This document shows, one piece after another, positions 1 through 32,332 of a stretch of DNA of 32,332 nt (its first letter is position 1; the number at the start of each line of letters is the position of its first letter). Under the pieces are notes generated by a model. It did no database searches. It was not told where the DNA came from and saw only the letters and a list, made by a program, of their open reading frames with translations. Position numbers and translations under genes: made by a program. Source of the stretch: Octopus bimaculoides (taxonomy: Eukaryota); contig NC_068986.1 of assembly GCF_001194135.2 (NCBI RefSeq), positions 15,807,274 through 15,839,605 of the forward strand, given 5' to 3'.

Positions 1-419
1 AATTTATCTCTTAAAAACATTTAACTCAACGGTAGACCACTGGTTTCTCAATCAAATACAGAAAAAACTGTGAAGTAACCTGTATTCTTTTGTTCATCAG
101 TACACGTATGGTTAAGATATATAAAAATAAACAAGAATCAACCAACCACGATGTAGCCATCACAGTAACGATGACTTTTGTTCACAATTATATATCCCTG
201 AAAGAGATTTGAATTTATCCAGTTGCATCTCGGTAACATGTGCTTATACAGAATGATATTCAACACTGAATATATTCTAATTATTTATAATATAATATAG
301 GGCCAGTTTCTGGTGTTCTTGCGGAAAAAAAGAAATTGACAATGTTACTTTGGTATTCGAGCAAAAAGTTTTCGTTCACCTTTATTTTTTAATTATGAAT
401 AAAATATTCCTATTTATAG

Positions 420-900
420 AAATTGGAATATTTTACGATTTTAGTTCAACGAAATTTTTCAAAAGGTGCACTACATGCTATGTTTCTAAGTCATAAGGCG
501 TTAATTTGTTGTTTATGTACTCTTCCCCTCTCATAATACCCAAAATTCCGGTTTTACGCATCTAATATTATTTGCATTCCGGGTACAGCACAGCAAATAG
601 AATTTCTCGATTTGCAAAAATTATTTACATTACTTATAAAAAATTAATAGTCGATTTGAAATGTGATTTGCTATCCTTCTTCAATCATATTGAGGAATGA
701 GAGTCAGCACATAGTTGAAATTGCTTTGATGTTGTCTTGATATAAATTTTGTTTTAGTTAGAAATTGATTTTAGCCTGGATGCTTGGTGTCCGCAGTAAA
801 TTATATAAAATTTCTTTCGTAGTTTGTCCATCTTCATGAACTCTTCTAGCATCAGCACATACCTGTTTGCTGTATTGAGAATGTTGTAATTTCTCCTGTT
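420..900 (-). pseudogene. possible heavily decayed LINE (L1/Tx1-like) AP-endonuclease remnant
   Basis: Hand translation of the minus strand across frameshifts gives IYCG...NFNYVL...LFAVLYPECK*Y. The spacing resembles the NIYAP / GDFNxVL / DxWRxxHP motifs. There are many stops, so the call is weak. Confidence 0.25.
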
Positions 901-1089
901 CTGGTAGAATATATAGAGTTGTCAGAATATATACACCAAAATGAATGATAGAAAATTGTTATTAAGAAGTAAGATGTTGATAGTTAATGAAAATAATTAG
1001 AAAATCAGAAAGTTATGTATTAATTATGAAACTTGAATTATGCATATAGCTTTTACGAATGTCTTCGAAAGTGCTCAGGTGATTAGAAA

Positions 1090-1240
1090 GATTTAAGATC
1101 TTAGCACAAGACCAGCAATTTCGGGCTGGGGGGAAATAGGTCAGTTACGGTCGACGACAACGGCGAAATTTGATTTCAGAAAGTAAAGACAGGCGAAATG
1201 CTGATAATCATTTTGCTCATGAATCTAATAGTACGCCTAC
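1090..1240 (-). mobile_element. degenerate tRNA-SINE, family IV (ggtcgataaaataagtacc type), internally deleted
   Basis: The reverse complement contains gcaaaatg..agcatttcgcctgtctttactttctgaaatcaaatttcgccg and aaattgctggtcttgtgcta, matching the copies at 22688 and 30377. Confidence 0.6.
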
Positions 1241-1351
1241 TTAAAGCGAATAAGCGTAAATTTACGATTGTATACATGTCTTTATAAGAAAGTTGTGGAC
1301 GTTAGTAAGATTGCAAACTTCTTAATATTTATATTTCAAATGATATCTCAG

Positions 1352-2272
1352 TTATAATTTCGTGTCAATATAATGTATATTGCGTCTGTTTCTTCTCTTG
1401 TGTTTGAAACACATTGTTTTTAGTATTTCACGAAATTTTTTGCTAACTATGAAATACAATACAAAGTTCAAACAATTATTCATTATAGCTAGCAGACCCA
1501 GTAATAATACAATGCCATCAAAGAAGCAATTGGAAAATATTACGAGAAAAAAATATATGGAAGAAGGAAATGTGGTAAACAAAAATACAAGATTTATAGC
1601 AATTACAATGTAAACTGTATTCCGATTTTGAGTTGCAACATTTCGAAGAGAATTCTGACCGAGGTTTGGTCGTTTGTGTAATTTATAAATCAATGTAACA
1701 GAGCTTACAGCTAAAACTACTGCAGGTATAAATGAATAAATGATCATAGAGAGCAGGAAAACATATTTGTAATTTTGTATTAGATTATATGTTACGATGT
1801 ATGCTACAACAACAGTTATAAGAAGACTGACGAGTACAATGTATGAGGTGAGGTTTATCTTAGAATAACTCCGGGAAAATGGGTTACAAACTGCCAAGAG
1901 CCGGTCAATAGAAATAGTGACAGTTATCCAGGAGGAATATATAAATAATACACAAATGAGCAGGTTGAGTGGATCATCGCCAAAGACTGATATGTTTGCG
2001 ATTGAATATTTCAAATAAAATGATACCCAAATGAACCTTGCAGAATATAACAAGATTAAAAAAGTATCGACAATAAGAAGACTAAGAAGATACGGATTAA
2101 TTTTAGATTGATGTATGGACTTCTTGCAAAATATTCCAATAGTTGTTAAATTGCCAATAATTCCAAAAGTTAACAATATTACTGAACCGTACCGCACAGA
2201 GTAAATGACACCATCATGTGTAATAGGAATTACGTAGTTACAGTTGTTAAATGTGGCTTCATTGAAATCCAT
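1352..2272 (-). CDS. intronless class A (rhodopsin-like) GPCR, 306 aa; orphan, FMRFamide-receptor/srw-like, candidate chemoreceptor
   Basis: Seven hydrophobic segments. TM1 GIIGN, TM2 LLIVD, TM3 YSSW..ISIDRLLAVCNP (DRY variant), TM5 YSFIP, TM6 FLFTTFP, TM7 NNCLNFVLY (NPxxY variant), helix 8 KKFREIL. The ORF is uninterrupted. Confidence 0.93.
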   Translation of the reverse strand: MDFNEATFNNCNYVIPITHDGVIYSVRYGSVILLTFGIIGNLTTIGIFCKKSIHQSKINPYLLSLLIVDTFLILLYSARFIWVSFYLKYSIANISVFGDDPLNLLICVLFIYSSWITVTISIDRLLAVCNPFSRSYSKINLTSYIVLVSLLITVVVAYIVTYNLIQNYKYVFLLSMIIYSFIPAVVLAVSSVTLIYKLHKRPNLGQNSLRNVATQNRNTVYIVIAINLVFLFTTFPSSIYFFLVIFSNCFFDGIVLLLGLLAIMNNCLNFVLYFIVSKKFREILKTMCFKHKRRNRRNIHYIDTKL

Positions 2273-3054
2273 TGTTACACATATATCAATAAATTTGGCA
2301 ATATTGATTATATTTAAGAAATATACACGGTAAAAAAAATAATAATAACAGGAATAACTTTATGTTGACGCACAAATATTAATTCACAGCGGTACTCCAG
2401 CTTGGTATAATTTTCTATGTGCATAGAGAGGTATGTGTATGGAGAGTGTGTGTGTATGTGTGTGTATGTATGTATATGCATATTAAGCACTTAAATCCAT
2501 GTAGTTGTAAGTTTGCCAATAACAATCATAAATAGAAAAACAAATCTGCTGTCATGACTGGAGTAAAATTTCAAATTTCCCGTGAAAGCCAAAGTCTAGG
2601 GGCGAACAAACCCTCCGTAAATGCAATATACATGATATTCTTAATAATCGTAGCTTAGCGTTCATTCCATTTTGTTTCATGAAGTATTCAAGACTATATA
2701 GGAGAGTCAACCAAATGTTCAGTGAGACTAATACAATATACAACATTGCACCATTGGTAGCTCCTGCATTTGCAAAGATGAAATATATATTTGTAATGAT
2801 GGCAGAGAGAAATAATGATGAATTAGTTATTAAAAGGTGATGTACGCAATTATGAAAATCAATCAATCCCATTTCTGTTTTCGTTGGGCGTGATGTGTGC
2901 ATTGTAGCTAGATCGAGTTGTTAAAAAAAATCTCAATGCTATGTACTCCTACTTTTGAGTGTAAATACTTAGATATATAGATTGCTAGATAGATTGTCAA
3001 GTATAAAGATCAGGAGATAGTAACATGAAGGGATTGGATAATTGGACAACAAGA

Positions 3055-3092
3055 AGTACGCATACACACACATACACACACACACACGCACG

Positions 3093-3150
<58 letters not shown>

Positions 3151-3330
3151 GATAGATAGATACACACATATATATATATATATGTTCGTGTGCATGCGCG
3201 CACGTGTGTGTATATGTGTAAATATATGTATGCGTGTGCATATATGTGTCTATGTATATATATATACTCCCACACACACATACACACACACACACACACA
3301 TGTGTATATATATATATACATATACATATA
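3055..3330. repeat. compound (CA)/(TA)/(GATA) microsatellite
   Basis: Directly visible. Confidence 0.95.
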
Positions 3331-3789
3331 TAGTTGAAATTTACAGAAAAATAAAAGACGAATGACAGGTGTATAAACAGCAAACAGCTTAACGCTCAGG
3401 AAGGGGAGAAAGTATTTTACGTTTCGAGCCTACGCTCTTCAACAGAAAGGAACACGAGGTAAAAAACACAGAAAATAATGAGACAATATATATATGGGCT
3501 AATTTGTGTGATGCATGGCTTTCCCGATAAACATTCTACTGAAGCTAGCAATATTATATTGGGTTGGTGCATAGTTGTTGCGGCTTTTTATTCAACCAAA
3601 ACAATAGCAACATGTAACAAAAACATATTTAAACGATTATTCCGGAGCATATTCACCATCTACATGGATTACTGCTTCCCATTTTCTTGGCACACAGTCA
3701 AACCGTCATTTAAAAATGTTCTTGTTAAATATTATTTGTTTTTGTTGAATTAAACTTCTTGAAATAAAAAAAAAAAAACAAGCCGCAAT

Positions 3790-4620
3790 AATTATACACC
3801 AACCCAATAGAACAAGGTCTTTTTCAGATGTACCGTTCAGCAGTTTTTTGTCATGTCAGTTTTGGAAGATATGTTCTCCCAGTAGTCACTCCAGGGCTCT
3901 TCTAACCCCGTTTCTTCACGCTTGATCTGTTTGTTTGCTACCTGAGTGCCTCCCCAAAATGATATTGTGTCATCCAATGGAGAGAAATCCCAAAACTTTA
4001 TGGTATCGCATTTTATATTGCGATACAGCGCTTCTGAGTTTGCCGCAAACTTGTGTTTAATAGATCAGTCGTAGAATTTTGTGCATTTATTTATAAAAAA
4101 ATTATTCATTTACTGTTCGAAGGTCATGTTTAAGAGGCATTCGTTTTCCCGTTTGTAGTATTTGTCGACATTTTGCATAAACTTTATATAATCTATTTGA
4201 AGGTTCAGTCGATGGCTTGGGATTTTACTATTCCCTTTGTGCCTGACAATAATGACTGGTGACCAATACATTTCCTAAATCTGTTGTGAGGCGTTTGGAT
4301 AAAGAACGAAGCCATTTCGGTTCTTCATTGTTGTTATGATCAAACTGCACAACACACATCCCTTGGTAAATGCTAATCATAACACAGTGTTCAAATGTTA
4401 CGAGTAATAATCTCTCCAAATTGTTCTTTGGCTACTTCAGTCCGTACGAGTAACATGTTGCCAGTCGGTTTTCTACTAATTCGGGTGATAATCGTTTTCT
4501 GATATAAATGTCTGTTAGTGCAAATGATGCAATTTTGTTTGAATTTTGCTAAGTGGTTTGTCATGTGTTTGTATTTTTCACTTGGGCACGCTTGTAATAA
4601 TGACCTCAACGCCATTTTGG
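3790..4620 (-). mobile_element. decayed non-LTR retrotransposon fragment, R4/Dong-like region upstream of the RT
   Basis: Minus-strand translation gives EPKWLRSLSKRLTTDLG and KHKFAANSEALYRNIK...DDTISFWGG. These resemble the PxWxxRLxxKIxxLRxDL and NxxFxxNxKxxYR...FW blocks of R4-clade ORFs. Stops are present. Confidence 0.45.
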
Positions 4621-4810
4621 ATATATTTATGTATACGTGTTTGTATGTGTGTCTGTGTATAAATATATATAAGTGTATATACATATATGTATATATGTGT
4701 ATATACATATATGTATACACACAGACACATATAAATACATACATATATATGTGTATGCATGCATGTGTTTGTGTGTGCGTATATGTGTGTGTATGTGTGT
4801 GTGTGTGTGT
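4620..4810. repeat. compound (TA)/(TG) microsatellite
   Basis: Directly visible. Confidence 0.95.
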
Positions 4811-5710
4811 AATCGGATAATAGTGAACAGTGTTGCCTTTCTTTTTATAAATAAGCTACACTGATGCGCTTCCTAAACATCAGAATTTATATCTCGAAGA
4901 ATAGAGAGCGACAGGGAGGGGAAGAAAAACAGGATATGGGAAAGAGAGAAAGATTAAAGAGTTTGACGTGTATACGTAGTAGATCTGGCGATCATTGTTT
5001 GACAATAATTGAAGGGAGATTTTCCGAGCCGGTTGCCTTTTATGATTGAAGCTATGGGAAAAGGGTTAATTGTTCTCTTGACATTATCCCTATACGCTTT
5101 ATTGTGTTCATTACTTAAACGTTCTACTACAAATATCAAACTTCGTGTAATGAGAGTAAAAATTTTGTTTAATCATACAGATCATAGATAATGATGTCGT
5201 TCTTTCTCTAACTAAAATGTGTAATCACCCGAAAAGATTAATGATAAAATATTTTATAAATATTAATTTCCTAATTTTCTCCTTACAAAGAAACATTTAT
5301 GCACAAAGACAGTCGTGTGTCTTTAGTAGTAAATTAGAACCAATAATATTAACAGTAAAATAAACATTCGATAAATGGTACACACGTAATATTATTAAGT
5401 ACAATCATTTTTAATAGCGAAAAATACCTGTATCATCAAATATCTGAGGATGGCCGAGAGTTCGAAATAAACGCACACTCTTCTTTTAGATTAATTGCTT
5501 CCACCAGTGGGATATAGCTATGCTACGGCAAAACCATCCGAACATTTACCATCCTCTTCTTTTTTTCTTGCGGTTGTTATGCAGTGAATAAAGGAATTAG
5601 AAACTGCTACTGACGAATGTATTCGTTGGCAGGATTTTGGCACATTGGCGATCATGGGTCGGACAATACCCGAGTCTTGGTTACGTATATTCGCATTCGT
5701 TGAATGATTT

Positions 5711-5971
5711 CAGTAACCATGATAAAACTCCGAGTTTCGGATGCCGAGACGAAACCCACGCCACCATCTCCATTGAGGATTGCTATGAAAATGACCGTTA
5801 AAGAAAGGGAAATTACTGTGTGGTTGACAGTTATTAAGAGAAAAGAGCTATTAGAATGACAGCTAAGTGAGGGAAAGGAGTGAGAGGTAAGGGACAATAC
5901 CATGAACATTTTTACTCCGGCGTGGGTTTCCGCCCCGGCATCCGAAACTCGGAGTTTTATCATGGCTACCG
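5711..5971. mobile_element. MITE, probably hAT-type
   Basis: TIRs of about 50 bp (5711-5762 and 5919-5971) starting CAGTAACC / CGGTAGCC. Flanked by aatgattt and aataattg, a 6/8 match consistent with an 8-bp TSD. Confidence 0.75.
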
Positions 5972-6002
5972 AATAATTGTCACACACACACACACGCACA
6001 CA

Positions 6003-6243
6003 CTCTTTTACTCTTTTACTCTTTTACTTGTTTCAGTCATTTGACTTCGGCCATGCTGGAGCACCGTCTTTAGTCGAACAAATCGACCCCAGGACTTATT
6101 CTTTGTAAGCCTAGTACTTATTCTATCGGTCTCTTTTGCCGAACCGCTAAGTTAAGGGGACGTAAACACACCAGCATCGGTTGTCAAGCGATGGTGGGGG
6201 ACAAACACAGACACACAAATACACATAAATATAAATATATATA
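6003..6243 (-). mobile_element. SINE family III, 3' half (head probably lies in the gap)
   Basis: (CTCTTTTA)3 tail followed by gtttcagtcatttgacttcggccatgctggagcacc...gtcgaacaaatcgaccccaggacttatt. A near-identical copy is at 26808-27020. Confidence 0.8.
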
Positions 6244-6345
6244 NNNNNNNNNNNNNNNNNNNNNNNNNNNNNNNNNNNNNNNNNNNNNNNNNNNNNNNNN
6301 NNNNNNNNNNNNNNNNNNNNNNNNNNNNNNNNNNNNNNNNNNNNN

Positions 6346-6437
<92 letters not shown>

Positions 6438-6572
6438 TGTGGATGCATGCTTATATGTATTCATTATCCTCTGTGTAATAACCTATTAACATGCATTTTT
6501 ATGGTTATTGGCTACAATACAGAACAGAAATAGACCTGGATCATATATAATTATATCATACAGTTTTTTGGC

Positions 6573-6845
6573 AGTCATTTTCGTAAGTTTGTCATTCGAT
6601 TTGATAATCGGGTCATTCAAAGTCGAGAAACAAAATTTAGCGCCATGAAATTAGTCAATTCAAATTCGTCATTCGGTCATTAAATTTCGCACTTTGGTAA
6701 AAAAATTTAGCATTTGCAAAATTCAAATTAAAATGCCCTTCGAGGGCATTCAAATTAGTCGGTATGCGAAGAAGCCTCTTCTCAAGCATTCAAATTCGCT
6801 TCGGTGTAATCTATTTAACACTTCGATCAATCAAATTAGCACACT
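6573..6845. repeat. degenerate array of a CATTCAAATT(C/A)G-like motif with an internal hairpin
   Basis: About 9 variably spaced motif copies. Perfect 8-bp stem AATGCCCT-tcg-AGGGCATT at 6732-6750. Confidence 0.55.
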
Positions 6846-7191
6846 AGCTCTTTTGGTTCTATCTCATCATCATTGTTATCATAATCATGTGTTTTCATCT
6901 ATTGCTTATGATTTAAGTACTCTGTAGTGCCCGTGTCTTCGCAATGTATTCTTTTATTATTACATGGTTACATGTATTTACTGTTAATCATTTCAGAAAA
7001 TCGTATTACAGTCTTTTCAATCTTTTTAAAGACACTCACAACAAAGAATGCTCATTTTCTTTCAGTTTGAATATATTATGTTGAGATATCTGTTCCTCCT
7101 TTGCATAATATATTTTGTTGGGATAAGTATATATTTCTTTGATTTTGTATTTTTTCTTTTATTGAGGAAATGGTGCTATGTACCTAAGATA

Positions 7192-7574
7192 GTGGAGGCG
7201 CAATGGCCCAGTGGTTAGGGCAGCGGACTCGTGGTCATAGGATCGCGGTTTCGATTCCCAGACCGAGCGTTGTGAGTGTTTATTGAGCGAAAACACCTAA
7301 AGCTCTACGGGGCTCAGGCAGGGGATAGTGGCGAACCCTGCTGTACTCTTTCACCACAACGTTCGTTCACTCTTACTTCCTGTTTCTGCTGTGCCTGTAA
7401 TTCAAAGGGTCAGCTTTGTTATACTGTGTCATGCTGAATATCTCCGAGAACTACGTTAAGGTTACACGTGTCTGTGGAGTGCTCAGCCACTTGACGTTAA
7501 TTTCACGAGCAGGCTGTTCCGTTGATCGGATCAACTGGAACCCTCGACGTCGTAAGTGACTGAGTGCCAACAAC
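7192..7574 (+). mobile_element. full-length tRNA-derived SINE, family I
   Basis: A box tggcccagtgg and B box ggtttcgattccc. TSD gtacctaagata / gtccctaagata (7180-7191 and 7575-7586). Paralogous copies at 18214 and 26377. Confidence 0.92.
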
Positions 7575-7589
7575 GTCCCTAAGATAATT

Positions 7590-8560
7590 ATTGATTTACA
7601 ATCTGGATAAGGAGACTTCGTCTAAGAGGATTTCGCCCTCTGTCTTCTGGCGGTTGAGGCAACTCGGGAGGTAGATCTGAGTGTGTCTATACAAATGAAC
7701 ACAACTTTCTGGAGTGATAGCGTCGACTTTATGCCTTACGAGCTGTTGTATGACAATTGCTCGAAATTGTCGCACATAAAATAGGCTGATTCATCCGCTA
7801 GAAATATGTTTGCGTATGTTCGGACTGTTCTCATCAAGAACTCCTCGAAAGACTGGTGAACCAGACCGAGTTCTCCCGACACTATCGGGAATATAGCAAT
7901 TATTGGATTATTATGCAGGAGACAAATACCACGGTCGATTATTACACCGTACCTCTTTTGCAGCTTTTTTTCCCACGCTGACGGTTGACAACTCAGTGAA
8001 TAGTAACGCCTCTAGGGGCTCATCCGAATGACCCCCTGATCCAAATGTTGTATCTACATTTATCAATGAATGCGCAATGGACGATGTCGTCTTCTTCCAT
8101 GAATCAATGCGCGTACTCATATCCAGAGTTCTTGGGACATTTGTTGCGTATGGGAAGTCTTCGACCAACTTCATAGTTATCACCATCCCATCTACTGCCC
8201 GTGAGACTGCAGACACAGAAACAGGCAACTTTCCGGGCAGTGATGCCTCTAAGTGCCTCTTCATCCGTTGAAGGGTTGTGAGGGGGTTGGCATCAATACT
8301 CACCTGAAGTCTGGCTCATATTTCCTCATCGGCCTTAACGTGGTGGTCACCTCCCCTGGGCAAATTGTGGCGCCATCCAGAAAGTAGGTAGGTCGCAACT
8401 ATAGATCGAGGACTACTTCTTTTAATGCCAAGGGTGTCTGACAGTTTCAGGTAATCGGTTTGATGTCCCTTGAAGTCGTCAACTAGCCTTGCCTTACCTT
8501 CGTCGGTATACGTATGTGCCTTCGCATGGCTCCATGATTGCAAATTGGTGTTAGAAAGGG
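7590..8560 (-). mobile_element. decayed IS630/Tc1-type transposase, interrupted by a GPCR fragment
   Basis: HTH region LSDTLGIKRSS..SIVATY..LPRGG..DEE..DANPLTTL..VSVSAVSRA..ITMKLVED.P..NVPRT. First catalytic Asp in FIDKCRYNIW (8062-8064), then RQRGKK. After the insert it resumes VSGELGLVH..FEEFL..YFMCDN (second Asp, 7769-7771). Confidence 0.8.
7883..7961 (+). pseudogene. 79-bp GPCR gene fragment (TM1-ICL1-start of TM2)
   Basis: Translates IGNIAIIGLLCRRQIPRSIITPYLFC versus IGNIAVIGLLCRKQMPRSNITPYLFC in GPCR2. Hand alignment to 13889-13967 gives 72/79 nt identity with no indels. Confidence 0.92.
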
Positions 8561-8779
8561 GGATAAAAAATGGCACTGATGCCGACCGGTTGCGAAGATT
8601 GCAATGAAAAAGATTTTCGAGGAGAGAAGAATCACCACATTTATTTTTTCCTTGTAAACATAAAATTTGCATTGCAAAACATGCCATTTACATTTGTCAT
8701 TTTCAACATTCACTTCATAGAATGTGAGTAAAAACACACATATATAATTATTGCTAAATTTAATAAAGTTATTCCGATG

Positions 8780-8782
<3 letters not shown>

Positions 8783-8865
<83 letters not shown>

Positions 8866-9359
8866 TATAACAAGATTAGAAGTGTTATCATGTGCATTGT
8901 TTTGTCTTGGTATAAAAGAGGGGCTTAATACCACAGATTTGCTTGGAAGTTGTTTGACCTTCAACAGTTGAGCATGTCCCTTGGGGTCTGATGATATGTG
9001 CATCTCCGATCATGAGCAGAAGTAGTGGGGGAGCATCATAGCCATATGTTAAGAGGAATTCTTTGGGGTTTGAATAATTCACTTTAGAAACATGGGTGTT
9101 TTGCTCAACATCCTTAAACAAACCTTATTCAGGGACCTTTTGAGCAGGATGGGCTACTCGACCTGAAGAAAATTCTAACTGGGCTCCACCTGCGAGGTCA
9201 TGCGCTGTTTATCTTGATATGAGATCACCATGTCGCGCACATATGGTTATGATGCATGTGCCTGGTGTACCCTTATCAGACTGGTAGTCAGGATGGGTAT
9301 ATTCGGCTTCGTACATTTTACCCCAGTGTCAATTTGATGATATGCATTGCTCTCTCACT
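8783..9359 (+). mobile_element. (AAT)n run plus body of a long tRNA-SINE (family V); no head recognisable
   Basis: The body (8873-9359) closely matches 11415-11930. Confidence 0.8.
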
Positions 9360-9459
9360 NNNNNNNNNNNNNNNNNNNNNNNNNNNNNNNNNNNNNNNNN
9401 NNNNNNNNNNNNNNNNNNNNNNNNNNNNNNNNNNNNNNNNNNNNNNNNNNNNNNNNNNN

Positions 9460-9707
9460 TAGTGACCGTGTTGGTAGTGGTAAACGAGAGTGACCGCTGT
9501 CCATGGAAGCAGCAGTAGTTAATTGGTTGTAGTAGTAGAGGTGGAAGCAGCAGCTGTAGTAGCAGCAGCAGTGGAAGCAGCAGTAGTAGTTGTGACGGTA
9601 ATAGCAGCAGTAGCAGAGACTGTTGGTCGTAGTAGTAGTAGTGGTGACCGTAATAGCAGTAGCAGCAGCGACTGTTGGTCGTAGCAGTAGTAGTAGTAGT
9701 AGTAGTG
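9460..9707. repeat. GTA/GCA-rich minisatellite (continues at 10526-10620)
   Basis: The unit gtgaccg..agcagtagcagagactgttggtcgtagtagtagt recurs on both sides of the TIR element. Confidence 0.8.
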
Positions 9708-10525
9708 ACGGATCTATTTTAAAACGGGGGCGCCAGTATTTTCTTAACGAAACACAAACGAAACACTTTGAAACTTGGGGCACTAGTAGAATGTGTCATA
9801 TAAAACATCTTTTACTCTTAGTCTTCTTAACAAAATAAAAAAGGAATTCGCAAGTTATTCCATGTTAAAGTTGTCGTATTTCTGTAATTTCAACCAATCA
9901 CTGACGTCTATTCAGTTCAAGAGAGTTACTGCTGGGCGGTCATAAAAATGTTATTCCCTGTGACATATTTCATCCGGTTTAATCGTAATTTATAAGCATA
10001 TATTGTCTATGTNNNNNNNNNNNNNNNNNNNNNNNNNNNNNNNNNNNNNNNNNNNNNNNNNNNNNNNNNNNNNNNNNNNNNNNNNNNNNNNNNNNNNNNN
10101 NNNNNNNNNNNNNNNNNNNNNNNNNNNNNNNNNNNNNNNNNNNNNNNNNNNNNNNNNNNNNNNNNNNNNNNNNNNNNNNNNNNNNNNNNNNNNNNNNNNN
10201 NNNNNNNNNNNNNNNNNNNNNNNNNNNNNNNNNNNNNNNNNNNNNNNNNNNNNNNNNNNNNNNNNNNNNNNNNNNNNNNNNNNNNNNNNNNNNNNGATAT
10301 ACACCGTTACAGCGCTAACTGTTTTCAACTGAATAGACGTCAATGATTAGTAGAAATTATCGAAATAAGACAATTTTTTACATGAAATAAATTCGAATAC
10401 AAAAATATTTTTCTGTTCTATAACATAAAATAGATAAGTATACGAAGTTTGAAAGTCTTTCGGTACCCAAAACACTACATAAAACATAAATGAAAACTGG
10501 CTCCCCCATTTTAAAATAGATCCGT
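9708..10525. mobile_element. non-autonomous TIR DNA transposon
   Basis: 30-bp TIRs acggatctattttaaaa(c/t)ggggg(c/a)gccagt with 28/30 identity. Internal inverted tgacgtctattcagtt / aactgaatagacgtca. AGTG on both flanks. Contains an N gap. Confidence 0.85.
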
Positions 10526-10721
10526 AGTGACCATCATAGCTGCAGTAGCAGAGACTGTTGGTCGTAGTAGTAGTAGTAGCGGGAGTGCTGTTTGCAGTAG
10601 TAGTAGCAATGGTGGTGGAGTTGTAGGATTCTTTTTTTTCTTTTTTGGATAACCAATATATGATTTTAATGTTACTGGTCCAGGGTATTTAAACTTGGTC
10701 CGAATTTTCTAATAAAATGAA

Positions 10722-11280
10722 GCTCTTTCTGTTTAGCCAAAATGATTTGCACCATAGTGTCAGACACAAACACCCGACGCACATCTCCCGGAACTCAGAG
10801 CTACACTCAAAAGTAGGAATTATCAACAACCACTAATAGACAATACAATCCAATGAGCACTTACATTAAATATAAAACACCTGAGACAACCAAAACCAAA
10901 AAGGGATGAAAAATTAAAAACCCTACCCTACATCTCTACTCACAACCCACTTAACAACGAGGCCTTCAACACCATATTCCAAAATATAGCCCTACTCAAG
11001 GGAGACCCAAAGATGAACGAAAGCCTCCAAACGTAAACAATCATAAAAAGCAAACGACAACCAACATCTTTAAAGAAGATTTTAACACAGGCTAAACTGC
11101 ACCCAATAACATGTGAGATGAAGTTAAAATAATAGAGAACACCACTGGAAAATATGGAAACTAAAAGAAGCAGCACATATGCTAGGACACAACAACCTCT
11201 TAAGTAGGCCGAGTGCAGATATGAATAGCATATGGGAACTTGTATTAAGGAAGGATAGGAGAATATTAGATCTATAGGCC
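10722..11280 (+). mobile_element. Penelope-like element fragment (post-RT linker fused to the GIY-YIG C-terminus)
   Basis: LAKMICTIVSD...ELRATLKSRNY...TLPYISTHNP.NNEAFNTIFQN...KRQPTSLKKILTQAKL, then DEVKII..HWKIWKLKEAAHMLG..LLSRPS..MNSIWE. Confidence 0.75.
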
Positions 11281-11306
11281 CTAAAATTCACTCCATAAGT
11301 ACCCAC

Positions 11307-11951
11307 GGGCATATGGCGTAGTGGTTAAGAGCAGGGCTACTAACCCCAAGATTTCGAAATCGATTTCATGAAATGACCTGAATAATAATGATAATAATAA
11401 TAGTAATAATAATAGGGCTACAGCAAATATTCTGCTTAATACCACAGATTTGCTTGTCAATTGTTTGACCTTAACCAGTTGAGCATGTTCCTTGGTGGCT
11501 GACGATATGGGCATCTCTGATCACGAGCAGAAGTAGTGGGGGAGCATCATAGCCATGTGTTGAGAGGAGNNNNNNNNNNCACGAGCAGAAGTAGTGGGGG
11601 AGCATCATAGCCATGTGTTGAGAGGAGTTCTTTGGGGTTTGAATAATTCACCTTTGGAAACATGGGTGTTTTGCTCAACATCCTTAAACAAACCTTACTC
11701 AGGGACCTTTTGAGCGGGATGGGCTACTCGACCTGAAAAAAATTCTAACTGGGCCCCACCTGTGAGGTCATGCGCTTTTTATATTGATATGAGATCACCA
11801 TGTCGCGCACATATAGTTGTGATGCATGTGCCTGGTGTACCCTTATCAGACGGGTAGTCATGATAGGTATATTGGGCTTTGTATACTTTACCCCAGTGTC
11901 ACTTTGATGGCATGCACTGCTCTCTCACTCAATAATAATAATAATAATAAT
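11307..11951 (+). mobile_element. long tRNA-headed SINE (family V) with internal and terminal (AAT)n
   Basis: Head atggcgtagtggttaagagc..ctactaaccccaagatttcgaaatcgatttc, an AAT run, a body of about 500 bp shared with 8873-9359, and an AAT tail at 11931-11951. Confidence 0.82.
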
Positions 11952-12165
11952 ATGAAGAAGATGAAAAAAACAACAACAACATCGAAAAATACCTTAGGAA
12001 TGAGAACCCTGATGAAGTCTGGAGGGTATATCAGCCGAAATTTGTGTTAGCAACAAAACTGAGGACAAATATCCGTCAAATGTAAATAATGTAAATAATA
12101 AACCAAGGTTTAGAAATAATACGTTTCTAAAATCTCTCAGACAGATTTATGCAGTAGTGATACGA

Positions 12166-12392
12166 TGAAGTAATCGCTTGCTGTCAACTTAATGTGACAG
12201 TCCCCTGCAGGGAATAATACTACTGTTGGTTAGACCTAAGTAGCTGCACCACTTCCTGCCGGCCTTGACATAAGGACACAGGAAATATGTCAAGGCCGAC
12301 AAGAATCGGTGTAGCTTCCTAGGTCTAACCAACAGTAGTATTATTTCTTTCCGGGGACTGTCACATTAAGTTGATAACATACAACTACTTCA
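12166..12392. mobile_element. foldback (palindromic) MITE
   Basis: Perfect 22-bp inverted repeat at 12184-12205 / 12353-12374. Nested arms aataatactactgttggttagaccta / taggtctaaccaacagtagtattatt and cggccttgacata / tatgtcaaggccg. Confidence 0.85.
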
Positions 12393-12411
12393 ATAAACCT
12401 AAGTGTGTTCT

Positions 12412-13045
12412 ATTTTTTCACCATCTGACCCTGACATAAATTTTTCTCGTCTGAGAAAAAAACAAATCATGTTCGGTTGGAGGGGATATTTGCGTTTGTT
12501 CAGAAGCTTGGAAGCGCGGTCTTTACTTTAGTCGTTGGTGGATTGAGATATAAATTGGACCATTTCTTTCTTGTATGAGAAATACTTCATGCTCATGCAC
12601 TACCTGCCTGATGAGAAACTCAAACACTACCACGTCCCTTGCAATGGACCTGAAAGACATGGAGTGATCATTGTCAATCATGGCCTGGATATGACCAACA
12701 AATTCATAAATTGATTTTTGTTTTTATCAAAAGCTTTCCGAGCTGCTGTACCTTCGTAATCACCATTAGACTCATCCAGTTCTTTCCGAATCCACTGCAC
12801 TGTTCTCAGATCGATTCTCAAACACTCTGAAATGTTCGTATTATAGCTTCCGGAGTAAATGTCAAGAGGTACAGCATGTCGTTTCCAAATTTCTGGCATG
12901 CTGAATTGCGTCATGGTGCTATTTCTCTCACAGACGGTGCCCAATGGACCCTACTATACTGTGTGCTCAACAAAATCAAACACAATCAATATGCTTATGC
13001 GAAATTAAAAATATAAAATGGTGACAATTTAAACATCACACGCTG
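12412..13045 (-). mobile_element. maT/DD37D-like mariner transposon, 5' part
   Basis: 5' end cagcgtgtgatgtttaaattgtcacc (TIR-like). Translation MTQFSMPEIWKRHA..ISECLRIDLRTVQWIRKELDESNGDYEGTAARK...PNM..FFSDEKNLCQGQM, with frameshifts. Truncated. Confidence 0.8.
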
Positions 13046-13135
13046 TGTTTTTAGGAAACAAACAATCAAAGGAAGAACAAATGAAAACTAAAATGTTACC
13101 AAAGTGTTACATATATTAATGCACAAATATATAAT

Positions 13136-14062
13136 TCAGTTTACTTCTTCTATATTAATGAGTTGAATGCCAGGTTGAAGGTCCTTTATGTATACTATTT
13201 TTCTCTTATTCGTCTTCTTACAACATATTTGCTTCAAGTTTTCGCGAAACATTTTACTGGCAACGAAGTACAAAATAAAGTTCAGACAGTTATTAGCACA
13301 AGCTAACATATCCAATGATAAGTATGTCACAGAATCCAAGCATCCATTTAGTGTTATTACGAAGTAGTAAATTGACACAGGGAATGTCGTCAACAAAAAT
13401 ATAATATTTATGGTAACAACAATGTAAATGCTGTTCCTGAATCGTCCTGAAGAGTTGTGTTGTAAATTTTGGCCAAGTTTTGGTTGTTTAAGTAATTTGT
13501 AAGTCATAATAATAGAGCTGATAATTAAAAACACTGCTGGTATGAACGAATATATTACAGTTGAAGCAAGAAAAATTTGTGTAAGGCCTTTTAGTAATAC
13601 TATTAAGATTGCATAAATTACGCAATTGCAACAGAGAAGTGTCAACATTACAATATACGGAATGCAGGGCTTAGGGGAAATATGGCGAGAAAATGGGCTG
13701 TAAACTGCGAGTAGACGTTCCATTGATATAATGACTGTTAACCACGAAGAATATATATTTATAATAAAAACGATGTAAATAAAATATTTACTGGTCAGAA
13801 ATGTTTTTCTCTGGTCCCCAAAAGGCACATAATTCATCATAATTCTTGGATAATTTCCCCATAGTGCAAGTAAATCTACAACAAGCAGGCAAAAGAGGTA
13901 TGGTGTAATATTCGACCGAGGCATTTGTTTCCTGCATAATAATCCAATAACTGCTATATTACCGATACTGCCAAAAATCATGATCATTAACGAAACATAA
14001 CGTATAGTAGTGTTATTTAAAACAACTGGTACACCATCCGATATGAAGCTACAGTTTGTCAT
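13136..14062 (-). CDS. intronless class A GPCR, 308 aa from the first in-frame ATG; paralog of 1352-2272; N-terminus possibly longer
   Basis: 7 TM segments. Motifs GSIGN, LLVVD, YSSW..ISMERLLAVYSP, YSFIP, FLLTTFP, NNCLNFILY, KMFRENL. Colinear with GPCR1. Confidence 0.93.
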   Translation of the reverse strand: MTNCSFISDGVPVVLNNTTIRYVSLMIMIFGSIGNIAVIGLLCRKQMPRSNITPYLFCLLVVDLLALWGNYPRIMMNYVPFGDQRKTFLTSKYFIYIVFIINIYSSWLTVIISMERLLAVYSPFSRHISPKPCIPYIVMLTLLCCNCVIYAILIVLLKGLTQIFLASTVIYSFIPAVFLIISSIIMTYKLLKQPKLGQNLQHNSSGRFRNSIYIVVTINIIFLLTTFPVSIYYFVITLNGCLDSVTYLSLDMLACANNCLNFILYFVASKMFRENLKQICCKKTNKRKIVYIKDLQPGIQLINIEEVN

Positions 14063-15142
14063 TTTGTATATTGTGCTAAATTCGTTATCGGTAAAATTTG
14101 GAAGTGTCCATGCTTCAATTTCAGAATCAACAGTCTCTGAAATATTACTTTTCTGCCATTGACAATGTTCTATGCGAGCAGTCGTTTTCAGTCATTTAAC
14201 ATGTAACACCAAAAGTACACTAATGAAAATATCCAGCAATGCCTCGCCTTATCAATCTCTTCACTTCTGTTACTGCTGCTTCTCGCAAGCATGACGGCGA
14301 TGGTGACGATGATGACAGTTATCTCGTTACTAAGATACTTTCCTATAAAGCAAATAAGGAATCGATTAATACTGTGGTGTGTTCCATTTACACCAATTTT
14401 GTTAGATATTGCCATCGGCTTAGTACTTGTAAAATAACGGATTCACAGAGAAAAACTAAATGGAAGGACTGCACGGGCACTATTCATAGATTTCTGAATC
14501 TATTACGTTGAGTATATGAAGTGTTTCATAGTTAAACTTACTTTTGCTGCTACTATCGACGATGCTGTTCTCGCATTTGTAACTACTGCAGTTGCTGCTG
14601 TTGTCTTTCATAACCAGCCTCCAAGTCGGTCTTCGTCAATTATAATTATTCTACACAAAAATACAGACATTGTCGTGATGATATATACCAATAGCAATAC
14701 AAAACTGTATCTACTGTTTTTTCCGTACATTAACAAATGGCTTTAGTGAAAATTAGCTGGAATATACATTAGGTCGTATGACTTGCGTAAATACTTGCTC
14801 ATTCATTTATGGGCGTCATCTAATGAGAATAATAATACTGCACCACCACCTACTACTTGATATAATTTCTAACGATGGATACACCCCAAATCCCTTTCAT
14901 TAGTGAGTGCTATTCATCATGTGATTTACAACAAACACTCATCAATTCTATCATGGAGAAATAAATCTCTAGCATACGGTAAAACTGAATAAGGTGGTTG
15001 ATAGCTTAAGACAGAGATTAGGGAAGTGTATCCTTTATTAATATAATTCACAGCATTTTACATTTTAAGACATTGACGAAATAAAATATAGTTATAAACA
15101 CATTCCTTGTCATTAGTTTAACTCTAAAGCAGAATAATTAGA

Positions 15143-15315
15143 AGGCCGAACGAATTGTTGCAAAGCTTTTCCTCCGTATTTTCGAAAAGAGTTCAAATAG
15201 CGCCGAGCTCGACTTTTGCCATCATTCTTTCGGGATCTATAAAATAACAGTCAAGTACTGGAGTCAATGTAATCGACTTCCCCTGCTCCTCAAAAAGTGC
15301 CAAATGTTGAAACCA
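15143..15315 (+). mobile_element. degenerate SINE, family IV
   Basis: gagttcaaatagcgccgagctcgacttttgccatcattctttcgggatctataaaataacag..tactggagtcaatgtaatcgact. Confidence 0.6.
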
Positions 15316-15339
15316 TTATGAGTTTCACTCCTTAAATGT

Positions 15340-15880
15340 ATACTATAATCTTATTCATAAATGGCAATTTCTGTCTGTCGATCTGTCTGTTATTTTCTTC
15401 CTGCCTACATTAGTGAACCAATCTTGACGAAACTTTGCATATATGTTAAACTAACATGTAGTTCAATTATAGGCTAAAAAAATTTCCATAAAAATCTGTA
15501 ATGGGCCTTGTGTGTGTAGAGTGCTCTTATTTGATAACATGTAAAGGGTACAAGATGGTTAGTATGAGAGAAATGTGGTGGTGTAGTGAGTGTGTGTGAT
15601 ACCAGGGAATGCGAGAACAGAGTTGCGTCAGAGAAAATATGGAATGGTAACGGGTTGCTAACGGTAATACAACTGCCATTCAAGGATATACATGCAATGC
15701 TGCATACATATTTTCGTAAATACATAGATACATACATACACACAAACTGCACACACACACATGCACATACACATAACTAACTTTTGGAAAGCCGAAGATG
15801 GGAAAGAAAGGTAGATGTGAAAAATACGTAGCTTTAGGGAAAGAGGGGTTAGGTGACGTTTCTGCTGTCCATTACAAAGA
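15340..15880 (+). mobile_element. interspersed repeat with a Helitron-type (HINE-like) 5' region; partial second copy at 17020-17643
   Basis: tatactataatc..ctgtctgtc..gaaccaatcttgacgaaactttgcatatatg resembles non-autonomous Helitron 5' ends. 15603-15878 aligns by eye to 17020-17138 plus 17477-17643. Confidence 0.5.
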
Positions 15881-17149
15881 AATATTCACACACAGACACA
15901 CGGACACACGTACATATATGTCTGCACTTACGTACGTACTTACATACGTACATGCATATGTTTACAGCATTTTCAACTCATGATTACCTGCGTATGCTTT
16001 TATAGTTTGTGCGTATGTTTGTGCGTGTGTGTGTTCATGGGCGCGTGTGTGTGTGTGATGTGTGTGTGTGTGTGTGCGTGTGTGTGTGCGTGTATGTGTG
16101 TGTGTGTGTGTTTCTAATGTTGTAGAGTCTTCCCTGTTGCTGGCACATATTGTGAAAGTTTAAAATTGCGTCAAAATTTCAAATCTGGTATATTGAAATA
16201 ATTTTCCACGTTAAATCCGATTTTACTGGATCTGGAAGCTGGTATTTTCTGTATGATAGCTGCTTATCACAAATGAAAGCAATATCATTACGAGGAGGAA
16301 TTTCTATTAAGCAGACGAAAGCAAAATATTACGACGATAAATTTGTAAGAACTTCTGAAGTTTTCATAAGCTTTAATGAATAAAGTCATGTGATACTGTC
16401 TAAAAGACATTTGAATAACATAAAAAGAGAAAAAAAATCTTCATCGAAGAATTTTTGCGAAATATTACACAAACCTGTCTTGAACAAGAGGTCTATCTGC
16501 CGAGGAAGTCATGGTCTGACATGAAATAACACAAAAATTTAATATAAGACTTTCTTTTGTAAAATTTTGCCCGGCAACGATGGGCTGTTCAACTAGTGTC
16601 TAACATATTTTACAGCAAGAAAAAAAAAGAAGAAAAAAAAACCAAGCGAACGATGAAATTCTCAACACCAGCTTTTGATTAATATACTTTACGAATTGTG
16701 CGGCACCTTATATTATCTGGAGAAGTGTTCTGAAATGATTGAAGTTTTTACTAATCATGTTTGCATTCATTTTGAAGAAGAGGCAAAGATTTGCGATATA
16801 AGGGAGAAAAAAATTCAGATCCGTTTACTACAGATGCTTTTCAAGGATTTTTTTTCAAGAACAATTACAGGAATCGTGTTATGAACTACAAAGTCTTGAA
16901 CGAAGTTTAATACATAATACGGAATGCAGCGAAAATTATTAAAGTAAAAGCACTTCAGAACGAGAGGAATAAATATCGGACAAGTGATATAAATAGTGTA
17001 TTGTGTTTTCTTACAGCATAGGGAAGGCGAGAACAGAATTGTGTAAGAGAGAAATATGGTGAGGTAATTGTTGCTAATGGTAATACGTATGTCGTTCAAG
17101 GATATACAAGCGATACAGCATACATATTTTCTTAAATGCATAGGTACAT

Positions 17150-17474
17150 GGAGCACTCCGTTGGTTACGACGACGGGTGTCCCAGCTGATACGATCAACA
17201 GAACAGCTTGCTCGTGAAATTAACGTGCAAGTGACTGAGCAATCCACAGACACGTGTACCCTAAACGTAGTTCTCAGGGATATTCAGCGTGACACAGCGT
17301 GTTGCAAGGCAGGCACTTTGAAATACAGGTACAACTCATTTTTGCCAGGTGAGTGGACTGCGGCAACGTGAAATAAAGTGTCTTGCTCAAGGACACAACG
17401 CGTCGCCGGGAATTGAACTCATGACCTTACAATTGCGAGCCGAATGCCCTAACCACTAAGCCACGCGCCTTCAC
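17150..17474 (-). mobile_element. full-length tRNA-SINE, family II
   Basis: The reverse complement has A box tggcttagtgg, B box gagttcaattccc and CORE-like gttgtgtccttgagcaagacacttt. TSD cataggtacat / catagatacat (17139-17149 and 17477-17487). The 3' half is shared with family I. Confidence 0.9.
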
Positions 17475-18213
17475 TACATAGATACATAAATACACACATA
17501 CACACTGCAAAGACACACACACACACACATGCACATAGACATAATTAACTTTTGAAACGCCGAGGATGAGAAAGGTAGATGTGAGAAATACGTAACTTTA
17601 GGGAAAAAGGGAGTAGGTGACATTTCTGCTGTCCATTACAAAGTTGCTACTAGTAGCCTGCTGGAGCTACTTGCAGCACCTTTATTTATATTATCAGCAG
17701 ATATTATTATAAACAGCAATATCCTTGTAGTAAAGATTGTTTGCCAACCTAATATGGCAGTCCCGGTTTAGGACTAATGTTGCTGTAATTTAACCCCAGG
17801 AGACATCGTCTCCAGCTGGCTATGCAACACGATCTGTGTCCTTATAATTTCGAACAAGGGATTCTAGCAACCCCACTCAGCTCAAAACAATATCTGTGTA
17901 TCGCGATTTCTAGGTTATTTCCCTTCATCAGCACAGAAAAAAATACTCGACTAGAGTGGCGCTGCCAAATTCCCGTTCGAAATATATAGTTTTAAAGTGA
18001 CATCTAGTCACTGATTTTTAAATTAGAAAATCTCACGTTGTGAGATTTAAAAATAGAGATTTTAAAATTTTCTAATTACATCCTTATATGTATATGAGAG
18101 TTTGTGAGCGCGTGTGTGCGTCTGTGCAATGAAAAGAGGGGAAAAAGTATCTTTAATGTAAATACATCACTATAACCACTGTATGTTAGATTTCAATATG
18201 ATTAAGATGACAT

Positions 18214-18597
18214 GGAGGTGCAATAGCCCAGTGGTTAAGGCAGCGGACTCACGGTTATAGGATCGCGGTTTCGAATCCCAGACCGGGCGTTGTGTGTGTT
18301 TATTAAGAGAAAACACCTAAAGCTCCCAGAGGCTCCGGCAGGGAATGGTAGCGAACCCTGATGTACTCTTTCACCACAACTTTCTCTCACTCTTACTTCC
18401 TGTTTCTGTTGTGCTTGTAATTCAAACGGTCAGCCTTGTCACACTGTGTCACGCTGAATCTCCCCGAGAACTACGTTAAGGGTACACGTGTCTGTGGAGT
18501 GCTCAGCCACTTGCACGTTAATTTCACGAGCAGGCTGTACCGTTGATCGGATCAACTAGAACCCTCCACGTCGTAAGCGACGGAGTGCCAACCATAT
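18214..18597 (+). mobile_element. full-length tRNA-SINE, family I
   Basis: A and B boxes present. TSD gatgacat (18206-18213 and 18598-18605). Colinear with 7192-7574. Confidence 0.92.
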
Positions 18598-18659
18598 GAT
18601 GACATAGGAAATTTGCTTTTCTCTATAAGATGTACTTTTTAAATAGAGATGTGTCATAT

Positions 18660-19290
18660 ATACAAGACGCGGGTGGTGTCTGTTCCAAATTTTCAATTGC
18701 TAATTTTATGCCTATTTTTTTTTTTTACTTTCGTTTTGTGTTTTTAGCTTTCTTAAATACAAAAACCATTTTTGCTGTATTTGGGGGGAATTCGCGAGGG
18801 GACGACATTCAAGGAAATTTCAGACTTCAAAAACCTCAGCAGAAGGACGGTAGAAAAGATCAGAAAGGAGCTGGAAGATTACGAGGTGACAGCGGAGTGG
18901 AAAACTCATGAGCGACAATCTGATGCCATCAGAATGCTTGAAATCGTCGCCGAAAATCCAAGAGATCATAAGCAATAATTCCAGCAAGGAGATGCGTGTC
19001 ATTTCACGCGATAAAGGTATCGATGAAAAGCTCATGTGGCTCATGGTGCATGCGGACATTCGATACTTTTCATACCTGGTGAGGGAAGTATTTCCGTCTA
19101 AACCGATACAGGAAAAACGATTCAAGCATACTAAGAAGCTGGCCAACAATTTGAAACACCTGCTGGAACCGAACATGCTGTGGCTTGCTGTCTCATTCTA
19201 GGACGTGCCCACAGACATGCAGCTGAAATTTCCAACAAAAGTTTTGGTCTTCGGTATCGTTGTCCGTCAAGGTGGTGTCATGTAACCATA
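18660..19290 (+). mobile_element. maT/DD37D-like transposase relic (second, diverged subfamily)
   Basis: RRTVEKIRKELEDYEVTAEWKTH..SD..R...ISRDKGIDEKL...HADIRYFSY...LKHLLEPNMLWLA..DVP...KFPTKVLVFGIV. Homologous to 12412-13045. Confidence 0.8.
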
Positions 19291-20135
19291 TACGCGTTCG
19301 CCACTGGGGGTGAACAACTTGTATAGGATTCTGAGAATTATGCTTTCCTTACAGTTCGTGCTGACGAGAAACAGATATTTTCGGTAAGGGGATACTAATT
19401 TGGAAACTAGTACACGAATAATAATTTCTTNNNNNNNNNNNNNNNNNNNNNNNNNNNNNNNNNNNNNNNNNNNNNNNNNNNNNNNNNNNNNNNNNNNNNN
19501 NNNNNNNNNNNNNNNNNNNNNNNNNNNNNNNNNNNNNNNNNNNNNNNNNNNNNNNNNNNNNNNNNNNNNNNNNNNNNNNNNNNNNNNNNNNNNNNNNNNN
19601 NNNNNNNNNNNNNNNNNNNNNNNNNNNNNNNNNNNNNNNNNNNNNNNNNNNNNNNNNNNNNNNNNNNNNNNNNNNNNNNNNNNNNNNNNNNNNNNNNNNN
19701 NNNNNNNNNNNNNNNNNNNNNNNNNNNNNNNNNNNNNNNNNNNNNNNNNNNNNNNNNNNNNNNNNNNNNNNNNNNNNNNNNNNNNNNNNNNNNNNNNNNN
19801 NNNNNNNNNNNNNNNNNNNNNNNNNNNNNNNNNNNNNNNNNNNNNNNNNNNNNNNNNNNNNNNNNNNNNNNNNNNNNNNNNNNNNNNNNNNNNNNNNNNN
19901 NNNNNNNNNNNNNNNNNNNNNNNNNNNNNNNNNNNNNNNNNNNNNNNNNNNNNNNNNNNNNNNNNNNNNNNNNNNNNNNNNNNNNNNNNNNNNNNNNNNN
20001 NNNNNNNNNNNNNNNNNNNNNNNNNNNNNNNNNNNNNNNNNNNNNNNNNNNNNNNNNNNNNNNNNNNNNNNNNNNNNNNNNNNNNNNNNNNNNNNNNNNN
20101 NNNNNNNNNNNNNNNNNNNNNNNNNNNNNNNNNNN

Positions 20136-20178
<43 letters not shown>

Positions 20179-20696
20179 TATAATATAATAATAATATAAT
20201 ATAATATAATATAATATAAATCCCGTTTTGTGTGTGTATGTGTGTGTTTAAAAGATTATAACTACTGTATTTTTCAACTGATTTACTCCAAACTTGGAAC
20301 ATACATTACTTACGTTCCAAAGATGGTTTTAGACGTTTAATAATTTTCACACAATGAGTAACGTGCGCGTTGGGCGCAGGAAATACCTATTCCTGTGTTA
20401 CATAGATAAGGGAGATAACTCTTGGCAAAATAACTGTTAGAATTTGATTGCCACCCTTACATTCATTCTTCAAAAAAGTATCAGTCTCATCTAGTATATT
20501 AAATACAGATGATACATGTCTATCTGCATTTCACACGTATGTTTTTCTCTCTACATCTCCCTTTCTAGGTCTCTCTTTCTATATCTCTCTGTTCAACTTT
20601 ATCTCTACATTTATCTATTTCTCTGTCTCTATTTGTCGATATGGTGTCTAAGTATCTATATCTTACCTGTCAATCTATATATTATCTATCAATCTA

Positions 20697-20914
20697 TGTC
20701 ATATCGCACGTTCGCATGGTGTGCCTTCGTCAATAACGTACCTCTACTCAACTACCGAACTCTCACTTCCGACGATTCGACTCAACGGAGCTCGACGTCT
20801 CGACCACTCACTGCTCCGGCTCGCTCTCTGCGACGTTTCTACCACTAGCTGTCACGTCCACTATTTATACGTATTACACTAGCCTACTTATCGTCTGGGG
20901 TCATCCACACAACA
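20697..20914 (-). mobile_element. solo-LTR-like insert inside the Helitron microsatellite
   Basis: TGT...ACA ends, CpG-rich interior, minus-strand GTATAAATAG at 20870-20861. Only CTA is repeated on the flanks, so there is no clean TSD. Confidence 0.35.
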
Positions 20915-21536
20915 CTATATCTATCTTATTTGTCTAACTAGATAGCTCTCTTTTTCTCTCCTTCTCTGTATATTGTCACTTCCATTTTTCAGACGCTATT
21001 GTTTTCCCTGTAAGTTTTTAATCGCTATTTACAAACAACAACATCGATACATTACTCACAGAAGTAAATTCATAAATTCCACTTCAATCCATACATTTCG
21101 TTAAATTTGCATAAAAATCTCTTATTTATTTTGCAACGTCTTGTGTTTTAGGGGATGGGGTGTGGTAGGTGGGGGATGGAATTACTGATGAAATAAGTGC
21201 ATAATTTACTGATAGAAGTAACTTCACAAATTTCACTTAAATTCGTACACATAGTTAATTTCCCTGGAAATTTCTCATTTACTTTTGTAACAGTTTTGTG
21301 TTTTCCTGTTCTTAACTGATTTTTTCTGGTTCCTAAAATACTGGCTCTTTGGTTCACTAAGTTATACATTTCACTTTAACCCGTAGAATTCTTTATTTTC
21401 CGTTGAAATTTCTTATTAAATTTCTGCCCGTCGTATTAAGAAATATAATTTCCGTTACCCAGTTATTTTCATTATTTACTATATTCTGCACCCACGTATT
21501 TCTCTATATGTATATAGCCATACCTAGACATCTACA

Positions 21537-22126
21537 ATGTTATGGTCAGCCAAAAGAATATCTCTGTCTAAGAAGAGAGAGACAGCTGCAGAAAGGGAAG
21601 CATACCAAGAAATGATCAGACTGTACACTACAAAAGCCAGAGCATCACAAAGTAATGAACAGAGGTATGCACAACTGACAAGGAGTAGGATATCCACAGC
21701 AGAACAAAGAGCAGTTGTAACAGCTCAAAGAAGCAACTTCTATGAAGCAGCTTTGAATTATGTTCTGGCAGTTCATTATGCAGATGACATTTATGTTTCC
21801 ATTGGTGCACTGCCAACTGAGTGCATACATAGTAAAGCAAGGAGGTGGCCTGGAGAGACACCTGCACTGCGCTGCAGTGGTGAAAAGGTTAAACTCCCTG
21901 CAATCGTCAACCTCCAGAACTATTGAAGAAACTGCTGCCATCAACTGACCAAGATTCCAAGCATTTCCAAAAAAAATTAGACAATAGAACGCTGCATTAC
22001 GGATAGCATCATTTGGAGCCACAAGGGATTTAACTGAGCCAGGATTCATGCAAACTTTCAAGATCCAAGGTCAGGTTTATCATTGGATTGTCTCACTACT
22101 CCTGTCTAACGAAACGCCAGAATCGG
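21537..22126 (+). pseudogene. Helitron RepHel N-terminal coding remnant
   Basis: YEAALNY..YADDIYVSIGALPTECIHSKARRWPGETPALRCSGEKVKLP, then after a frameshift PPELLKKLL...SKHF..IRQ*NAALRIASFGA...GFMQTFKIQGQVYHWIVSLL. Confidence 0.88.
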
Positions 22127-22402
22127 CCTTTCCTTGTTTATATCTTCCTGGTTTTGGTTACGAAATGAGTGGCAGAAAATGTGTTTTTGAATTACGTGTA
22201 TTTACTTCATATGCATATATGAATTGAAAAAAATTATTTTAACATTTAACTTAACGTTTATGTTTCATGCTGGCATGGGTAGGGAGTTATCGATGTAGAA
22301 AGCTGGTATCTCAGCCACTAGGAATTGAGACCTGTGTAATCTAGACGGCGTTTTTAAATTTCATTGTTCTCTTTAACCGGGCAATGCCGGGTATATCTGC
22401 TA

Positions 22403-22442
<40 letters not shown>

Positions 22443-22559
22443 TTCAGATATAGAGTAGATTGTGCCATTAGTTTGGCTTCTATTAAAACTGGTTTCAAAT
22501 AGTGTAGTTAATATAGGTTTCAAACTTTTGTACAAGAACAGCAAATTAATTGTTTGCAT

Positions 22560-22675
22560 TAATCCTAGAATTCAAATGGTACTTATTTTACTACCCCGAA
22601 ACGATCAAAGGAAAAGTCTACTTCGGTGGAATTTGAACTCAGAACGTAAAAAGGGACGATATATCGGTAATATTG
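22560..22675 (-). mobile_element. SINE family IV fragment
   Basis: The reverse complement reads tttacgttctgagttcaaattccaccgaagtagacttttcctttgatcgtttcggggtagtaaaataagtacc. Confidence 0.7.
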
Positions 22676-22687
22676 GAAGAAAGTCAA

Positions 22688-22938
22688 GGGTGGTGAGCTG
22701 GCAGAATTGTTAGCACTCCGGACAAAATGTGTTGCAGCAGTTCATGCATCTTTACGTTCTCAGTCCAAATTCCGCCACGGTCGACTTTGCCCTTAAGCAT
22801 CTCGGGGTCGATAAAATAAGTAGCAGTTGAGCACGCGTCGATAAAATAAGTACCGGTTGAACACTGACGCAGAGGGAATCGACTGGTTCCCTACCCCATG
22901 AAATTGCATGCCATGTGCTAAAATTTGAAATCAATATT
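22688..22938 (+). mobile_element. SINE family IV with a 30-bp internal tandem duplication
   Basis: ggtgagctggcagaa head and ttctcagtccaaattccgcc B-box-like motif. gtcgataaaataagta..ttga.cac is repeated at 22807-22836 and 22837-22866. Confidence 0.75.
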
Positions 22939-23744
22939 AGAAGAAAGCAGTTGGTATTTAAGACTCATCTTCACAAAGGTCTCTGACTGATTGATTATGT
23001 TAAACGAAGTATATTAAATCCATATCGAGAAACAGCATATACCCAATTGTTAGTGCTATATCTTCATTTTATCAATATATATAAAGTTTATTATATACAA
23101 TAATGTTTATTTTAGATTCTAAATTACATGTTGCATATAATGTTATTTGCAAGATTCAGTAATGTGTTTTATTATGCAGTAATTAAATGCATTTCCATCA
23201 ATAGAGATCATGGATTGATAGATACACCTCATATTGTTCTACACTACGTATTAAAATGGGCTTTTATAGGTCTGATATCGATGACAATGAATTAATAAAT
23301 ATTGTTGTCTATTATTTATGCACATCGTAGGAGGGAAGTCCATTAAAATAATACCCATCACACCCAAGTTTAACATGATAGTCTTTCAAATATTGACCAA
23401 TAATGTAAGAAATATAGTGAAACGATGTATTTACACTGGTTAAAAGCATGTAGCTAATACACAGATACACATAATTAAATGTGACAATGAATGCTTCTAT
23501 AGAGACAAAAACTATCTTTCTATATATGCCTGCACATACAAGCCTTATACAGCTGTGCGAGAGCATGTAAGCGGGTGAATGAGATATAATGTAAATTGTA
23601 TATCCGATATTAATAAAATAAGGTTAAAAAGGCATTTTACTTGAAAATGAAGCCATTTTATGAAAAAGTATGAGGTATGTTTTGATCTGTTTAGAAATAT
23701 GAACAAATAAATTTCCCAAACATGTGCCTGACTTTCTTCGCCTG

Positions 23745-23790
23745 CCTGCCTGCTTGCCTGGTCCGCCTGTCTGTCTGTCTGTCTGTCTGA

Positions 23791-23835
<45 letters not shown>

Positions 23836-23836
23836 C

Positions 23837-23867
<31 letters not shown>

Positions 23868-23880
23868 ATATATATACACT
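23745..23880. repeat. compound (GCCT)/(GTCT)/(CT)/(AT) microsatellite
   Basis: Directly visible. Confidence 0.95.
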
Positions 23881-23916
23881 ATGCACATATATGTGTGTAT
23901 GTGTATGTATATAGCT

Positions 23917-24556
23917 ATTTATCTATTTATTTATTTATTTATGGGTTTCAGCCGAAGTGGCTGCGGTCATGCTGGAGCACCACCATGACTTTCCATCTTT
24001 ATCCTCTGCTCTCTTCACGTTCCTTCCATGGCTCTTCTCCCCCACCTGATATAGTCCTATCAAGAGTTTTGACGGCATATCTGGTGTATAAGAGAATTTG
24101 ACATCGCTGCCCTCAACTGTGTCTCAGTTCGAGCCATCGGTTCGTCTGGTATCGTGGAGAGGAATGTGTCGAGTTTTGCTTTGAAGACCTCTATATCCAT
24201 GTCTTTCAGGTCTCTCAAATGTTTTGGCAGGGCATTACAGATCTGAGGTCCTCTGAAATCGAGGCTGTTACAGTAACTTGTTCTTATGTAAGATGCAGTG
24301 GACGGAACCCATGGTACCACGCAGGGGTGACCTGTGCGGGAATTCGTGTAGTACTTGATGCCAAAGTTTGGTACCAGTCCTTCCAGAATTTTCCATATGC
24401 AAATTATTACATATCTCTCCCGCCTGCGCTCCAGGCAGTAGAGACCTAGTGCCTTCAGTCGCTCTCTGTAGTTCATCTGCTGGACTGTGGCGATCTTTTT
24501 TGTATAGTGACGCTGAATTGCCTCGAGTTCTGCTGTCCGGTTGAGTTTCGCTGTCC
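23917..24556 (-). mobile_element. CR1/L2-group LINE 3' end (ORF2 C-terminus, 3' UTR, (AATA)n tail)
   Basis: ELEAIQRHYTKKI...MNYRERLKALGLYCLERRRERY...FRGPQICNALPKHLRD...FKAKLDTFLSTIPDEP. Tail ggtggtgctccagcatgaccgcag..ctgaaac plus (taaa)n. Confidence 0.9.
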
Positions 24557-24560
24557 TTAA

Positions 24561-24854
24561 TCAAAGGACATACTAAGTATGTCTACCTACTCAAAATTCG
24601 TTATTAAATCGCCCAGAATTACACTGGTGATTACTACTGAAATCAAACGAAGGCAAATTTGGTTAAGACAATCTACTTACATACATTTAACAATATTTAA
24701 ATCCAAATACTTAAATGTATGTAAGTAGATTGTCTTAACCAAATTTGCCTTCGTTTGATTTCTGTAGTAATCACCAGTGTATTTTTTTTGTCGATTTAAT
24801 AACGAGCTTTGACTGTTATTTCAAGCAGGTAGACATACTTAGTATGTACTTTGA
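24561..24854. mobile_element. 294-bp foldback MITE flanked by TTAA
   Basis: Outer arms 29/30 identical counting into the flank. Inner arms 24620-24690 and 24711-24781 are 70/71 identical, with a 20-nt loop. TTAA at 24557-24560 and 24855-24858. Confidence 0.9.
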
Positions 24855-26376
24855 TTAATTTTAAACTTTATATATATGTATATATATAAACACANNNNNN
24901 NNNNNNNNNNNNNNNNNNNNNNNNNNNNNNNNNNNNNNNNNNNNNNNNNNNNNNNNNNNNNNNNNNNNNNNNNNNNNNNNNNNNNNNNNNNNNNNNNNNN
25001 NNNNNNNNNNNNNNNNNNNNNNNNNNNNNNNNNNNNNNNNNNNNNNNNNNNNNNNNNNNNNNNNNNNNNNNNNNNNNNNNNNNNNNNNNNNNNNNNNNNN
25101 NNNNNNNNNNNNNNNNNNNNNNNNNNNNNNNNNNNNNNNNNNNNNNNNNNNNNNNNNNNNNNNNNNNNNNNNNNNNNNNNNNNNNNNNNNNNNNNNNNNN
25201 NNNNNNNNNNNNNNNNNNNNNNNNNNNNNNNNNNNNNNNNNNNNNNNNNNNNNNNNNNNNNNNNNNNNNNNNNNNNNNNNNNNNNNNNNNNNNNNNNNNN
25301 NNNNNNNNNNNNNNNNNNNNNNNNNNNNNNNNNNNNNNNNNNNNNNNNNNNNNNNNNNNNNNNNNNNNNNNNNNNNNNNNNNNNNNNNNNNNNNNNNNNN
25401 NNNNNNNNNNNNNNNNNNNNNNNNNNNNNNNNNNNNNNNNNNNNNNNNNNNNNNNNNNNNNNNNNNNNNNNNNNNNNNNNNNNNNNNNNNNNNNNNNNNN
25501 NNNNNNNNNNNNNNNNNNNNNNNNNNNNNNNNNNNNNNNNNNNNNNNNNNNNNNNNNNNNNNNNNNNNNNNNNNNNNNNNNNNNNNNNNNNNNNNNNNNN
25601 NNNNNNNNNNNNNNNNNNNNNNNNNNNNNNNNNNNNNNNNNNNNNNNNNNNNNNNNNNNNNNNNNNNNNNNNNNNNNNNNNNNNNNNNNNNNNNNNNNNT
25701 ATATATGGAGATACGAAATTGCAAACAGAACTCAATATGTGTATACATCAATTTTATTATGTTATATGTACAAGCTTTTCAGGTTAAGTTTGGGGAATTT
25801 TATGTCTCCTTTTTTCAGCAACAGCTTAATGCACTGGTGAAGAATCAATCTGTTGGAGAGCATAAATAATAAATTTGTGTTTGAGAAAAATATAACTGAC
25901 ATAGAGGACTGGAATACGCGTATCAAGCTGCCGATACCATGACTTAATCTATACAGTTTGAACCCACAAATGAGGGGAAGAAACAACATGGTTGTCATAA
26001 AACCAAGATTCCCTAAACTGCGATGGTGTTTGATTTTGTCTCTAGTGAGACTCGGGTCATCTGCCCCACACGACTGAACAGGGCTTTTGGATATGTGAAG
26101 TTGATAGAAGTAGTTATCAGCGAATTTCTAGGACTTCATTTGCTTCAGTTACCGGTCTCCTAATTCTCCCAAATGCAGTGGAGTGCTATGATCGGGACTC
26201 GGTTAGGAAACGTGCCAGCCACTCTGCCTCCAACAACAGCGCCGTGATTTTGGCCAATATTAAGTAGCTTGAGTAATATATCACAATAACGATTTACCAG
26301 AAAGTAATACTGTCTAACTAGATATGGAATATCTCGCCCTTACTGAAAGCGACCGTATCAAAATATTCAGGTATAT

Positions 26377-26731
26377 CGTCGTCGTCGTGAGACCGTCGGT
26401 TACAACGAGAAGAGTTCCAGTTGATCCGATCAACGGAACAGCCTGCTCATGAAATTAACGTGTATCCTTAACGTAGTTCTCGGGGAGATTCAGCGTGACA
26501 CAGAGTGTGACAAGGCTGGACCTTTGAAATACAGGTACAACTGAAACAAGAAGAAAGAGTGAGAGAAAGTTGTGTTGAAAGAGTACAGCAGGTTTCGCCA
26601 CTGCTCTCTGCCGGAGCCTCACGGAGCTTTAGGTGTTCAATAAACACTAACAACGCCTGGTCTGGGAATTGAAACCGTGATTCTACGACCGCGAGTCCGC
26701 TGCCCTTACCTCTGAGCTCTTGCGCCTCCAC
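26377..26731 (-). mobile_element. tRNA-SINE family I with an internal deletion of about 40 bp
   Basis: Reverse-complement match to 7192-7574. Probable TSD tattcaggtatat / tattcacgcatat (11/13). The deletion joins two acgtg copies. Confidence 0.88.
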
Positions 26732-26807
26732 TATTCACGCATATATCTAAATTAAAAACCGGTAAATAGTGTGCGTATATAAAAATATAAAAACAAGTAT
26801 ATATATA

Positions 26808-27020
26808 CTTTTATTCTCGTACTCTTGTTTTAATCATTTGACTGCAGCCATGCTGGAGCACCGCCTTTAGTCGAGCAAATTGACCCCAGGACTTATTTTT
26901 TTAAGCCTAATACTTATTCTATCGGCCTCTTTTTCCGAAATACTAAGTTACGGGAACGTAATCACACCTGCATCGGTTGCGATGCAAGTTGGGGGGGGGA
27001 TCACAGACACACAAACATAC
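26808..27020 (-). mobile_element. SINE family III, 3' half
   Basis: Near-identical to 6003-6243. Confidence 0.8.
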
Positions 27021-30008
27021 NNNNNNNNNNNNNNNNNNNNNNNNNNNNNNNNNNNNNNNNNNNNNNNNNNNNNNNNNNNNNNNNNNNNNNNNNNNNNNNN
27101 NNNNNNNNNNNNNNNNNNNNNNNNNNNNNNNNNNNNNNNNNNNNNNNNNNNNNNNNNNNNNNNNNNNNNNNNNNNNNNNNNNNNNNNNNNNNNNNNNNNN
27201 NNNNNNNNNNNNNNNNNNNNNNNNNNNNNNNNNNNNNNNNNNNNNNNNNNNNNNNNNNNNNNNNNNNNNNNNNNNNNNNNNNNNNNNNNNNNNNNNNNNN
27301 NNNNNNNNNNNNNNNNNNNNNNNNNNNNNNNNNNNNNNNNNNNNNNNNNNNNNNNNNNNNNNNNNNNNNNNNNNNNNNNNNNNNNNNNNNNNNNNNNNNN
27401 NNNNNNNNNNNNNNNNNNNNNNNNNNNNNNNNNNNNNNNNNNNNNNNNNNNNNNNNNNNNNNNNNNNNNNNNNNNNNNNNNNNNNNNNNNNNNNNNNNNN
27501 NNNNNNNNNNNNNNNNNNNNNNNNNNNNNNNNNNNNNNNNNNNNNNNNNNNNNNNNNNNNNNNNNNNNNNNNNNNNNNNNNNNNNNNNNNNNNNNNNNNN
27601 NNNNNNNNNNNNNNNNNNNNNNNNNNNNNNNNNNNNNNNNNNNNNNNNNNNNNNNNNNNNNNNNNNNNNNNNNNNNNNNNNNNNNNNNNNNNNNNNNNNN
27701 NNNNNNNNNNNNNNNNNNNNNNNNNNNNNNNNATATATATATATATATAATTTTGTGCGAACTAACTTTCAAACCTAGAGGTATATTCATATGCATTGAC
27801 AAGTAAATTATTTATACACTACGCTGTTTTACGAATTGCACGTTTCCTCTCCGATGGGCATCCTTATGAATGATCCAATGAATAAGAATTACATGGAAAA
27901 TACAGGATCAAGATGATGACAAATACAATATAAAAGGACCAAATAGGACAACCATGCGCATAATTTAAACAGGTAGGAATGCATTTTTCAAAGAATCATG
28001 TTAGCTACATATTTATACACACAAGTATACAATTGGATTCATCGAGGCAATTACTTTCATAGACACGCACAGAGGCTCTCAGACTCATATATCGGCTTAT
28101 TAAAAATATTCCATTCTGTCAGCAAAACTTTGCTTCACTAACCGTAACTAAAATATGGCAGAAAGTTTGTCCCTGTTACAACAGTGATAAGTCGTCAAAG
28201 AAATAACAATTCCAGGCGGTTCAAAAATGATCTGCTCTATAATCTCTGTGAACTTCCGTGGTAGACGCCATTGTTTACGTGATCGAGTACACAGCATATC
28301 AATCCCGCAGGAAAATGTAGAAGGATAGCCTCTCATACAAATATTGATAGAATTTAACGTTTCTTTATAAACAGGTAAATTGCTATATGTTCGAAAGCTA
28401 TATTTCATTGCAGCTGAAACAAACATCCTCAGGTGAGTGAAGCAATTGAAATAGGCTCCTTTTTTCCAATGTACATTTCGATCACTTTCCTCTGCTTCTC
28501 TCCTTCATCAGAAAAAAACACATCATTAAAAAAAAAAGATAGCTAATCAGATTCTTTTATATAATAATGACCATTCTCTTTACTTAAATAATTTCTCCTT
28601 TCATTCTGTACATTCCAAATGACAGATATATACGTTGATTACGAAATATTTTATCGCTTTTTACTAAGACTCAAGGAAGTAGAAACAGCCATTTACGCAT
28701 ATAAATGGTTTATAGGTGTCTATAAATTGTAAGGTTTTTAGAGGAATATACGTCAATAAAAGTCAGTGATATTCATGCATAAGGACTATATGACACACAC
28801 CATTCCATCAAACTTACCATGGAAAAGAATTGGCAATGTTACAAGACAATCAATAAAATACAATTACACATAACATATACATATACACACATGTATAAAT
28901 ATATACGTAGATGTAACATATATGTATACATAAATCACACGTGTGTGTCAGTATATATACATATATTTATATATGTTTATAAAAATTATAGCATGAAATT
29001 AGAGCACAAACCGATTTTCACGTTTATTTTTTTCAAATTTTAAATAAAAGTTAATGTTGCTAACATAAATATTTATCTGAAGATTGTTATAAAACATAAA
29101 AGTAGTTGTGGAATCGCAAGCACTCATCCTGAAATCACAAACAACCATCCCTGAAGAAATCTTTTTTGAGCTATACTTAATGTCACAAATTCTATACAAT
29201 ATATAACCATACAAACAAATAATGGGTACATTTATATATATATACCTCTGTATGTATGTACGTATGTATGCATGTATATGCACACACATGTATATACCTG
29301 TACACACATGCCTTTACATATGTATATACATATATTTATATATATGTGCGTGTTTGTGTTTGTGTGTGTGTGTGTGTATGTGCATATAGCTCATGTAAAC
29401 GTAATATTTCTACTATTTCTAGCAGGTCGAGCTTAGGTTTGTACCATATGAAAACTTAGCCAATCAGATGCTCTCAGACCTTCATGAAATAGCATTTAAT
29501 TCTTACATGTGTATATAGCAATATTTATGTGAACATTTTTTCATACTGAAAAATAAACAGAATGGTGTTGAATTTTTGCTATGCAGGATAAAAACAAAAA
29601 TCTCGCCAAACTTAAAATAGATTATTTTGGTATTCATTTTGTATATTTGTATCACCTATATTTAATGCTGTTTTATCTTACATAAACCTCCATTTGCCTT
29701 ACAAATGACTCGATAGAAAAGGTTTTTGTTGAAGAGGAATACAGATGTTTCAAATTTATACTTTAGCACATCAAACGTCCTCCATTTTTGTGAATTATGA
29801 TTGATTTCACATTGATATCTGGGCCATACAGCTTTGATATAACTCGGTGTCACAAGATGATATTGCCGAAGGAGACTGCATGCATATGAAGGACCTGGAA
29901 GAGAGAGAAAGAAAGAATCAAAGAATTGTTTCAATTATACGCATATAGTAACATAAATGTGTAGAGATATTCAATATACTGTCTCTCTCTTCAGTTGTGT
30001 ACACGGAA

Positions 30009-30011
<3 letters not shown>

Positions 30012-30085
<74 letters not shown>
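30012..30085. repeat. (CT)n(CA)n microsatellite
   Basis: Directly visible. Confidence 0.95.
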
Positions 30086-30090
<5 letters not shown>

Positions 30091-30203
30091 ACACTCAGTG
30101 ATCACATGTAAGTGATCTGGGGTAGCCATCACTTATAGAGATTTTGCATATAAAAAAATCAGTGTGTATGTTATAAACGTAATAAAAAAAAGAGTGTTCT
30201 TAA

Positions 30204-30365
30204 AATCTTTGGATTCTGTGAGCACTTATGCATGCGAACTTCTGCCGAGTTTGACTTTGCCTTACAGCGTTTCGGGGTCGCGTACAAGTCGCGTACTATG
30301 GTCGATCTATTCGACTGGTCCCCTCTCCAAAAATTTCGCGCCTTGTGCCTAGATTAGAAAAGAAA
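30204..30365 (+). mobile_element. degenerate SINE, family IV
   Basis: gccgagtttgactttgcctt..ttcggggtcg..ggtcgatctattcgactggtcccc..gccttgtgcctagattagaaa. Confidence 0.65.
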
Positions 30366-30376
30366 ATTTCAGTTTA

Positions 30377-30590
30377 GGGCGGCGCACTGGAAGAAAGGTA
30401 AGCACTCTAGAAGAAATGCTTCGCGACATTTCATCCGTCTTTATGTTCTGACTTCAATTTCCACCGAGGTTGACTTTGCCTTTCATAATTTCGGGGTCGA
30501 TAAATGAAGTACCAGTTGTGTACTGGGATCGATTTAATAGATTGCCTCCTTCCCCCAAATTCCAGGCCTTGTGCCTAGAGTAGAAATGAA
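30377..30590 (+). mobile_element. SINE family IV (tandem with the previous copy)
   Basis: ggcggcgcactgg head, ccaccgaggttgactttgcctttcataatttcggggtcgataaatgaagtaccagttg, and gccttgtgcctagagtagaaa end. Confidence 0.72.
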
Positions 30591-31633
30591 TTATGCATGC
30601 GTACATCAGGAAAATGTTACATTGAATACCATCACTGAAAAATTTTACAATCAATACAATCACTGAAAGATTATGGGAATTTCAGTGCATACAAACTCTC
30701 TAATCTACTACCACACAGACCCCCCCCACTTCACACACATGTATATGTGTATTTATGTTCATGTGTGGTGTGTCGATGTGTGTGTATATCGGGGGGTATG
30801 TGCGTACGTGCGGCAGCTTTCTACGCAACGTCTACTGAAAATGATAATGCAGAAGATAATGGACGGTGTGGTACACTAGTAGAATACTCCAGCACAAGAT
30901 AGCACACTGTGTGTCAGAAACCATATGACCAAGCAAAAAACTACCCAATAAACCAGATTTATGTGATATATCTCTCTATGCGAAATCATTGGCAGCCATT
31001 TTTTTTTTATCAAGAAATTAAGTATATAGATATGTATATGTATATTGTCTCTGAATTATATGTTAATATTGGCGTTCCTAATGATGAGAACTTCGCCTAG
31101 CAAACAATTTTATTTGTTAATTAAATTTCGAAATCTAGGCCTGACTGTAAAATCATGGTAAAAGTTTTTACTTTCATTGCCTTCGAAATTGCTGTGGTTT
31201 TAGACTTTTTGACTGCTCCTATTAGCATGTAAGGCGGCCTGTTAATGGTTACCTCTAATGGTGTTTAAATGTACACTCATTTTATATATATTGATATATG
31301 GATATATNNNNNNNNNNNNNNNNNNNNNNNNNNNNNNNNNNNNNNNNNNNNNNNNNNNNNNNNNNNNNNNNNNNNNNNNNNNNNNNNNNNNNNNNNNNNN
31401 NNNNNNNNNNNNNNNNNNNNNNNNNNNNNNNNNNNNNNNNNNNNNNNNNNNNNNNNNNNNNNNNNNNNNNNNNNNNNNNNNNNNNNNNNNNNNNNNNNNN
31501 NNNNNNNNNNNNNNNNNNNNNNNNNNNNNNNNNNNNNNNNNNNNNNNNNNNTATATATATTTATATATATATTCACACGCACGTGTAAAAACAAATAAAT
31601 ATACGCATAAAGATTCAAACTCATACATACATG

Positions 31634-31668
<35 letters not shown>

Positions 31669-32332
31669 TGAAGATAAGTTGTGGTGCTTTATACACGCGA
31701 TTAGAAGAATAAGGAAAGTAAATGGAGTTGAAAATGCACTTAAAGTAGTAATTTCAAAAATATTTTCTTAAAGTACATATGGAATTAGATTTTTCATATA
31801 TATGTGAGTGTGCGTGTGTTTGTGTGTGTTTTTGAGTGTGGGGGATTGTGAATATTAGTGTATGTGTTTGCGTCTGTGAGTGTGTCTATCTGGGTGTGTG
31901 CGTGCGTGCGTTTTTATGTGTGTGTGTGTGTGTGTGATGTATGTGTACGTATTGGACTCATGTGCGCTTGTACACATTTATAAGTGCCTCAGGACACAAT
32001 CTATGATGAACGTAATGTTATTGAAGAAACTTTGCGTTGAGAGATAACATTCATTCAGATTGTATCAAAATATACATTATTCATGATACGTTTCTCCTTT
32101 TCACACCAACACGGACGTCCGTTCTCTACCATAATATGTTAAACAGGTGCTAAATTGCCAAACATTTACAAGCCAACTATGTAACTTTACTATAACGCAG
32201 AGCTATAACGGAAAAATTATTCTTATTACATAACGTCACTATACTCATATTTCATGTTATATACGAACGTTTTGACACAAATACATCATATCATAATCAC
32301 GCCACATCAATCTTCTTCATATTAGCTTTCAT

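Follow-up and report, generated by a model that had tools for sequence, protein, structure and literature searches.

Two intronless open reading frames (ORFs) on the minus strand of an Octopus bimaculoides window (the whole stretch of 32,332 nucleotides that was analysed) raise the question of whether class A GPCRs that have nearly lost the second extracellular loop (ECL2) are working receptors and, if so, for what kind of ligand. p1 (1352..2272, minus strand) encodes a 306-aa class A GPCR and p2 (13136..14062, minus strand) a 308-aa paralog, the two being 42% identical (E = 1e-71). Both are complete single-exon CDSs in the ORF list, each running as one ORF from the N-terminus through helix 8, and no usable AG is present in the 87 nt from the upstream in-frame stop to the p1 ATG. 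The intronless, same-strand pair of paralogs described in the original prediction is thus confirmed, with both ORFs uninterrupted, as are the peptide strings on which it drew: YNLIQNYKY, LLKGLTQ, NNCNY, TNCSF, SNCFF and NGCLD, together with the NFxxY and FxxxTxP variants, found as NFVLY/NFILY and FLFTTFP/FLLTTFP. All four assembly gaps (6244-6345, 9360-9459, 10013-10295 and 11570-11579) lie between p1 and p2; none touches either ORF, and neither ORF contains N bases. The 10-N gap at 11570-11579 is flanked by an identical 48 bp on each side, which indicates an unmerged contig overlap and hence continuous sequence at that point. Gap 6244-6345 is flanked by microsatellites. Both the same-strand order of the genes and the distance of ∼10.9 kb that separates them (10,863 bp, 495 N included) rest on scaffold joins, including those at gaps 9360-9459 and 10013-10295. 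An orthologous contig from another species (L003) is collinear with window positions 14408..12926, the p2 region, at 76% nucleotide identity.

The predicted class A identity with srw-like affinity is borne out by profile searches. In p1, the matches to 7TM_GPCR_Srw (1.5e-12) and 7tm_1 (1.7e-11) both exceed the curated cut-offs; 7tm_1 scores are 44.6 bits for p1 and 38.3 bits for p2 against a cut-off of 30.5, and the best Pfam family is Srw (PF10324), at 47.9 and 42.7 bits (cut-off 22.2). Its best match covers profile positions 179-318 of 319, mainly TM5-TM7; because the family is a nematode one, the match speaks for kinship inside a broader clade and establishes neither orthology nor a common function. 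The landmarks in p1 are N1.50 (N41), D2.50 (D69), D-R3.50-L (123-125), P5.50 (P183), TTFP with P6.50 at P236, and NFVLY at 269-273 (N269, Y273); those in p2 are N35, D63, E-R116-L, P175, P228 and NFILY at 261-265. Two switches are altered in both proteins, CWxP to TTFP (T at 6.48) and NPxxY to NF[VI]LY (F at 7.50), the NFxxY form being common to Srw and FMRFamide-receptor-like GPCRs. W4.50, W6.48 and P7.50 are all replaced, with the same replacements in more distant lophotrochozoan homologs, leaving room for an unusual activation mechanism. AF2 models contain seven TM helices and helix 8 in p1 (pLDDT 84.5, pTM 0.84) and p2 (pLDDT 84.4, pTM 0.83), and Foldseek against the PDB returned 1120 GPCR matches at E <= 1e-3, with GPR139 (7vug) as the top fold. 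GPR139 is also the best PDB sequence match, at E = 1.3e-8 for p1 and 2.5e-15 for the family profile. These matches suggest that p1 and p2 lie within the Srw, FMRFamide-receptor-like and GPR139-related part of class A, a placement that belongs to the overall reading given below and shares its probability.

The claim that ECL2 is nearly absent, with no cysteine there or at the extracellular end of TM3, also holds. By AF2 DSSP, I165-Q166-N167 of p1 (1772..1780, minus strand; pLDDT 88 for block 161-170) are the sole non-helical residues separating TM4 (141-164) from TM5 (168-200), and in p2 a 3-residue link, L157-K158-G159 (13586..13594, minus strand; pLDDT 92 for block 151-160), joins TM4 (134-156) to TM5 (160-192). 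Neither link contains Cys, at position 3.25 p1 has D99 and p2 has S91, and Cys is found there in no family member. p1 C107 sits at 3.33, within TM3. R3.50 and P5.50 are separated by 59 residues in both proteins and by 58-61 residues in 15/15 measurable family sequences, compared with 63-79 in the next homolog tier (P0016-P0023), of which 7/8 keep C3.25 and the ECL2 Cys, and with a median of 79 in the remaining 132 measurable homologs, of which 121 keep both cysteines, with nine additional copies of family proteins among those that do not. As the short loop is common to all measurable family sequences, it is neither chance nor an assembly effect; ECL2 reduction with loss of the canonical disulfide is a family trait. 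The C3.25-C45.50 disulfide is reported to be conserved in >90% of class A receptors, but the known exceptions, MCR, CB1 and MRGPR, indicate that its absence is no bar to class A membership. GPR139 resembles p1 in carrying Asp rather than Cys at 3.25 in the alignment, and its R3.50-P5.50 span is shortened too (69 residues, counted from the alignment). It differs in being only ∼22% identical, in having an ECL2 ∼10 residues longer and in being a conserved single-copy vertebrate gene (an orphan or aromatic amino-acid receptor), whereas p1 and p2 form part of a tandem, lineage-specific family.

Short loops and missing cysteines could alternatively be the lesions of decaying duplicates. The locus does contain debris of this kind, an 82-bp relic derived from a p2-like gene and lying between p1 and p2 (7880..7961, plus strand; blastn, tblastn) which retains TM1-ICL1-TM2 codons, with 90% nucleotide identity to p2 CDS nt 93-174 by blastn and 81% identity over 27 aa by tblastn (E = 5e-10); gene copies thus die in this locus, and replacement of W6.48 and P7.50 in p1 and p2 could be read in the same way. 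However, both ORFs are full length and keep D2.50, R3.50, P5.50, P6.50, N7.49 and Y7.53, an equal loop span recurs in 15 divergent sequences, and the AF2 models are confident. Nor does selection appear relaxed. The ortholog dN/dS comparison that the original prediction had pointed to gives 0.33 for p2 and its related-species ortholog (dS 0.45, 73% identical), purifying selection which places p2 under constraint, and p1 against p2 gives 0.28, at a saturated dS of 1.8; neither value approaches ∼1. Decay is contradicted by these observations and is very improbable. The 82-bp relic was itself considered as a gene and rejected, having stop codons on either side and a stop-ridden extended translation; apart from p1 and p2, no intact copy is present in the window.

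The extracellular ends of p1 and p2 may be held together in another way. Both have, as predicted, a Cys before TM1 and a Cys in ECL3, and the two co-occur in a fixed register. In p1 these are Cys11 in the N-terminal tail (2240..2242, minus strand), 30 residues before N1.50 in the register of its subclade, and Cys249 (1526..1528, minus strand; tgc codon) in a 4-residue ECL3 (248-251), 13 residues past P6.50 and 20 ahead of N7.49. In p2 they are Cys4 (14051..14053, minus strand), 31 residues before N1.50, and Cys241 (13340..13342, minus strand) in ECL3 (239-243), in a register equal to that of p1 Cys249. The context of p2 Cys4, M-T-N-C-S, doubles as an N-x-S sequon. The pair is present in fixed register in 6/6 full-length members of one subclade and absent in 5/5 other full-length family members; being confined to one clade, it represents a single evolutionary event and not repeated covariation. 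AF2 confidence in the N-terminus is low (pLDDT 48-61). On this co-occurrence, the two cysteines probably form an N-terminus-ECL3 disulfide.

The same combination is already known from vertebrates, a precedent that the original prediction missed, and the lidless design is itself therefore not new. MC1R-MC5R are very small receptors with a 3-residue ECL2, neither C3.25 nor C45.50 and a wide open pocket; an N-terminus-ECL3 disulfide is present in MC1R, MC2R and MC3R, and these features together serve peptide binding. p1 and p2 are alike in their 3-residue ECL2, absence of C3.25 and C45.50 and predicted open extracellular design. They differ in ECL3, which in melanocortin receptors is helical with an intra-ECL3 disulfide (two Cys) and in p1 and p2 is a 4-5-residue loop with a single Cys, and in carrying P5.50 and NFxxY where melanocortin receptors carry M5.50 and DPxxY. 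No melanocortin receptor occurs among the best 60 of 649 PDB matches of the family profile or among p1 PDB matches at E <= 0.01. As melanocortin receptors are not close sequence relatives, the resemblance is one of convergence. MRGPRD/X also combine a short ECL2 and absence of C3.25/C45.50 with a shallow, solvent-exposed pocket, but there a C4.64-C5.33 disulfide staples TM4 to TM5, a region in which p1 and p2 have no Cys. Cephalopod class A expansions as such have likewise been published (Ritschard et al. 2019; Nath et al. 2025). Expansions in cephalopods and other lophotrochozoans are tandem, fast-evolving or positively selected and expressed outside the brain (PMC6408891; PMC11886862), and generally lack the TM3-ECL2 disulfide (PMC11886862), likenesses shared by p1 and p2 in class, tandem arrangement, rapid evolution and disulfide loss. 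In contrast to p1 and p2, with an ECL2 of ∼3 residues and a candidate N-terminus-ECL3 Cys pair, the expansions of Nath et al. 2025 have a long ECL2 of 25-30 residues, and compensating disulfides were not reported in cephalopods (PMC11886862). The lidless pair is genuine, though modest as a finding.

As had been proposed, p1 and p2 are members of a multi-gene family, for which 15 sequences, each representing a cluster at 50% identity, match at E <= 1e-30 across several data sets. A single related sequencing project (runs SRR118693xx) supplies at least five distinct paralogs that are below 50% identity, and UniRef names one member as an Octopus bimaculoides protein. Identity outside the family is at most 38% (P0016) which, together with the tandem pair, its relic and the five or more paralogs, marks a lineage-specific expansion. 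Sequence variation is not evenly distributed: alignment columns in the extracellular halves of the helices have an entropy of 2.01 bits and those in the intracellular halves one of 1.32 (Mann-Whitney p = 4e-10), a direction of difference usual in class A GPCRs generally, and ICL3 (RPxLGQ) and helix 8 are conserved among paralogs.

Combined, these results favour, with a probability of roughly 0.6 for the explanation as a whole, the reading that p1 and p2 are functional orphan receptors of a small, intronless class A family with a stripped extracellular face, apparently fast-evolving and of the octopus lineage. The C3.25-ECL2 disulfide has been lost and ECL2 reduced to ∼3 residues, TM4 turning directly into TM5; an ECL3 of 4-5 residues and an N-terminal tail of about 12-18 complete the stripping. 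Without an ECL2 lid the pocket is expected to be solvent-exposed, as it is in melanocortin receptors. Within the p1/p2 subclade, the Cys 30-31 residues before N1.50 and the ECL3 Cys arose together, the resulting disulfide probably tying TM1 to TM6/TM7 and substituting for the lost TM3-ECL2 staple. Variable extracellular helix halves above conserved intracellular halves, ICL3 and helix 8 suggest different ligands acting on one shared transducer, presumably by G-protein signalling. The tandem pair, the relic and an ortholog found for p2 but not clearly for p1 in the related species would reflect local duplication and turnover multiplying the family genes. Our best guess is that the ligand is bulky or solvent-borne, either a peptide or a waterborne cue.

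Which of these it is divides the functional readings, as a melanocortin-like architecture favours a peptide ligand no less than it does chemoreception. As endogenous peptide receptors, p1 and p2 would be diversified FMRFamide-receptor-like or GPR139-like paralogs in which a melanocortin-receptor-like open vestibule receives internal (neuro)peptides. The melanocortin combination does accommodate peptides in a wide pocket, the nearest solved structures after GPR139 include the galanin, neurotensin, somatostatin and opioid receptors, published cephalopod expansions fall inside the molluscan neuropeptide-receptor clade, and conserved ICL3 and helix 8 fit this role. Conserved neuropeptide receptors, however, would not usually combine a dN/dS of 0.33, ∼40% paralog identity and no clear p1 ortholog; moreover, there is no specific sequence relationship to melanocortin receptors, and the nearest named relatives outside the family, none closer than the 38% of P0016, are annelid hypothetical, uncharacterised proteins. 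We regard this reading as doubtful.

The original prediction had instead suggested chemoreception. As external chemoreceptors, p1 and p2 would serve the suckers, olfactory organ or skin in sensing chemicals from the environment or from conspecifics, the lidless pocket allowing fast waterborne access. Intronless tandem genes that evolve rapidly, as the p2 ortholog values indicate, with apparent turnover and variation concentrated extracellularly are consistent with this role, as are the match to a nematode chemoreceptor family and the proposal that lophotrochozoan class A expansions, generally without the TM3-ECL2 disulfide, are chemosensory. Set against this, the published cephalopod expansions, among which p1 and p2 are not placed, show expression chiefly in testes, gills and mixed or non-brain tissues and not specifically in suckers; the family looks small; and cephalopod class A expansions are reduced, which has been proposed to reflect the use of alternative chemotactile (ionotropic) receptors. 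In this specific form the reading is tentative and rather unlikely, while an external chemosensory role taken alone would fall somewhat short of an even chance.

The closest molluscan comparison is with Aplysia AcCRa/b/c, which are rhodopsin-like, mostly intronless, possess a short N-terminus and lie in clusters with a spacing of 9-13 kb (Cummins et al. 2009, PMC2700072), one gene pair having a retrotransposon in between (PMC2700072). p1 and p2 share the rhodopsin-like, intronless, short N-terminus form and a similar clustering. AcCRa/b are marked at TM3/ICL2 by the signature [FW]ITAF[IV]TFERCLCIA, with its ERC motif (PMC2700072). This signature, FITAFITFERCLCIA, is absent from p1 and p2, which counts against the chemoreceptor reading; the corresponding motif is SSW[IL]TV.IS.[DE]RLLAV, the sequence at the site being SSWITVTISIDRLLAVCNP in p1 and SSWLTVIISMERLLAVYSP in p2.

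The neighbouring open reading frames p1 (1352..2272, minus strand) and p2 (13136..14062, minus strand) are complete, encode proteins of 306 and 308 aa, respectively, and contain all of the peptide strings quoted in the original prediction. The two proteins are 42% identical over their full length (E = 1e-71) and each exceeds the Pfam curated thresholds for both 7tm_1 and 7TM_GPCR_Srw, confirming that they are paralogous class A GPCRs. Among solved structures, GPR139 ranks first in the sequence search (E = 1.3e-8 for p1 and 2.5e-15 for the family profile) and also in the fold search. AlphaFold2 models based on an alignment of 30-32 sequences consist of seven helices plus helix 8 in each protein, with pLDDT of 84.5 and 84.4 and pTM of 0.84 and 0.83 for p1 and p2, respectively. 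An opsin identity was rejected, as position 7.43 of p1 is occupied by Ile263 in place of Lys, and membership in the Aplysia candidate chemoreceptor (AcCR) families was rejected as the ERC signature is absent from both proteins.

In both genes the coding region is uninterrupted from the N-terminus through helix 8. P0001 and P0003, members of the close family of 15 relatives of p1 and p2, begin at M-x-N-C, as p2 does, and no usable splice-acceptor AG is present in the 87 nt from the upstream in-frame stop of p1 to its ATG. A 28-aa N-terminal extension was called from an upstream ATG in the p2 ortholog (L003 292-375), an ATG which, in the window (14063-14194, upstream of p2), is thrown out of frame by a small indel immediately following it. 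M-x-N-C is thus the conserved start, and comparison of the two sequences indicates that the extension is probably not coding. Together, the missing p1 acceptor, the shared start and the out-of-frame extension disfavour a hidden upstream coding exon.

Few extracellular features of class A GPCRs are as well conserved as ECL2 and the disulfide linking it to TM3. This lid is missing from p1 and p2 and from their entire close family. As had been predicted, TM4 enters TM5 through only a few residues: the AlphaFold2 models contain three non-helical residues in each protein, I165-Q166-N167 in p1 and L157-K158-G159 in p2, at a local pLDDT of 88-92, and the R3.50-P5.50 span is 59 residues in both. The predicted lack of a cysteine at the extracellular end of TM3 was also observed, position 3.25 being Asp99 in p1 (R3.50 = R124) and Ser91 in p2 (R3.50 = R116); Cys107 of p1 corresponds to position 3.33, within TM3. 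A hidden exon supplying a longer ECL2, which the original prediction had named among the findings that would refute it, is excluded, as the ORF is continuous and the relatives are all of the same length.

The extent of lid loss was followed by exhaustive search of representatives with p2, which recovered 882 homologs, including 15 at E <= 1e-30; a word-indexed protein search recovered very few (1 match for p1, 5 for the family profile). Spans were measured on one alignment of all sequences. In the close family (n = 15) the R3.50-P5.50 span is 58-61 residues and no member has Cys at 3.25. The next tier of homologs, just outside the family (P0016-P0023), has spans of 63-79 with a median of 68, most being 63-70, and C3.25 and the ECL2 Cys are kept in seven of the eight. 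Median span is 79 in the remaining 132 measurable sequences, both cysteines being kept in 121; nine extra copies of family proteins are included among the 132 and constitute most of the exceptions. Next-tier homologs such as those at L002 10001-10900 and L014 10001-10954 (ENA ERZ21867824; Logan ERR123...) are single-exon GPCRs with a half-length ECL2. One next-tier member, P0020, has lost both canonical cysteines independently.

A cysteine before TM1 and a second in ECL3 are present in p1 and p2, as predicted, and occur in fixed register, the first 30-31 residues ahead of position 1.50 and the second 13 residues past P6.50 and 20 ahead of N7.49. Both are found in p1, p2, P0001, P0002, P0003 and P0006 and both are missing from P0004, P0005, P0007, P0009 and P0013. 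The six carriers form one clade in a neighbour-joining tree, and the co-occurrence therefore represents one evolutionary event, not repeated covariation. As judged from the sequences, it is compatible with a disulfide between the N-terminus and ECL3, not proof of one. In the AlphaFold2 models ECL3 is 4-5 residues and the tail ahead of TM1 is 12-18 residues, the N-terminus being modelled at pLDDT 48-61; the 8-9-residue tether before TM1 would be long enough to reach ECL3 beside TM7. The spacing of the two cysteines presumably resembles that in chemokine and angiotensin receptors. The original prediction likened the cysteine arrangement to those receptors; taken as a whole, the architecture is matched most closely by the melanocortin receptors.

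Receptors lacking ECL2 and its TM3 disulfide, including the melanocortin, MRGPR and cannabinoid/lipid receptors, have been informative on ligand access and basal activity, and constitutive activity is frequent in lidless receptors. Melanocortin receptors possess a two-cysteine helical ECL3, which is absent in p1 and p2, and none is present among the best 60 PDB matches of the family profile. The likeness is therefore one of convergence, not membership, and p1 and p2 probably represent a structural variant convergent with the melanocortin receptors. In MRGPRs, a second lidless group, TM4 is stapled to TM5 (PMC9287403), whereas p1 and p2 lack cysteines there and a disulfide of this type was rejected. 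GPR139, the nearest solved relative, has Asp at 3.25, as does p1, and a shortened R3.50-P5.50 span of 69 residues, counted from the printed alignment.

Lineage-specific expansions of this receptor class have been described previously, and p1 and p2 belong to this already recognised cephalopod and lophotrochozoan phenomenon. Family member P0011 carries the UniRef name of an Octopus bimaculoides protein, P0004 is a UniParc entry, at least five distinct paralogs (P0001, P0002, P0003, P0006 and P0009) originate from one project (runs SRR11869384-94), and named homologs further out are uncharacterised annelid GPCRs. A survey of 238 lophotrochozoan genomes reported that class A expansions generally lack the TM3-ECL2 disulfide, have a long ECL2 of 25-30 residues and, in cephalopods, contain no compensating disulfides (Nath et al. 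2025, PMC11886862). In contrast, ECL2 is near-absent in p1 and p2, which carry the candidate N-terminus-ECL3 cysteine pair, a combination for which no description was found in the literature searched.

Selection on the two genes was estimated by comparison with each other and with L003, a 1,506 bp contig from another sequencing project (run SRR11869391). L003 is collinear with window positions 14408..12926 at 76% nucleotide identity including the flanks, and encodes a protein 73% identical to p2; it therefore carries the p2 ortholog of a related species. Nei-Gojobori dN/dS is 0.33 between p2 and this ortholog (dS 0.45) and 0.28 between p1 and p2, for which dS is saturated at 1.8. Both comparisons point to purifying selection, and ratios of 0.28-0.33 effectively exclude pseudogenes. 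This selection is weaker than expected for conserved neuropeptide receptors. No counterpart as close was found for p1, its best relatives reaching 48-51% protein identity and about 67% nucleotide identity, which suggests gene turnover in the family, as judged from a library restricted to cluster representatives at 50% identity. An exact look-up of p1 in public assemblies gave no record. Within the family, alignment columns in the extracellular helix halves have an entropy of 2.01 bits, compared with 1.32 bits for the intracellular halves (Mann-Whitney p = 4e-10); conservation is among the highest in ICL3, with its RPxLGQ motif, and in helix 8.

On the best-supported reading, p1 and p2 would function as working orphan GPCRs having an open pocket because the lid is gone. 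In the p1/p2 subclade, the candidate N-terminus-ECL3 disulfide probably ties the extracellular face; upper pockets would differ by paralog and the intracellular coupling surface would be common. Rapid evolution, tandem duplication and relatedness to Srw favour an external, environment-facing chemoreceptor, an assignment we regard as possible and hold tentatively. Cephalopod-specific class A expansions are arranged in tandem, show signs of positive selection and are expressed largely in non-brain tissues, testes and gills in particular (Ritschard et al. 2019, PMC6408891). Such non-sensory expression detracts from the chemoreceptor assignment and favours instead a receptor for an endogenous peptide, as do the melanocortin-like architecture and the peptide-receptor neighbourhood, although overall we consider a peptide receptor somewhat less likely.

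Beyond orphan receptor function, we assign a probability of roughly 0.3 to the proposal that a receptor family of the octopus lineage independently re-evolved the melanocortin design, through deletion of ECL2, loss of the TM3-ECL2 staple and acquisition of an N-terminus-ECL3 disulfide, with disulfide-keeping half-loop intermediates still extant and the lidless pocket sensing bulky waterborne or secreted ligands, for example prey or mate peptide cues. If true, the family would provide a natural series showing how a GPCR loses its lid; homologs do look intermediate, with spans of 63-70 in those with the disulfide versus 58-61 in those without. A second, independent melanocortin-like face would serve GPCR structural biology as a comparative system, and cephalopod sensory and peptide signalling would gain a defined set of orphan receptors. 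Practical weight is modest, as p1 and p2 fall within known class A expansions.

The predicted arrangement of the genes, on the same strand and about 10.9 kb apart, holds as assembled, with a spacing of 10,863 bp including 495 N, but hinges on scaffold joins. Four of the eight runs of N in the window lie inside this span (6244-6345, 9360-9459, 10013-10295 and 11570-11579), all in the intergenic region; as neither ORF contains an N, both sequences are safe from the gaps. Identical 48-base sequences (CACGAGCAGAAGTAGTGGGGGAGCATCATAGCCATGTGTTGAGAGGAG; region 11522-11627) border the 10-N gap at 11570-11579 on each side, representing an unmerged contig overlap. The sequence is therefore continuous there; the gap itself was created by the assembly and one 48-bp copy is spurious. 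The gap at 6244-6345 has (TA)n and (AC)n(AT)n microsatellites on its two sides, while the flanks of 9360-9459 and 10013-10295 are unique and unrelated to each other. Overall, the window is AT-rich and full of microsatellites and gaps, as is compatible with a draft cephalopod assembly, with dense (AC)n, (AT)n and (ATA)n tracts at 3064-3183, 4659-4810, 6346-6425, 8783-8870 and in the sequence bordering most N gaps. One end of the gaps at 6244, 19431, 24895, 27021 and 31308 falls in a microsatellite, which is probably why the assembly breaks there.

An 82-bp relic of a p2-like gene at 7880-7961 (plus strand) is 90% identical to p2 codons 32-58 (TM1-ICL1-TM2). It is situated between p1 and p2, on the strand opposite to both, with stops on either side, and overlaps a 130-aa minus-strand ORF (7911-8303) which itself has no Pfam match. 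The relic may be what is left of a dead third copy, or a fragment carried by a mobile element. ORFs of 120-140 aa resembling fragments of mobile-element proteins occur at 7911-8687 (minus), 21537-21926 (plus) and 24060-24476 (minus), the last resembling the C-terminal tail of non-LTR retrotransposon ORF2 proteins; none of the three has a credible Pfam match, nor did any emerge when seven transposon-like ORF fragments elsewhere in the window were scanned. Contig L002 has no repeats in common with the window. A short motif, …TTTGAACTCAGAAC[AG]TAAAGA…, is common to the ends of two related-species contigs carrying family genes (L001 1-28 and L003 1-22) and recurs at window positions 22623-22650 with 96% identity; it may mark the border of a dispersed SINE-like repeat that broke those assemblies.

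Follow-up and report, generated by a model that had tools for sequence, protein, structure and literature searches.

A receptor gene fragment inside a decayed Tc1/IS630-type transposase of Octopus bimaculoides looks like an ordinary scar of templated break repair

Among transposons that carry foreign sequence between their terminal inverted repeats (TIRs), the Pack-MULEs of plants hold gene fragments; they frequently occur in multiple copies, move and are transcribed, and their TIRs are intact. Where cut-and-paste elements with internal deletions contain filler DNA, this has been ascribed to abortive gap repair, as proposed for maize Ds elements derived from Ac and for P-element gap repair. 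Abortive gap repair as a source of filler DNA is mentioned in PMC8277862 and PMC3260210. For animals, a survey of 100 genomes attributed single-copy Pack-TIRs to transposition-independent gap filling by template switching (Tan et al. 2021, Nat Commun; PMC8277862). In these cases 56.9% of the donors lay within 15 kb, microhomology and gap had medians of 2 bp and of 4.6% of the element, respectively, the breakpoints were internal and the hosts degenerate, and TcMariner was the second commonest host (PMC8277862). In the Caenorhabditis elegans germline, polymerase-theta end joining is an error-prone route of break repair that leaves small deletions and templated inserts (van Schendel et al. 2015; PMC4490562).

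The window analysed in the present study is a stretch of 32,332 nucleotides of Octopus bimaculoides, apparently outside the genomes surveyed in PMC8277862. An earlier note on this DNA had described GPCR coding sequence filling a gap, in the opposite orientation, inside a transposase on the minus strand, and this arrangement was borne out using both blastn and tblastn. The two minus-strand reads that the note had placed beside the gap, ..RQRGKK (to position 7966) and VSGELGLVH.. (from 7882), were recovered at the same positions. A homology search with the conceptual translation of the minus strand gave five relatives of the flanks, three of which (P0001–P0003) are intact proteins of 363–365 residues containing the Pfam domain DDE_3 (PF13358). 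One of the intact relatives is labelled as a Tc1-like transposase of a sea urchin, and P0001 scored 66.4 bits for DDE_3 against a cut-off of 28.6. The following transposase features were recognized by comparison with P0001, the four individual pieces by tblastn:

7966–8528, minus strand: N-terminal two thirds of the transposase, P0001 residues 4–193, comprising the putative helix-turn-helix region and the first part of DDE_3
8528–8043, minus strand: transposase piece, P0001 residues 4–165, 52% identity
8157–7966, minus strand: transposase piece, P0001 residues 128–193, overlapping the first piece in another frame
7766–7882, minus strand: transposase piece, P0001 residues 200–248, with a 10-residue (30 bp) gap inside
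7635–7766, minus strand: transposase C-terminus, P0001 residues 320–363, following the loss of residues 249–319

On either side of the foreign sequence the alignment to the intact transposases runs to residue 193 and is taken up again at residue 200, without a change of strand or order. The earlier note had named a failure of this colinearity as one of the observations that would speak against its reading; on the alignments obtained, both flanks belong to a single decayed transposase of the Tc1/IS630 type (Pfam DDE_3), colinear along the minus strand. The gap that the note had described in this transposase stands, and we add to it two other deletions inside the gene, of 30 bp and 213 bp, together with a frameshift near 8100–8160 and no fewer than four in-frame stops. 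Both of these deletions lack filler; the first lies at about 7855 (residues 209–218), and the second at 7766 (residues 249–319) includes the third catalytic residue, the catalytic E. The window copy spans the DDE_3 region in that it aligns to P0001 residues 121–248, and the degraded window translation alone gave no Pfam DDE match. Pfam HTH_32 stayed below its cut-off for the window piece (15.7 bits) and for P0001 itself (31.6 against 33.7 bits). By our own count, the second D and the E are separated by 33 residues in intact members of the transposase family (DNARPH...FLNxxE). The closest transposase relative among the matches listed is P0068 (134 amino acids), which is 69% identical to window positions 8507–8127.

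No terminal inverted repeats were detected between the two ends of the element. The best local alignment of 7561–7660 (reverse complement) with 8521–8800 had a score of 20, compared with a mean of 15.8 and a maximum of 33 in shuffles, and the terminal inverted repeats flanked by a TA duplication by which the superfamily is defined were thus not seen on the window copy. This copy is evidently long dead, a relic without recognizable ends. A long (AAT)n microsatellite lies at 8786–8865, just upstream of the relic.

The foreign sequence, the patch, was delimited together with its junctions and presumed donor as follows:

7883–7961, plus strand: patch core, 79 bp of GPCR coding sequence (blastn, tblastn and codon alignment)
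7880–7882, no strand: left junction, CAC, assignable to either partner (tblastn and three-way codon alignment)
7962–7965, no strand: right junction, A-GCT (read from the sequence), receptor identity ending at 7961
7874–7890, no strand: 6-bp inverted repeat spanning the left junction (DNA fold −5.8 kcal/mol, z = −2.3)
13889–13970, minus strand: presumed donor, within the intact GPCR2 ORF and 5.9 kb away from the patch (blastn)

Within the window, blastn aligned patch positions 7880–7961 (plus strand) with 13970–13889 (reverse complement) at 74 of 82 identical bases (90.2%), ungapped and with an E value of 3e-27. The earlier note had given 72 of 79 identical bases to GPCR2 over the range 7883–7961, with no indels and no stops; recomputation returned the same count, again with no indels, and the plus-strand translation of the patch, TIGNIAIIGLLCRRQIPRSIITPYLFC, is open throughout. 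This peptide corresponds to GPCR2 residues 32–58 (tblastn E value of 5e-10), so that the patch is an isolated fragment of 27 codons that runs from the end of TM1 through the first intracellular loop into the start of TM2. It reads in the sense direction on the plus strand and is thus opposite in orientation to the transposase as well as to the donor gene. The captured piece measures 79–85 bp. A relaxed tblastn search of the window with both of its receptors as queries found no other GPCR-like sequence near the patch, which by its sequence is not itself a receptor gene. A transposon inserted into a receptor pseudogene was considered as an origin and rejected, because there is no other receptor-like sequence on either side and the flanks are colinear transposase. 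No structured RNA or tRNA was found at or near the patch site. A 130-codon ORF on the minus strand (7911–8303) consists of decayed transposase running into the antisense strand of the patch.

The earlier note had spoken of an insertion. We carried out an exhaustive profile-free search with P0001, which gave 3075 cluster representatives at E ≤ 0.001; the motif pair QRGxx ... [VI]S..GL was recognizable in 58 of the best 150 of these, as well as in P0001–P0003. Exactly six residues separate the two motifs in 57 of the 58 relatives, and in the nearest ones these read CNVTFA. In the window the same motifs are 83 bp apart (7883–7965), of which 79–82 bp is receptor sequence. The near-invariant spacing implies that the ancestral element was continuous at this point and that 15–18 bp of it has been replaced. 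Thus the foreign piece does lie within the transposase as described; the simple splitting of the gene does not hold, since transposase sequence was lost at the same place. Judged from the spacing, the patch is a replacement rather than a pure insertion, with 15–18 bp (5–6 codons, residues C/NVTFA) lost and ~80 bp gained.

At the left junction, CAC (7880–7882) is the reverse complement of the transposase Val codon GTG, and tblastn places Val200 at 7882–7880, a position at which Val or Ile is conserved in the transposase relatives. The aligned donor bases are CAG in GPCR2 and GAC in the outgroup receptor P0006 (see below), of which only the C at 7882 is common to patch and outgroup. The microhomology at this junction may therefore be 0–3 nt: it is 0 nt if present-day GPCR2, with G opposite 7882, was the template, whereas 3 nt requires the ancestral state that the outgroup implies; 3 nt is the most parsimonious. 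At the right junction, the A at 7962 matches neither partner, the donor continuing with CTGCTT. The following GCT (7963–7965) reads AGC (Ser) on the minus strand, one substitution away from the family Cys codon (motif QRGxx-C-N-V), so that the transposase may resume at either 7965 or, with these three bases left unassigned, at 7968.

The inverted repeat noticed earlier at the left junction, TCCCGA (7874–7879) with TCGGGA (7885–7890), is indeed present. A comparable perfect 6-bp inverted repeat occurred at 2.7% of random window positions and in 1.6% of shuffles, and the hairpin requires G at position 7889, a base that is T in GPCR2 and A in the outgroup. The hairpin is only marginally beyond chance; it is a possible aid to template switching and was not counted as evidence. 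A role as a transposition intermediate was rejected on this marginal excess and because mariner-type elements do not use hairpin intermediates (PMC2800235).

The presumed donor, GPCR2, is an intact, intronless ORF of 308 amino acids on the minus strand (13136–14062), of the rhodopsin/Srw type, which passed Pfam for both 7tm_1 (38.3 bits, cut-off 30.5) and Srw (42.7 bits, cut-off 22.2). A second intact and intronless receptor ORF, GPCR1 (1352–2272, minus strand), is ~41% identical to GPCR2; the two have the same orientation and lie 11 kb apart in the window. Because the identity is only ~41%, they form an old tandem pair and not a recent duplication. When GPCR2 was used as the query of a homology search, only six relatives were returned; the best (P0006) is 73% identical, comes from another organism and is carried on a 1.5-kb Logan contig (L001); it was used as the outgroup. 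The copied segment is the conserved TM1/ICL1/TM2 part found in every receptor of the family. Since it is conserved in all of the receptors and absent from all of the transposase relatives, the transfer went from receptor to transposon, and the reverse direction was rejected on the same grounds.

A three-way codon alignment of the patch, GPCR2 and the outgroup P0006/L001 was used to place the differences. At six sites the patch has GPCR2's state against the outgroup, indicating that the patch descends from the GPCR2 lineage after its split from the outgroup. Six of the eight differences between patch and GPCR2 are derived on the patch lineage (four replacement and two silent); of the remaining two, one is without clear polarity and one, at 7882, is possibly a transposase base. 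The substitutions V>I, K>R and M>I listed in the earlier note are all present, and a fourth change, N>I at 7939, was missing from that list. Random change in the copied segment is expected to be 78% replacement, and four replacements in 6–8 changes did not differ from the neutral expectation (P = 0.40–0.08). The patch's own changes, four replacement against 2–3 silent, fit the neutral decay of a GPCR2 copy, and a third paralog under selection is not needed to account for them.

These data also bear on the possibility that the same mechanism drew on a different template, a third, unseen receptor paralog located nearby or far off, in which case most of the eight differences would pre-date the copying. 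The earlier note had taken the substitutions as paralog-like, an argument that is weakened by the finding that six of the eight are patch-derived in a ratio as under neutral decay (P = 0.08–0.40). Such a template would be in keeping with an identity of only 90.2% to GPCR2, with the silent half of the differences, which slightly exceeds the 22% expected for random change, and with base 7882, which the patch has in common with the outgroup but not with GPCR2; moreover, the family is tandemly arrayed in the window, which makes further paralogs outside it plausible. However, base 7882 is equally assignable to the transposase Val codon, and the silent-to-replacement ratio is not significantly off neutral. 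Four of the six changes that are patch-derived relative to GPCR2 and outgroup hit conserved residues, and the patch sides with GPCR2 against the outgroup at six sites. GPCR1, the only other visible paralog, is far more distant from the patch (79% over 38 bp by blastn), and no donor closer to the patch than GPCR2 was present among the six GPCR2 relatives found. We therefore regard a third paralog as possible though unlikely, and copying from GPCR2 or its immediate ancestor as the better account of the source.

The ends of the patch were read for traces of insertion. They have no target-site duplication and no poly-A in sense orientation, which argues that the patch was not inserted by transposition or retroposition. 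The same absences count against an RNA-templated patch, in which a GPCR2 transcript or cDNA would have bridged the break, or a reverse transcriptase would have switched templates. The donor is coding sequence of an intronless gene, for which DNA and RNA templates look alike, and to this extent an RNA template would suit the data. Only ~80 nt internal to the coding sequence was copied, however, and a close donor in cis is expected for a DNA template and not for an RNA one, so that we hold the RNA route to be extremely unlikely compared with copying from the GPCR2 DNA.

The window has N-runs at 6244–6345, 9360–9459, 10013–10295, 11570–11579, 19431–20135, 24895–25699, 27021–27732 and 31308–31551, and with these eight assembly gaps it is a draft scaffold. 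Since, in addition, transposon copies commonly cause misassembly, reads of a receptor gene might have been threaded into a transposon repeat of a gapped short-read scaffold. Against such an artefact, the entire element, both junctions included, is contained in a single block free of gaps (6346–9359), and 8 of the 82 patch positions differ from GPCR2, showing that the patch was not built from GPCR2 reads. The partners have at most three bases in common at the junctions, too few for a k-mer graph, and two false joins only 80 bp apart would be required. An assembly error is thus very improbable, and we take the patch to be a real feature of the locus.

Other repeats were noted in the window. A SINE-like repeat of ~380 bp with a tRNA-like head has four copies at 77–90% identity, for which there was no call by ARAGORN or Rfam:

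7193–7571, plus strand: SINE-like repeat, adjoining the transposon relic on its 3′ side and unconnected with the patch event
18213–18592, plus strand: SINE-like repeat, 89.7% identity
26400–26734, minus strand: SINE-like repeat
17153–17333, minus strand: SINE-like repeat

By eye, an ORF at 24060–24476 (minus strand) resembles the C-terminal tail of a LINE ORF2 and another at 21537–21926 (plus strand) the Cys-rich N-terminal region of a Helitron (..C..C..GEKVKLP), with no significant Pfam match for either. Many ORFs in the mechanical list are translations of microsatellites or N-runs. The ORFs of GPCR1 and GPCR2, the chimeric ORF in two versions and the transposase ORF upstream had no exact match in the collection searched, and a metagenome scan with the left-junction 26-mer gave 0 matches.

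The locus was compared with the described systems, of which the single-copy animal Pack-TIRs are the most similar. As in those, host sequence is flanked by two pieces of one and the same degenerate TIR transposon, here of the TcMariner type; the donor lies in cis a few kilobases off, microhomology is short or absent, the internal loss is small and the chimera is single-copy within the window. The survey asks that both flanks extend to the consensus termini of the element (at least 10 bp), and it defines a parental copy by an identity of at least 90%, by uniqueness and by the lack of transposons on its own flanks; the presumed parent in the present case is 90.2% identical, unique within the window and inside an intact ORF. 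In contrast with the published cases, the piece is ~80 bp long, which is below the 100-bp cut-off of that study (PMC8277862), and the element termini were not found. By analogy, the case would work like a single-copy Pack-TIR, yet it falls outside the operational definition of the study because of the length of the piece. With Pack-MULEs the locus has in common a gene fragment inside a TIR transposon; the superfamily differs, and the mobility, transcription and TIRs of Pack-MULEs are not features shown here.

The similarity to Pack-TIRs raises the possibility that the receptor piece was captured in a progenitor copy, and that the chimeric non-autonomous element then transposed to other loci. 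The present copy is an internally deleted non-autonomous derivative, of a kind that can be mobilized in trans, and multicopy Pack-TIRs do exist in animals, though as only 1.4% of cases (PMC8277862). Published multicopy Pack-TIRs are always distal to their parents (PMC8277862), whereas the best donor here is only 5.9 kb away. The element has a SINE at its 3′ side and lacks detectable terminal inverted repeats, and no second copy of it or of its junctions was found in the 32-kb window. A mobilized Pack-type element is thus an improbable source of this copy, and an in-place origin of the patch, which the proximity of the donor suggests and for which it is the one basis, is preferred.

Polymerase-theta end joining is resembled in the small deletion (15–18 bp), the minimal homology at the junction (0–3 nt) and the copied insert. 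Inserts of that type are defined by at least 1 nt of homology at the junction and by a template close to the break, and adjoin it, whereas here ~80 nt came from 5.9 kb away and in inverted orientation. A distant and inverted template looks more like strand invasion of, or template switching onto, an ectopic duplex. Abortive gap repair products are resembled in that the element is an internally deleted, non-autonomous copy with three separate deletions, one of which was filled from nearby. Such repair is expected to leave large deletions biased to the element ends, however, and the filled gap measures 15–18 bp and lies mid-element; a small central gap favours a spontaneous break over abortive gap repair following an attempt at excision. 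The other two internal deletions, being without filler, are compatible with either abortive gap repair or later decay. The break may thus have been spontaneous or associated with replication, or the patch may have arisen by abortive gap repair after an excision attempt, two origins that are indistinguishable on the features of this locus.

Taken together, our results point to a single-copy patch that was templated and made in place, through a template switch in the course of break repair, and whose donor was GPCR2, 5.9 kb away, a reading to which we assign a probability of roughly 65%. The earlier note had offered a local repair patch copied from GPCR2 as one of its options, and this is the one best supported, by the descent of the patch from the GPCR2 lineage and by a donor only 5.9 kb off. 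The alignments show what the patch is, how far it extends and how it is oriented, that its flanks are colinear, that 5–6 codons are gone and that it descends from the GPCR2 lineage. What we infer beyond the alignments is that the event took place at this locus, that a template switch was the mechanism and what caused the break. In the proposed course of events, a Tc1/IS630-type transposon copy would already have been resident at a distance of 5.9 kb from GPCR2 before a break, or a stall in synthesis, occurred inside its transposase gene. The growing 3′ end would have left the transposon template and primed on the coding region of GPCR2, or of its immediate ancestor, through ~3 nt of microhomology (CAC), and ~80 nt would have been copied in inverted orientation. 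Synthesis would then have returned to the transposon by a blunt join or with a 1-nt mismatch, at the cost of 15–18 bp (residues C/NVTFA). The product would be filler DNA, a gap filling with no function of its own, that has since drifted ~8–10% from its donor.

We also considered whether the chimera could be more than a scar, either as a mobilized, multicopy Pack element of the Tc1 type, or through RNA antisense to GPCR2, made by read-through transcription on the transposon strand, that leads to small-RNA regulation. If so, a Pack element would spread receptor fragments, or an antisense RNA of 82 nt and 90% identity would act on a chemoreceptor-like gene family; we consider this very doubtful. 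The locus is a new instance of a known process, with no evidence for any new mechanism or gene, nor for an element with a function, and it looks like an ordinary break-repair scar, not like a novel class of mobile element. In practice it serves chiefly as a warning to annotators: the ORF of 130 amino acids at 7911–8303 is a chimera of two non-coding remnants that a gene caller could report as a protein, and the open frame of 27 codons is not a receptor gene. As a case of a templated repair patch it is a clean example, in that the donor, the recipient, the orientation and the lost bases are all readable in a single 32-kb window. Thus cis-biased gap filling, which has been described for vertebrate and fly transposons, would appear to leave its scars in this invertebrate genome too.
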